DNA from: Oopsacas minuta
Taxonomy: Eukaryota; Animalia; Porifera
NCBI GenBank assembly: GCA_024704765.1
Contig: JAKMXF010000011.1
Location: 789,557 to 853,556 of the forward strand
DNA: 64,000 bases
Reading direction: 5' to 3'
Shown: one piece after another, positions 1 to 64,000 of the stretch
Position numbering within the stretch: the stretch's first letter is position 1
Layout of the letters: each line of letters begins with the position of its first letter
Made by a program: the position numbers and the translations under genes
The notes under the pieces: generated by a model
Told to the model about the DNA's origin: nothing
Seen by the model: only the letters and a program-made list of their open reading frames with translations
Database searches by the model: none

Positions 1-373
1 AACGTATGATGATTGGTAAATTCACTTTTCCTACTGACATAATGCACCATACAAAATGTATTACAAGTAGACTTGGTTACGCCGAAAGTATTCTGAGACA
101 AATTCTACACACTTTTGAGGTCTTTCAATGTATTTCAACCAGAACACGTTTGGCAGTAGCACAAATATGTTCTTTATTACCGGTATATATTATATAAGAG
201 TATAAGAGAACCGTTTTCAAGAGGATGGTTCTTATATCCGAGTGTTACCCACTGTATCTAAATTAATATTGACTACCTTATATCAAAGATAATTTAGAAG
301 GAATTACCTACACATTCACTGACTAATCCACAACTACCTAGAGGCTAATCCTCACTACATCAATACAAATATC

Positions 374-1740
374 CTAATCAAACAATCCACCTATTCCCTC
401 ACTACCACTCTCACTATCATCTGCAGCAGGCTCATCAGCTGGTTGTTCTACTACGTCAGCCTGTTTGGCTGCAGGTTTAGCTGATGTTTGTAATTTAGCC
501 ATAGCTTCTGGATCTGAAAGGATAGTTTTGATAGCATCTGCTTCTTTGAATGAGATATCTGTGCCCAAGGCAACGCTTAGTATGTTCCTAAATCCGTACG
601 TCAAACTGTGTGTTATTGTACCAGGGAGAGGATAGCCCATACCTAAGAGGATATATAGTAGTCAGGGAGAAGACATTCATTTGGTATAATTACACGTAGA
701 ACGTAATTACAGTCAACCCCCGTTATATTGAAGCTCAAAGAACCGCGATTATTACTTTGATATAAACGATTAAATTTATATTACTTTTGAAGGTTTGGGA
801 CCATAATAGTACAATTTAAGACTTGGATATAAGCGGGTATTTCGATAAATCCGTGTTTGATATAACGGGGGTTGACTGTACAGTTAGATACTATTTCCAG
901 GTCAAATATTTGGACCAATAAATGTGAAATATTCCGTTTAAGTATCAGAGAGAAATTGCATAATATCGCAAATAGAGAAGCACATTCGCTCAGTAACTTT
1001 TAATATACAATATGACGTAATACGAAGCTAACACTTTCGAATTCGTTACCTAGTGCTGTAGCATTAAGATTAGCTATTCCTTTCTCTACAATACCCATTA
1101 CGTCATCCGTAGTCAAATCTAATAGATCAGCTTTGTAGATAGATCCCTTGTCATATACAGTTACAACCTTCAACCCGTATGAAAATGGACTGATGTTCAA
1201 CATGTTTAGTAGAGTAGCTTCGCTCGCTCCAACTTTACAATTCTTCCTGATCAGATGGAAATCATTCGTTAATTCGATTTGTCCACGTGTGATTTTCGTC
1301 GGGATTGACAGGTTCTGGAAGAAACCAGTTTTTTCTGGTCCTAGTCCACAACTTCCTTTGGGTAAATGTACGTCCAATGGGGCAATAGCACCTGTTTTAG
1401 CTGGGGCAGCTTTTTTGTTCTCCAACAGCTTATTACGGATATAAACCAGGTCAAGATGACTGAATACCATTCCGACATTATTCTTTATAAAAGGTATAAG
1501 CCTTTCTAAGTCAGGGTTATGCTCGAGGTATCCACGTATAGCCTTTTTCATGAGAGTATTTTTTCCCATAAATATTATGGCATCTCCACGTAGGGCTTGT
1601 CTTATTTGTTGCATTTGGAATGAACCAACATTGTCAGCGTTGACTAACAGGATTTTGTTGTACACAGCGAGGAATTCGGCCATCTTGACGAAGTACTCTG
1701 ATTTCCTCGTTGTTTTATCTACTTTACGTCCACCTCCCAT
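374..1740 (-). CDS. RPLP0: 60S acidic ribosomal protein P0 (uL10), 2 exons, ~319 aa
   Basis: Exons 1740..1050 and 642..374 joined by a phase-1 GT-AG intron (G|GTAACG ... CTTAG|GT). Motifs ADNVGSFQMQQIRQALRG, MGKNTLMKKAIR, APAKTGAIAP, GLGPEKTGFFQ, TKITRGQIE, KVGASEATLLNMLNISPFSYGL; C-terminal GLFD. Confidence 0.97.
710..878. mobile_element. Tc1/mariner-pogo-type MITE, family A (reference copy)
   Basis: TIR CAGTCAACCCCCGTTATAT ... ATATAACGGGGGTTGACTG flanked by TA on both sides, non-coding, inside the RPLP0 intron. Confidence 0.9.
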
Positions 1741-2474
1741 TTATTTAACTGGAAATAACTAATAAAATAGAAGTATTAGTAGTTCAAACAATGCGTAACG
1801 CTTCCATACTATACTTTTACGTTACAATAGCGTGACAAAGGGAGAGTTTCGTTACATAACATTTGAAATAAATGCATTTGTAGCATACTTGTTTCGAGAA
1901 AATGCATTGAAGAATCCCTGGAAACAAAAATTTCGCCATAAGTGAACTTACGAGTATATTTAGTGCAGTGTTTCCCAATCCGTGGTTCATTCACGCCTAG
2001 CGCGCGCGGATCACGAGAAGTATTTGCATACTTGCCAACCCTCCAGGATGCTGAATTATAACGAGATTGTACAAACAATTTAAGGAAATGTTTGCAAAGT
2101 CCTCGTGAATTGTGTAACCTGATTCTAAATAGAATAAGCTTTATATGTATTTATGGCCTAAAAGCTAAAAATAGAATTGTGCATACCAAGTATCGAATTG
2201 CTATCAACCAAAGGATAATTTAATAACTACCACAATACATAATTGATAATTCTTGCTAGCAAAAACATCTTGTAGGATGTACTCAAAAGCAAAGTATAAA
2301 TAAATATTTATATAAATATTATATAAATAATGCGAAGAAATGATAACTTTACGTGGAAAGAAGACCAAATACGTGGTGCTGAAATATGATACAAGAGAGA
2401 ATGATTACAATGTGCAACTCGTGCGAGTCTGAATAAATTTCTCCTACTGTAGAACTCATTACAAATAGTATATA

Positions 2475-5342
2475 ATGAATAGAAATTTTGAGATTTTAAA
2501 TAACACAATGACCGAAATAAGTGAACAATCATTTGAAACTATTCCAATTGAAAATTGGTCGCTATTAAACACTGAAGAATGGCTCAAATCTTGCCTCAAC
2601 AAATACCAAATGGATGATCCAAAAATCTACACAAAAATCAAAATAAAAGGCAAAGGGCTAAAAATACTTCATGAGTTTCGTGAGCTGAATAAACATTTTT
2701 CAGAAGAACATGCAAATATACTACACCAAGATCTGGACTTGAAGCTAGGACGAAAAATCTCAACCCGAAGGAAACCCACACTACAACTTGTAGATAAATT
2801 TGAAAAACAACTCGATGAAATAAACGTTGATTTCGGGAAAATGTTAGACCGAATCCCTGACCGTCCGTATGCAAACGAACTTATTATAGAAGCGCTATAC
2901 TCTCTGGGTAAAGGAAATATTTTCCCTATAGAATGCCTCGTTTCGCGGATGGTGAATACGCTCTACAAACAATATACAGTATCCAGTACAAGCAGTACGG
3001 CCCTCCATCACTTGGAAAATGGTCACGTTAGGTTGTGTTTGCCAATCGATGATGCAGTAGGCGCGTTTGTACAAAAATTCTATCTACACGGGTACCCGTC
3101 TTTAGCTGAATTGATGCTAGAAAACATTCTATATCTTGGTCAGCTCGGAGCAGTTAGTAGCAACTACGGAGTCGAGCAATGTCCAGCTGTTGTCATTGTC
3201 CCGAGTCAACAAAAAAATAAACAATCCATTGATAGTGGTTACGATAGTACGAAAACAACTCCTCGCACGAGCACTGAACTAACGCAAAATAATCATTATT
3301 TAAATACACTTGAAACGGTATTTGAATATTCAGATTCGGACGAGATTGAACCAGACCAATCGCTTTATTCTCCAGTCTGGGAGACATTTCAGGAAGCCTC
3401 GTGGCATCATAATTCGGTTTTTATCGAAGGTAACAATATTATTGTCGATTACGCAACAGACGAAATCGCTGATGATAGAAAACTAACATTCAATTACGAT
3501 TCAGATTTGGTGATAAAATTCGATGTTACTTGCGGGAAAGATTCGAAAATCATCACAAACAAAGATAAATCATTCACAGTTAAAATCGAGAATAATACCA
3601 AAAATGACGTCGGTTTTTCTCTACGGGTTTATAACTTATCATTACCAGGAGATATCAAAGTATTGTATCCACAGACAGGATCAACATTCCGGATCTTACA
3701 AAGGGAAGATGATGATAAACGCGATCACATCTGGCAGCATGACATCGAGTTGATACAATCGTTGATTGATCAGTCCGGCGATTACGTAATCTTTGAATTG
3801 GTCGTTTGCTCGCTAAAGAACGAACTCTTGGATAGTATAAAAGGCAATACCTGGAATATACAACGTAACTTCATACAAGTCCAATGCTCAAATTACAACA
3901 ATTCAACGACTGACCCAGAAACAATAAAAGAATTGTATTCACTGTCGAATACGATGATGGGTAACGGAAAACGCAAAAAATCCCTGAAAATAATCCTCGA
4001 ATCGCTCTACTATTACATGTACAATAACGAAGAGAAAGCATATTGGCTTGCAACGCAACTTTTACTTCTGCCAGACTTCCAAAGACCGCAATTTCTAGTT
4101 TTTATCTGGGCGCAAATTGGTACATACATTTACCAAGGAAAAGACCTGGACTTTTCGCAGCACAGGAGGTTAATCGCGCTTATTAACGCTGTAAATTCTA
4201 TAAAAAAGAAAATCGAAAGATTGAACACAAAAATTCTCACCAGCATTGTAGAATCCACGGATAAAACTGTCAATATACTGCAACAATATTTGGAAAGACA
4301 AAGAATGCGAAAATCACAAAGTTATCCAGATGATTTGTCAGAGTCATCATCTCCTCTTCCAATCATCTCAATAAAACCGGCTACACCCGAAACTCATGAC
4401 AATTCGCCTCCACCATCAAGACATCAATCATTCACTATACACCCTTCAATTTCTGAACCTAATCTCCACAATTTATGTGTTGGTAAAAACGAACGTTCAA
4501 AAGCGAAACCAAAACTACTCCAATACAAAAAGTTAAGGAAAGCCAGTAGAAGTAAGGACAATATTACATTTGGAAATTGCGTAGTTACATGTCCACCATC
4601 ACCTACAGAATTCGAGATTGATTTTAGCTATGCGATAATGGATACCACTACATCTCAAACAACCATTATCCCGGGTGTACGTCATTTGGCAACGCTAGTA
4701 CTGGAGAATAATCTGGATAAGGAAAGATACATTGAACCGTTTGAAATCAAATTTCCAATTCCACGGAAAGTTTCAAAATTGATGACAATGCGTGTCGCGT
4801 ATCAAGATGGGCAAAATAATGAAGAAATTTTGGATACAATTCAAACAAATTTTAAAGCGGATTCATGGTCAATTTTGGCTCCACGAAACGGTACATATCT
4901 CATTATAGGCTTGGACCCTTTACCGGAAAAGTTGACAAGATACGTAGCAAACGATATATTTTGCGTTAGGCCATTATACGTGCAAATATGGTACAAGCAA
5001 GTAGGGGCATATGGAAAATGGTGTGAAATTTGGTGCTGCATTTCGTGTAAAAAGAACTTGTTAATTAGACCACCTCATGTTGAAGCATGGCCGCTTAGCA
5101 AAGCAGTTATAAACACTAGATCAAATGACAAAATCGAATTTTCATTGCTACCAACAAACGGATATATTTCTGCAGCTAATGAACTAGATATGAAATATGA
5201 ATTTCTTTTAACTGAAACACAAGGGATATTTAATTTTGTACATATTCTAAATTTAGAAATTGTTGGCAGTGAAATCATGTTTCGGATAAATTCTCAAGAA
5301 GATGCAATTGAGAAAGAAATACAAATTGGAACATTCTTATAA
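2475..5342 (+). CDS. Uncharacterised 955-aa single-exon protein; possible N-terminal SAM-like and C-terminal ZU5/UPA-like regions
   Basis: Long uninterrupted ATG-started ORF in AT-rich DNA. ENWSLLNTEEWL...IKGKGLKIL resembles SAM/PNT; FEIKFPIP...MRVAYQDG resembles ZU5. Domain calls are weak. Confidence 0.75.
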   Translation: MNRNFEILNNTMTEISEQSFETIPIENWSLLNTEEWLKSCLNKYQMDDPKIYTKIKIKGKGLKILHEFRELNKHFSEEHANILHQDLDLKLGRKISTRRKPTLQLVDKFEKQLDEINVDFGKMLDRIPDRPYANELIIEALYSLGKGNIFPIECLVSRMVNTLYKQYTVSSTSSTALHHLENGHVRLCLPIDDAVGAFVQKFYLHGYPSLAELMLENILYLGQLGAVSSNYGVEQCPAVVIVPSQQKNKQSIDSGYDSTKTTPRTSTELTQNNHYLNTLETVFEYSDSDEIEPDQSLYSPVWETFQEASWHHNSVFIEGNNIIVDYATDEIADDRKLTFNYDSDLVIKFDVTCGKDSKIITNKDKSFTVKIENNTKNDVGFSLRVYNLSLPGDIKVLYPQTGSTFRILQREDDDKRDHIWQHDIELIQSLIDQSGDYVIFELVVCSLKNELLDSIKGNTWNIQRNFIQVQCSNYNNSTTDPETIKELYSLSNTMMGNGKRKKSLKIILESLYYYMYNNEEKAYWLATQLLLLPDFQRPQFLVFIWAQIGTYIYQGKDLDFSQHRRLIALINAVNSIKKKIERLNTKILTSIVESTDKTVNILQQYLERQRMRKSQSYPDDLSESSSPLPIISIKPATPETHDNSPPPSRHQSFTIHPSISEPNLHNLCVGKNERSKAKPKLLQYKKLRKASRSKDNITFGNCVVTCPPSPTEFEIDFSYAIMDTTTSQTTIIPGVRHLATLVLENNLDKERYIEPFEIKFPIPRKVSKLMTMRVAYQDGQNNEEILDTIQTNFKADSWSILAPRNGTYLIIGLDPLPEKLTRYVANDIFCVRPLYVQIWYKQVGAYGKWCEIWCCISCKKNLLIRPPHVEAWPLSKAVINTRSNDKIEFSLLPTNGYISAANELDMKYEFLLTETQGIFNFVHILNLEIVGSEIMFRINSQEDAIEKEIQIGTFL

Positions 5343-5430
5343 ATAATTTTAATCCTAATGCTCTGGAATATTGTATAAAATTTGTTACTTCTATCACACT
5401 TTCTATGTATTTTATTGGTTTTTGAATATT

Positions 5431-5508
5431 TTCTATACTTATATTAGTTGTAAATTTCTATACTTATATTATTGTAAATTTCTATACTTATATTACTTGT
5501 AAATTTCT
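5431..5508. repeat. Tandem repeat, 3 copies of a 24-25 bp unit
   Basis: TTCTATACTTATATTA(G/-/C)TTGTAAAT x3 just downstream of the 955-aa ORF. Confidence 0.85.
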
Positions 5509-6637
5509 TGAGACAATATTATTAAACAAATATTTTTGAGGAGTTAGACTATGAATATAAGTCCATTGTAGAAAATTATAACAGAGGAATTAGGAGATTA
5601 TAATCAATGATACAAACCAGTAAAATCTCAGGGCTACTAGAATAGCGTGGGTGATTATTATTAATTAATTAAGTAATTAATCAATATTTGACACTTAATA
5701 TGCAAATGAGAAGAAACTTCTAATCTTCTAACCTGCCCTATTTGTTAAATATTACAGTCTACGATTGCAAATATTTCAACAGACCTACTACGATATCTCT
5801 CACCTACGAGTAATTCGCCAGATATATTCACAGAACCTCCAATTGGTTGTATAATTCTCCAAATTAATATCCATTCAAATAATTATTCAATGATTCTACC
5901 AATTTAGGCTTCATACAATCTATAGTGGCTAAATATAGATTTTATGATGTAATGTGAAATAAAGAAGCTATTGAATATACGATACTATGCCTTTGGAGAA
6001 TCTCATCAGCTAGGGTATATAAAGACTGTACAAGATATATTTGTATGGGAATTATATGTTAAAATTCGAATTTGAACGTTGGCCAAAAGATACTGTGAAG
6101 AAAACACCTTCTAAAGAAGTTAGAAGCGTAAGTTATACAAATAGGAAAGTCGTAATTTCATGATTTTAGATCTAGGAATCACTGTCAATTTTTCCAGAAA
6201 TTTTACTGTGATAAATTCAGTCTGAGATATTCGGGCATCTAAAAATATTAACTATGATGATAACGTGAAGATCAAAGTATTTGTAGCATCAATGAGTTAT
6301 TAATAAATCAGAAATGTATAAATATTGAAAACTTGTTAAATAAAAATCTCAATAAACTATTCTACAATTCCCAAATTTTGAAAATACTTCAATCTGACAA
6401 TTTTATTATTTAGATTATAAGAAGTTTGAAAAGCAACAGCCAGAGACAGAGGCGAATATTTTTGTGTTAAAATTTGACTGGTAATGGAAAATATTGCTTC
6501 TACAAAAACGAAAAGAGAGGATAAGACATTTAGTGGGTTTTCTGACAGTACTCAATCGCAGAAGTTTATAAATCATAAAATATACTCGATTCATTGGCCA
6601 ACTCCAGGTTATTTTGATAAAGGATTGTGTTAGAATT

Positions 6638-9600
6638 ATGTTGAAAGGACCTCTAGTAATGAATGGTAACTTACCAAGAAATGAGATTGTGGGAATAACT
6701 ACAAGTACGTATATTGTTCCGAGTATAAGAAGCAGAGATGTTGCAGAAATGATACAAAATGGTACGTATGTTATTATATTCTATGTTGTATATTTCACTG
6801 TATTTGTGTATTAGTACTAACGGATAGCTGGGTGCATAACTTCTTTTACAAATTTCCCTGGCTTTCATGTATAACCCCAAAGTAAGGAGAAATATTGCAA
6901 AAAAACTTGGCAAGTATGTAGGTTATCCACTCTGAGAATTTGAATTTGGAAATTCTCTATCTACATATAAGAGCATAAGCAAGGTCGTATCCATTAGTTT
7001 ACTACGGTTGGTAGTACCTCTACATTAATTCTTGCCTACTGCCCTAAAATTTCATTTCTAGACTTGAGTTTCAAACCTCGAGTTTATGGTAGTGTCATGG
7101 CATTGGCGGTCAACTGGTCTAGAATATAGAAAATGGGTTCATTGCCTCCCAAACCCTATCATAGTTAGACTACACATCATTTTCTGTAGATTAGCGGTTT
7201 CGTTAACTGAATATTTCACTATAAATGTCTACTTCTTGTATAGGAAGAATGTTTGAACTAGTCGAAATGACATGACATTAAAACCAGCTCAGCACATGTG
7301 TCAAAACGTAAAATTAAAATATGTTATGTAGCCATTAAATGATATACAATTGACTCTGCTTATTCGAAAAACCTTCTCTTGCTGTTTATAAACAAAACAA
7401 TATGTTTAAATAGCTTATAAACATTCGTAGAATACATACGTCATTTTGGTATGTTAAAATCTCACAAAATTAATTAATGGCCATGACGTATAACCAATCA
7501 ATAAGATAGTCAGGAGTTTGCGTTCTAACTTTAGAAGATAAAACTGATTAGGGAAGCAGTTTTTATTTATTTCTGTATATTTTTAGAAAAAGAATTAATC
7601 CTGATTGATTGCAGGAATGAGAACGAATTTTCGCAGACTCACGTCAAAAATGCAGTATTATTGAATAATAATCCTCTTATGGTGAAAAGATTTTTGAAAG
7701 GGTCAAAACAGTTATCCGATCTTTTATTAGTGTCGAAAAACGCGAATGAAATTGTTAGTAAAATGGAAAAAATTCAAACTATATTCTATGATAGTGGAAG
7801 TATCCAAGGCTCGATGAAAGATATATTACAGCATCTGGTAGTGAAAAAGAATTTAAATGTAAAAGCGATGGAAGGTAAATTTGAAAAGTTTTAATGCTCT
7901 AAATTGTGTGTAACATTATCCAGTGAATATCAATTTGCATTAAGTTAATCACAGACATACTCCGCCCAATAATAACATACTTTACGATGTCCAGATTTGA
8001 AATTGAACGGGTGGCGTCCTTATTTAAGGTTTAATTATTTAATTATTAGATTATATGCAAGAATTCAGTTTTAAAAATTGGTTATTTTAACGAGTTATTG
8101 TCAAAAGTAAATGTTGATGGGAATTCGGGGGTTTTTTCGAAATAATCCAAAAATTCAGAATTCTAGACAAAAATACATATTTCAATAGATTTTGTGATTG
8201 AAATTTTGCGAAAATCGCTCAACTCGTACATTAGTATACTCATAGCCGTTTTCATTACTAAATGACGCCAATATTATTACAAATTATTCCAACTCTCTCA
8301 CAATAAACACAAAAATTATTGGACAACATAATACGAATTGACAATTGAATATTTTAGAAAATGAAAATATAAATAAACACTATGACAATTACATTCATCA
8401 CACTGATTGCCATTTCTCTCATCTCTTCAAAAAGATTACTACCGAATCATCAAGTAGAATTTGAATGGTAGTGCTTTGTAGAAACGAAAATATTCTTGTT
8501 TAGTTCAACATTATAACACCAAATTCCAAAGAAATAGACATTAAAATATACTATTTGATCTCGATTTCGCAATCATCCCTAGATATTATACAACACAAAT
8601 CCAAGTCGATTCCGTCACATAATAATGTCTGATACCGCTAAAAAAAACGCACATTAGGAGGTTTCTAATATTAAGAAATTTGCTAGTTTTCTCTCTTGGA
8701 ATTTCTAATAATAATAATCCCTCTCTTAACATGATTATACATTTTCGGATGGCAATTATAATTAATATTTTAAGCAGAATGTTCGCCCAGATTATGAGGA
8801 ACCATTTAGAGGTATACTATTTTCATTCGAATCGGGAAATTTCTGGCTTCTAACCTATAATATACTAAAATAAGATATTAATAATTAACACTAATGGTGG
8901 TATATAAATAATCATACACACCTACTAAGAATACTATAAATTAGTATAGCGCTATCAGTTACAGTGGAGTCTCAGAATTCCAGACACATTGAGGACATGA
9001 TATCTCTCCGTTGTAGAGAATTGTCCGCTACTCGGAGACTGCTTAAGTAGTAATTAAATGCTTGGAAAATTCAATCTGTGCACGCGGTTTGTCCATTGTA
9101 GGGGGTTGTCCGCTTCTCGGAGTCTCCGTTTTGGGAGACTCCACTGTATATCAAAGCCATCATGCATTTGAGGTAACCAGAGTGTCTATGTGCTTATTAT
9201 ATGGGATTTTGTCTAGCAATTAAATTTACAATAGAGGGCAACATTCTCTAATAAGTTATATAGTGCAAGGGGGACTAGTATTCAGTCAGTTACAGGAGTT
9301 CCTCTCGAAGGATTTATTGTTGCAGTTGGACCTCAAAAAGTGTGCCCCATCGCCATCCCCCGGATTCGGCGGCTATGACCAAGGGCGTAAAATCTAATCT
9401 CTTTGATAAACCGATTTGTTATTAGGTGGATTTCAGGAGTTTAGTAGCACATACCAAGATCTATGTACAGACCCTTGTTTAGAATCACGAGACAGTGGAG
9501 AAAATCTATTGTCATACTGTAATGTAATTTCTACTGCTGAATGGGAGAAAGCACCTCCAGCGAAAATACTACCACATTTAGTATGTTTATACACACATTT

Positions 9601-11023
9601 GATTTTAATGCATTCTACGTACGTATACCATTTTAGGTGTTAGGCAATGTGTATGATGCTGATAATAAGCAAGTGTTACAAAAGTTAAATGTTGGGTATA
9701 TTATTAATGTATCTGAACACATTCCGTTCAAGTTTGAGAAAGATTTCAAATATTTTCGAGTACCAACTAAGGATAATACTGGAGCTAATCTGACAACGTA
9801 TTTCAACGGGGCTTTTGAATTCATTGGTAAGTAGATTGTAGGTAATGGATTGTGATTTAACTTTTTCAATATACTTGTATGTCAGTGGCTTTCATGCTGG
9901 CGAATTCAGATTTCAAAATTCGCAGGTTTGAGTTTCAGTCAACTCTCGTTATATCGAAGCTCAAAGGGCAGCGATATAACCCCGATGAAGTTAATGTTAC
10001 TTTGATGGTTTGGGACCATATTTGTACAATTTAATATTTCGATATATCCGTGTCCAATATATTGAGAGTTGACTGTAATAAATAGATGTGATCAATATTT
10101 GATAATTTAATTCGAATTTCCATAAACACACAAAATTTATCGGAATTATCTGTAATTATTTTACCCAGAAACAGCTAGAACTAAAGGATCAGTGGTGTTC
10201 ATACATTGTCATGCTGGTATATCTAGATCTGTATCAATTACCATTGCGTATATGATAAAATACTACAAAATGGGATTATACCAAGCATACAACTTTATCA
10301 AAGCCAGGAGACCGTGTGTTGCACCTAATCTTAACTTTATGGGACAACTACTTGCATTTGAGAAACAGGTAATAATAGCTAATACAGTGGATGCCGGTTA
10401 TAAGAACACAGGACATAAGCATATATATTATATGACTGTTATAAGAAAATACATTTGCTACTCCCAAGGAGGTTCTTATAACTCGCATCCACTCTAATTT
10501 AATAAGGAGATTCGATATTAAATAATACCCAAATCTTCATGTCCAGGTCCGTGAAGAGGAACTTAAAACTCCCGTACAACATAAAAACATGGATAGTTCA
10601 GGAGGGGCATCTTCTGGAGATAGCATATCCCTTGTTTCAAAACTAATCAACATTCCATCCATGGTTAATTCAAGTTTAGATGAGGACTATGTTACAATGG
10701 ATGAAACGCCAAAATTGGAAGAAAATAGTTTTGGATCTGTTTTTGAGTCAAACGAGAAATTGAATTTAGCTCCAAAGTTAAAAATTCCCCCACAGTTCGC
10801 TCCCTATGCCCCAGGTAGTAAATATCAAACAAATCAAATTCAAGTCTATTTGACTCAAACGGAATGGAATGACTTGGAATACGTGGGTAAACATACTTTA
10901 TCCCCGCGAAATGAGACTCAACATCCAGTTCCGGGGGAGAGACGAGGTTCTGTTGCTCGAATGGTTGATTCATTTGAACACCATCTTCAAACTAATCCAA
11001 CTCCTAACCTTGAAGAAGTCTGA
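6638..11023 (+). CDS. Dual-specificity MAP kinase phosphatase (rhodanese/KIM domain + DSP domain), 6 exons, ~477 aa
   Basis: Exons 6638..6761, 7587..7874, 9426..9580, 9637..9826, 10169..10368, 10547..11023; all GT-AG and phase-consistent. Motifs LIDCR...H..NAV, GGFQEF, ILPHLVLGN, catalytic VFIHCHAGISRS, RRPCVAPNLNFMGQL. Confidence 0.92.
8962..9146. mobile_element. MITE, family B type (CAGTGGAGTCTC TIR)
   Basis: TA-CAGTGGAGTCTC ... GAGACTCCACTG-TA, in DUSP intron 2. Confidence 0.85.
9936..10075. mobile_element. MITE family A copy
   Basis: CAGTCAACTCTCGTTATATCGAAGCTCAA ... GAGAGTTGACTG-TA, in DUSP intron 4. Confidence 0.85.
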
Positions 11024-11830
11024 TCCCCCCCGACTTGTACTAATTGGTACTTTTCACATATTTTAAGTTTTTATTACACACGCTTACATTTACTCTCTCT
11101 TTCTCTCTATCTCTCCCAAATGTGGCTACACTCAACTCTCGCAATGTAATTCTGCTAATATTATTAATAGTAGAGTAAGCTTTTTATGTAGAATTACATT
11201 AGAACGTAATAAATAATATAATTTTGACTTATTAATCTGTTGTTGAAGTTGATATTAGGACTGGGAATTATGAAGTTGATGGGGCTAGTATTCATGGTCA
11301 AGGAGATTTGCATATTCAATTTAGCAATACAGACTCTCTCTATTATCCATGGTGTATATTTCAAAATATAGTGAACTGAAAACGTCCGTATTTCATAGCC
11401 GATCCCAGGATTATTCCGGGATTTGACGTCATATCTAGGGAAATATTGGATGTTTCTTGCAATTTTCTGACGAATTAGTGGGAAATCCAGGGAATATCTT
11501 GAGCTGTCGGGATTTCGAGTTAAATGTCAGGGAAATTTCATTATTCAAAAGAGACAAAATTTACTTGTACTTCAATCTAAGCAACGTTGTTTACTACCCT
11601 CTTAAAATTCAGATCTTTTATTATTCTATAAATTATGTTCAAATTTATTAACACAAATACTATAAATATAAATAAGACTGGTTTGATACGAATCTTCCTT
11701 CTGTTTATTCTGGGATCTTGTGTTTATTACGTGCTTGTGTGCAGATATTGATTGTTATTTTAGCCATTCTACGGCGAAGTGAGTGAAAGTTGAATTCTCT
11801 ATTCAGGGGATTTATTGCATACTTATCCAT

Positions 11831-14800
11831 CTATCGACAACCACAATAACCAACAATTGTATCTCTATAGCCTCGGATAGAAGTTATGGGTATTTCATCA
11901 ACTATGTTAGAAAGTAAAATATAGAGATTCTTATAGGAAGCTGGTACGCATTTCGCGTAACGTGGTTTGTGATGTCGTTGTGCAATGTTATTCATTATCT
12001 GTGCGTGTGTTGTACCATTGTGATGGTTGATTAGTTTGAATGGACAGTAGCCTTTACAATATCCGAAATCGAAAGTTGTGGGATACACGAAGTTATAGTC
12101 ATTTGTTCTCATTATCTTCAGGAATTCTTCCACTTTCATCTGTAAAATGAAAAGGTTATAGAGACTAGAATATAATTTGCTTGAGTACATGTACGGGTAA
12201 TTAACAATTTTTCCTGGATTTCCATTGCAAATCCATTTTTACATTTTTCTCTGAATTTCATATTCTAAAATCTAAGTCAAATAATTCGAAAATCGACCAA
12301 ATGACGAATTTCCCTGGATTATCAAGGGATTCGATGAGGATGAGCAAGTAGTAACTTTGCACAGATTTCGCATGACCTCAATCCTAGAAAATAAACCTAC
12401 GTTGACGTTCTAATAAACAATTAATAATCCATACAATTAACTATTTGTTATTTCATGCTACAATGCCTTTATTGTGGTTGTTTAATTAAAATATTACTGA
12501 AACTATGTGTGATATAGCGCGTTCATAGCGTCTGTAAATCGGAGCAAATTGGCGATGGAATTACAAGGGAATTATCTTAATTATTAGAGCAATAAATGCT
12601 ATGATATTAATTAATACATTGGTTAACTAGTATTTAATGTATTCATGTATTCACCATAAAGGTTATCTTCCCAACAAGAGATAACTCTGGAATATCGTTA
12701 ATTTAGGGAAATATGTTTTGAACAATTAGATGATTAATATACATTAATTATACTATACGCTGATATTAATCATAGACACACTATTTTTAATTATCTTATC
12801 AAAGTTCAAGGCTACGGACGATAGACGATATTATCAACGCGTTTTGTAAATCTTCTATAATAAAAATGCAATTTGTATATGTCAAGACAAATAGTTATTA
12901 TAATTACAATGTAATTCCATTGTTCCAACATTAATGATGTGTGTGGCTACGTATTTACAGTCAATTCACGTTATGTCGAAGCTCAAGGAACCGCGATTAT
13001 TACATCGACATAACCCGATTAAATTTATATTACTTTGATATTTGTACGATTTCAGACTTTGATATAAGCGGGTATTTGATATATTCGCGTTGGATAAAAC
13101 TGGAGTGTTTCATTATCTTAATAAGGTAAAACTTACACTTTGGGATACACGACTGCAAGAAGAAGAAGCTCTCACTTCTCTCACTTTAGATTCTACGTCA
13201 TTTTCTTCCACCGTCTCATCAGTGTATGGTAAATAACGCATGCTGACGTCACGAGGCTCTACGTGTTTCATTACATGGTCATTGTAGAGGGCTAGTAATG
13301 GTAGATGCGATGGAGAATATTTTGAACTGAAAATTTGTTTGGTAATCTTAACCAAACGTGATGAAGTTTCTATGGAAAATGTTAACTGATTTTTGAGTGC
13401 ATTTTGTTCGGTAGTTTGCAATGTTTTCATTAACTCTGTAATATCGAATACGCTCCAACCGTGTTGTGTTTGTTGATTATTCTCATCAATCATTTGGCAG
13501 GTAATCTGTGTTCTGTGTTTAAATGGGAGTTGATTTGATGATATTTCTATATAAAGTGATGTTTGTATCTCACTGATATCAGAGCATTTGTACCAAACGC
13601 GAAGTTCAGCACGTTCAAATGTAAAATTGAAAAACATATCTGAATACAATGATGGGAAAGTTATAGTGTGTTGTGTATCTGTTGATATCTCTAGAAGATT
13701 ACAAAACATGAAAAACTTTTCAGAATCGTCCACTACTAATGCGATAAATCTGTCCAACAAATTCTATACACTTTTTACCCACAAATTTCCATAAATATGT
13801 TAATATCAGTTAGCATTCAATTCAATATATGTTCTGCTTACACAGCGCTACTACTAATAAATAATGGTCAATGTTGTTAGTTTCACAAAGATGAGAGGAC
13901 AAATGAAGCTAATATGATCGTGTAACCCACCCTATAATGCTCTATAAACTATTATATGTTATATATCACGTGGGATAAGATCGTTCATTGAAATTGAATT
14001 ATACCTTATACCTTGCTTCACGCCACGAATTAAAATTCTTATACAAAAATGAACAAATAATTATTTCAGCATTATTCGATGAAAAACTCTACTAATTGAA
14101 CTATTGTGGCTAGAAACTGCGTGGAGGGTCTGGATTAGTTAAAAATAAATAGTTTACTTAATTTCTGTTAAGTTAAGTGTGTGCGAGCTCGCTTATGAGT
14201 TCTACTTCAATTTAATAATTATTTCAGCAGAATTGTGATTGAAAAGTGAATAAATTCAGTCAGTACGATTGGTAGTAAGAAAAATTTCGTTTTTCAATGA
14301 AAACTGATTCAACACCAACATAATGCCGTTATCAGGGCAATGATAATTAGTTGATAATAGTTGGTAGATTGTGGCGGGAGCTAGCTGCTTTAGAGATAGT
14401 GGTAATGGATAGAGAACGCATTGAACGATATTATGTCTAATCTTTGTGGTAGGATTTGCTTTATCTATATGCAAACCTTTGATGTTTATGGGGAGGTAGT
14501 GCGGGGGAGTTGCATATGAGGTTTATCATGTGGAAACAATTAAAGGAGAGCAGATTCTAAATATCATAATACTTCATATACAGGATCGCCTTTCATCAAC
14601 CTTAATTGGAGCATTCGTTTACTAGGAACAATTCTCTATCCCAATATAAAGTTGAAAAATACAAATTCAGTTCCTGCAAAATTTGATCCCAGTGTCACTC
14701 CAGCGATTAATTTGGAAATGAACATAGTTATATTGATAAATCTATGGTTTATTGTGGTTTAATCCAGCTCTAATATCAAAATGTATGTTTATAAAAATTG

Positions 14801-15147
14801 GTTGTTTTTCTTGGTAAAATGTGAAATAAACAAACAATGATGAGGAAATAATTAATGAGCTTACCATCGAAAAATCCTTTGTAAACTTGCATCGAAGGTT
14901 CAGTCGCGAATAGTTGATCATTCGCGGAAAGTTGGTTATAGAAATTGTGTAAAAATGGTGGGATATATGATGCGATTTGACTTACACTATTCATGCGGCT
15001 ATTTACATTGTTGTTATCAATATTCGTTGATACGTCCTTTTCAATATGAGGTGATAAAGATCTGTGTAAAGGCGCTTGAAATGATAGGGTGAAGAAAACC
15101 GCGAATATAAACAAGATATAATAACCTATTCGCAGAAAAACTTTCAT
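11831..15147 (-). CDS. TGF-beta superfamily ligand precursor, 3 exons, ~396 aa
   Basis: Exons 15147..14865 (signal peptide), about 13735..13137 (propeptide with AELRVWY, GWSVFDIT, PLLALY and REVR furin-like site; acceptor chosen for phase), 12139..11831 (mature domain GYCKGYC...KCVP...GYCGCR). Confidence 0.9.
12958..13107. mobile_element. MITE family A copy (degenerate right end)
   Basis: TA-CAGTCAATTCACGTTATGTCGAAGCTCAAGGAACCGCG; internal GATATAAGCGGGTATT motif shared with the family; TGF-beta intron 2. Confidence 0.75.
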
Positions 15148-15726
15148 TGGGTACGAGTTGCAATAATTCGTTCAAAAGTAAGTAATACACTTGTATATTG
15201 AATACAGTTTGATTGGGTATATAAATACTTATTGCAAAGCTATGTTATACACGATTGAATGGTACAAGTTGTACGAGCAAAGCCTAGCTATTCAAAATTA
15301 CTTATAATTATGAGGCATTAGACAATACGATATTTATACTTGTATAGTGACAGTAGCAACCACTCATGACTTAGTTGTTGTAGTAGCTTGCACTTGTTGT
15401 TGAGGGAATTGACATGAAATTCTTTTGGTTGCTAAGGAGGATGGGTCAAAATTATTCCAGTTGGGACAACTGCTTCTCACGCTGGACATGTTGCTAGGTA
15501 TTATATAATGGAATGTGTAGGTTGTGTATTTGCATAATCACTTTGTGAATTTTGCACCTGTCTGTAAGTTAATATGGTTAAATTCATGAAAATAATTATC
15601 ATTTACTGACTTGACACTACTCCAAGTAATTAAATATCTTTGTGTAATGATAATGTAATATATAAACTATGTGTAATGTGTGTGTAAGTAGTGAGCTTAG
15701 GATAAGACGAACCAATCAGGTCCTTA

Positions 15727-15811
15727 CAATGGTTATCCACTTGATATTACACCGGATAAAGCGAACGAATTTTGACCGTCTGTTGGTGTTCGTATTAACG
15801 AGGTTCCATTG
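15727..15811. mobile_element. Short MITE with CAATGG TIR
   Basis: TA-CAATGG ... CCATTG-TA with an internal GATAAAGCG/ATTAACGAGG pattern like the other MITEs. Confidence 0.55.
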
Positions 15812-18771
15812 TACTTGGCTCGTCGCTTCGCGATGAACTCGGCGCATTGCGCCTCGAGGTATCCATTATTCTCCGAATTAACGGCCCCTTTGAGTTTTAT
15901 AATATAGATATATTTAGAACAATGTAATTCACAAATATATGTGCCCTGGGTAGCCGTTTAGAGCAAGCCTGTATCCACTTTTGAGATTTGGCTAATTTTA
16001 CTTTATACACATAAAAACAACAATAAAATTACATATAATTAATCTAAAAAGTGTGAAAATCGGATTCAGCATGTTCGATATATTTAGTGAAGTTTTATTG
16101 AATTCTATTTACTTCCTTGATAAACACGATAAATACATAGTTATGCGACAATTTCAAAATTGCATATCGTACATCCTTTCCTTGACAACGGACAAACAAA
16201 CAAACAAACAAACAACAATTGAGATTAATAATATAGATTTATATTTCCATTCTGTCATATTAACTCTAATCCAAGATAATATCTAACTTATCGGATTATC
16301 ATAATTGCATATATCGTTATCAGGTATAATTATGGGTTTTCGCAGTTGATTATTATAATTATTATTAATTCACACTCGTTTAATAATTATTTTGCGAATT
16401 TAGAAGTTTATTGCTAATTCATTAATGTAGTTTGTATTAAGCCATGAATTTGCAGTATTCGTAGAAACGGTATTATATCTTAAATCGTTATCTTTCAAAA
16501 TTCCAACTCGATATCAGTAGGTAAGGTTATCGTCCACATGTTAGATCACAGGTACACGATAAAATATTACGAAAGTGCAGGTGTATTCTGTAGGTAGCAG
16601 AGGAGATAATAGTTTTATCAAAATATTATCGCAGCCTCTTAAACGCAAATCAAAGTCTTTAGATTTCTAACCCACATATAGACGACTAGGTCTAGAGACT
16701 ACGGCACTTATCATCTAACATAGAATTTGAGATAATAATTTCTTACTTAAAGTATTATCATTAATCTGCTAAATCGTTTCTATTCCACCATATATTGCAA
16801 ATGTTTTCTAATTATACTGGCGGAATATTCATAAAATGATGAATATTGAATTATATTTTTTGAAAGTGGCGAAGTCTCACAAAAGTGAAAATAACCCGAT
16901 ACTCTCTCGAATTAAATAACTTCAATCATCTATATAGTAATCGGTAATTAAAGGCTCTTGAATTAACTTGTTGATTTCCCTCGAACAACTGTTACTTCAA
17001 CATTATCTAACAATTTGTAACGCGGCCCTTGTAGGCATAATGTAAGAATTATGTCAAATTAAATTACAAAATATCTAGCAAATGGAGCTTGCTCGGCCAA
17101 CATGGGCTAAAATTTTAGTATGTACCAGATGGAAATCGGACATCACGTTCGATAAAGTTGATTAAAAACCCATGAAATACGCTAAATATATATAATCCAG
17201 ACTTCAAATTGGTCAATTTAAACTCGATAAAAATCGGCGATTACTTAATGTTCAAATTACAAAACATGCAGTATGGTACTGATGCTATACAGGTGCAGTG
17301 TAATTACAGAAAGTGGAATTCAGAGTTTTTTGAATCATATCAGTATAAGAATTACTATAAATGAGTGATACAGCATTTCTATACAAAATATAATGCAAAA
17401 ATCACCTAGAAATTCCACACCATTCATCAGATAAAACCACATTAATCGTTTAGAAATCTGCAATAGACACATGTAGTACGCTTTTAAATTTAAGTCTAGT
17501 TTCATTACATTTACATATTGTATGCCTTAGGTTATAAGATAATGAGATTTGTGTTAACATGTTGGTGATAAGTTAATATGCATTGAGTAACGAGAGTACA
17601 CGATAAAGGTTATGTTGGATTGGCTAAATCGCTGTTAGACGTAATAACCGCGAATAGACAATGCTTCCTGGAGGTATTAAATTGATAATGCACCTGTGGA
17701 ATAGGTAAATGGTTAGAGACAGGGTCAGTGGAACGAACAACAGAGTGATACATTAATTAATATGTCTAAAGGAAGGTAATAATAGAGATTAACTCCCACT
17801 CATAGTATAACTGTCCTCTTACCTAATCAAGATAGAAAATCTTCAAAATGACACAATGGTAATACAAATTGTCAGTGATTCGATACACTGCAAGATATGA
17901 TATATCTTGTAATCAACCCCTGGTGTAATTGATTAGCTATGCTATTCATAATAGGTAGAATTATATTCGGTGCAACCTCTGACACGATTTGATAAATTGT
18001 TTTAGAAGCACGATACCCGGCCCCTCGGTCCTTTGGTGGTACGTTCTGGTATTAACAATTCTACTGTAGTATGATGCAATGTAGTAATCACTTTTTTAGA
18101 AATTGAATAATGTTTGCTAATCGTGAAAGCGATAATATTCTAAGGAATTTAAGAAGTTGGGTAACATGCTTCACCCCCGTGTAATTGAATATAATTATAA
18201 TTGGGCTAGAGCTCTTGATTAGATTGCAATCATTAAGAAATTCAGGATTTAAATTCTTTCTAGTCCAGGACAGATAGATTGGCAAAGATAACAGGATTAA
18301 GAACATATTCATTCATGATTAGTTCGAAAGTATGTAGGAATAAGCATTGATACAATATATTTATTCAAATAATTTCCTATATTGTATTAGGCGTTTAACA
18401 AAATATGATTTTCACGGACAAAATAACTTAAACAAAAGAATATTTAATCCAAATCAGGGTAAGTGAATTTACCTAGACATGTTGATCATGTGTGTAAGTT
18501 ATCTAGAACTATTCCCAAATTAGTAATAATTACTCAAATATGGTTGATGAGAGGAACTCCTTAATTTTGAGATACAGACCTCCAAACATTATCCTGAAAC
18601 TTTCAACCATAAGAAAGGCATTTGGCAGTAATTGCTAGGCAAAAGTAACATAAATATACATACGCCTGCTTAATACAGGTGTAACCCCAAATATTCATGA
18701 ATTATCATATCATTGTCTCAGTTATTACTTATATTTCAAAACTATTGGATAATTCTAGGTAATATGTGTAA

Positions 18772-19068
18772 TTAATTGGACTTTCTAGCTAATTCTGCCT
18801 CTAATGATTTCACACGCTCCTCCAGGAATTTATTCCTCTTCTCCAATTCAACGACACGATTATCAGAACTGAGTTCTTCGTTTGCATGTTCACGAACATC
18901 AAGACGTTGTATAACCTTGCTAAATCTCTCATCTATGGAAAGTACTTCTATCGGTTTAATTATTGTTTTTTCAAGGAATTTATAGTATTCTTCTTCGAAT
19001 TTCGCGCGATCGAGCCAGATTGTTTCTGTGGAATCCAAGAGTTTAGTGGGTAAAGTTACAAGTGACAT
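18772..19068 (-). CDS. 98-aa protein resembling the N-terminal half (W-x-D motif + leucine zipper) of elongation factor 1-delta
   Basis: ETIWLDRAKFEEEYYKFLE resembles the EF1-delta IWFDK-x-x-YDDAE motif; heptad RVVELEKRNKFLEERVKSLEAEL; TAG acceptor 6 nt before ATG. No GEF-domain exon found downstream. Confidence 0.6.
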   Translation of the reverse strand: MSLVTLPTKLLDSTETIWLDRAKFEEEYYKFLEKTIIKPIEVLSIDERFSKVIQRLDVREHANEELSSDNRVVELEKRNKFLEERVKSLEAELARKSN

Positions 19069-19824
19069 ATTATCCTATACGTTAAGGGCTAAAATATAAT
19101 AATGAAACTCATATGTAAAACCAAGAATGATCTATACGCATTTTTGAAATATTTAAAATTTGTTACTCCCCAACGTATATACATATGACATATCAATTTT
19201 TGAGGGTAGAGCCTTGGCTTTGCAAGAACTAGCATCGTGGTTAATAGAATTCTCTCAACGAATTCTTGGTAGGTCTGTACCAAAAGAGGAAAGGAAAAAA
19301 GGAAAAATGTCCACTTCACCTCGCTCGAAATTTGATAGTACGAATCTCCAATTTAAGGTCAAAGCCCCAGTTTTATAGAAATAATTCGAGCAATTATTGA
19401 ATTTTCGGTTAAGTGTGATTTTAATTCGTACAGCCTAATGTATAGCATTATGGAAATATAAACCTCACAAACTAAAAGTACAATAAGATAACTTTAAATA
19501 ATCTATAAGTGATAATTATATGGGAAATGATAAAACGCGATTAGATCAAATATGGTCGGCACTACACCGCAGGAGACTAACATAGTAAGAAAGCTGACAG
19601 ATATTAACCATAGTCTGAATACTAAAGTAAGTAATTAAAATCTCATTAACACACCGATTGCATAAATCGGTAACATGAGACTTGTTTCTTTCATAAAGTG
19701 ACCAAAACTAAGTGCTTATAAAGACGTGGAGAAGTTGGCTTGGGAATACAATGGCGTTATAATTGGGAAAGATTCGAGCAGAATTTCCTATCCACAAATT
19801 CAGGCGCAAACATTACTAAAGCTA

Positions 19825-19926
19825 CAGTCATCTCCCGTTATATCGAAGTTCAAGGGACCCCAATAATATATTCGATATAAGCGGTAATTTCAATATATCC
19901 CTGTTCGACATAAAGGGAATTAACTG
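19825..19926. mobile_element. MITE family A copy (short)
   Basis: TA-CAGTCATCTCCCGTTATATCGAAGTTCAAGGG ... GGGAATTAACTG. Confidence 0.75.
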
Positions 19927-20061
19927 TGTTTCCATTTTAGAGAGATGTATAGTTAGAACTTTATGAAACGAAGGTACACAGTTATAATTACAATTACATA
20001 CACTTGATCAAAAAAGAAACCATAATAACAATCAAATCAATTGAATTACCATTTTATAGCC

Positions 20062-22917
20062 TCAATGTTTTCTATTGTCTGTACGCTCGTATATACCGCC
20101 AATATTTGAAGCTTGTTTACGACGATCGACTAATTTTTCCCTATCATTCGTATTCATCCATGATAGCCTGGCTCCAGTAGCTGCTGCCCCGATATTACTT
20201 GTAATTGAATCCAAACGATCTTTGTAAACAAATTCATACTCGATGTCACTGTTATAATGAACCTGTAGGATATCGTTATGAAGTTTACGTAGGCTCTCTG
20301 CTTGGTTGAAAATAACAACAAGTTGATCACAGTAATATTGTTTATCAGCTGATTCGACTCCCAAACGATGACGTATTGATTTAACATTCTTTTTATAAGA
20401 TCCTACGATAATGTACTGTGCATATGCGAACAGTAACAATAAAGTTATGATCGAATACGTCACTCCAGGGCTTTTAATTAAATCAACGATATTAATAGCT
20501 ACTTCTGATCTGCTGATATAGATTTCAATTGGCCCGACGAAACTATCAAAATTCCTGAAAGGGCCGCATTCATCGGAAGGTTCAAGCTCAAGTAACATGT
20601 AAAGAATTGCCGCGAGACTTGCGAAATATATTAACATGAGTAGCAGGATGTAGAATAGGTTATTTCGAGCTGAGCGATATAAACCGCGAGACGAAGGACT
20701 ACAAAACCAAACACAACTATACTTTTTGACGTAGAAAGTAACGAAAAATGTTACTGAAGCAATCATTGGTAGAAATGGACAGAAGAATACGCCTAGAAGC
20801 ATTAGAGCTTGTGCGTATATCAAATCTAATACACTTTTTGCAATGATAAATTCTGGAGGATTTGTAACTAGCTTGGCTAGGAGATCTGCGTATTTCTTGA
20901 TAAATTGCTTTTTGACAATTTTGGAAACACGATTCCAAATTTTGGGACCGAAACGGTGAAGAAGATAACGTGATATTTCAGGAAATAGAGTTGTAATTAT
21001 CGCAAATACAAAATTAGTTACAGCTAAACGGTAGAATTCCTGACCGAAATAAGTTTCCCAACAACTAAATGACTGGCATTGAAATGAAGTTACGTTCAAA
21101 GTAGTCCCTAAGGCACCGTTGATAAAATTCGCAACTTCTTGTGGATTAAATTCAGTTGTATTACCAGCTGATACGGAGACATCCCCACCCGCTTGTATGA
21201 AAAGATAACTCACAAATAGTGTCAAAGTCAAAACAATCAATGAGGCTAATCGAATTAACACTGAACGAACTAAAGTTATTTTTAGCTCATAACTCTGTGT
21301 ACGGAATCGCTCATATTGTGCGAAAAATGGGAAAATAAACTGTAGCAGAAAATTGAGGATAACAATCGTGAGTGAATTGATTATCCCGGGGATGTTTATA
21401 CCCAAAGGCTGCAGGAATTGAGCTTGTGCTTCCCCAGGACAACGATTAGCCAAAGCCCATAATGTTGAAAATACTATTATTACGCCTGAAATTGCTAGAA
21501 GTAGAAAGGTGAGAATGTTAAAGAAAATTCGCAGGAATATTACCGCGAGCCATTCTTTCCATGAGCGGTGGAGATTTTTCGCGATTTGTTCATCTATTTC
21601 CTCTTTCAAATCAGTCGTGATTGAATGATGACGTAATTTCGCAGCTTTCTCATTAGAAATTCCATAATCCCAAGCACCGAAAACGCGATTGCAAGTTTCC
21701 GCAGATGTTTGACCACCTAGTGTACCATATGATTCGCGAAAAGCTTCACCAAGTTTGTAAATAAGCGCAATTAGGAACATCAAGAGAATTACAAGATTTG
21801 TGAATAAATACGCATATGGCATACTATACTGAAATACCGCATTTTCTGGATCATCCCGTTTAGGAGTGGCAATAATCTCATCGGTATAACTGCCATAAAA
21901 CAACTCAGTGTTTTCAAACCAATTATCCCCTGTCACGAGACCAAGGATATCCTCTTGGGGTTTGAAACGTATACGTGCTACGAGCGTTGAATTGAACTCT
22001 ATGACGTAATTGAATAGCAACTGAGGTAGTATGATAAACATAGTTGCTATGATAAACAGCACAAAGTTTATTAGAAAGATGAAACGTAGGAAAATGAAGT
22101 AAGAAACAACTGACGTACCGAATATACTCTCCACATGTTTCATTTCGCTACCCCAGAATGAAATAGACTTCACGTTATGCCAAATACTTTTGAAGCGTTC
22201 ATAATGTATATAACGCGCCGTGTACCAGAATCCATGCACTGAGGCTTGGCGTTTGATTTCATCACGTTTGAGTAGTTCAGTTGCTCGACGATTTCGTAAG
22301 TTCTTTGATTGATTTGGGAATGATTCAGTTGATAAATTTCGCGGTAACACACTCTGCTCAGTAGCTATAACTGCAAGGGGTTCATTCGGACCATTTTGCG
22401 CACATTGCCATTCAAATTCATTGTTTTCATTTCGCATTACAACTGGAGAAGCTTCATGGTCATGGTTAGATCTTACTACAGGTGGCTTTGATTCGGTTAA
22501 CGCTGAAGGGACCCGTTTTATCTTATTTTTCCTAAAAGATTTTTCACTCGCTGCACGTTTTACTGTACGTATTTTCTTATGGAAATCACAGTCTAATATA
22601 ACTCCTTCATTATCTTTACCACAAAATTCCTCCATAATTCCTACTATTTTACATTCATTCAATAGCATTTTACTGGGCGCATTTTCTATGATGTCATCAC
22701 TTGTAACCGGCCAAATAACCTCACTACTTTCTTTCTGCTTTATCTCATCATTATGGAAATTATCTATTACTTCTGTATCAGCTGGCGTTTCTATATATTC
22801 ACCTAGTACTTCTTTTAATTCAAAATTCGCCATATTAGTTTCTATGCTAGAAACTCCAACCTGTGTATCTTCTGTTTTGTTTGAGAATAAGTTTACTCGA
22901 CTGTCACTTTGCGCCAT
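20062..22917 (-). CDS. Transmembrane channel-like (TMC) protein, single exon, 951 aa
   Basis: TMC hallmarks IESIFG-like KHVESIFGTSVVSYFIFLRF, VFGAWDYGI, CWETYFGQEFYRL, FIIAKSVLDLIYAQ, GVFFCPFLP, PSDECGPFR. Paralogue number not assignable. Confidence 0.93.
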   Translation of the reverse strand: MAQSDSRVNLFSNKTEDTQVGVSSIETNMANFELKEVLGEYIETPADTEVIDNFHNDEIKQKESSEVIWPVTSDDIIENAPSKMLLNECKIVGIMEEFCGKDNEGVILDCDFHKKIRTVKRAASEKSFRKNKIKRVPSALTESKPPVVRSNHDHEASPVVMRNENNEFEWQCAQNGPNEPLAVIATEQSVLPRNLSTESFPNQSKNLRNRRATELLKRDEIKRQASVHGFWYTARYIHYERFKSIWHNVKSISFWGSEMKHVESIFGTSVVSYFIFLRFIFLINFVLFIIATMFIILPQLLFNYVIEFNSTLVARIRFKPQEDILGLVTGDNWFENTELFYGSYTDEIIATPKRDDPENAVFQYSMPYAYLFTNLVILLMFLIALIYKLGEAFRESYGTLGGQTSAETCNRVFGAWDYGISNEKAAKLRHHSITTDLKEEIDEQIAKNLHRSWKEWLAVIFLRIFFNILTFLLLAISGVIIVFSTLWALANRCPGEAQAQFLQPLGINIPGIINSLTIVILNFLLQFIFPFFAQYERFRTQSYELKITLVRSVLIRLASLIVLTLTLFVSYLFIQAGGDVSVSAGNTTEFNPQEVANFINGALGTTLNVTSFQCQSFSCWETYFGQEFYRLAVTNFVFAIITTLFPEISRYLLHRFGPKIWNRVSKIVKKQFIKKYADLLAKLVTNPPEFIIAKSVLDLIYAQALMLLGVFFCPFLPMIASVTFFVTFYVKKYSCVWFCSPSSRGLYRSARNNLFYILLLMLIYFASLAAILYMLLELEPSDECGPFRNFDSFVGPIEIYISRSEVAINIVDLIKSPGVTYSIITLLLLFAYAQYIIVGSYKKNVKSIRHRLGVESADKQYYCDQLVVIFNQAESLRKLHNDILQVHYNSDIEYEFVYKDRLDSITSNIGAAATGARLSWMNTNDREKLVDRRKQASNIGGIYERTDNRKH

Positions 22918-23235
22918 TTGTAGTGGGAATAACGAAGGCCTATTTTGAATTATATTATTAGAATAAATGGTGTGTTTCAGTGGCTTATCAAATCATCGTA
23001 TTTTCACCTAAATGATTTTGCATAATTGCAAAGTTATTCCCTTATTTGAATAACTAGAAAAGTAAGCTAGGAATTCAATATTTTGATATTTTGTGTTCCT
23101 AGAGATATACTTGTTACTAATAACTGCGGGTAAATATGCCATATTAGATAGAACCCTCCCTCTTGAAATATATTATTTATGATGCCATAAATTCTTATTT
23201 AATAGTAACTCTATAAATGAATAATATATAAATAA

Positions 23236-23874
23236 TTAAGTGATCTTGAGAGCATACTCCTTCTCAAATATTTGTGTGAGATAATTAACAAGAATATATT
23301 GATTCTGTCGCAACAGGGCTCGTAACTGATTTCCACCTTGGTTTAAAATACCAAGGATTTGCCCTTGTAACATTTCTTTATCTGGTAATCTTGACAAAGC
23401 GATCAGCTGTTCATTTCCAAGTAGTGTATTCTCATAGACTGCACCTAGAAGCACGAAATTTGACTGTTTATTCACTAGTTTTATGAATTTCTGTATTGGA
23501 CACTTGTTTGAGTAAATAGTGATCGTTTTGCTGATGAAAAATTGCGTTAGATGTTTGTATTTAGTTTGGCTTAAGTATACCTGGCAAGTTATGTTTGGGA
23601 AAATTGTGAGATAAATACCTTCATTAGACATTTCCCTTCTTAATTCAGCCCATACATCAGAAGATTTATCGTGGTAATGGTAGAAAGCTACAATTGAATT
23701 CTCATCTAAAGTTTTCTGTAGCCGTTTAGCCATTAGAATTTCTTTGATTGTATAAGAGCTTTTTGAAATAAGGAAAGGTTTTGTTCGATTCTTACTACAA
23801 CTTACTAGTGAGAATAATCTTTTCCTGATGATGGAAGGTATTGATAATTTAATTGCGTGTCTGAAAAGATTCAT
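23236..23874 (-). CDS. MRPL10: Mitochondrial ribosomal protein L10 (uL10m)
   Basis: Basic N-terminal presequence; IFPN, LLGAVYENTLL, LSRLPDKEMLQGQILGIL typical of uL10m. Confidence 0.85.
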   Translation of the reverse strand: MNLFRHAIKLSIPSIIRKRLFSLVSCSKNRTKPFLISKSSYTIKEILMAKRLQKTLDENSIVAFYHYHDKSSDVWAELRREMSNEGIYLTIFPNITCQVYLSQTKYKHLTQFFISKTITIYSNKCPIQKFIKLVNKQSNFVLLGAVYENTLLGNEQLIALSRLPDKEMLQGQILGILNQGGNQLRALLRQNQYILVNYLTQIFEKEYALKIT

Positions 23875-24492
23875 TTCTACTGAATTTGTCGCTAAAATAA
23901 ATATTTAAAATTACAAACAAAAAGAATATTTCCGCGGGATTTTCAATATGACATCCATAGCAATTTTTGGCTATTATTTGGGTAAAAAGGCTCCAAAATT
24001 TACAAATATTTCCCTTGTATCCTTGTCCCGAGAGGGTTGGCAAGTATTCTTATGTTTCCAGTTACTTGTAAATAGCTCCGCACGGCACTTTGTTTAATTT
24101 CGCTTCATTCAAAATTATCTCAATAAAATTGATCCAATAATGAAACATTATAACATCATTATTAGTCTAGATATTCAATAAAGGTGTCTGGGTTCTGTTA
24201 GAATGCTGCAAATTCAATTAATTTGCAGATGCATTGTGTTACGTTATAGGATGATAGGAGGATAGTCTTATACAAAGATGAGTGGGGTGATTAATTTAAT
24301 TGCCTTCTGGATTATTGGATCAATTATCCTATTATTATGAAACATGTGAGCGTTACTATTATAGTGTTGTGTCGTTTTTATTAATTTGTTTCCTGGCATG
24401 TAAAGTATAATTGAATCAAACCCACTAGCCAGTTAATTGAAGATAATGTTACTATCTATAAGTTTGAATACAGGACAGATATTGTATTATTA

Positions 24493-26511
24493 TTACAGGG
24501 AGAATATTTGCGAAGAGAGTTGTGTAAGCTCTTGTACCATTGAAAAGAGCTCACTAGCTGGTACAGTATGCTTTGGAGCAGTTGGAATTTCATTTGAAAG
24601 GTTATAAGTCTCGCTATCAATCGGGGCTGTATCTATCGTCTCGGGAATATTTTGAGTTAATAATTCAGGCGTTGAAGTTGGGAGAGGATCTTCTATGGAA
24701 TGTTCTGGTAATTTTATCGGTTGTAATTTTTGCATATTTCGGAGAGAAATGGAGAGTGTATTTTTTTCAGCTTCCATCGCTTGTAAATGTAGCCGTGTCT
24801 CTTCAAGTTTTCGTTGTAAATCTTGGTTTTCTATCTTTAAATTACCAATAGCTAATTCCTTTTGTTCTTGTGCGTTGCTAAGAGCTTCGTTTAACTGGTG
24901 TTGTAGCTCTGAATAATTCTGGTTAACTTCATTTAATCTATTTTCTAGTTCGTTCAAGGATTCGCTATGTGTTTCTTGTAAATTTTGTCGTAATAGTTTG
25001 CGTTCCTGTTCATAACGTACATTGTTATCAAACATATTCGCTTCTAAATTTTGGATTTTATTCTCATTTTCCTGGTTGGTTTTCTGGAGTTTCTCTAATT
25101 CATTCTGAGAAAAGACATTTTCTTGGCAAATTTTGATATTTTCTTTTTGTATCTGTTCAAAATCGTTTTGTAATTTTTCTATTTCAATGTTAGACTGTTG
25201 TTTAATTTGCTGTATCTCTTGTTTAGAAATATCCGAATTTTCTTTCATTTTATTCCGCAGAATACTTCGCTCCCTGACCAACATTTGTATTTCATTCGCC
25301 AAAGTACCATGAGTAAGTGATAAAATGCCTTCTCTGCTCGAATCAATATGATTGAGGCAAGAATTAGGAAAATTAGTTTGGACAGCTTGATCACAACTTG
25401 GTTTCAAACGAGATTGATTATCCCTGAAATAATCAACCAAAAAACCGATCCTATCCTTCAGAAAAGTAATTCTATGTTGCAATAAGGTAATTTTGCTGAC
25501 AAATGGTGCATTAAAATTATCTAATAAACTCGATAATTTTGTCATTTGGGAGAAGCTATTCTGAGCTGATTGATTGAATAATGTTTGAAGACTTTCATGT
25601 GAATTAATGCAAATTGATAATTGATTATTTCTTGCTGTAATTACTGTAATATCTTCACAAAGACTGTCTACCTGTGCAGAACGCTCGTTAATACACAGTT
25701 TTTGCAATTCTGTCTCATTCTCTAGTTTTGATATTTTATCTTTGAACGTGTTTGACTCAAAGGCGAAGTGTTTCGCACTCGATTCTGTTTCTATTTGGCT
25801 AAATTTCGAACGCATTAATAACTCGAAAACCTTTCCTCTCCATGCTGTTAATAAGTTCCCTACACTCTCGTCAGAGTTTTGAGTTACATTTCTTTCTTGT
25901 ATTTTTAAAATATCCTGCAATGATTCTAGTCTTAGGTTAAGAAACAGTATTTGTTTCAAATTATAATCTACTTGTGTATTTAACTCAGCTATCGTATCTG
26001 TATATTCCTTCTCTCGTTCTGGGTAACTGACTATTGAATTTAGAGATTGTTTTAGACGAATGTTTTCCTCTTTTTCAGCGTAAATTTGTTGTTCTATTTC
26101 TTGTTTATATTGTTGTTGTTCTGTGATTATGTTTTCTAGTTCGTTTATTTTGGATAAATGTGTTTCATTTTCCGCATGAATTGTATCGAATTTATCGATG
26201 TATTCTCTTTCCAAGTCATTCTTTTCATTTGTAAATGCAAATTTTCTGTCATTTTGTGCTTTTTTAAGAAATTCAATATCTGAAAATTGCTGTGTAATCT
26301 GCTCATTAAGTTCTTGTATTTGTATTGAATGCAAACGTGTGTTTTGATCGTGCTCAGATGTCAAAATATGAATTTGATTTTCCAGCTTTGAAACATTCTC
26401 CTTTGAAATTTGAGGATCAGTACTTATGTGATCAGTTACAAATTGAAAAGTTTGAGGTTGCTTATCTTCACTGGGAGTAATAGATTTGAAAAATGAAGGA
26501 GGACGTAACAT
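24493..26511 (-). CDS. CCHCR1: Coiled-coil alpha-helical rod protein 1-like
   Basis: Extended coiled coil with LLTAWRGKVFELL, matching the HCR motif LLxxWRxKVFxL; LQDILKIQE motif. Confidence 0.7.
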   Translation of the reverse strand: MLRPPSFFKSITPSEDKQPQTFQFVTDHISTDPQISKENVSKLENQIHILTSEHDQNTRLHSIQIQELNEQITQQFSDIEFLKKAQNDRKFAFTNEKNDLEREYIDKFDTIHAENETHLSKINELENIITEQQQYKQEIEQQIYAEKEENIRLKQSLNSIVSYPEREKEYTDTIAELNTQVDYNLKQILFLNLRLESLQDILKIQERNVTQNSDESVGNLLTAWRGKVFELLMRSKFSQIETESSAKHFAFESNTFKDKISKLENETELQKLCINERSAQVDSLCEDITVITARNNQLSICINSHESLQTLFNQSAQNSFSQMTKLSSLLDNFNAPFVSKITLLQHRITFLKDRIGFLVDYFRDNQSRLKPSCDQAVQTNFPNSCLNHIDSSREGILSLTHGTLANEIQMLVRERSILRNKMKENSDISKQEIQQIKQQSNIEIEKLQNDFEQIQKENIKICQENVFSQNELEKLQKTNQENENKIQNLEANMFDNNVRYEQERKLLRQNLQETHSESLNELENRLNEVNQNYSELQHQLNEALSNAQEQKELAIGNLKIENQDLQRKLEETRLHLQAMEAEKNTLSISLRNMQKLQPIKLPEHSIEDPLPTSTPELLTQNIPETIDTAPIDSETYNLSNEIPTAPKHTVPASELFSMVQELTQLSSQIFSL

Positions 26512-26664
26512 AGAATCGAACTAATTATTCACATACTATTTTGGTTAGTCTAGAATCATATGAATAATCAAAAATTGGCTCTACAATGCAGAGATTTTAT
26601 AATTCAAATTAATATACTATTTTAACAAAATGCAATAAAACAGCTAAACATTATTTATCACAAA

Positions 26665-26961
26665 TTATTGCTGCATTTTAGACTGCATCGCTTCTTTCCT
26701 AGTTGCTTCTTGTAAAGATGTAGGATCAACTTCAGAAGGGGGTAGGTGAATGTATCGGATAACAGAGCCGCGAACAAAACAGTTTTTTATTGACAGAAAC
26801 TGTGGGTATTTATCAGGATCTGGTACACTGATCTTGTCTAGTTTTATGTTGAGAAATTGGTCGACTGAAATGAGAGTGCCGTGAATTAATAAGTTGTTTT
26901 TGAGCTCAATTGTCATCTCCTTTCCAACAAGTGTTTTGAAAAAAGTATGAAACAAAGGCAT
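26665..26961 (-). CDS. LSM2: U6 snRNA-associated Sm-like protein LSm2
   Basis: LFHTFFKTLVGKE..IELKN...GTLISVDQFLNIKL...KNCFVRGSVIRY..LP..EVD...LQEATRKEA. Confidence 0.97.
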   Translation of the reverse strand: MPLFHTFFKTLVGKEMTIELKNNLLIHGTLISVDQFLNIKLDKISVPDPDKYPQFLSIKNCFVRGSVIRYIHLPPSEVDPTSLQEATRKEAMQSKMQQ

Positions 26962-27031
26962 CCTAAACTACGTAACATAAAATGGACTATGGATAACGAC
27001 ATTGAAATATCACCCTTCGAATATTTAATTA

Positions 27032-27189
27032 CAGTTAACTCCGTCGAACACGGATATATCGAAATACCCGCTTATATCAAAGTCTGAAATCGTACAAATA
27101 TGACCCCTGTCAAAGTAGCAGAAAATTTATCGTTCATATCGAAGTAATTATCGCGGCACCTTGAGCTTCGATATAACAGGAGTTGACTG
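27032..27189. mobile_element. MITE family A copy (reverse orientation)
   Basis: TA-CAGTTAACTCC ... CTTGAGCTTCGATATAACAGGAGTTGACTG-TA. Confidence 0.85.
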
Positions 27190-27251
27190 TAAATAAGCAA
27201 AACACTATTGATCGACTTAAATAAGAAGTAACAAAAATGTTGAGGAATAAT

Positions 27252-28057
27252 CATGGCCTACTCTACTATACACACGGCTAGCTAAGCATTGAATTGTCAA
27301 AAAAATATCCAGGCCATTAATTATATCCTGTTTGATCATGAAGGATTGCAGTTATCATTACAAATTCAACTGTAAATAGGATTCCACATACGGTGGAGAC
27401 ATCTAGAATACTTTTGAACCTGCTTTCCAAATTATTTTAACCACAATGACGTAATCAAAGTTTATACCCATATATGGGAATTTTTTCCAGATATTCTCAA
27501 AACTTAAACTAATCCTTTTTATCAAAATACCTTCTACTTGTTAAATGTTAGTTTAAGTAACCAAAAGATCTTCATTTTCATAAACACTCGTTAAATAATC
27601 ATTTTAGTGATATTCGCCGTAAAAACAGCATTAAAAAGTCAATCCTAGAAAATCGAAGAAATTCCATCAAAAAATGTATGCAAACACAAAATAAGTCGTA
27701 ATTATTAACCATTTTGCATAAGTATATTTTAATACAATCTTTCTATTGTGTTTTTGTGCTAAGTTAATACGAATCTTGATTCACTTCATGGGATTTGTGG
27801 TTTTTTCGATAATAATGGTATTTATTAGTAATAATTACCATTATTTGAAGGTGAACTTTGATTACGTCATTGTGGTTAACATAACTTGGAAAGCAGGTTC
27901 AAAAGTATTCTAGATGTCTCCGCCGTATGTGGAATCCTATTTACAGTTGAATTTGTAATGATAACAGCAATCCTTCATGATCAAACAGGATATAATCAAT
28001 GGCCTGGATATTTTTTGGCAATTCTTTGCTTATCTAGCTGTGTATATAGAGGCCATG
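27252..28057. mobile_element. Non-autonomous DNA transposon, 806 bp, with ~200-220 bp TIRs and 8-bp TSD (P- or hAT-like)
   Basis: Arms 27252..27472 and 27855..28057 are near-perfect reverse complements; termini CATGGCC/GGCCATG; identical flanks GGAATAAT at 27244..27251 and 28058..28065. Confidence 0.9.
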
Positions 28058-28124
28058 GGAATAATACAGTCTTTAAATTAAGAAAAGTAAATAAACATAT
28101 AGTTAACGTATAAAACAAATAATA

Positions 28125-31070
28125 TTAATCTTTCCACTCGTAAACTGCGCTAAAAGTTCTTATCTGCATCGGTCCAAGTTTGATGCTCAAATCGTCTCCA
28201 AATGGAGGATCATACACTTGAGACCAGTCTTTTGATTCCACCCCGTTATTAGTCGCGAAATGTAACCGCGAAATATCAGAAAGTTTCGCATTTGCACCTA
28301 AACCTAATTCAACTACTGAGGTTATAGTAAAATATTTGAAAAGATTCGCGAGTGATAAAGTTACAGTCGAATTATTTTCTGTTTCTTCAAACATATGTTC
28401 GAATCGTAATAGAATTGTATTAGCTGATGCGTTATCATGTGACAGAGTAAGCAAATGGATTTGATATGGTAATTCCATTGCTAACCCCGTGAAATTAAAC
28501 ATCCCCAAACGGCTAGATTTCTCAATAGAACCACTGAATGCAGTAGTCGGTGACATCATTATTTCCTCGCCTAGAGATCTATGACGTATATCTTTCACAT
28601 GTTTAAGAATGACGTAATGTTTCCCGCGGATTATCAAGCCATCTCCAAACTGCCCTGTCTCGTTTATAGGTTCACCAACTCCACGCTTATCATCAACTAG
28701 TGTCCGTCTATGCACCATTAACTCAATGCAACCATCTTTCAAACTTGTTCCTCCTTGCGATCGATCATTTAGCAACACAAACTGTATGCCTTTAGATTCA
28801 TCAACCAATGCAATACGACTGTTAACAGGGTAGTAATTCCCTGCTGCAGGCTCGGTTTGATTTAATGGCCATGTTGGTCGAAAGTTACGTACACGCTTCT
28901 GCATGCTACGACCATTAGCGTCTGTGTACCAAACGCCATGTGTCTGTAGAGGAGTACAAAATCTTGAAATTATTTCTCTACCCTGTCCATCTTTGAATGG
29001 TATAGGCCCAATTGTATACTCAAACTCTACGTAATCTTTGCCTTCGAAAATACGGACAACTTGGCTGACCCAATTTGAGAATGTTTGCCGAACTTCCTTC
29101 ACGATTTTTCCGTTTATATTTTGAATAGTTTGTGTGGAGGAGATTAATATTGGTGTGCTAGAATTTGGCCTAAAGATATAAGCACCAGAGGCTTGATGGC
29201 TATGCTTTTCATTTCCTACACTAGAATTATACTCAAAGTAGCCTTGATTCATTTCCAATGATATTCCATTCGTAAGGTCACTCACTGCCGTTAGCTTGCC
29301 ATCAGAAAATGTTACAGCCATTTTGTTATTTTTCATTGTAAAACTTTTTGCTGAATTTAGTTTATGAATTTTGCTTATTTTCCTGGATTTATTCTTATTA
29401 TATTTCAATTCATAACGAGTATAACCTAATGCAGGCAGGTCAGCAATGAAATTCAGTTCGTATTTTCCAGTACCAGAAGTACCAGCTATTGACTTCGTAA
29501 TGGAAGATACGGGAAACAAGTCTATGTCCAAAGTATTCCCTTTCACATCAGTCAAAGTGTAACTACTATTTTCTTTAACCGGGAGTCTCAATGGGACCTT
29601 TCTAGAACGAGCCATGGGATTGTAAACAATAAACCAGTAGGAAGCGGAATCTTGTATATGAACACAGGAAGATATGTTTAAATACTCACAGAATTTAAAA
29701 TCGAATACGATAGTAGATGGTCCGTTAATTAAAGTATTTAATGCTCCCTTGATTAGGTTTTGACATGAGTTCTGACCGATATGTAATCTCAGGGCATAGT
29801 CGTTAGCTACATGCTGTTTCTCAGTTCCGGAAACCGCATCGTGATGTTGTGCTACACCCATAGCTTCTTCTAGGACATGACTACCCTGGCCGACAACTGA
29901 CTCGCGGAATTTCTCACTTTTCACAGGGCGCGTTGCGAAAATTTCCAAATGTCGACAAGATTGCAGGAACGAGTTTAATTCACGGACATAGCCTTTCAAA
30001 GCGGGTCTTGATGTAAAATATCCGGTCCAAAAACAACTTGGACAATCTGCGTAAGGGAAGAAATCATCTGTTTTAACTTTCCACTTTAAATTAGCATCAT
30101 ATAGCGCTTTAGTGAATTTTGAAGGGGTGGAGTAAAACGCGTTTACACGCGAATCCTTATTCACATATTTCATTAATTTATCCATATTTGTATACCAACT
30201 TTTAGCACTCATGTATTGAAAATCTGAACCCATTGTAAGCATTATGTCATTAGTACGGTGATGTTTAGCTTGTTCTAAAGTATAATTTAGAAATGTTTTA
30301 ACCCTTTCTTCTACATTGTTGTCGAATAGATCGGGGTCGTCTTGAATCGGTGGATCTTTACATCGTATGTCGTAGCAAAATGTACTGGGTGGACCGTATG
30401 AAGTGTGATAAAGCGCACCGGTGAATATATTCGAGTTAGCACCTAAGGTCTGCGAGCCTTGCCATACCATTTGCAATTCCTGCGCTTTTTCCCGTGTTTT
30501 ATAATCCTGATAGTCAATACGTGCGAAATAAAACGAACTAAATCCAATCATTGCATGGATACTAGCTTGTTCAGAAGAATGTCCAAACGGATCAATATGC
30601 CAAGCAACAGTAGGGCGAGCATGATCACCGAATTCATCGCGAATAAATCTCAATCCTAACGACATTTGGTCTATTATAGCATTGTAATGTGTGCCAGCTT
30701 CATCGTTCATGCACCAACCACCATTTATGAATTCCAATTGACCCATACGTACAAGTTTTTTAACGTTCTCACGCATCGTGTCATCTTGTCTACGCCACCA
30801 ACGCATGAAAAATGCCATTTCAACATAGATAAAGTGACGATTTGAATCTAACATTAATTCAGGTATAACTGAATCGAGTATGTACTGTACTCCTGCTACC
30901 TGAATACTCTCATTGGCCCCGTAATAGTACTGATCAACTGTTTTAAGCCAACCTACGTCATCATGGGTGTGTGGAACGAAGTGTATATTCACAGTATCGT
31001 CCTTATAAGCCCATACAAACAGCTGGGGAAGGAGTAGGATAATGGAAAGTATGAAGAAGATATGATTCAT
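28125..31070 (-). CDS. MAN2B1: Lysosomal alpha-mannosidase (GH38), single exon, 981 aa
   Basis: Signal peptide; VPHTHDDVGWLKTVDQY, GQLEFINGGWCMNDEA, WHIDPFGHS, WTGYFTSRPALK, AQHHDAVSGTEKQHV, ELMVHRR. Confidence 0.96.
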   Translation of the reverse strand: MNHIFFILSIILLLPQLFVWAYKDDTVNIHFVPHTHDDVGWLKTVDQYYYGANESIQVAGVQYILDSVIPELMLDSNRHFIYVEMAFFMRWWRRQDDTMRENVKKLVRMGQLEFINGGWCMNDEAGTHYNAIIDQMSLGLRFIRDEFGDHARPTVAWHIDPFGHSSEQASIHAMIGFSSFYFARIDYQDYKTREKAQELQMVWQGSQTLGANSNIFTGALYHTSYGPPSTFCYDIRCKDPPIQDDPDLFDNNVEERVKTFLNYTLEQAKHHRTNDIMLTMGSDFQYMSAKSWYTNMDKLMKYVNKDSRVNAFYSTPSKFTKALYDANLKWKVKTDDFFPYADCPSCFWTGYFTSRPALKGYVRELNSFLQSCRHLEIFATRPVKSEKFRESVVGQGSHVLEEAMGVAQHHDAVSGTEKQHVANDYALRLHIGQNSCQNLIKGALNTLINGPSTIVFDFKFCEYLNISSCVHIQDSASYWFIVYNPMARSRKVPLRLPVKENSSYTLTDVKGNTLDIDLFPVSSITKSIAGTSGTGKYELNFIADLPALGYTRYELKYNKNKSRKISKIHKLNSAKSFTMKNNKMAVTFSDGKLTAVSDLTNGISLEMNQGYFEYNSSVGNEKHSHQASGAYIFRPNSSTPILISSTQTIQNINGKIVKEVRQTFSNWVSQVVRIFEGKDYVEFEYTIGPIPFKDGQGREIISRFCTPLQTHGVWYTDANGRSMQKRVRNFRPTWPLNQTEPAAGNYYPVNSRIALVDESKGIQFVLLNDRSQGGTSLKDGCIELMVHRRTLVDDKRGVGEPINETGQFGDGLIIRGKHYVILKHVKDIRHRSLGEEIMMSPTTAFSGSIEKSSRLGMFNFTGLAMELPYQIHLLTLSHDNASANTILLRFEHMFEETENNSTVTLSLANLFKYFTITSVVELGLGANAKLSDISRLHFATNNGVESKDWSQVYDPPFGDDLSIKLGPMQIRTFSAVYEWKD

Positions 31071-31348
31071 TAATATTTCTATAAGAAACGCTAAAATATG
31101 ACTTTAAATTTAATAATAAAAGAAACGAAACCACTAACCTATATAGACATAGGGCTATATTAATATAATGGTATCATTATGCGTAGATATGAGATAATAA
31201 TTGCAATAATTCCAGCAGAAGTTAGAATAACTAAAATATTACTAAATAAGGTATCTAACTAGAACAAACACTATCTATGATCTAAAAAGAGAGGGGTAAT
31301 ACATGCATTTGCCACCGATTGAAATCGAGAATATTGATCCTTTGAATA

Positions 31349-31418
31349 CAGTTAAACCTCCAAAAACGGGGTGTCAGGGAAGCCGAAAAATGCTACCTCG
31401 TTTGTGGAGGCTCATTTT
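31349..31418. mobile_element. MITE family C copy (CAGT-AAACCTCC TIR)
   Basis: TA-CAGTTAAACCTCCAAAAACGGGG ... CCGAAAAATGCTACC ... TTTGTGGAGG; core shared with 41519..41599 and 52041..52117. Confidence 0.6.
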
Positions 31419-31550
31419 ACCCAAAAAGTTCATAACTATATCCACTTAGACTATGGCATTTCCCAATGTATAGATATTTATTGATATGTGTGTGTAATAG
31501 ATAATTTGAATAAATAAGAATGGTATACGAATAATAATCATATGGAGGAT

Positions 31551-34500
31551 CTAGATAACAAGTTGAGCATTCATACCGTGGTTACCTTTAGCGTACATAG
31601 GTAGGTGATAGAAATTGTAGTTTAGATAGTTCATTAGATGTTTACGTATACAGTCACGGGTTTGTGAATCTGCGTACACACGTTTCAATTCTTTCAGATG
31701 AAGATCGGTTATTTTCCATTCTTTTTGGAGAATTTGGTTGACTGTGTCTTGAAATGTATCTTCAGTTTCGAAGTTAAGAGGTTGGGTTGCTAGAATTTGT
31801 TGTAATTCTTGTTTAAAATCCTCGAAGCGATCGTGAAAAACCGCGAGAAGAGAAGATTCGCGGAAAAACTTGTAAAAATCTATGATTTTCTTATTCTTAT
31901 ATCTAGCTGAGAGATTGTTGAGCAATTTTTCGTGCATGCCATAAATTGCAATAATATTTTCAACTTCGAATTTAGAATTTGCCAAACAAGTTACATGTAC
32001 TACATACCCGTATTCATCCAAAATAATACTGAAATAACCGTTCTCTTCTGTCGTAGTTATCAATTGTTTTTGAGGATTAAATTTAGATTTTTCTTCAGTT
32101 TTCAATTCATCTGGAATAGGTTTAAATATGTCTAAGTAGTAAGTTGAACCAGGTAACACTGTGTATATGATTTTAGGTTTGCTGAAGGTAGGAATTAGAT
32201 TCTGATCTTGTGCTTCAGTGGGCTCAGCTTGAAGCGGATCGAATTTTGTCAAAACTTCGAGAGCAAGTTTCTCCCCAACTTCCCTACTATTGTAATGCTT
32301 CAATCGCCAAGGATTGCAGTAATATCGTCTACTGAACTTTGTAAGTGGACCTGCGGCGTAGACTGCTGGATCATTCGTGTGAAAAGCGCGATCGATAACC
32401 AAACGACCGTCGTAGACAAGACAAGCATCATTCATTGCTTTAAATGCACAGACATCTACATCTTTATTATACAAATACACAAATAATGTATAACCGAATG
32501 ACAATTTCTCTTTATCCTCTCCTACTCCTGTCTCAATTACCACATTCCAAATGTACTCTTCTGTACCCAAACGAACGAATTCATTAACAACACCCTTAAT
32601 TACCTGCACACCCATTTCTTTGCATATATCTTCCATTTTCTTGTGAATATATTTATTGTTAAATGGGTTATTAGCGTGTTTATATGGTGGCAATACAAAC
32701 CGTATTCTTCCTGACACAATCCCATGCTCCAATACATAATTCAATGCAGCATAGCTCTCAATAGTATTCCCGTAGATAACTATATTTGAATCTCCATCAG
32801 ATAAATTCAATAGGCTCTTCTCTAATTGCTTCAACTCGTGTGTATCATTACAAACAAGTACAGGGTTTGTGACGTCACAATTCGCTGGTAATTGGTATTG
32901 CTCTCCACAACATAGAATTAGATTATCATACGGAATGACGTCATTATTAGAAGTAGTCAAATTCTGACTATCTCTGTCGATTTTGATAACCTCACCTAAC
33001 ACAATATTAACTACAGATGCTAAACACGTATCAACGAGCTCATAAGGCTGTATACACTGGTTATCGACCAGCTGGTTGTCCCTATGCGAGTGTAAGCCGC
33101 GTTTTGACACTAGTGTTATGTTATTGAATGTCAAATGTGAAGAGTTGTACAGCAAGAATTGTAGGAAAGAGAGAGAGGTATCTGAAGTGCCTACTACTAC
33201 AATACGATGGTTAATGGCTATTTTAGGCTCTAAGGTTAGTTTCCTATTAAAATGGTATAACACACATGAATCTTGTTCTGTTGTTATTTTATCCGAGGGA
33301 GCATTCTCTCTTATCTGCTCTAGAGGGTATATAATTTGCCTCCTTGGGCGTACAGGTATCATAGCGTTAATTACAGACATGGCCGAATGGGTATCTTGGT
33401 GTTGGACAGAATATGCTGGGTAGAGAGGATAATATAAACATGTTTTGTGTGATTGTCGTAATACTTCTTTCAAAATGAATTTCATATGTCTCTGGAATAC
33501 TGGATTTACAATACAGAAATTCAAATGACCGTGTTCATGTTGTCTATGGTAATTGTAGTAGATGAATTCTTCTATGTTAAATCTAGCGCGGATATATTCA
33601 ATTTCGTGCTCTGTTCGTATAACGACCGCACCAACAATCTGGGTGAGACATTTAGCGACGAAGAAGTATAACGGTAAAGCATCATGCTCCACCGGATCAC
33701 TATGCTGCGTCAAAAACCGCGATAAATCTTCTAAAACATTCGCAGAAACGTTCAAGCCAGAAACCAAACTCTTAATACCTTCGATATCATCTTCACAAGC
33801 TAAACTAACTGTAATAAAATCTAAAATCGATCCTTTATGCAATACATATAATTCATGGTCAAAAACTACACCAGATTTAGGAGGGACCCTAGTATATCCT
33901 TGTTGTAGTAATGGATGTTCTGGCACAATATGAGGCTGTGTGAGTACACAGTAATCATGATTAGGCCATGATTTAAATATAACCGGTAAGAAATCAAGTG
34001 CTCTACTCTCATACTTTTCATCTAAACAGAATAACTGTACTGATAATGCACTATGCTCTCCTTTGAAAACAGTGATTTTCTCCTTGGATTTACTAACTTT
34101 ATCGATAATAGCTTGTACAGGTAGAATAATAGAAGATTTTTTGCTATGCTCAGAGGAGTCTTGTGACCTGTGTGAAGTGGAGCTGAGGGCAATAGCGCTA
34201 CCTTCTGCTCTTACGAATGATACACTAGCTTTGGTTGCATCCACAATTGCAGAATCCTATATTAGTAGTATAATGATTTATGAGAATATTGTAAGAATTG
34301 AAATTCAGTCAATTCCTGTTATATCGAACACGGATTTATCAAAATACCAGCAGGAATGTTTGTAAAATGAGGTTGTTAAGTATAGATATGGTAAATCAAT
34401 GAATTCTATACATTATCCTTATATTAAACTCACCTCAAAAGGTCTAGTATCAGAAACAGAATCAATAGAAATTGTAGATTGTCTCTCTACACCTTTATTC

Positions 34501-35732
34501 AATTCTCCACTCTGACTAGCTAGAGATTTAGCTAAACTCTGTCTAGAATCATTAGACACAGCCTTCTTCACTAAACTACTCTCAGAAGAACTACCAGATG
34601 GAAAATCAACCTCTTTAACTTCATCTTCTAATGAGATAGATCTAAGACCATGATATGATTCTAATCTAAATCTACTATCTAACACATCAACATCAATATT
34701 ACAACTTATTCCTATAAACCCAACAGCACGACCATCAACTTCTGCTACAAGTGCTGTTTTCTCAGGTCCACCTGTGACCAGCTCGGCTATGAAGTAGTCA
34801 CCATACGTCATATGGAGGTGCTCTGTGTGTCTGAGGAAGAGAGGAGCTAGATCGTCTGAATCCTCTTCTCGTGCTTCTCTTACGTGGAGGGTTGGTAAGA
34901 GGGTGTGTCGTTCTGAAACGTAGATGTCCAAGTTTTTGGGAATTCCTACTTCTTGTTCTGCGTTTTGTATTACTTCTTCTTCAAATGTTTCTGTAGTTTT
35001 TCTCTCTTCTTCTGGTGAACCAGGCTTCTGTTCAACCTCCTCGGTAGATTCAATTGACTTTATAGATTCTACATCTTCAACATTTGGTTCAAAAATTTGA
35101 TCTTCTGCCAATTCTTGTAATTCTTCAGTTTCAACCATTTTTGACTGGATTTTATCAATTCTAGTGAAATATGCGGTATATAGAGAAATCAAATGCTTGC
35201 CTCTAGGTAGCACAAAGAACACAAACTGTAGAGTAGAGACTAGATCAAATGCTGTTTTCAAGCATTCCCGTAGCGCTTCATTCTTTATAACATCTTGGTA
35301 TAAAAATAGACCTAGGAATAAGGAATTGAAGGGTGTAGCTCGTCCCGATAATTCAGGGTACCCAGCTGTTAACCAATCCTCCCAATTAGCTGGATCAAAC
35401 GCTGGGACAGTAGAAGGATAGTCAAAGAATGAAGCATGAGCACATAGACCCCCATGAGGGAAGGAAAGAGATAGGGAAAGGTTTGCACGCTCTAACACAC
35501 GGACAACATCACACCGTGGTCCGTAATAAGATTGAGCCTGTTGGTTCAATAGCTTCTGGATCTGCTCAGCATCTGATGGCTCGGAACGACGAATCTCGAC
35601 GTGTTCTACTTTACCCTCTCCAGGGTATGGCCCGCCTAATAGGGGAGAGAAAGGACTAGCTGTCATGGTGGGGAGGGTAATAGCGCTGCCTTCATTGCCT
35701 GATGTGCCTGCTCGTGTTGCTGGGTTACTCAT
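31551..35732 (-). CDS. CFAP61: Cilia- and flagella-associated protein 61, 2 exons, ~1334 aa
   Basis: Exons 35732..34434 and 34256..31551, phase-0 GTGAGT..ATAG intron. HASFFDYP, VREAREEDSDDLAPLF..YGDYFIAEL, QLFCLDEKYESRALDFL, RIVVVGTSDT, LVYDGRLVID..FHTNDP.VYAAG.LTKFSRRY. Confidence 0.92.
34306..34345. mobile_element. MITE family A fragment (one end)
   Basis: CAGTCAATTCCTGTTATATCGAACACGGATTTATC in the CFAP61 intron. Confidence 0.6.
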
Positions 35733-36173
35733 CAGAGCTAATTACGTCAGTAGTAGTTAGTTGAGTAACCGATTTACGGAAATACGGAACGAGCGTAATC
35801 GGAACATAAAATTTTGGCACTACGTTTTCCCATTTCCCCAAAAAAATTCGACATTTTTACACTTTTTGGATATTCAAAAATTCCAAATTTTGCAGGCCGT
35901 AATGAGCTAAAATAATTTGGAGTGTGTATTTGTAATTTTTCTAAATTTGGCTGTGCACCGGCTACGGAGAAATAGGCACCCAATACGGGGACCTTATCTA
36001 AATATATTCGGCACCGTTCAACCAGAAGTACCCAAACAACTGTATTATTATAAATTAATATCAAACGTGCATTAAAAGATGTATTGTAAATGATTTCAAT
36101 ATAACGTTGTATAATCTAGAAATGTTTAGTGAGAATAAAATGAAGTCATCTATTATTAAAATGTCCATCTGCT

Positions 36174-38222
36174 TTAAATATTAGAATCGTTAATTATAGA
36201 TAAAGACTCGTGTATATGATCTATTGTAATCAGGCCTTGGTCACTTAATTGGATAAGATGAGCTAAAAAGTTATTTGTAAGTGATTGTTCGCGGATTATT
36301 TCACGGTGTTTTTTCGCGAATTCACTGCATATTACAGCTATATGACAGTCGCCGACTACTTTTTTCTGTATCATATAAATATTCCATAACTTCATTATTT
36401 CCTTTTCATCGCGATTAACATCTGTAAAATCGTTTATTAGCTTTTTTGTTTGTGAAAGTAACCATTCATTATTATCATCTTCTGAATCGGAATTAATCTC
36501 ACTTGGGAGGATTGGATGACATGTACGTGAGTGAAAAAAGACGCGATCCATTCCTAAGAATTGTTGACAATCGTCGTCGAAAGATCTGATAAATTCCGTG
36601 ATATTTTCTTCTCTTATTCTCCCTCTAGCTGAATAATGTATAATACTAGTGTAAGGTCTTCTTCGTATAGGCCCGAACCTCCATAATGCAATACCTTGTC
36701 TCCCAAGCTCCTTTGGATCACCGAAAAACGATCCATCATATTCACTATTAACTCTCACGTCAACAACCGTTAAATTGTCAGATGGAATGTACCGAAAATC
36801 GAGTCGAGGATGTGTTGAATTTAAATGTTGTAGTAAGCTATAATCATGGGTGCATACAAGCGAACATAACGGGCATTCGAATCTTGAATTTTGCTGGGTT
36901 TGTTGGTATGTGTTAGACTCGTATATAAAGTTGTATATTGTTGGTGTGTTTGTTAGTTGATCAGTTAATTTAGCTTGTTTATTATGTGGGGTTTCTGTAT
37001 TATTATTCGCGATATTATTGCGCTTTTGTATAGCGCGTGTTAATGGTGTGGAAATGTCAGTGAGATCACGAGTTGTTGGGGGATCATTTGTCCAGGAGAG
37101 AGCGAATGAAAGAGAACAGCGGATCAGTTTCGGAGAATCTTGGTCAGTTGAAGTTTCACTCTCTGGAACGGAAAAGTATACTTCGTATTTGCCCTTCTTC
37201 AGCAAACAGTTTTCACTTTTATTATTAAATAATTTCAATTCAACAATATTATTGGAAGATTTAGGATAAAGATTTCGTATTTTGTCAAGCAAAATATCTG
37301 TTTTTTGCTTAGAAATACTCTCTATTGCTTTTGGATTGGGGCATTGACTACTTTTCTGTTTGGAAATATTGATTGTGTTCTGAGATTTCTGGGGCGTGGA
37401 ACGTGAACGATTTTTGGAACGAACTAACTTTGTTCGTTTCGTTGGTTTTTGGTATGAGTTTGTTTCTATTTCTTTCCGTTTCTTGCTATTACTTTGCCTT
37501 TCGTCAGAATTATTGTGTTCAGATTTTACTTTTGAATAAGATTTGTTCGGTATTACTTCTCCATTGCTTTGTTTAACTGATTTGACTGGAGTCAGGTCGA
37601 TCTCATTTTGAGTTATGATTTCAGTGTCATATTCTTGAGTAGAATGACTAGAAATAGCTGTTTGAGGTAGTCTTTTTATTGAAAATATTAATGAAGTTTG
37701 TTGTAATATGGGAACTGAATGAGTTTTCAAACTTTTAAATGGGATAGTTAGGGGAATAGTGTTCTCGCTATCTTTTGGTAGAAATGAGAAAGTGCCCAGA
37801 TTAATATTCTCAAATTTTGCGGGCGAGTTATCTGGCCGTTTCAGAGCCAAAGTGGCCTCCCAAATTGTGTCTTCAGTCCATTCTGAGTCTGTTTGGTTTG
37901 TTATTGAAAAGTTATTAAAATTGATTTTCAAACAAGAATCTGAATGTCTATCATGTTCAATTATTTCCGTTTCATCACGACAATATTCTAAAATTTCACC
38001 TAAGTTAAACTTTGACCTTGAAGGGATAGTCCTTGGGTTGTCATTCTGTCTTCGCATATAAGAGAGATTCCGGTTAAGGAAGATAGGTTGCTCTAAGAAA
38101 CGTTCTCTTAACACGCGGTATATTTGTGCTGGCCTTTCAAACGAGCTTAGAAACTTTTCATAATCCTTTTGTAGATGTACATGTAACTTTGAATTCACAT
38201 GATTGTTACCTATAAATTCCAT
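36174..38222 (-). CDS. SUZ12: Polycomb repressive complex 2 subunit SUZ12
   Basis: FERPAQIYRVL...PIFLNRNLSYM; C2H2 finger CPLCSLVC...LLQHLNSTHP; VEFS box RVFFHSRTCHPI...DSEDD..EWL...DFTDVNRDEKEIMKLWN. Confidence 0.93.
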   Translation of the reverse strand: MEFIGNNHVNSKLHVHLQKDYEKFLSSFERPAQIYRVLRERFLEQPIFLNRNLSYMRRQNDNPRTIPSRSKFNLGEILEYCRDETEIIEHDRHSDSCLKINFNNFSITNQTDSEWTEDTIWEATLALKRPDNSPAKFENINLGTFSFLPKDSENTIPLTIPFKSLKTHSVPILQQTSLIFSIKRLPQTAISSHSTQEYDTEIITQNEIDLTPVKSVKQSNGEVIPNKSYSKVKSEHNNSDERQSNSKKRKEIETNSYQKPTKRTKLVRSKNRSRSTPQKSQNTINISKQKSSQCPNPKAIESISKQKTDILLDKIRNLYPKSSNNIVELKLFNNKSENCLLKKGKYEVYFSVPESETSTDQDSPKLIRCSLSFALSWTNDPPTTRDLTDISTPLTRAIQKRNNIANNNTETPHNKQAKLTDQLTNTPTIYNFIYESNTYQQTQQNSRFECPLCSLVCTHDYSLLQHLNSTHPRLDFRYIPSDNLTVVDVRVNSEYDGSFFGDPKELGRQGIALWRFGPIRRRPYTSIIHYSARGRIREENITEFIRSFDDDCQQFLGMDRVFFHSRTCHPILPSEINSDSEDDNNEWLLSQTKKLINDFTDVNRDEKEIMKLWNIYMIQKKVVGDCHIAVICSEFAKKHREIIREQSLTNNFLAHLIQLSDQGLITIDHIHESLSIINDSNI

Positions 38223-38285
38223 GCTGCAAACAAGAATATAAAATCATCGAAATTTCGTATACGAAGAAATATGGATATATACGTA

Positions 38286-38423
38286 TAGTGGAGTCCGCCT
38301 ATTAGTAAATCGTATTTTGCATGAATTTTCCTTGCCAATTCGCGAATTTCCTTTCCCCCCAAATAATTTCCTGAAAATTGCTATTTATTGATGTAAAATT
38401 ATTGTAATTCGCGAACTCCACTA
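38286..38423. mobile_element. MITE family B' (TAGTGGAGT TIR)
   Basis: TAGTGGAGTCCGCCTATTAGTAAATCGTATTTTG ... GCGAACTCCACTA; relatives at 52824..52945 and about 56155..56254. Confidence 0.75.
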
Positions 38424-38555
38424 ATAATGTAATATTAACGATAAATAATGTTACATTACAGGGGAACTGTGAACTACAGAATTTGCTGAATAAAAATAAT
38501 AGTGAATATCTGTATGAATATGATACACCAATCGTAAATATTATTCTCTGAAGTA

Positions 38556-40523
38556 TCATATTGGTGATAATAGTATCTTCATAGGATGTTTCGGTTTTAA
38601 CAAAATATTCGGTTCATACTCCATTTCTTCAGGGAAATCTCTGGGTAATGCCAAATTAAAACGTGTTAAAATCCGCGCAATAACATAATTCAACTCGTGT
38701 AGAGCCATAATCTGTCCAATACAATTTCTAGAACCAGCTGAGAATGGTATATAACTGAATGGTACAATCTTATCAATATTATCCTCAGAGAATCTGTATG
38801 GATTAAATTCACTTGGATTATCCCATACATTAGGATTGTTATGCATATGATTAATTCCTATTATAACCATGTAACCAGCTGGGAGAGCGTGTCCACCCAA
38901 CTCAGCTGATTCGGGTGATTTACGAATTATGGAAGTTACAGGGGGATACATGCGTAGAGATTCTTTGATACACATTGATAGGAACTTTAGATTTGATATT
39001 GACGACTTGTCTAGTGCTTTAATACCATCACAAACTAATGGAAAATATAATATAAAGACTAGATACAGTCATGCTAGTCAACTCCCCGTTATATCGAAGC
39101 TCAAGAAACCCGCATAATTCGATATAGGAGGATGTATCCATACTCGATATAGCGGGAGTTGACTGTATTTCAATATTGTACACTGAAGATAGGGAGAAAT
39201 CGCGAATTTTTAACAACAGTGTATTTCGAATTATTTAAGCACAAAAAAGTTGTCTAACATTTAAAAACTTCCTGTCTACACATGTCCTGATAATTAGTGT
39301 GTTTAGCTAGCAGATACAGTGTCCATGTAAGAGCTGTAGCAGTAGTATCATGTCCCTCAAATACAAACGTATCTACTTCATCTCTAATCTCTTCATCAGT
39401 TAATGTGGGATTAGAAGCATGTAGGAGAATATCCAGGAAATCTCTGAAAGAATTATACTTAGTGATTATTCGAATTTAGTAGGAAACTTTAAAACCACAA
39501 AAGCAAGCGCCTAGAGTCTTATTATATAGTAGTCATAGATATTGTCAAGGATATTGAATCTGACGATAGGCTAGCTGTTCCCAACCCATTTCACCAATCT
39601 TAACACATTCTCTGGACCCCCTGCCGTCGACCGTAGACCACCAAGGGCCAATAGACTCCAGGGTGGGAACCGCTAGAATAGACGAATTATAAACTAGATA
39701 ATAACCTGTAATTTGATTCTCGATAATTATGACTTTGTCCCATTAAACGTTTCCTCTCTAAAATAACATCATAAGTAAACTGCTTAGCTCTCTTACAAGT
39801 TAAATCAAATTCTCTTCCCAATTGTGTTCGATTAAAAATATAATTAAAATAGTACTTTTCAGGGTATCTAACACGAGTTAATACTATTCTAGTGAGAGCT
39901 GCTACATCTTGAACATATTGCAGTTGTTCTCGTTGAATTTGGCAGTCAGTCTTTACAGAGCAAATACACTGCAATATAATATCAAGAGTTAGATAGGGAA
40001 TCCATTCTTGTAGTACTACATGATCAGCTGATTGTATTGCCCATAGGTCTAACATTACATCTACACATTCTGAATATACAGCAAAGAATCCGTCTAGGAT
40101 TTGGTAATGGAAAGCTGGTGTTAATAGTTTTCTATGTCGAAACCATTTATCACCTTTAGATGTTAATAATCCATCTCCTATCCATTTGAAGAAGTTCGAA
40201 TAAAATGGACTTTTTGGGTAATTTTCATTGATTATAGTTTTCACAGAATCTGGATGTGAGACGAGTAAATTCATGACAGGACCCGTAGCAAACCGGCATA
40301 ACTTCGGTTGCTTCCAAGAAAGTTTCTTTCGAAAATTGAATAGCGTGTTAAAATCGTTCGCACTTTCATCTTCAACTATTTGTGTACCGCTGAGTAAGCC
40401 ACGTAATGGAGGTCCAGGTAATGAACGCATATAGAAATAAGCTCTTATAACTTTAATTATTCTGTACGTTAAATATGAACACATTATTGTCAGGAATGTA
40501 GCGATAATCAAAGTTAGAGTCAT
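38556..40523 (-). CDS. Cytochrome P450, CYP4 clan, copy A, 3 exons, 493 aa
   Basis: Exons 40523..39706, 39443..39259, 39034..38556. N-terminal TM anchor, [66 protein letters not shown]. Confidence 0.95.
39075..39165. mobile_element. MITE family A copy (short)
   Basis: TAGTCAACTCCCCGTTATATCGAAGCTCAAG ... GCGGGAGTTGACTG-TA, CYP copy A intron 2. Confidence 0.8.
39572..39675. mobile_element. hAT (Charlie-like) MITE
   Basis: TIR TAGCTGTTCCCAACCC ... GGGTGGGAACCGCTA; resembles the CAGTGGTTCCCAAC terminus type; CYP copy A intron 1; TSD degenerate. Confidence 0.65.
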
Positions 40524-40610
40524 GGCTAATTATACGAGAAGTGTAAAAATGAAATATCATAAAAATTACAACTAATTTACCGAAAATAACAAAAGTAAAA
40601 TTTCGACAAA

Positions 40611-42418
40611 TTAAATTGGTGAAATGTCTATCCTCAATGGTAACTTAGGTTTAAGTAAAATATTCATTTGAAACTCTATTTCTTCTGGAGAGTCTTTAGG
40701 TAATGCCAAATTAAAACGTGTTATAATCCGCGCAATAACATAATTCAACTCGTGTAGAGCCATAATCTGTCCAATACAATTTCTAGAACAAGCTGAGAAT
40801 GGTATATAACTGAATGGTACAATCTTATCAATATTATCCTCAGAGAATCTGTATGGATTAAATTCACTTGGATTATCCCAGATATCACTATGGTTATGCA
40901 TTTGGTAAATTCCAATTGTAGTGAGTAACCCAGCAGGTAGTTTATGACCTGCTACGGTAGATGGCTTAGCAGGACATCTTGATATATTTATAACTGGTGG
41001 GTAGAGACGTAAAGATTCTTTTATACACATTGGAAGGAAAATTAATGAGGTAATTGTTGATTTTGTTATTGATGAATTTCCATCCAAAACTAAAAGATCT
41101 TTGAAGATAAAATATTTTCAAAATACAGTCAACTCGGGTTATATAGAAATACCCGCTTATTTCCTAAGTCTGAAATTATACAAATCAGTTATATCGAACT
41201 CCGCGTATATCAAAGTAATTATCGCGGGTTTCTTGAGCTTCTATATAACGGGAGTTGACTGTTAACAAGTTGTCTAACATTTAAAAACTTCCTGTCTACA
41301 CATGTCCTGATAATTAGTGTGTTTAGCTAGCAGATACAGTGTCCATGTAAGAGCTGTAGCAGTAGTATCATGTCCCTCAAATACAAACGTATCTACTTCA
41401 TCTCTAATCTCTTCATCAGTTAATGTGGGATCAGAAGCATGTAGGAGAATATCCAGGAAATCTCTATACAAAACATATGTATTCATTACATGAGATTTCA
41501 GTAAAAATAATTAAAAATATATTGTAACTTCCACAAATGAGGTGCTAGGTAACCCGAAAAATGCTACCCTGTTTCCCCGTTTGTAGAGGTTTTACTGTAC
41601 CTATATTTGCTATTTTGTCCACTATCGCCATTTTCTAATTGACGTTTCCGAGCTAGAATTATTTCGTAAGTAAATTGTCTAGCCCTCTGACGAACTTCTA
41701 TAAACTCTCTCCCCAGCTGACTACGATTAAATATGAAGTCATAATAATACTTCACAGGTTGTCTGAACCTCAGTATAGTTATACGAGTTAGAGAAGCTAC
41801 ATCTTGAACATATTGCAGTTGTTCTCGTTTAATTTGGCAGTCAGTCTTTACAGAGCAAATACACTGCAATATAATATCAAGAGTTAGATAGGGAATCCAT
41901 TCTTGTAGTACTACATGATCAGCTGATTGTATTGCCCATAGGTCTAACATTACATCTACACATTCTGAATATACAGCAAAGAATCCGTCTAGGATTTGGT
42001 AATGGAAAGCTGGTGTTAATAGTTTTCTATGTCGAAACCATTTATCACCTTTAGATGTTAATAATCCATCTCCTATCCAATCTTGGATTAATTTGTATGT
42101 TGAATGTTTAGGGAAATTCTCGTTAAAAATAGCCTTTACAGATTCAGGGTCAGAACACAGGACCTGTATCATAGGACCAATTGCAAAACGACATAATTTC
42201 GGGTATTTTGATATCCATTTCTTCCTGAATTCTAATGTCTGATTCAAATCATTATTCGACTCTTGCAAAGGGAAGGAATTGCCGCGTAGAAGGCTTGGTA
42301 TTGGTGGACCAGGTAGAGAACGGAGGTAGATATAGTTACGTGTGGATTTGGCAAGTTTGTATATGATATAAGATAACAGGATAATCAGAATTGTGTATAC
42401 AATGGTAGTCCATGGCAT
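40611..42418 (-). CDS. Cytochrome P450, CYP4 clan, copy B, 3 exons, 493 aa
   Basis: Exons 42418..41601, 41463..41279, 41089..40611, same lengths as copy A. Same motifs, but the heme loop reads [11 protein letters not shown]. Confidence 0.92.
41126..41261. mobile_element. MITE family A copy
   Basis: TA-CAGTCAACTCGGGTTATAT ... ATATAACGGGAGTTGACTG, CYP copy B intron 2. Confidence 0.8.
41519..41599. mobile_element. MITE family C copy abutting the CYP copy B intron-1 donor
   Basis: Right end TTTGTAGAGGTTTTACTG-TA; core CCGAAAAATGCTACC shared with 31349..31418. Confidence 0.65.
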
Positions 42419-42656
42419 AGCTACTATTATGAGTTAATTATTAAGATATGTATACAAGCAATTGAATTGTTATAATGGAGGGCAACCAATTTCACCCTCT
42501 ATACAATTTATAAGTGGACCTCCTATATACTGCAATACAAATTTAGAGATCACGTGGACTCCTGCTGTCCTCAGTTGACCACCAATGGATCAATAACTAT
42601 TACATCAAAAGATAAATTACACATAAATTCAAGCTCATTTACACACTCAAATATTT

Positions 42657-42714
42657 CCTCAAAACATCAGAATAAAATGCTAGAATTTTTACACTATATT
42701 CTTCACAAATAAGG
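42657..42714 (-). promoter_or_regulatory. SECIS element of selenoprotein gene 1
   Basis: Minus strand CCTTATTT-GTGA-AGAATATAGTGT-AAAAATTCTA-GCATTTTATTC-TGAT-GTTTTGAGG: UGA/GA kink-turn core, about 12-bp upper helix, apical adenines, lower helix. Confidence 0.85.
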
Positions 42715-42776
42715 CATATACAAGATGAGTAATAAACTAAAGAACATGCTAATATCCAGCTAGAACAATTTTAATG

Positions 42777-43073
42777 TTAAGTACATTCTTTCTTGATTTC
42801 AGCAATAATGCCAAGTAGTTCTGTTTCGTTCGGGAATCTATTTTCATTTTTCTTCTTGCTGTAAATAACCCTTCCTTTCACAAGTATAACAAAGTTCCCT
42901 GTGATAAATTTATCAGGTTTACACCCTACAGAAACACTGGCAAGTTCAGGGTGTTTCAAAAGGTCATTTTTGAACTCCCTGTACTTGCCAGAATAACCTC
43001 AGGCAACACAGTATTCTACAATTACATCAGCGTTTGGATTTTCATCTGATTGACTACTCATTAATCCACCCAT
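42777..43073 (-). CDS. SelW/Rdx-family selenoprotein, copy 1, 98 aa (Sec at codon 25, TGA 43001..42999)
   Basis: MGGLMSSQSDENPNADVIVEYCVA-U-GYSGKYREFKNDLLKHPEL...TGNFVILVKGRVIYSKK...RFPNE: CxxU motif, Rdx fold pattern, downstream SECIS. Confidence 0.92.
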
Positions 43074-43229
43074 TACTTAAAATCTAATTGTATAAAAAAA
43101 CATTAGCAAACTGTCGTTCAAAAATTACGTAACGCTACAAGGGGTGGTATGCGGGGAAATAATGAATATATGAATAGACACACTCAGCTATTTATAATTT
43201 CAAGCTCATTTAGAAACACTCAAATATTT

Positions 43230-43290
43230 CCTCAAAAATATCAGAATAAAATGCTAGAATATTTACATCAAATTCATCATAAATAGAGGC
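43230..43290 (-). promoter_or_regulatory. SECIS element of selenoprotein gene 2
   Basis: Minus strand GCCTCTATTT-ATGA-TGAATTTGATGT-AAATATTCTA-GCATTTTATTC-TGAT-ATTTTTGAGG. Confidence 0.85.
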
Positions 43291-43344
43291 AGATATAAGA
43301 GTATAAACTAATGAAACATGATAAATTCCAGTTAGACCTATTTA

Positions 43345-43644
43345 TTAAGTGCGAATCAATTCTTTCTTGATTTCAGCGACAATACTCAGAAGATCTTTTT
43401 CATCTGGGAACCTATTGTTATTCTTCTTGTCGAATATTACCCTTCCTTTGACACGCACGATAAAGTCTCCTGTCCCTCTTCTATCAGCTATGCCCCCTAC
43501 AGAAATGCTGGCAAGTTCAGGGTGTTTCAAAAGTTCATTTTTGAACGCCCTGTACTTGCCAGAATAGCCTCAGCTACCACAGTATTGTACAGTGACATCT
43601 GCATTGGGATTGTTACCACACTCACAGCTCATTTTCCCTCCCAT
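43345..43644 (-). CDS. SelW/Rdx-family selenoprotein, copy 2, 99 aa (Sec at codon 25, TGA 43572..43570)
   Basis: MGGKMSCECGNNPNADVTVQYCGS-U-GYSGKYRAFKNELLKHPEL...TGDFIVRVKGRVIFDKK..RFPDE; CxxU; SECIS downstream. Confidence 0.92.
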
Positions 43645-43686
43645 TCTAATAACAACTAATTGAATAGTAAAAAATAGTAAATTTTA

Positions 43687-43788
43687 CAGTCAACTCCCGT
43701 TATACCAAAGCTCAAGGGACCGCGGTAATTGCTTCGATATAAGCGGGTATTTCGATATATCCGTGTTCGGTATAACGAGGGTTGACTA
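43687..43788. mobile_element. MITE family A copy (short)
   Basis: TA-CAGTCAACTCCCGTTATACC ... GGTATAACGAGGGTTGACTA, between selenoprotein genes 2 and 3. Confidence 0.85.
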
Positions 43789-43851
43789 TACATATATGAT
43801 AAATATTCATAATTCTATTATAAATAAATAAAACAAAAAAGCTTTGAACTA

Positions 43852-43918
43852 AATTCCTGAAAAATCAGATTCAAATAGGAAAACACTTTACATTTGAATC
43901 GTCATAATAATAGGTGAA
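43852..43918 (-). promoter_or_regulatory. SECIS element of selenoprotein gene 3
   Basis: Minus strand ATTATT-ATGA-C-GATTCAAAT-GTAAAGTGTTTTCCT-ATTTGAATC-TGAT-TTTTCAGG: perfect 9-bp helix above the UGA/GA core, AAA in the loop; begins right after the stop codon. Confidence 0.85.
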
Positions 43919-44212
43919 TTAGTTCTTAGCTAAACTAGGAATTTCATCTTTAATCTGTGCTACAATCCTAACGGTATCTTCCTCAGTCGGGAATCTACCC
44001 TCCATATCTTGTCTACTCCAAACTATTTTCCCGTTAACTTCAACTTTAAAAGCATCTACAGCATCAATTTGTCTACCGATAACATTAACGCGGTTTTCCT
44101 TGAGGTTTTCCATTAAGTTCGCTTTCAATAAAGAGAACATGAAGAGAGAACCTCATCCCTGATTGTAAATAATCGCTACTTCAACTCTATTCACACTGTT
44201 TGTATTTCCCAT
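43919..44212 (-). CDS. SelW/Rdx-family selenoprotein, copy 3 (divergent, NxxU), 97 aa (Sec at codon 20, TGA 44155..44153)
   Basis: MGNTNSVNRVEVAIIYNQG-U-GSLFMFSLLKANLMENL...AFKVEVNGKIVWSRQDMEGRFPTEED; aligns with copies 1-2 at Y-x-x-x-U-G, F.V.V.G, RFP. Confidence 0.85.
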
Positions 44213-44733
44213 TATAATAATTGAAAATTTTGGAATTATTATGAATTGGATTTAATAGCCTAATTATCTTAAATGGTTCTCAAATGACAGTGTATACTGA
44301 AAATACAGTATGACTAAACCTCAAGGCAGTGGGGGAAGGAATTTCTATATTCTAGACAAGATATCAGAGATTAGAGGTTGATAATTAGAATTTATCTAAC
44401 CTAATTCGAACAAAAGGAAATTCGTAACCAACCACTATTCACTTTGCTCGTCCCAAAAGACTTTTAGTCGCCAATTCGTAAGTAGATAAGTCTGTGGTGG
44501 GTGTAGTTATCAAATTTCACACAATAGAATTGATGGGTAATTAATTAGATTAAATGAAATGATATGACTTGGCAGATGATAATAATTCATAAAGTAATTG
44601 CTTAGATTAAGTGTACGGGCATTTTGAATAGCGGGTTTGTACGGAGATACCTGATAGGCATTTTCCTTACTAGAAAGTGCCATTTCTTATAAATGGGTTG
44701 AAAAATACCTAAATTAAATCGAATAAATTGAGG

Positions 44734-46452
44734 ATGAATTCGTATTTTTGTGTTATCTTAATTTTGATCGCGAAAGTCACAGGGAATGGAAATGGACAAC
44801 TTTGTGAACAAATTCGCGTGCCATACTGCGCGAACTTAACTAACTTCCATCGCGAAACAATTCAAGAGGCTGAATTTAATGCACCCGGGAACCAACAACA
44901 GATTATTCTCTCAAAATATGAATCACTATTTAACTGCTCAGATGAAATGAAATACTTCATCTGCAGCGCATTACTCCCTTCTTGCGAAAATTCACAACTA
45001 AAATACCCCTGCAACTCATTTTGTAGAAGAATATTAACTTCAGAATCTTGTCAAAACGAATTGAGAGAAATTATGACGTCGCCTGAAGGCAATGAAATAA
45101 CAAACATATTTAACTGTGATGTATTATACCAGGAAAGTTCAAACCAATGTATTCGTCAGCCAATGGAGGCACAAACAATAAATATACACACAAACAACAC
45201 ACAAACACACACAAACAATTCGTCACCTTTCTGTGAAGATACGCACTATACAATAGCCGCGAAACACTTCGCTTCAACTTGGCTAGTTATAACTACAATT
45301 CCCACAATTCTAATACTCTTATTCACACTATTGACGATCCTAATCAACCTCAAAGCCTACGAATATCCACTACAGCCTATACTCTACATCGTGCTTAGCC
45401 ATGTAGTGTATTGTATCGGGGTATTGTTCAGATCTGCAATAGGCTATTATGTGTCCAGCTGTCAGAATGGTGAGATAATTCGCGGGGAGTTTTGGACGTT
45501 AGAACACGCGCCTTGCATCATAATATTCATAACCACATATTTCGGTATGATGTCATACCTCGTATGGACTTGTATTCTAACAATCTGTTTGGTGTTTTCT
45601 AAGCTGTTTCAATGGAGTGATGCAGATGTAGCGAAATTTAGAGTAGTTTTCCATTCGTTAGGATGGTCGATACCTACTGCACAAACTTTAATACTAATGT
45701 CAATACGAGAATCGCGAACAGATGAACTCACTGGCATTTGCTCGGTACACGTACAGTCACGTACAACTTACATTGCTGGGTTCATACTACCTATAGTTGT
45801 GTATACAATTGCTACTAATGTAGGGATTGTATTGAGTTTATTCGGGATTATTAGAACTTATACACGAATGGGATTTTACCAGAAACATTTGGAGAAACAC
45901 ACACTTATTCGCTCTATCATAAGGATCTCAATCTTCCTATTCGCGTATACTTCTATATTCGCGGTTTTCATCATTACAACTACCTACGATTACATAGCTT
46001 ATCCTAGCTACACAGAAGTATCGTGTAAGGGTGTGAATTGCCGCATGGCCAGCCCAGCTGTTGGAATAGTCACCATAACGTGTATACTTACTAGTGGCCT
46101 GGTATCAACTATATGGATAGCTAGAACTAGCACATACACGAAATGGAAAAGAACTCTCTTAAAATTAACTCGTAGGAAACGTAATAAGAAATGCATACAA
46201 ACACGATTGAAAGAAGTAGATGACTTAATGCATAATATCGGTGAAATTACTAATCTTGAAGTGAAAGTGCCGGGATTTGTTGACGTAACGCATACATCTT
46301 CTTACGATGAGTATACATACTCAATCAACTCGACAACAACAACAAACAAGAGTGAAGATGCTAAAATGTCACAGCCTACTATTGTGAGGTGGGAAATCCC
46401 GCAAGCATCTTCAATCTGTTCAACAACACATAAAAGCATTACTACAGTGTAA
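44734..46452 (+). CDS. Frizzled-family receptor (CRD + 7TM), single exon
   Basis: Signal peptide; Cys-rich domain CEQIRVPYC...FICSALLPSC...PCNSFC; TM motifs FTLLTILI...YEYPLQPILY, FHSLGWSIP, DELTGICSV, FILPI, IIRISIF. ATG at 44734 (ORF track starts at an upstream TTG). Confidence 0.9.
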   Translation: MNSYFCVILILIAKVTGNGNGQLCEQIRVPYCANLTNFHRETIQEAEFNAPGNQQQIILSKYESLFNCSDEMKYFICSALLPSCENSQLKYPCNSFCRRILTSESCQNELREIMTSPEGNEITNIFNCDVLYQESSNQCIRQPMEAQTINIHTNNTQTHTNNSSPFCEDTHYTIAAKHFASTWLVITTIPTILILLFTLLTILINLKAYEYPLQPILYIVLSHVVYCIGVLFRSAIGYYVSSCQNGEIIRGEFWTLEHAPCIIIFITTYFGMMSYLVWTCILTICLVFSKLFQWSDADVAKFRVVFHSLGWSIPTAQTLILMSIRESRTDELTGICSVHVQSRTTYIAGFILPIVVYTIATNVGIVLSLFGIIRTYTRMGFYQKHLEKHTLIRSIIRISIFLFAYTSIFAVFIITTTYDYIAYPSYTEVSCKGVNCRMASPAVGIVTITCILTSGLVSTIWIARTSTYTKWKRTLLKLTRRKRNKKCIQTRLKEVDDLMHNIGEITNLEVKVPGFVDVTHTSSYDEYTYSINSTTTTNKSEDAKMSQPTIVRWEIPQASSICSTTHKSITTV

Positions 46453-46835
46453 AGTAGTATTGTGTACAAGTTGTATGATATAGTGTACATTCTATTTCCT
46501 ACCTAGACCTGTACAAATATTGATACTATTTTTAGACTGTATTAAATCGTTTCTAATTTATGCAATGTATACTTGCGGGATCCATGGATAGGGAAAATTT
46601 GAAAATACAGCGAGTTTTCCCCATATTTTTGGATATTTTAGGGTTGAATAGGCCCTTGATTTTGCAATGAAATGCCGGGAATTTGAAGGAATAAGTGGAG
46701 TAATTATTCTATTTATTAGATAGTTCGTTTCGACATTACGAAATTTCAATAAAATATCAAAACTTGATCTTATATCATCGATACTATGAAACAAGGTAAC
46801 GGATTCTTTGTAAAGAAAATTGATAAAAAAGTAAT

Positions 46836-49798
46836 TCATTCTGGTATAATTAGATCTTGTTCCTTAAGATCAACTTCTCTCTGCTCCCCCTCAAGTAAAC
46901 TCTTCTGTTGTTCCTCCCACATACTAGCATATAAGCCCTGTTCTTCTAACAGCTGATGGTGACTACCTCGTTCTACTATTCTACCTTTATTCAACACTAG
47001 AATTTGATTAGAGTGTATTATAGTTGATAGACGATGTGCTACAATTAGTGTAGTTCTGTTTATACAGATTTTACTCAGAGAGCTTTGTATATGACGTTCT
47101 GTTTGTGTGTCTAAAGCTGATGTAGCTTCATCCAATAGAACAATACCTATACAGTGGATAAGCAGTAATACAAGAAATATATTGGGGCAATACAGTCAAC
47201 TCCTGTTAAATGCATTCTCAAGAGACCACGGATAATTATTTCGGTATAGCCGATGAAATGTATGTTACTTTTACGGTTTGGGACCATATTTGTACAATTT
47301 ATCACTTATTTATATGAGCGGGCATTTCGATATATCCGTGTTCGATAAAACGGAAGTTGATTGTACCAATTATCTACCTGGAGATTTCAATAAAGTCCTT
47401 GCTATAGCTACTCTCTGCTTTTCACCACCACTCAGCCTCAAACCACGCTCTCCCACTATCGTATCATAGTCATTAGGCATGGATAATATCTGTTCGTGGA
47501 TTTCTGCGGCTTTCGATGCCTTCTCTACTTCCTCATCATCAGCTTTAACACGACCGTAACGAATATTAAAATGTATACTTTTATTGAATAGTACTGTATC
47601 TTGTGGCACAACACCTGAGAAAACATATAAAAGCAAATTCCCCACAAAATAATTAAATAAACACACCAATATTCTTCCTAAGTGAATGCTGTGTAACTTC
47701 TGATATATCTTGTCCATCAATTAAAATACAACCATTTTGTACGTCATAGAATCTGAATAGCAGTCTTACTATCGTAGATTTCCCACTGCCAGAAGGGCCG
47801 ACTAGTGCGACTGTACCTCCGGGGGGTATGCTGAATGATATGTCTGTGAGGATTGGTTTCTCCGGGTTGTACCAAAATGTTACATTCCTAAACTCCACTT
47901 CGTTGTTAACGACAACCATTTCAGGAGCTTTTGGCTTATTCTATATAAATCTTGTATAAAATAGCGAAAAATAATAATTTAGTGTAATTCACCTGGATTT
48001 CAAGGTCTGTATCGAAGAGTTCAAACATATTTTCCATGTCAATAAATGCCTGTTGTAAAAACCTATAAGATGACCCAAAGAAATTCAATGGGGCATACAA
48101 CTGTATCAAATACGAAGTGAATAATACATAATCACCAACAGTCAATTCTCCTAATGATATTTTGTACGCGCATAGAATTGAACCGATGAAAATCCCAAAA
48201 ACTTGAATGGCATTCTGAAAAGTATTCAAAATACGTAAACTTGCATTTGCAATCCACTCCTGTCTATTATACTTCTGAATAGCTTCGCTAATTTGAATAA
48301 CTTCAAATTCCTCATTATTATAATATTTCACAGTTTCGAAATTCAGCAATGAATCGACGCTTAAAGTTTGTATTTCATTACTTAACTCGTTCATAGCTCG
48401 TCTCCATTGACTTCTCCATTCAGTTATACCAATTGTACCCATAATATATGTCATCATAGTGAATAATACTAGCAAACCGAACCATATATCAAACGCGATT
48501 ATAAAGTATACTACGGCTATTGCAATGTCAATTATAGCTGGGGCAATTTGGAACAAAATCCAATGGAGAATATTCGTCACACTCGAAGTTCCACGATCTA
48601 GGATTTTCATGACCGCACCTGTTTTACGTCCCAGGTGAAAACGAAGCGATAGAGAGTGTAAATGCTCGAAAAGTCGCATTTGCAGTTTCTTATAAGTGTA
48701 TTGCGTAACACTAATCCATATCAAACCATTAACATTCGCTAAAACCCCAGAGCCAGTAGCTCCGCTACCAAGTAAGAAGGAAAAGAAGCAATACATAGCT
48801 ATATTGAACCAAGGTATTTGTATTGGAAGCAAATACGCTGTATCTGTTGATGAATTTCTCATAAAATTGTCAGTCAAATCATTCACAATGTTTTTAGAAA
48901 AAATTGGTACAAATACCTTAGTTACTCGTACGATTAAGAGAATTAAAATCACTGCTACAACTCGCAATTGTAAGAAGAAACTGTTTTTAGGCCAAATATA
49001 TGGAAAAAGCATTTTACATTTCGAGAAAATGTTTGAGAAAGCTGAGGAGTTTTTAGGCCCGAATTGTAGTTTAGATTTCTTGACCTGTTCACTTGAAGCA
49101 GAGCCTGGCTCAATATTTCTTTCATTAAGGTTAATCAAAGGCTCATCCTCTTCTGTAACTGATTTGAGCTTATGAGTCATATTTATGAAAGGTCTTATAA
49201 CTGAGTACACAAGTAAAATGAATATCGTAAGCGATTGGGTTACAAAGATAGAGAAATCAAATATCGACCTGCTGCTAGATAAATCCCACCAAAACGCGGA
49301 GTTATTCCAGCCCCATAGCGAGAATATTTGTTTTCCAAATTGTAGACTTATAAATGAAATGAATAGAAAACCGTTTGGCCTCAATACTCCATAGACGTAT
49401 CTCTCTTTATACAATAAAAATGACGTAATTAACCAGGAAATTGCATCAATAATACTTCTGATTATTGGCGATAGAAAGATTGGATTGGAATTGGTTTGGT
49501 AGGCTATACTAGCAAATAAATGTATTATCTCCGTAAAAGTGAGAAAATGGCAAAGATGGAATGGAATAGTAAATATTAGTCGTTTATAAACTGGGAGATT
49601 CGCTTTCAAAGGTTTGATAGAAGTACGGAATAGAATAAACTGTGTGATTCCATACAGATAGAGGTATAGAAAGGGTATGAGAGAGAAATTAATATCGTAA
49701 AAACAACGAGAAAGTGCAGCTCCTGTTTGTGTTGGCGTCCAAAAATCTTGATAAGATTCTCCGATGTAACAAAGTGTAATAGAACTAGTATTCGTCAT
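46836..49798 (-). CDS. ABCB6: ABC half-transporter ABCB6/HMT-1 type, 4 exons, ~875 aa
   Basis: Exons 49798..47993, 47940..47667, 47614..47378, 47146..46836. [33 protein letters not shown], Walker [10 protein letters not shown], signature LSGGEKQR, Walker [21 protein letters not shown]; N-terminal TMD0. Confidence 0.93.
47193..47363. mobile_element. MITE family A copy
   Basis: TA-CAGTCAACTCCTGTTA ... GATAAAACGGAAGTTGATTG-TA, ABCB6 intron 3. Confidence 0.85.
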
Positions 49799-49866
49799 TT
49801 CAGCTAAAGAGTGGAAGCAAGAACAGTTGGAAATAATAGTATATAGGAGCTTTAGAAAGCACACTA

Positions 49867-49994
49867 AAATCTAAAATTACAATTTGTGCCGACAATATAG
49901 TATATCAATTGAATTTATCTAAAGTGGCACTATAAATTGGAGGCACTAAGTGTACTCAATTTTTGCTGTCGGCACAGATTGTAATTTTAAATTT
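49867..49994. mobile_element. AT-rich foldback MITE with ~28-bp TIR
   Basis: AAATCTAAAATTACAATTTGTGCCGACA ... TGTCGGCACAGATTGTAATTTTAAATTT between GLE1 and ABCB6; TSD not resolved. Confidence 0.65.
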
Positions 49995-50082
49995 CTATAT
50001 GAAATCAAAGGATAACGATCAATGATTGTACTAAATAGACAGTATTCAAACACAAAAAGTGTGAAAAAAATAATTCAATAAT

Positions 50083-52023
50083 TCATTTAAATACATTTTT
50101 CCTCCAAAATCCGACAGGGAAAGCACCATTAGTCTCTGGTACGTCAGTCTTATGATCATCCAAGAATTTCTTCAATCTAGCAAGAGATGGATTATTTTCA
50201 GCCGGCGATGCTAAACTCAGTTTAGGTACAAATTCCTTCCTTGCCAAGTCCATCAATTTGAAGAATTGACTCCCATAAATTTTCCCCATTCTATAACCCA
50301 TGAATTCAAACGCTTCATGGAGAGCTACGTCTGAAACGCCTGGTACTAATGGCCCTTGTAGAATTTTTACTATCCAAGCCCAGGCCATGTCTAGGCCATG
50401 GAAATGTAATTTAATAGGAAACACAGTTTTAATGCCTTCTATAGGAAATTGCATTATACAAGTGTATAGACGTAGGATGCCTTTTACGCGTGTGGAGAAT
50501 TCTTCTAAATCTTCAAGTTTGTTATCTTTAACTTTATGCCCGATTGAAAGTAAATATTCTTTGCTGTTGATTTGAGTTTGTGTGGGAAATATACCCGCAA
50601 TTATCGGGCACGATCTGTAGAGAGAAGCTAGCATGAGATTAGCAAGACACAGGTGATTAGAGCACAGGCAAACAACCACACAAGCAATTGGATGTGCTGA
50701 TTTTGAATTAGATGAAATTTCCTGTTCTGCTTTCTTGATTAATTTATTTGTAATTAAGTTTGAAAAATAATCAGTTTCATCTTCTGATTCAGCCTTGAAG
50801 GATAGATTAAACGCGTTTATAATCTGTCCGCTTAACAATTTGTGTAAAATATAAATTTTCTCTATAAGGGAATCTACGTCATGTGAGGAGATAGCGTTTA
50901 TCGTAGTATTGGCTACTCGCTTGAAATTCATAATTTTATCTCTTTTCCATTGTTTCTCCCAGGCGGAACATTTCGTTTCTAACGTTTCTAGCTGTTTTAT
51001 AAGCTCCTGGGGAGGTTGTATTGGTGAATTTTGTATTGGACTTTTTAGGTTAGAAAGTTTGAAAAAGTTGTCTGAAAAATTTTCATTGCTTTTAGGTGGA
51101 TGGATTGGTGTGCTTGTGTGTATCATATGGTGTTGTGGAGCTGTTTGTATTTGCAATTGTTGTTGCTGTAAAAGCATTATTTGTTGTTGTTGTTGTTGTT
51201 GTTGTTGTTTTTGTTTATCAATATCAGTTTGATACTTCACCCTGGCAGCTTGTAGTTCTCCGATTGTTAAAGAAACTTTAGCTATATCACTACCTAATTG
51301 TGCGAATGCATTTTCGAGATCGCTAACTTGATTGTAATTCCTGTTTTCGAACTGCAATAATTGTGTAGCAATTTTCCCTATGAAATCTCTTGCATAACGG
51401 TATAACTGTGTGTTTTGTAATTGTTCTGGGCAGCTAGATACTGCGTGTTTCAGTTGATCGAATATATTAGTGAATGATAGAATTTCTTTACCAATATTGG
51501 AGTATTTTGTAACTAAAATTGACTGTTTTTGTACAGTTTCAAGGTTGCTGATATTCCGATCACTTTTTTTCGCGAATTGTAATTTCAACTTTTTAATATT
51601 TTCATTTTGGTTGACGTCATAATTGTCTGAACCTTTTCGTTGTAAAATTGGTTTCGGCTCAGTTCTACTGCGACGCCTCGCTCCAAGTTGTTGTTGAAAC
51701 ATTTTAAGTTGAATCGGTTGAGAAAAACTATACTCTTCATCTTCAAAAAGTAAATCTTGTTTGGTGGAAAATGTATAATTTATAATAGTTTGATTTTTTC
51801 GCGGTATTTCACTGTGAAATGAATCAATCTCAGAATCTATGTTAGAACGACAATCAACAAATTCATCCTGATCAATCTCTTCAGACAAAATCAGCTGATC
51901 TAACAGGCTGTGTAGACTCTCATTAATCCTACCACTCTCATTAAACTCTGTTGTAAATGATGAGCTTACAGAACCAGTCATTAATGAATTAATGCTATTA
52001 TAGTTATGGATAGAATATCCCAA
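50083..52023 (-). CDS. GLE1: mRNA export factor / nucleoporin GLE1 (probable start ATG 51981)
   Basis: N-terminal low-complexity/coiled-coil region with polyQ, then GLE1 domain: AHPIACVVV, LYRSCPIIAG, EYLLSIGHK, FSTRVKGILRLY, HGLDMAWAWIVKIL, MGKIYGSQFFKLM. Confidence 0.8.
   Translation of the reverse strand: MGYSIHNYNSINSLMTGSVSSSFTTEFNESGRINESLHSLLDQLILSEEIDQDEFVDCRSNIDSEIDSFHSEIPRKNQTIINYTFSTKQDLLFEDEEYSFSQPIQLKMFQQQLGARRRSRTEPKPILQRKGSDNYDVNQNENIKKLKLQFAKKSDRNISNLETVQKQSILVTKYSNIGKEILSFTNIFDQLKHAVSSCPEQLQNTQLYRYARDFIGKIATQLLQFENRNYNQVSDLENAFAQLGSDIAKVSLTIGELQAARVKYQTDIDKQKQQQQQQQQQIMLLQQQQLQIQTAPQHHMIHTSTPIHPPKSNENFSDNFFKLSNLKSPIQNSPIQPPQELIKQLETLETKCSAWEKQWKRDKIMNFKRVANTTINAISSHDVDSLIEKIYILHKLLSGQIINAFNLSFKAESEDETDYFSNLITNKLIKKAEQEISSNSKSAHPIACVVVCLCSNHLCLANLMLASLYRSCPIIAGIFPTQTQINSKEYLLSIGHKVKDNKLEDLEEFSTRVKGILRLYTCIMQFPIEGIKTVFPIKLHFHGLDMAWAWIVKILQGPLVPGVSDVALHEAFEFMGYRMGKIYGSQFFKLMDLARKEFVPKLSLASPAENNPSLARLKKFLDDHKTDVPETNGAFPVGFWRKNVFK
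51174..51210. repeat. (CAA)n microsatellite encoding polyQ in GLE1
   Basis: Plus strand TTGTTG run, read as KQKQQQQQQQQQ on the minus strand. Confidence 0.9.
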
Positions 52024-52040
52024 ATCGGGAATTTCATATA

Positions 52041-52117
52041 CAGTGTAACCTCCACTGAACAGACTTCAGGGACGCTGGGAAATACTACTCCAATTCCCCG
52101 TTTGTGAAGGTTCACTG
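52041..52117. mobile_element. MITE family C copy
   Basis: TA-CAGTGTAACCTCCAC ... TTTGTGAAGGTTCACTG-TA. Confidence 0.7.
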
Positions 52118-52496
52118 TATTACGTATCTGATTTCCCACCCAAACTGTTTTATAAAAAGATAAAGCATTAATCAGACATATTTCTGGATAATTCCGACTG
52201 CCTGATTATACAAACACTCGCTGCCTCAAGTTAAGTTCTGAGTGTTGCCTATATCGCACAAGAAGTTCTACCAACAAATCTAGCATTATATGCTATAACG
52301 ACCCCATAAATCCCCATTTTAGTTAAAATACCAATCCTTATATTCATATACTCTCAAAAACACAACAGTATATAAATTAGTACTGGAAACATTACAATCA
52401 AAATACACGACAAAATGAGGGATGAAAAATAAAGCAGGTATCTCAAAATGAAATCCATAAGTTATAACTAACCAAAATATATCTTGAAAAATAGAT

Positions 52497-54522
52497 TTAA
52501 GCTTTCTCATTAGGGCCAACGTTACCTTTGGAATTTAAGGTAACACCGTGAAAATCTTTAATTTGCTCCTGGAATGAAGCAGGTAGCGACCGGAAAAGAT
52601 CTTCCTTGTGTAGATTATTTGAAATGATTACAAATACGCAGAGCATTTTTAGACTGGGTTCTAGCTCGAGAACGTGTGTGTCGCTTAAATCAACAAGGTA
52701 GTCGTCACTACTACCAGTAAAGGTGTGTTCGTATTCGTTTTTATCTATGGTTTTTTCTGACGGTGAAGCTCCTCCAAACATAAATAGCTGAAAAATGTGT
52801 AAATATATATAATAAACATATTATAGTGGAGTTCGCCTATTAGCAAGTCGTATTTTGCGCTAATTGCCTTTGCTAATACTTAAACCGTTTGTGGAGTTTA
52901 CTCTGTTTTAGGCAAAGGAAAATTGCTAATAGGTGAATACCAAATTAGAATTCGACTTACTTTTGAACCAATGAGACAAGTACCAGCTCTCCGTCTAGCA
53001 CGGGGTCGTTTACCCCATGGATTCAATCTTGTCCAATGATACGTTTCTGTATTAAATATAAATAAATCGTTAAAGTGCTTGAATGAATTCTTACTGCCTC
53101 CCCCGAATATTATAATCCCATTTCTGTATTTAATAGCTGAATGACTTCTCCTTCCTTCTGGTGCTACTCCTATTGTTACGAGCTCTTCCCTAGGGAAACA
53201 ACGTTAATAATAGTAGAAGATAAATTGACTGAGATTCATGGCAAACCAAGATTGCTGCACAAAATTTGCTGTACAAAACTGCAATTAGAAAAGTAAATTC
53301 TATTATAATCAACAATAGAATATTCTAAGAGCAATACGCACGTAAAGAAAATCGTTAACTATGCTCACGGGACAATTTTTGGCTAGTTAAAAATACAATG
53401 AAACCTCGTGAATACGAATACCAACGGACGTCTTATCTGGAAAATTCGTATTTTATTGACGAGGTTCGATTGTATTAACTTACCATAGAGAAAGTTCTTT
53501 ATTATAACAATACATCGTATTATTGTATTTCCTTGTTCCGCCGAAATAATAGTCAAGATATTCCCCCCCGAAACAGAATATTTTATTACCAAACGGAGTC
53601 AGTGTATGGAAAATTAAATGAAGGTTTACTGCACACCCATTCGTGGGTAGTTTATCCCACGTGACTGTTTCCATGTCTAAAGCGAATAATTCATTAGAAT
53701 AACCCATTGTTCTCGAGTATGCACTTCTTTCGATTCCACCATGTAAATAAGCTATATTTCCTTCTGAACAGCAAGCGTGTGCATCACGTTCTAAAGGCAC
53801 GTCTCCTTTACAATGTGTGTTAAACCATATGTTACGAGTAATGTCATAGCAGAGCACAAGATGTGGGGGTCCACCCATTTGAATATTGAATCCACCTATA
53901 ATAGAGAAATTGAATAAAAATGCTTATATCTATAGAAGTTTGAAATTATACAAATGTGACCTCAGAGGGCGTCAAAGTAACCTAAATTCATCGGTTTTTT
54001 TCGAAGTAATTATCGCGGTTCCTTGAGCTTCGATATATAACAGTAGCTGACTGTAGTTATATAATTTTACACAAAATCTAACTCACCTATAATGAATATC
54101 TTATCCTTAAAAGTAACTGCAGTATGTCCAAATCTTGGATCTGTTCTAGCATCACATTGTTGATACTTCTCAGGATATTTATTATAATCGAATATGTTAT
54201 TACATATAATACTTTTGGGGTGTGGAATATACTCCCAATCACTGGAATTACTGTGTGGGTCTAAGCTTTGTATGTCCATAGTAACAAGTGGATTCGCACG
54301 CTCCATATCTGTTATAAGATGTTGTGAACAGTATCCACCGAATGAAAATATCCGTTGAGCGTAGGGCGAGTAAAGAGATGCGTGATTGACTCGACATGGG
54401 AAATTATGATATTTCGTCACAAGCCAGTGGTAGTTTTGGTTAATTTCCTCTTGGTCATTATCTTTGATTCTTAAGTCCATTCGACTTAATGCTGGAATAT
54501 GTTTAATTAAGGGAGCAAACAT
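52497..54522 (-). CDS. KLHDC3: Kelch domain-containing protein 3 (CRL2 substrate receptor), 4 exons, ~440-455 aa
   Basis: Exons 54522 (or 54480)..54087, 53895..53484, 53189..52961, 52787..52497, phase-consistent. RVNHA...FSFGGYC, PRFGHTAV, ERDAHACC, PEGRRSHSA...HFNDL, RRRAGTCLIGSKLFMFGGASP, BC-box-like PSLKMLC. Confidence 0.88.
52824..52945. mobile_element. MITE family B' copy
   Basis: TAGTGGAGTTCGCCTATTAGCAAGTCGTATTTTG ... TTGCTAATAGGTGAA in KLHDC3 intron 3. Confidence 0.65.
53920..54053. mobile_element. MITE family A copy (reverse, one end eroded)
   Basis: CGAAGTAATTATCGCGGTTCCTTGAGCTTCGATATATAAC ... CTGACTG-TA in KLHDC3 intron 1. Confidence 0.7.
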
Positions 54523-56257
54523 TATTACATATTATACACAAATTTTGCATGATTTATATGAGAATTGTATTTAATACATATACTTGGAAATATGTGCATA
54601 TTATCAAGGCTATTGACTGTATTTAATCTTTTGAATTCAGGGTAAACTCTCAAAACAAAGTTAGTCGTAGGATTTTCAAACTGTTCAACTGTAAAGACAG
54701 TTGAGAATCAATATATAGGATACACAGTGAAAAGTATGGCAACATTCCATGGACACCTGATGGTCGTTAACAATGAAAAATATTCAAAACAAGCTTGTTA
54801 CATAAGCCTAGATGTAGAGTATGGCCTCGTATTTAGGGAGACATTAATATACTTAAAGCAACCCCCAAAAAGGCAATACTCTTGTAACAGGAGTTTCATA
54901 TATACACATATGTCCAAACACGAGTTATGAATCCGAGTATTAACTAATTTGAATACTATTGTTCCAACTAATGTCTATTTTTACTGGTTTCTAATGGATC
55001 AAGATTCTGGAAATAACTCACATAAATATCTTGCAAACCTTACAAGATCTCTTTATGTATGTGTAATGTGATTCACAATTTAGTAGACATTTTGTATAAA
55101 TTTACATAATTCTGGATTGAATAAAAATATGAAAAATAGCCATAACATCAATGGATGATAAGAGAATCCATAAATTAATAACGTAGTGTATGAAATTAAC
55201 CCAGTAAGCATATTTGTATAATAATAGACCACATAAACTCATGCATTTGGGCTAGGCCACACGGTCATGTCACAGAAAAAATTAATTTTTGGTCGCCTTC
55301 TTGGGAATTTACACAAAAATGAATTCAATCAAATAATTTTAATGAATACTGAAATAATTTTAGCTATCAATTTGTGAGAATTAGGATAAGAGTACAGGTA
55401 AATAAAACTGTTCAATCTACGTAAGTCAGTTGAATTGGGGCTTGATTATTACCAAAGAACATACCGTAGAGTTGAGTGAGTAGAGGTTATGTAAATCAAA
55501 AAGTGACCGGAATGAACGAGTGAATTAACTGTAAACTATCAGTAGTAATGTGGGTCTAGAAGATAGGTTATTATAATGGTAATATACAGATATGCAACTC
55601 TGAGAGAACAGAGAAATTGGTTATGAATTAGTAACTCAAATGTATTTATACGTATAGAAATACATGCAAGTTAGCTCACGAACAAATATTAATTGATCCA
55701 AAAATTGAACTTGGGAGAAATTCATGAAATCGCCAGACGTTGAAATTGCTTTTATTGCTGTGAAAATATCACAATCAATCATTCGGTAATAGGACACAAA
55801 GCTATCGTATTTCTAACATTCCAATCAAACATTTACATAGTGGATCAGAGAACAAGAAGAAATTCCATGTGCTAGCAACAAGTTACAGACTGGAAAGAGA
55901 GAATTCTTATAGCTTATTATTAGTAATTAGACATACAATGTGAATTAAAGAATTAATTAATAATTCTCCTAAGGATCATACTTAAGATATAACTATATTA
56001 ATTAATAGCTTTTCAAAGAATAATAATTACATTTTCATTATTATCTTTAAAAGTCATAAGAAAATTGGGAGAGTTTGACGCATTTTTAGTGTAATTTCCA
56101 TTCCAGATAGAATTATTTATTTCACGAATGGTATATGTGAATAAATTTTATCAAAAAATCGTATTTTGTACGAATTTCACTTGCTAATACGCGAATTCCC
56201 AATACAAAATTGAATCTAAGTCCCTGAAAATTGCTATTAGGCGAACAGCACCGTATT

Positions 56258-57139
56258 TTAAATCACATAATTAGTCTTACCTTCAGTAGCTAACTCTTCC
56301 AGTTGATGAGCTATCTTATGCATTCTATGACGTCGTATTTTCTCTAATCGCTTCTCTTCTCTCACTCTCTCAACCATGAGATACATACGACGTTTCAATT
56401 CAATAGCTCGTTGGTATTCACTAGCGTAATGCGCGTATACATCCTTATACCCTTTACGATAATACATTTTCTCTTGTTCTAGCTGTATAGCACGATCATC
56501 TGCGTGTTTTAGATCCGTTGATACTTCTCTAAGATTAGAACGCAGCCAGTTCATTTGCATGGCATATTTCTGGCTGTACTTCATTCGTTTATGGTATAGG
56601 TCATCTTCAAGGGATCTGTTATCTCTCAAGACACTTGATAGAGCAGTACGTAGTTTAATTACAGCTTGCTGCCAGTCTTTGGAACGATCGTGTAACTATA
56701 TAGAGTAAATATTATAATCAACTTCCGTTATATAGAAGTACCCGCTTATATTGAAGTCTGGAATTGTCCAAATATGGAGCTTAGATATAATGGGAGTTGG
56801 CTGTAGATTGTCAATTTTTTGTTATATTTTGTATCCGTGTATTATTACTATATAACGTACATGCTGATTCTCAGCAATAAGATGTCCATTAATCTTCCCT
56901 ATCTCTTTAACACACTGCATTTTTTGCCTAGTCTCATCTAATAGAATGCTCTCCAACCTTTTCTGAGCTGCAGACGCTCGTTCATATAACATTAGTCCAG
57001 TCTCCCTAGACAGACGCGGTGATGTCTTATAGTACTCTACAGGAGAATATTCTTCTTCACTGACGTAATAATCTGGTATATAGTAATAGTATTGTTTGCT
57101 GCTTCGCTTCTTTTTCTTACTCTTTGTTTCGTTTGTCAT
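56258..57139 (-). CDS. Uncharacterised coiled-coil protein, 2 exons, ~238 aa
   Basis: Exons 57139..56861 and 56695..56258 joined in frame by a phase-0 GTACGT..ATAG intron that contains a MITE; Lys/Tyr-rich N-terminus then charged heptads. Confidence 0.6.
56716..56803. mobile_element. MITE family A copy (short, degenerate)
   Basis: AATCAACTTCCGTTATATAGAAGTACCCGCTTATA ... GGGAGTTGGCTG-TA. Confidence 0.7.
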
Positions 57140-57420
57140 TGAATTGGAGAATTTCTTATAATATTTGAATGTAGTATTTCTATAATTACGATACAATTTA
57201 TATAGAATTGCAATTGTGGTGGCCTGATGCAAATATCTTCTATATGTAGACAAATTATAAATGAATGAGTATCTTACGATATAATGATTTAATATCGGCG
57301 GAAGAAAAGCGAAAAATACCAGGAAATAATGTGTGTTCAATAAAATTCACAAGATTGATTAAATTCATATTTTCTATTGGGAAGAAATATACACAATTTA
57401 TGCTATAAGATCGTTATCTG

Positions 57421-58841
57421 CTAACAGATTTTCCGTCGAATACTCAACATTAGCTGTTCAATAGGATTCACATATGCGGAATTTTTCAGCTCACAATTAT
57501 CAGATTTTAGTAAAACATCAATTTCACCTCTCACTAACTCAATACGATCCTTAACAACTTGATAAGTACATTCATGTCTACGTATACTGAGTAGAAATTC
57601 TCTCTCCTCTGATTTTTCCTCGAAAAAAACGCGAATTTCTTCACCTAGTGCAATCTGCCTCGCATGGAAAAGCAATCGCATAACAATATACAAAACTTTG
57701 TACAGTTTATCTTTATTAGGCGGATTATCTTGTTTCTCCCATTGCAATAATTTCTTCAATCCATGGTTACCACAGGCATCACTTAAATATTTTCTAACAA
57801 CATCCCTGCTAAGTACATTTTTCCTTAACTCAACAAACTGGTAGTATTCGTCAATAGCATAGTGAATGCTGTTGTTATGTAAAAATAAACTTTCCACAAC
57901 TCTAGGGTCACCTGTTACCAACAACTCGCAATACCTGTACAACTCATATAGGGTAAAATCAGGTTGTTCTGAGGTTCTGTTTTTAATTGTAAGCGGGGGT
58001 GGGTGAAAAGAAAGACATTTTTCTGTATCACCAATATACACAACAAACATATCTAAATCTGAGTTTTCCCCATGCAAATTGTACCTGTGACTACCAAAGG
58101 GACAAGCTAGCATAATTCTACCATAGTCTTTAACATGTGTTGTTAATCGTTCCCATAACGCAGAGGAGGATATAGTAGAGTCTGTTTCTGAGAGTTTGAA
58201 AAATATTGGATTTTCGTAACCCATTTTTCGAGCTTCAACTTTTTGTTCATTTTCCTTACTTAATTTGTATTGTGCATCGAGTAAGTTGCATAAATTTTTA
58301 CCTACAAAGTGAGGTTTGTATAAAAATTATCTTGTGGACCCCTTGGTGTCACCCGTGGACCGCTAAGGGGTCCATGAACCCAGGTTGGGAACTACTGTTC
58401 AACCTATAAATATTCTAAATTACCAATTGCATCATTTACTGTCTCCCAATTTCTTGCTTTATTCAAAGATTTCAAGTTCTCTTTTTCATGAATCATAATA
58501 TCTTCAGTCATAGAGAAACTCAATCCATTCCTAAATCGACTAGTAAAAGTTACGACCCATTCAACTTCAAAAGTATACCACATACTGTTATTCTTTTTAA
58601 CAGCTGTTTCGGCTGGAGGGGTCATTAACCGCGCGTAGCCTTGCCAACCTTTGCTCGCGTTTACACTGAACATTATTATAACTTGACTGGTGTTAAACGC
58701 CGTTAATAAAATATCACGAGGTTGTTTTTCAGATTTCTCATGTCTGGGACAAGCCCATATTTTACTCTCCTGACATTTAATGAGGCTTTCGAAGTTGTCA
58801 CATTTCGCGATGAAATAACTAACCTGTATATTTTCTGCCAT
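57421..58841 (-). CDS. YTH-domain / RlaP-like (Pol-beta superfamily) nucleotidyltransferase fusion protein, 2 exons, 432 aa
   Basis: Exons 58841..58424 and 58301..57421; phase-1 intron G|GTAATT ... CTTTGTAG|GT restores the YTH last helix DAIGKNLCNLLD and runs in frame into GSHRYNLHGENSDLDMFVVY ... PDFTLYEL ... GDPRVVESLF ... RLL ... REFLLSIRR. Confidence 0.88.
58333..58398. mobile_element. hAT (Charlie-like) MITE remnant in the YTH-NTase intron
   Basis: GGACCCCTT ... AAGGGGTCC ... CAGGTTGGGAACTACTG resembles the right end of the 39572..39675 element. Confidence 0.55.
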
Positions 58842-59090
58842 AATAACTACAAGGGTGAATAGATCTTCCAGTTTACAAATAGTATAAACAGAATTTTAAG
58901 AAAATCCTCCTAAAGTGTCCAAATAATTAAAATTTGATGAAGAAAATAATCTCAGATATTATAATGCATAACAAATGGTAATTACTATATCCATGCATTT
59001 ACACTATAGATAGTATGTATTGTATGGAATTTCTATCTTCCACTAAACTACAGAACTGTTTCACAAAGAAATGGGAAGGGGGTATAAATT

Positions 59091-61289
59091 CTATTCTGTT
59101 TTTTCTTTCAAGTCATTTCCACTTACTCCATACTCGTTTTTACGTTTAGGATCTACACGATATATCCATCTTTGATAGAGAAAAATAATAAACACTATGT
59201 CGTCACGGAAACAGCCCAGTCTGTATAAAGTTGGCATTTTTATCACAAACGCGAATAAATCATCGATAAAAGTGTTCAGAAATTTATAAGTCATCATCCG
59301 CCATGGTAAATGCGCGACAGACTTCATCTTGTAGTTTATGAATAGTTGTGGTGTCATTGAAATGAAGCCAAATGTCAAAAGGAAACCGTATAGCATGGAT
59401 AAAACGAATGAATACCATCCTCTGTGTTCGTTGTAGAGGAGAGAGTATACACCATACGCGAATAGAAGGGGGAATAAAAACCAGGAAAGATAACGAAATG
59501 CCATTTTATCGAACTCTTTTGTCGGTGATTCAGCGTATGATGGCAATTCTTTTATTGTTATTTTAGGGATAATTCCGAGTATTCTTTGATTTGCAAATAT
59601 CCTTACTTGTACTACTTTTGTAATTTTCCATAAGTCTATTAGCAAACCTATACCTGTACCGAACAGTATAAGAAAATTAGATTCATTGTCTAGAATGTAT
59701 AGGAAGACAATTAACGACTGAATTAAATTGAGAAAAACCGCGCGAACACTGAGGCCTTCGAGACTGCGGCGACTTTTCCAGAATTGTATATCGTTTTTGA
59801 AAGCTAGGAATTCAAACACAGTGTGGACCAGGGATACGACTATAGTTATACCGAGTAGAATCGGATCAGTTTCAATCAACATTTCCTTCAGTGTATCGTC
59901 CTCTTCATCTGATTTCTCCTGGAACATCTGCATATAAGTATTCTGATTTTCTAACGCAGCGTAGAATTGGAATTTTACAAGAGAAAGCATGCCAAAAGTT
60001 AAATGCAAAGTTTGACGTTTGACAGTGGAGTTTATAGGTTGATAGTCCCGTTTAAGATTCCAATAATCGCATGGATACAAGATAGGGTAATAGTAATGTT
60101 TATGAAACTCTACGTATTTATCCAGAGGCGGTGGTAAAGCATTGATGGGCCAATGATTGAAATCATGTACAAGATATAGAGTTAAATTCTCATGCCAATG
60201 TGGAACAATTACGTCATCTTCTAAATCAGCAGGATTCTCTTGTGTTGGTTTACCGGTGATTAAATTCACTTTTTTGTTCACAGTTATTTTCCTATATTTT
60301 GTTACTTCTTTCATTTTGTAGACAAAATGTGTGGATTTTAACATCGGGTCTAAGTTTATAGGATCCTCATTAATGTATGTATTTCTGAGTAAGAAGGTGT
60401 GGATGTATAAACTGCCGTTTGAGTACAAATATGAATAATCCTTCTCTAAATCTAAGTCAATTTCCTTTTCCAAAGTTGTTCCCTCGTTTCTATACAAAAT
60501 ACCAATTTCACTCCAAATTAAGTTACGTATCGTGTCTTGTGTCCAATTTGCGGAATTTGACAAGTAAATGTATGTGTCAAACATTTCTCCATCAGTGAAT
60601 AGATTTGTTCCTGCCATGTTTTGAAGACTAGAAGCTCCAGCTTTTGGATTATTTGGTGGATTATTAGAAGTTGGTGATTTTCTAAAATAAGATGATATGA
60701 AATAGATAATTATAATATTCCATAGAATTGATTTCCAGGAGAATGCACCATTCGCCCTTCGTTGTGGTTGTTGTTGTTGTTGTTGTTGTTCTCCATTATT
60801 GTTTACTTCTCCAGTATTATTTACTTCTCCAGTATTGTTTACTTCTCCAGTATTATTTACTTCTTCAGTATTGTTTACTTCTCCAGTATTGTTTACTTCT
60901 CCACTATTGTTTACTTCTCCAGTATTATTTACTTCTCCAGTATTGTTTACTTCTTCATTATTGTTTACTTCTCCAGTATTGTTTACTTCTCCATTATTGT
61001 TTACTTCTCCAGTATTGTTTACTTCTTCATATTGTTTACTTCTCCATATTGTTTACTTCTCCAGTATTGTTTACTTCTTCATTATTGTTTACTTCTCCAT
61101 ATTGTTTACTTCTCCACTATTGTTTACTTCTCCAGTATTGTTTACTTCTCCATTATTGTTTACTTCTCCAGTATTGTTTACTTCTCCATTATTGTTTACT
61201 TCTTCAGTATTCGTATCAGCTGCTGCATTTTCACTGACAATATTTTCATTTTGAAGTTCGCTGTTTGTTGTTTCGCTTGTGTCTGTCAT
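59091..61289 (-). CDS. CLPTM1: CLPTM1 lipid scramblase; N-terminal repeat region frameshifted as assembled
   Basis: HWHENLTLYLV, YYPILYPCDYWNL, LKEMLIETDPILLGIT, FLAFKNDIQFW, MTPQLFINYKMKSVAHLPWRMMTYKFLNTFIDDLFAF, DDIVFIIFLYQRWIYRVD. Frame extends upstream through SWKSILWNIIIIYFISSYFR and polyQ into the 18-bp repeat; ATG 61289 is in the same frame overall. Confidence 0.9.
60793..61203. repeat. Coding minisatellite, 23 units (20 x 18 bp, 3 x 17 bp) encoding (G/E)EVNN(T/N/S)
   Basis: Consensus plus strand CCAGTATTGTTTACTTCT; 17-bp units at 61027, 61044 and 61097. Confidence 0.95.
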
Positions 61290-61657
61290 TTCTTACTATT
61301 CCAAAAGTTGTGTATAAATAATATTAATTTCTATAAGACACATATACCTAATTAATATAATATCAAAATTCTCAATAACTGAAGCCAATATCCTAATATA
61401 GAATAATGGAATACAACAATTTACTAGCACAATTGATAATATATTGTTTGGCTTTCAGAGATTGTAAACATTAAAATCGGAAGTTAAATTCAATTTATGG
61501 AATTGTAATCAGCTGGGGAATCCTGGCGAACAGCTGATTATTAACTGCATAAGTAGACTCACGTTAACGTCCGTATATTAAACATATAAATGTATAAAAC
61601 GCATTTAGCCAATTCAATAATAGCTAATACAACAAAATAAATATCTAACAAACTCTG

Positions 61658-62857
61658 TTATGATTCGTATGTTGTGGTAGAAGAATAACCAAGAGAAGAT
61701 ATATACGCTAATGCAATCACTTCCAATAAAGCTACCGAGCAAGCAAACAGACAATACCCAAGGTATGAATATAAATATCCACCTACAATAGGTGTTATCA
61801 TTCCTACAAAACCAATGCCGATATAATTTAAACCAAGAGCGAGACCAGTGGATGATTCAGGCACGATATTAGTCAACATTGTAGTAGATACAGCGCCAAA
61901 AAGCGCATCAGCCATTGACAGTGGTATAGATATAAGACAATACCAGATTAAACTAGGATAAATACCAATTAACAAGTACGATACAAGTTTAAGTAGAACA
62001 GAACCAAGGATAATATTGAATTCAAGAAAACGTGATGTGAAGTATGAGACACCAAATGTTAAAATTATAAATCGTATAACTGCAAGATATGTCATTAACC
62101 ACCCATACTGATGGGGTTCTAATTCAAACAAATCAATCGAGAAAATCGGTAGTAGTGAACTCCAAATCATACCAGGGACACCAGACAACAAGCATATCAT
62201 AAATATAGGAATTACACCAGGGATTGATAATACATGTCTCCATGGTGAGAGATCGAAAAGTGACGTGTTTTTAGCTGATGTTAAATGTGCGTTATCTGAT
62301 TTAACTGATGTTGGTATAAAGTATAGGATAAGAGGGATAACACTTATTGAACCTAAAGTTGCTATCCAAGCCGTGAATTGAGTTGAAAATAAGGTAATTA
62401 AGTATCCAGCTGATAGAGAACCCATTATTAATCCTAGGGTATAGAATGCAGAAAGTTTCCCAAGAGCTCCCGCGCGTGATTTCGCATCGCTTACGTCAGC
62501 GAGTACCATCTGACAGCCTTGCATTGTAGACATAAACATAGCGCATAAACGTGATATAACTATAAAATGTACCGAATCTGTGATAGCTAGGAAGAAATAA
62601 GTCAATATTGTGGAAACAAACGCGAGTAAAAGTGCCTTTTTCGCACCGTATATATCACCAAATCGACCATAAATAGGAGTACCTAGGAACTGTATAATAT
62701 TGAATAGAGTTTGTATGTAAGCGTAGCCAACTGCATCAAGTCCTAATTCCTTCACTAAATAAGGTAGTACACTAGTTTGCATGAAGAAACAGAAACTGTA
62801 GTTGAATATGAGGATGTAGATTACTACTACTAAGTTAGATGGGAGGGACGGCAGCAT
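61658..62857 (-). CDS. SLC22A18: Major facilitator superfamily transporter, SLC22A18-like
   Basis: FCFFMQTSVLPYLVKELGLDAVGYAYIQTLFNIIQFLGTPIYGRFGDIYG; 12-TM pattern; LADVS...RAGALGKL. Confidence 0.75.
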   Translation of the reverse strand: MLPSLPSNLVVVIYILIFNYSFCFFMQTSVLPYLVKELGLDAVGYAYIQTLFNIIQFLGTPIYGRFGDIYGAKKALLLAFVSTILTYFFLAITDSVHFIVISRLCAMFMSTMQGCQMVLADVSDAKSRAGALGKLSAFYTLGLIMGSLSAGYLITLFSTQFTAWIATLGSISVIPLILYFIPTSVKSDNAHLTSAKNTSLFDLSPWRHVLSIPGVIPIFMICLLSGVPGMIWSSLLPIFSIDLFELEPHQYGWLMTYLAVIRFIILTFGVSYFTSRFLEFNIILGSVLLKLVSYLLIGIYPSLIWYCLISIPLSMADALFGAVSTTMLTNIVPESSTGLALGLNYIGIGFVGMITPIVGGYLYSYLGYCLFACSVALLEVIALAYISSLGYSSTTTYES

Positions 62858-63452
62858 AGTGAAGTGGGGGTGAGCTATGTGATATGAATAATATACATAT
62901 ATTAATGTGATGTCATATTCTTATAAGGAAATTGGTATAACCCACCTCCGTTTTTAAACTTTCAAATCGTTATCGTCGACGTGATACTTCGTAATCAAAA
63001 GACCAAGGATTCAGCAGTCAGGGTAACCAGAAATTGTGAGAGTAACGACGAGATTGTGAAAGTTCAGAAACCCCCAATCATGACCCATGAATTATATTAA
63101 ATTTCTAGCCGAATTGTTTCGATAAATATACACAAGATATTCCCACATATTACAATTATACAACTAATCTAAAATAACATATAATTGTATAAGGAAGATA
63201 TCAATAAAATGTGTTTCTAATTGTTCTGAAAAGTCTAATATGAATAACTAGTAAAGAAAACATAAATGGACAGGGACAAACAAATACAATGTTTGTAACA
63301 ATCTGATCTGCTAAATCTATATATCATACACAAAAAGAGAGAATAGAGAAGTAAATTGACCAAAGATGATAATATACAACATGCAACGGAAACAGAATAT
63401 ACTATTTTTGAGCAGGCTATTAGGTAGGCTGGGACAGGCCAAAACTCAAACT

Positions 63453-63794
63453 TCAACAGTCGAGAAAATTGGCAGCCATGAGCAATTCAAGTGCGATTTC
63501 TGGTGCAATAGGAAATTCGGGTATTTCGGTTGAACTGTTAGTGTAACGCACTTTGTATGTGAAGTAGGTGCAAACTTTCGCGAGCACGTGAGAGGGAATT
63601 TCACGGAATTCGACACGATCATCCTCTTCATCAAGCATAGCCCCTGGTCCTGAAAGCATAGCCTTTATGGTAGCAGAAGTGAGGGCGTGCTCCTTCCTAA
63701 TATAAAACTCGTGCAAATCAGAGGAAACAAGCTTCACCCATTGATCAGGACCAACTGATGGTGCTGCTTCCATGTTTGTTAATTCTGTTGCCAT
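63453..63794 (-). CDS. ELOC: Elongin C
   Basis: [32 protein letters not shown]...[53 protein letters not shown]. Confidence 0.98.
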
Positions 63795-63840
63795 CTGAAT
63801 ATGCCTACCTACTAGTTAGAGGAAATAGACCAATTATATA

Positions 63841-63979
63841 TAGTCAACTCTGGTTTTATCGAAGCTCAAGGAACTGCGATAATTCAATATAACGATGGAA
63901 TTATGTTACTTTGACTGTTTTGGACCATATTTGTACAATTTCTGGCTTCGATAAAAGCGGGTATAACGGGAGTTGATTG
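63841..63979. mobile_element. MITE family A copy
   Basis: TAGTCAACTCTGGTTTTATCGAAGCTCAAGG ... TATAACGGGAGTTGATTG-TA. Confidence 0.8.
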
Positions 63980-64000
63980 TATATAGTATTTCAATGTAAT

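Follow-up and report, generated by a model that had tools for sequence, protein, structure and literature searches.

Tandem clusters of selenoprotein genes are known from invertebrates, where they involve DI, GPx, SelU and AhpC-like genes and where some copies lose Sec or the SECIS (PMC3473315). Zebrafish carries SelW2a and SelW2b in tandem (PMC3316567), and the SelW family is marked by complex gene dynamics (PMC13134290). MIEN1 is targeted to membranes by prenylation (PMC3527542). In some selenoprotein genes only, a coding stem-loop adjoins the UGA, the SRE, which is stimulatory yet not essential (PMC8704476, PMC5727441). Only a handful of mammalian mRNAs have a proven SRE, and both the generality of these elements and the reason that some genes carry them and others do not are unsettled.

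Here we analysed a locus of the glass sponge Oopsacas minuta, in a stretch of 64,000 nucleotides that we call the window. Three genes of the Rdx (SelW/SelW2/MIEN1-like) family, A, B and C, resemble the known tandem clusters (PMC3316567, PMC3473315) in their head-to-tail arrangement, in having a SECIS per copy and, across related assemblies, in the loss of Sec or the SECIS by some copies. Since such clusters are already known, the array by itself is unsurprising, and in this respect the interpretation in an earlier note on this DNA, which described Rdx-family selenoproteins as usually dispersed, low-copy genes, needs correcting. GUGA-type SECIS elements occur here as in the sponges of PMC3473315, whereas the number of SelW-type genes is greater than in the invertebrates of that study (five against 1-3, with 1 in Amphimedon). 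Also different from the known clusters is the repeated, species-specific duplication at one syntenic site. Beyond the tandem array, the locus adds three things: an SRE-like hairpin that covaries and whose loss in one paralog serves as a natural control, a conserved member free of cysteine and a shared lipid-anchor motif. The earlier note had recognised Rdx selenoproteins with SECIS elements, and rightly so, but it missed the hairpin behind the UGA, the myristoylation motif that the genes have in common and a further two SelW copies, which lie on a different contig. Our literature search found no paper on a glass-sponge selenoproteome.

Three UGA-interrupted genes and their SECIS elements

The features of the trio are as follows; all the genes and SECIS elements lie on the minus strand.

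42777..43073, minus strand: gene A, Rdx/SelW selenoprotein of 98 aa, C-V-A-U, N-terminus M-G-x-x-x-S
42999..43001, minus strand: Sec codon 25 of gene A, in-frame UGA, kept in orthologs
42666..42706, minus strand: SECIS of A, GUGA-type core, 9/10 helix pairs
43345..43644, minus strand: gene B, Rdx/SelW selenoprotein of 99 aa, C-G-S-U, N-terminus M-G-x-x-x-S, with Cys7 and Cys9
43570..43572, minus strand: Sec codon 25 of gene B, in-frame UGA, kept in orthologs
43240..43280, minus strand: SECIS of B, AUGA core, 8/10 helix pairs
43919..44212, minus strand: gene C, cysteine-free Rdx selenoprotein of 97 aa, N-Q-G-U, N-terminus M-G-x-x-x-S
44153..44155, minus strand: Sec codon 20 of gene C, in-frame UGA, kept in two orthologs
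43864..43905, minus strand: SECIS of C, AUGA core, 10/10 helix pairs, weak Rfam SECIS_1 match
43685..43790, between C and B: copy of a MITE-like short inverted-repeat element, outside the selenoprotein system

Each frame contains one in-frame TGA and no more, and each ends in TAA; the C-termini read KECT (A), LIRT (B) and LAKN (C). Three TGA-interrupted genes of 97-99 aa were thus correctly predicted by the earlier note, and its description of them as intronless appears sound, judging from colinear family matches and the orthologs. The truncation by automated callers that it suspected is illustrated by three related assemblies, in which only the pieces behind the UGA had been called. Exact look-ups of truncated pieces gave no match, nor did a word search with parts of B and of C or a scan of JGI metagenomes.

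SECIS elements were recognised by a rule comprising an RUGAN / UGAU core, a 10-position helix and then unpaired apical adenines; elsewhere in the window (128 kb, both strands) the rule had one further match only. The cores begin 70 (A), 64 (B) and 13 nt (C) past the stop, within the distance of about 130 nt previously claimed, and 247-292 nt past the UGA. The epithet "textbook" holds by motif but not by Rfam score: SECIS_1 scores the element of C only, at 24.1 bits against a gathering score of 35, with A and B unscored, and a gathering-level Rfam scan of the whole window returned no match. SECIS elements A and B had been described as sharing a nearly identical 3' arm with 5' arms that differ yet still pair. 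The 3' arms are in fact identical; of the three differences in the 5' arms, two still pair by wobble swaps and one breaks a pair. Rfam matches to C/D snoRNAs overlap with the SECIS motifs and were rejected.

The pieces behind the TGA alone exceed the Pfam Rdx (PF10262) cut-off of 22.6 bits in all three genes (A 30.4, B 37.8 and C 27.7), which bears out the family assignment made in the earlier note. With TIGR02174, A and B score above the cut-off and C below it (26.1 against 34.2); C has the weakest family score among the five Rdx copies of the genome. The CxxU/CxxC site, which had been ascribed to all three genes, is present in A (CVAU) and B (CGSU) but not in C (NQGU). A and B belong to the Rdx/SelW family by every test run, whilst C is, by its sequence, an Rdx homolog with a variant site and not a canonical member.

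Among solved structures, the nearest relatives are MIEN1, with an E-value of 9e-10, and mouse SelW, with one of 3e-8. A model of a full-length ortholog (P0016; pLDDT 80) aligned with TM scores of 0.64-0.69 to SelW and 0.60 to MIEN1, in agreement with the thioredoxin-like two-layer fold of the Rdx family. On the choice between SelW1 and SelW2/MIEN1, sequence is thus slightly nearer to MIEN1 and structure slightly nearer to SelW. The model of gene C covers the post-UGA piece, with the N-terminal strand left out; its top structure matches were all of SelW type and weak (E 0.1-0.3). No C-terminal CAAX prenylation motif of the MIEN1 type was found in A, B or C.

Genomic setting and history of the locus

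The genome of O. minuta holds a tRNA-Sec (77.4 bits, cut-off 47), an intact SepSecS, selenophosphate-synthetase (SPS)-like exons and eEFSec. Its five TGA-bearing Rdx genes are A, B and C and a pair, D and E, on another contig:

L002:1480-1743 and L004:1474-1764 (G000 contig C309): second SelW pair D and E, 3.9 kb apart, both with CxxU and a GUGA-type SECIS

The stop codon of E is itself a UGA, just 39 nt ahead of the SECIS. Orthologs of D and E were found in a fourth assembly (L049/L050). We also observed two near-identical tandem GPx genes (L015 and L016; G000 contig C303), which share an in-frame TGA in an A-S-E-U context and differ at their N-termini; the SECIS rule found no element behind them.

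The trio lies between a Frizzled gene, whose protein clusters with O. minuta Frizzled B, and two tandem multi-exon cytochrome P450 genes (38556-42418, minus strand), which are directly downstream of A and number one or two in the syntenic assemblies. The MITE-like element between C and B is TA-flanked and has 18 further TIR matches in the window; one copy stands 41 nt upstream of the start codon of B, and another (41124-41263) lies inside the neighbouring P450 gene. A promoter scan with a bacterial model gave chance-level results.

A profile of the three post-UGA pieces retrieved close relatives between Frizzled and P450 genes in three ENA assemblies, in the same gene order. The Frizzled proteins of these assemblies are 52-69% identical to that of the window, which suggests that the assemblies are of other glass sponges. 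The Frizzled-P450 interval contains 3, 3 and 1 Rdx genes, respectively: an ortholog of C (DQR-U) with two A/B-type genes; three A/B-type genes; and a lone ortholog of C (GQS-U). All of these related genes but one preserve both the UGA and the SECIS. In the exceptional paralog (L055:6001-6294) the UGA is replaced by CCA (C-P-A-P) and the SECIS and hairpin have decayed, whilst the frame is intact and the Met-Gly start is present; it is possibly a non-catalytic Rdx protein.

Past the UGA, dN/dS among the A/B-type genes is 0.16-0.37, and pairs of C-type genes have a pN of 0.25-0.31 at saturated pS; the region behind the UGA is therefore under selection at the protein level. In the family tree, which was built without named SelW/MIEN1 references and whose deep nodes are weak, the C-type genes make up a clade of their own, distinct from the A/B type (100/99), and the locus is separated from D and E (94/95). 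When the 3' UTRs were included, A grouped with B (88/86; the DNA tree from coding sequence alone did not resolve this grouping), as did the pair of a second species (100/99) and the trio of a third (100/100). From the C clade and the grouping of A/B-type genes by species, the locus and the split between C and A/B predate these species. The A/B-type copies would then have arisen repeatedly within species, or have been homogenised by conversion, and only the A/B duplication looks specific to O. minuta. The lineage-specific expansion that the earlier note proposed survives to this extent, with a duplication of A/B within O. minuta (88/86); as a description of the whole trio it fails, because three other assemblies have the locus in synteny and the divergence of C from A/B is older than these species. 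Altogether, we consider it probable that the locus is old in glass sponges and that its genes, which encode small selenoproteins of the thioredoxin-like Rdx (SelW/SelW2/MIEN1-like) kind, have been gained and lost as copies by local duplication.

Two further observations concern related sequences. At L053:6900-7431 there is a recent segmental duplication, which includes a B-type gene as well as the C ortholog's 3' end with its SECIS; the original start of this B-type gene is mutated, and with a new ATG four codons on the myristoylation motif is gone. A 457-bp contig (L056, protein P0017) filed under an NCBI Salmonella isolate encodes an Rdx fragment near the sponge A/B type, with a eukaryote-type SECIS behind it, and is probably eukaryotic contamination of the Salmonella assembly.

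A coding hairpin behind the UGA of A and B

Immediately behind their UGA codons, the mRNAs of A and B fold into a strong hairpin within the coding sequence:

42937..42991, minus strand: SRE-like coding hairpin of A, spanning +8 to +62 past the UGA, energy about -30 kcal/mol
43508..43562, minus strand: SRE-like coding hairpin of B, spanning +8 to +62 past the UGA, energy about -30 kcal/mol

Each comprises about 22 pairs, with pair probabilities near 0.9 in the fold of the whole mRNA. Their stability was reached by 0 of 2000 synonymous-codon shuffles (z -6.7 and -6.5), and the 812 coding windows taken from neighbouring genes included none as stable; along each SelW gene, the hairpin position is the stability minimum. 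Differences at degenerate codons between A and B are depleted in the stem (1 of 17, against 17 of 45 elsewhere; p 0.011). The hairpin was significant in all six A/B-type genes that keep Sec (z -3.5 to -6.8) and absent (z -0.5) in the CCA paralog that lacks both the UGA and the SECIS, this loss of hairpin together with Sec being a single event. When the structure derived from A/B was applied to these six related sequences from three species, 85% of cells were paired and 5 of the 22 pairs had changed on both sides. Both the pairing and the covariation exceeded all 500 shuffles and all slid registers, and in one species the register of the outer stem has shifted by one base. Conservation and covariation together identify the hairpin as a selected structure, an SRE-like element.

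Similar arrangements recur elsewhere in the genome. Paralog D has a sequence-unrelated hairpin at +9, which is kept in the D ortholog, and the two Sep15/SelM-family genes, and a SelU-like gene as well, have strong hairpins straight after the Sec UGA (z -5.6, -8.1 and -6.2; L068, L069 and L072 on contigs C166, C22 and C66). In A/B, D and these three genes the hairpin starts 3-14 nt from the UGA. Weak hairpins follow the UGA in GPx and a second SelU-like gene, and SelL has none. C and E retain the UGA and SECIS in the absence of a strong hairpin, so the hairpin is not required. The C-type genes have a small hairpin (+17..+38 past the UGA; noted together with the region 44170-44191 upstream of the UGA in C), alike in the consensus fold of all three, but it was significant in none of them singly against codon-preserving nulls. 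Matches of the hairpins to miRNA families scored about 20 bits against cut-offs of 80-117; these are generic stem matches and were rejected.

By description, the hairpin is like the SELENON SRE and SELENOP SRE1: a stem-loop in the coding region, on the 3' side of the Sec UGA and within a few bases of it, which only some genes have and which is added to the SECIS (PMC8704476, PMC5727441). Its stem, of about 22 pairs, appears longer. Our literature search, whose scope did not extend to the original SRE papers, found no report of an SRE for SelW or for sponges. There is a fair likelihood that the hairpin functions in Sec recoding. Starting 8 nt behind the UGA, it would sit at the mRNA entrance of a ribosome that has the UGA in its A site, and would tip the balance from termination to Sec insertion like the SELENON SRE; C, having no strong hairpin, should then be recoded less efficiently.

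Alternatively, the genes may be real selenoprotein genes in which the hairpin serves another role, such as mRNA stability, protection from NMD, a binding site for a protein, or a pause for co-translational myristoylation or folding. Conservation and covariation demonstrate selection on the structure and not its job, C and E on C309 do without it, stems linked to a UGA are cautioned to differ possibly in function (PMC5727441), and a stem near the SelS UGA is inhibitory (PMC6844570). Nonetheless, we think this unlikely: unrelated hairpins adjoin the Sec UGA in genes whose proteins have different lipid motifs and locations, each SelW gene is most stable at exactly this site, and the hairpin decayed in the copy that lost Sec. 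Much less likely still is that the hairpin is a by-product, either of protein constraint on the helix after CxxU or of recent gene conversion between A and B. Residues behind Sec are indeed conserved in the family, and A and B are nearly identical across the hairpin stretch, but synonymous nulls with the protein held fixed never matched the A/B energy, and two non-sponge SelW mRNAs that we checked had no such hairpin. Moreover, orthologs of 45-60% protein identity retain the hairpin through compensating changes, which conversion inside one genome does not explain. We therefore retain the recoding element as the preferred reading of the hairpin.

A cysteine-free Rdx protein and a shared lipid-anchor motif

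Gene C differs from SelW, SelW2 and MIEN1 (Rdx12; PF10262, TIGR02174) in having x-Q-x-U in place of CxxU and no cysteine. This is true of C and both of its orthologs (NQGU, DQRU and GQSU), all three with zero cysteines; the orthologs keep the UGA and a near-perfect SECIS at about 55% protein identity and saturated synonymous divergence. Monothiol glutaredoxins and 1-Cys peroxiredoxins likewise work with a single catalytic residue and no internal resolving Cys, an outside thiol resolving the intermediate. These are other families, and the likeness of C to them lies in its absent cysteine. By analogy, C would most likely run a monothiol-type cycle in which its lone Sec reacts with a thiol from outside, either that of glutathione or that of a target protein, and we lean slightly towards C being catalytically active as a mono-Sec enzyme.

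That C is instead a non-catalytic or decaying copy (a pseudo-enzyme or pseudogene) with a UGA that is a true stop would fit the loss of the first cysteine of CxxU, and indeed of every cysteine, the lowest family score of the five copies and the want of a strong hairpin. It is most improbable, however, given that the UGA, the 10-pair SECIS and the open frame have been kept in two other species across saturated synonymous divergence, and that in one assembly the locus has no Rdx gene besides the C ortholog. The chance that the UGA codons in general are true stops or are spliced out, and the SECIS-like motifs fortuitous, is negligible: in-frame GT-AG pairs able to skip the UGA exist on paper and the Rfam scores of the SECIS are under threshold, but UGA stands at the catalytic position of the family in 9 of 10 locus genes from four assemblies, each UGA gene has a SECIS, with several different pair types standing in for one another in the helix, and the sole UGA-less gene is also the sole SECIS-less gene. 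A, B and C are almost certainly real selenoprotein genes. Each would be expressed from its own mRNA, on which the 3' SECIS would recruit SBP2 and eEFSec/Sec-tRNA and thereby have the UGA decoded as selenocysteine, and A and B would cycle a Cys-Sec selenenylsulfide.

The proteins of the locus also have a common N-terminus. Nine of the 10 genes start with Met-Gly and seven of them have Ser6; B and two orthologs have extra cysteines near the N-terminus, and D and E start with Met-Ala. The segment ahead of the first strand is predicted to be disordered. The consensus for N-myristoylation is Gly2 with a small residue, mostly Ser, at position 6, and the genome has a gene for N-myristoyltransferase (NMT). 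From these motifs, the locus proteins are probably N-myristoylated: the initiator Met would be removed, Gly2 myristoylated and the proteins held at the cytosolic face of a membrane. Here they differ from MIEN1, which has a C-terminal CAAX prenylation site (PMC3527542) where the locus proteins have an N-terminal myristoylation motif.

Three overlooked SelW genes in tandem are chiefly an annotation matter. The wider value of the locus is as a series provided by nature: sister genes that combine UGA, SECIS and hairpin; a paralog that has the UGA and SECIS but lacks the hairpin; and a paralog that has lost all three together. The compensatory changes show which stem pairs to mutate. More tentatively, and with less confidence than in any of the readings favoured above, hairpins behind the UGA may be a common and probably ancient second recoding signal of glass-sponge selenoprotein genes, by which paralogs are ordered into a selenium hierarchy, and C may be the founder of an undescribed, myristoylated, cysteine-free, single-Sec Rdx subfamily. 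The function of SelW is poorly defined, and gene C lets a SelW-type Sec be tested without a resolving partner. The myristoylation motif, for its part, suggests that Rdx proteins can become membrane-bound in a second way, alongside the prenylation of MIEN1.

Follow-up and report, generated by a model that had tools for sequence, protein, structure and literature searches.

A two-exon gene of the sponge Oopsacas minuta joins a YTH domain to an RlaP nucleotidyltransferase and is predicted to encode an RNA 3′-end transferase

Known YTH proteins work by recruiting other factors or, in the case of YTHDC2, by a helicase, and we know of no YTH protein that carries a nucleotide-adding enzyme. The name RlaP reportedly goes back to Burroughs and Aravind (2016). 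Members of this nucleotidyltransferase family (Pfam PF10127) are mostly bacterial or viral, with linkage to RNA-ligase genes (RtcB, Pnkp/Hen1 and others) in some bacterial members only. The role proposed for the bacterial and phage proteins is replacement, ahead of ligation, of nucleotides lost to ‘smart’ ribotoxins. It was not until a preprint of December 2025 that an activity was assigned, for bacterial enzymes only: two Pseudomonas RlaPs add 1–2 NMPs to an RNA 3′-OH, damaged RNA being preferred, and three aspartates are strictly conserved in the family (PMC12776372).

The two domains occur together in one polypeptide of 432 amino acids, encoded by two exons on the minus strand of a 64,000-nucleotide stretch of DNA from the glass sponge Oopsacas minuta (the window). 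Its spliced translation, made by script, has zero internal stops. The parts of the gene are as follows.

58424..58841, minus strand: exon 1, an ORF with a Pfam match; ATG at 58841-58839, residues 1-139 and the first base of Gly140, containing most of the YTH domain
58302..58423, minus strand: 122-bp phase-1 intron, GT...AG, containing in-frame stops
57421..58301, minus strand: exon 2; last two bases of Gly140, residues 141-432 and a TAG stop at 57423-57421, completing the YTH helix and coding for a helical linker and the RlaP nucleotidyltransferase
58329..58399, no strand assigned: one copy of a short dispersed repeat, lying within the intron

As listed, the minus-strand ORFs are separate (58404-58841 and 57421-58224). 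An earlier note on this DNA had nevertheless read them as one gene, joined by a 122-bp phase-1 GT-AG intron at 58423..58302, and sequence and spliced translation bear out both points. The splice is exact, the codon that it divides is GGT (Gly140), and the product is identical over all 432 amino acids to the GenBank hypothetical protein LOD99_13472 of O. minuta; without splicing, the reading frame runs into stops within the intron. Orthologous exons are present in three syntenic loci of other assemblies, where the site and phase of the intron are the same while its length (51 bp in L001, 132 bp in L002, 67 bp in L003) and sequence vary. A 1378-nt contig from a sequencing run of a relative, taken to be RNA by guesswork, is colinear over both domains and lacks the intron: its 193 letters stand against 312 in the genome, the difference being the 122-bp intron less one codon. 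That a YTH and an RlaP domain are encoded by a single spliced gene is thus confirmed. The four contigs found to carry the locus are all DNA contigs from the source sample, none from an RNA run, and a source-sample contig runs through it unbroken and at even depth. At the repeat inside the intron the assembler depth rises to 5–8 times the flanking level, and numerous other contigs match this stretch alone, with 5–12 differences; no second copy was found in the window at up to 3 mismatches. The intron is longer than that of the closest relative because this repeat sits within it.

Strong purifying selection acts on both domains, with dN of 0.12–0.29 at saturated synonymous sites and an omega of 0.057 for the closest pair. 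The order of the surrounding genes (MFS, CLPTM1, two unnamed conserved ORFs, Kelch) is conserved in the four syntenic loci. No RNA ligase is found among the neighbours in these four loci, though eukaryotic gene order says little on function, and no evident effector partner is found among the conserved neighbours.

The N-terminal part is a genuine YTH domain, and the features of it that matter below are these.

58279..58820, minus strand: YTH domain, residues 8-147, across the intron; Pfam PF04146 at 58.9 bits, profile positions 2-134 of 135
58755..58757, minus strand: W29, matching the first Trp of the aromatic cage (W377 in YTHDC1) and aligned with the GIW/GVW motif of YTHDC2
58578..58580, minus strand: W88, a conserved Trp one residue past the third cage position and the only Trp of the cage loop

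Exon 1 alone scores 53.5 bits against PF04146 (cut-off 22.1 bits) and covers only positions 2-99 of the profile. In the spliced protein the match lengthens to its full extent given above, which confirms the earlier note’s proposal that splicing makes the last YTH helix whole; every YTH and nucleotidyltransferase motif that it had listed was likewise found. The E-values of the match, 6e-16 and 6e-13, are far beyond chance. Searched against the PDB, the family profile finds the YTH domains of YTHDC2, YTHDC1, YTHDF and CPSF30 with E from 1e-25 to 1e-16. The AlphaFold model of the domain (pLDDT 94.6) is matched by Foldseek to the solved domains of YTHDC1, YTHDC2, YTHDF2 and CPSF30 with probability 1.0 and target TM-scores of 0.67–0.84 (0.83 for that of YTHDC2).

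The C-terminal part is a genuine RlaP domain in which the catalytic residues are kept.

57502..58140, minus strand: RlaP (PF10127) domain, residues 194-406, its helical C-terminal part running on to 432; Pfam 49.5-50.7 bits
58051..58095, minus strand: Pol-beta catalytic core; G209-S210 at 58095-58090, D221 at 58059-58057, D223 at 58053-58051
57958..57960, minus strand: D254, the third catalytic aspartate, invariant in both family alignments

PF10127 is matched over profile positions 11-224 of 249 (50.7 bits on exon 2 alone and 49.5 on the spliced protein, against a cut-off of 23 bits). G209, S210, D221, D223 and D254 do not vary in any of 32 RlaP domains (stand-alone ones among them) or of 15 fusion proteins, so that an RlaP-like nucleotidyltransferase with intact GS, DxD and third Asp, as first proposed from the motifs, is well founded. 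Also invariant, and common to stand-alone RlaPs, are K341 and R348 of the helical part. In the AlphaFold model (pLDDT 94.7, pTM 0.91) a palm precedes helices that extend to H253-267 (domain-model numbering), and against predicted structures Foldseek gives TM 0.69/0.71 to B. subtilis YcgL and 0.64/0.69 to MJ0002. Neither a single sequence nor the family profile found a solved RlaP structure in a PDB copy that lacks the PfRlaP crystal structure.

Among solved structures, the C-terminal domain is most similar to chains of Hailong HalB (E 5e-5, TM 0.43–0.52), followed by aminoglycoside nucleotidyltransferases. This lends something to the idea of a sensor joined to a synthase, where YTH would sense nucleic acid that is modified or foreign and the nucleotidyltransferase would produce a free oligonucleotide as a signal, as OAS, CD-NTases and HalB do, without extending RNA ends. 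However, a TM of about 0.5 at 15–18% identity is likeness at the level of the fold only, and the predicted PF10127 structures of YcgL and MJ0002 match better (TM 0.64–0.71). Pfam also places the domain in RlaP, whose assayed members extend RNA, and the conserved neighbours include no evident effector. We regard such a synthase as improbable.

The preferred reading is that this two-exon gene, a member of an old YTH-RlaP family, probably encodes an RNA 3′-end transferase to which YTH supplies RNA binding and substrate choice. A YTH-steered RNA-end transferase is the best reading because the catalytic residues are invariant and bacterial RlaP extends an RNA 3′-OH. The RlaP domain would use NTPs to add one or a few NMPs at the 3′-OH of an RNA, with catalysis by G209/S210 and D221/D223/D254 and two metal ions. 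The tethered YTH domain would bind the RNA and select the substrate, and its pocket, unlike the canonical three-walled m6A cage, probably holds an adenine-type and possibly N6-modified base. We infer catalytic activity from homology to Pseudomonas RlaP, and infer too the RNA substrate, any dependence on modification and the biological role (repair or 3′ tailing). Substrate and product could differ from those of the stand-alone RlaPs, since the sponge domain is only ~25–30% identical to them. Of the enzyme proposed at the outset, which was to add nucleotides to the end of modified RNA, 3′-end addition is the biochemically backed default for RlaP, and dependence on the modification is the conjectural part.

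How far that dependence can be pressed turns on the aromatic cage. The cage for N6-methyladenine in YTHDC1 is formed by what we take to be W377, W428 and L439, with W1360 presumably the second cage Trp of YTHDC2. W29 is invariant across the 15 fusion proteins of the family alignment. W88 is kept in hexactinellids, lophotrochozoans, the choanoflagellate and Spironema, and in Amoebozoa there is a Leu at the neighbouring position. The second cage Trp falls in a gap or a variable loop in every family member aligned; the loop is short in the sponge, and lophotrochozoan members have long insertions there. Recognition of m6A through an aromatic cage, as claimed earlier, is therefore uncertain: the first Trp aligns, the second finds no counterpart, and the third position has only the neighbouring W88. 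Because the middle Trp, required by YTHDC1, YTHDC2 and YTHDF for binding m6A, has no aligned counterpart, m6A reading may not apply, and because only W29 of the cage aligns cleanly, modification-guided targeting stays conjectural. On this alignment, m6A specificity of the family is doubtful.

Two more specific readings of the transferase part company at this point. In one, the protein would be an ancient ‘reader-writer’, whose altered YTH pocket docks on an N6-modified A (m6A in mRNA, or a larger N6 adduct, for example t6A/i6A, near a cleaved tRNA anticodon) while RlaP adds 1–2 untemplated nucleotides to a nearby 3′ end; this we advance tentatively, as a possibility. In the other, the chemistry would be the same and the YTH domain would not be an m6A reader at all, recognising instead perhaps a bulkier N6-modified adenosine (for example t6A or i6A at tRNA position 37), m6,6A in rRNA or unmodified RNA, and the protein would be a dedicated repair factor restoring trimmed nucleotides of cleaved tRNA or rRNA before religation. 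A YTH protein that binds unmodified RNA is known, Mmi1 of S. pombe. The family-wide lack of the middle Trp, and the long lophotrochozoan insertions at exactly that loop, favour a pocket of this second kind. The ribotoxin role proposed for RlaP, restoration before ligation, fits repair, as does the keeping of the family in phagotrophic protists and filter-feeding invertebrates. Yet W29, W88, K13 and the NKARN motif are conserved just as in YTH domains that bind m6A, and by profile the closest PDB relatives, CPSF30, YTHDC2 and YTHDC1, are m6A binders. We judge the reading without m6A unlikely, though it deserves a hearing.

It had been suggested that the architecture might be novel, and this did not survive wider searching. 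Full-length YTH+RlaP proteins are present in more than 25 species of Metazoa (among them molluscs, an annelid, a brachiopod and a nemertean), Choanoflagellata (a choanoflagellate), Amoebozoa, Hemimastigophora (a hemimastigote), Stramenopila (a stramenopile) and Dinoflagellata (a dinoflagellate), so that many lophotrochozoans and several protist supergroups share it. The sponge gene model is itself already in GenBank and UniRef, and every YTH-RlaP database entry found is labelled uncharacterised. A word-indexed protein search with the family alignment added only further molluscs; in this non-exhaustive search no cnidarian, ecdysozoan or deuterostome member was found. A literature search found no paper on the YTH+RlaP fusion, of which Burroughs and Aravind (2016) may hold an earlier mention; a survey of adenine methylation (BioEssays 2015) mentions YTH in passing only. 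In the tree the fusion proteins cluster with an SH-aLRT of 99, a cluster that also takes in two RlaP-only rows; Metazoa group at 91, the molluscs fall together, and the tree roughly tracks species relationships. YTH-RlaP is an old, vertically inherited eukaryotic family and not a sponge invention; besides hexactinellid sponges, it has persisted in lophotrochozoans, a choanoflagellate and several lineages of protists.

That prokaryote-style gene callers list the two ORFs separately, and that most PF10127 members are bacterial or viral, could suggest that two genes were merged in error, or that an RlaP from a bacterium or phage is present as a recent transfer or a contaminant. Against these readings stand the conserved spliceosomal intron within the YTH domain and the single-polypeptide orthologues in many eukaryotes, one of which, the Lineus gene, has at least 8 coding blocks. 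So do the eukaryotic neighbours in conserved order (MFS, CLPTM1, then Kelch), the continuity and even depth of the DNA contig, and a tree that follows species relationships. Scanning IMG/VR and the GTDB representative genomes for motifs of the family alignment yielded no confirmed close relative either, a weak negative as the patterns came from the fusion family. The merged-gene, contamination and recent-transfer readings, which we find scarcely credible, are rejected on the conserved intron, the syntenic eukaryotic neighbours, the even depth, the orthologues and the tree. In Lineus the codons that match the sponge intron site fall inside a single exon, so the site is not common to both; the sponge intron would be lineage-specific, or else lost in Lineus.

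The sponge gene is one ordinary member, and the value lies in the YTH-RlaP family rather than in the locus. The presence of YTH and RlaP in one conserved protein suggests a direct route from recognition of a base in an RNA to a chemical change at the 3′ end of the same RNA, possibly used for repair after nuclease damage or for tailing. If the reader-writer reading is true, RNA modification would be coupled directly to the repair or marking of 3′ ends, a link undescribed for any YTH protein. The unusual cage may show how YTH pockets switch ligand, and the family is present in experimentally accessible molluscs, annelids and amoebae.

With bacterial and phage RlaP (PfRlaP/PaRlaP, T4 NrdC.11, YcgL, MJ0002) the sponge protein shares the Pfam family, a palm carrying GS, DxD and the third Asp, followed by a helical C-terminal part with K341 and R348, and a predicted fold at TM 0.64–0.71 to YcgL and MJ0002. 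It differs in being eukaryotic and intron-bearing, in the N-terminal YTH domain joined by a long helix, in having no RNA-ligase neighbour and in that its activity is predicted only. With the canonical YTH readers (YTHDC1, YTHDC2, YTHDF1-3, plant CPSF30-L, Toxoplasma CPSF4) it has in common the fold, most signature motifs, the basic Lys that contacts RNA and the first Trp of the cage. It lacks their middle cage Trp, and its partner is a nucleotidyltransferase, whereas YTHDF has a disordered effector region, YTHDC2 a helicase and CPSF30 zinc fingers.

Cid1, TUT4, TUT7 and PAPD share the Pol-beta superfamily catalytic core and would be functional analogues if the sponge enzyme tails RNA 3′ ends, but the helical domain of the sponge protein differs from theirs. 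Membership of the Cid1/TUTase group was rejected by Pfam, MTPAP-like_central scoring 18–18.8 bits (cut-off 27 bits) and the PAP-associated domain not being found. Of the solved structures, the oligodeoxyadenylate synthase HalB of Hailong (PDB 9dbh, 9dbj) comes nearest to the C-terminal domain (E 5e-5, TM ~0.5), though at 15–18% identity only, and the sponge protein has no HalA-type partner and is placed by Pfam in RlaP. Orthologues such as those of Lottia (V4AUQ2), Lingula (XP_013409525), Lineus (XP_064635683) and Balamuthia (KAL6069548) have the same two domains and invariant residues at 30–44% identity over near full length. The metazoan ones form one clade with the sponge proteins, and the orthologues vary in loop insertions and C-terminal extensions, with a second RlaP domain in Platysulcus.

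The YTH and RlaP-like nucleotidyltransferase domains are encoded by two open reading frames which splicing joins.

Parts of the YTH-RlaP gene, read from the sequence
From ATG at 58841, with a stop just past 58424, minus strand: ORF 1
58224 down to TAG at 57423-57421, minus strand: ORF 2
58423-58302, minus strand: 122-bp GT-AG intron, phase 1 (junction ...GCA ATT G/GTAATT...TTGTAG/GT AAA AAT...)

Joining the exons by script (58841-58424 to 58301-57421) gives a 1299-nt frame whose sole stop is terminal, and its translation is identical to a 432-aa public protein, 'hypothetical protein LOD99_13472 [Oopsacas minuta]' in GenBank and 'YTH domain-containing protein' in UniRef. The earlier note thus has the coordinates, splice and protein length exactly right, and its gene model was public beforehand. 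By Pfam, exon 1 alone matches YTH (PF04146, 53.5 bits) at profile positions 2-99 only, while the spliced protein does so at 58.9 bits over residues 8-147 (profile 2-134/135); the splice does complete the YTH domain, as had been proposed. Exon 2 alone matches RlaP (PF10127, 50.7 bits) and NTP_transf_2 (24.3 bits).

The gene has the same neighbors in three ENA assemblies (loci L001, L002 and L003). The order common to all three is MFS transporter, CLPTM1, YTH ORF, RlaP ORF, two unnamed ORFs and Kelch, and that on the minus strand of the window is identical.

Neighbors in the order shared by the four assemblies (window span 54067-62857)
61658-62857, minus strand: MFS transporter
59091-60617, minus strand: CLPTM1
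around 54067-54522, minus strand: Kelch-repeat gene

Because of this synteny and of 62-81% protein identity, the three loci are probably from other glass sponges. In each, the two ORFs are likewise separated by an intron, placed at the codon and in the phase seen in the window; these introns (51, 132 and 67 bp) are unrelated in sequence and contain in-frame stops. This conservation, together with the Pfam YTH match running across the splice, bears out the claim that the two ORFs are one gene. Among the four genes dN is 0.12-0.29 with synonymous sites saturated, and omega for the closest pair is 0.057 overall (0.12 in the YTH part). That the gene is an artefact or contamination is extremely improbable. 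In the runs, the window locus is matched by DNA contigs from the source sample. A relative's run, which is RNA only by a tool's guess, has a 1378-nt contig colinear with both domains. Over a stretch where the window has 312 letters this contig has 193, the number left when the 122-bp intron is taken away and one codon added; it differs by one codon at a second place as well, where L001 likewise has an extra residue. A spliced mRNA from an L001-like species would look like this; genomic DNA would add 51-132 letters.

Within the window's intron, the short segment 58329-58399 is rich in GC and has an inverted symmetry inside it (GGACCCC...GGGGTCC). Its assembler depth in the source DNA runs is 5-8x that of its flanks, many other contigs match it with 5-12 differences, and it resembles a dispersed miniature repeat that was inserted here (the intron of the closest relative is just 51 bp). 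Just downstream of the gene, minus-strand ORFs 56822-57340 and 56258-56629 share 62-87% protein identity with their counterparts in all three related assemblies; neither has a Pfam match, and they may be exons of a single conserved unnamed gene.

The full-length AlphaFold model (55 sequences) has mean pLDDT 94.6 and pTM 0.68, with confidence dropping in the linker (about residues 160-180). Compared with solved YTH domains, the N-terminal part of the model gives target TM-scores of 0.67-0.84. A profile built from the YTH parts of 19 family members finds Arabidopsis CPSF30 (E 1e-25) and YTHDC2 (1e-21), then YTHDF1 and YTHDC1 (about 1e-17). The C-terminal domain, modeled separately (pLDDT 94.7, pTM 0.91), resembles the structures predicted for two members of PF10127, YcgL of B. 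subtilis (TM 0.69/0.71) and MJ0002 of M. jannaschii (0.64/0.69). No RlaP was found by sequence in the PDB copy searched, and the nearest solved structures are the Hailong oligodeoxyadenylate synthase HalB and kanamycin/aminoglycoside nucleotidyltransferases (TM about 0.4-0.5). The weak HalB match is the sole hint of a sensor-synthase making free oligonucleotides, which is improbable. A Cid1/TUTase-type enzyme was rejected on the Pfam scan. On what was tested, the protein passes as a PF10127 member and a YTH fold, the full aromatic cage excepted.

The intact catalytic signature reported earlier (GS, DxD and a third Asp) stands. Invariant in 15 fusion proteins (residues numbered as in the sponge protein) are G209, S210, D221, D223, D254, D271, E276, K341, Y344 and R348; with stand-alone RlaPs added (32 sequences), GS, S220, D221, D223, D254, K341 and R348 remain so. 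Judged by these residues, the sponge enzyme is very likely to be active. Bacterial RlaP extends an RNA 3′-OH end by one or two NMPs, preferring damaged RNA (PMC12776372), and has been proposed to replace nuclease-trimmed nucleotides ahead of ligation (PMC12776372; PMC7824862). Homology and the intact catalytic and helical-domain residues make the same chemistry, NMP addition at RNA 3′-OH, most likely for the sponge domain. The YTH domain, tethered via a long helix (H137-167), would be the RNA-binding, substrate-selecting module. An RNA 3′-end nucleotidyltransferase steered by its YTH domain is the reading we moderately favor.

Whether m6A is what would be read is another matter. W29 aligns to the first cage Trp (YTHDC1 W377); all 15 full-length fusion proteins have it, and it is nearly invariant in the 19-sequence YTH alignment. 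The second (W428 in YTHDC1 and W1360 in YTHDC2) belongs to the loop preceding the F-x-V-x-W strand. In pairwise and profile alignments its site is a gap or unconserved positions, and no family member has Trp there. Sponge proteins have a short loop, lophotrochozoan ones a loop with long insertions. Those in mollusc, annelid, brachiopod and nemertean proteins are of 20-40 low-complexity residues (family alignment columns about 125-160) and coincide exactly with the loop in which canonical readers have their second cage Trp. W88, one residue past the third cage position, is conserved among the animal, choanoflagellate and Spironema proteins, whereas Amoebozoa have Leu at the neighboring position, like YTHDC1 and YTHDC2. 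Of the m6A reading by an aromatic cage put forward before, the first Trp is thus kept but the second lacks a counterpart. The pocket is, on these alignments, non-canonical, which is chiefly what weakens 'm6A-guided'; W29 and W88 may make a working two-walled pocket, a wider one or none. Within the steered-transferase reading, m6A as the mark has somewhat under an even chance. A different YTH ligand, with a dedicated role in tRNA or rRNA repair, is unlikely though well short of negligible.

Searched exhaustively with HMMER, 1.84 billion representatives yielded 669 matches, 29 at E 1e-30 or better. The fusion roster takes in proteins whose match covers both domains and in which PF04146 and PF10127 each score above threshold.

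YTH-RlaP proteins outside sponges
Molluscs: Biomphalaria, Gigantopelta, Lottia, Pomacea, Mytilus, Elysia, Mizuhopecten, Pecten; added by later search, Dreissena, Mercenaria, Batillaria, Littorina, Ylistrum
Other lophotrochozoans: annelid Owenia, brachiopod Lingula, nemertean Lineus
Choanoflagellate: Salpingoeca kvevrii
Hemimastigote: Spironema
Amoebozoa: Balamuthia, Arcella, Pelomyxa; matching by sequence, Flabellula, Stenamoeba, Copromyxa, Mastigamoeba
Stramenopile: Platysulcus (YTH domain and two RlaP domains)
Dinoflagellate: Tripos

Every source labels them hypothetical, uncharacterised or 'YTH domain-containing'. The Platysulcus tardus protein (1025 aa), with two RlaP matches behind a single YTH domain, is a duplicated-enzyme variant. 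In a maximum likelihood tree (quick search, SH-aLRT support only) the fusion proteins split from most stand-alone RlaPs with support 99; hexactinellids plus lophotrochozoans have 91, lophotrochozoans 98 and hexactinellids 100. The choanoflagellate and Spironema adjoin animals, and the amoebozoan proteins come out as a single group; the fusion group also includes two RlaP-only rows, and there are several long branches. In Lineus the gene is divided into at least 8 coding blocks and lacks the sponge intron site, and motif scans of IMG/VR and GTDB genomes found no close relative. Together the spread, tree, Lineus gene and scans point to an old eukaryotic gene, inherited mostly vertically and frequently lost. 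A sponge novelty is ruled out by the fusion proteins in many eukaryotes, and recent bacterial import by that spread, the tree and the scans.

RlaP-type enzymes may be paired with other modules too: in three AlphaFold DB cluster members, A0A210PZ06 (607 aa), A0A267DKT4 (508 aa) and D3BUU1 (520 aa), an RlaP-like C-terminal domain follows some 150-300 N-terminal residues for which the model's YTH part gave no alignment.

The uniqueness implied for the architecture does not survive, fusions from molluscs to a dinoflagellate being already in databases; with m6A reading uncertain as well, the gene is less remarkable than first held. A literature search, whose scope did not extend to the original RlaP paper, gave nothing on YTH together with RlaP or PF10127, nor on a YTH-nucleotidyltransferase fusion, and the architecture appears catalogued in sequence databases yet uncharacterised. 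It is the family, conserved, probably enzymatically active and unstudied, that is of note. Within it the sponge gene does not stand out, and the two parts that the architecture combines, a reader domain and an RNA-end transferase, are of known kinds.
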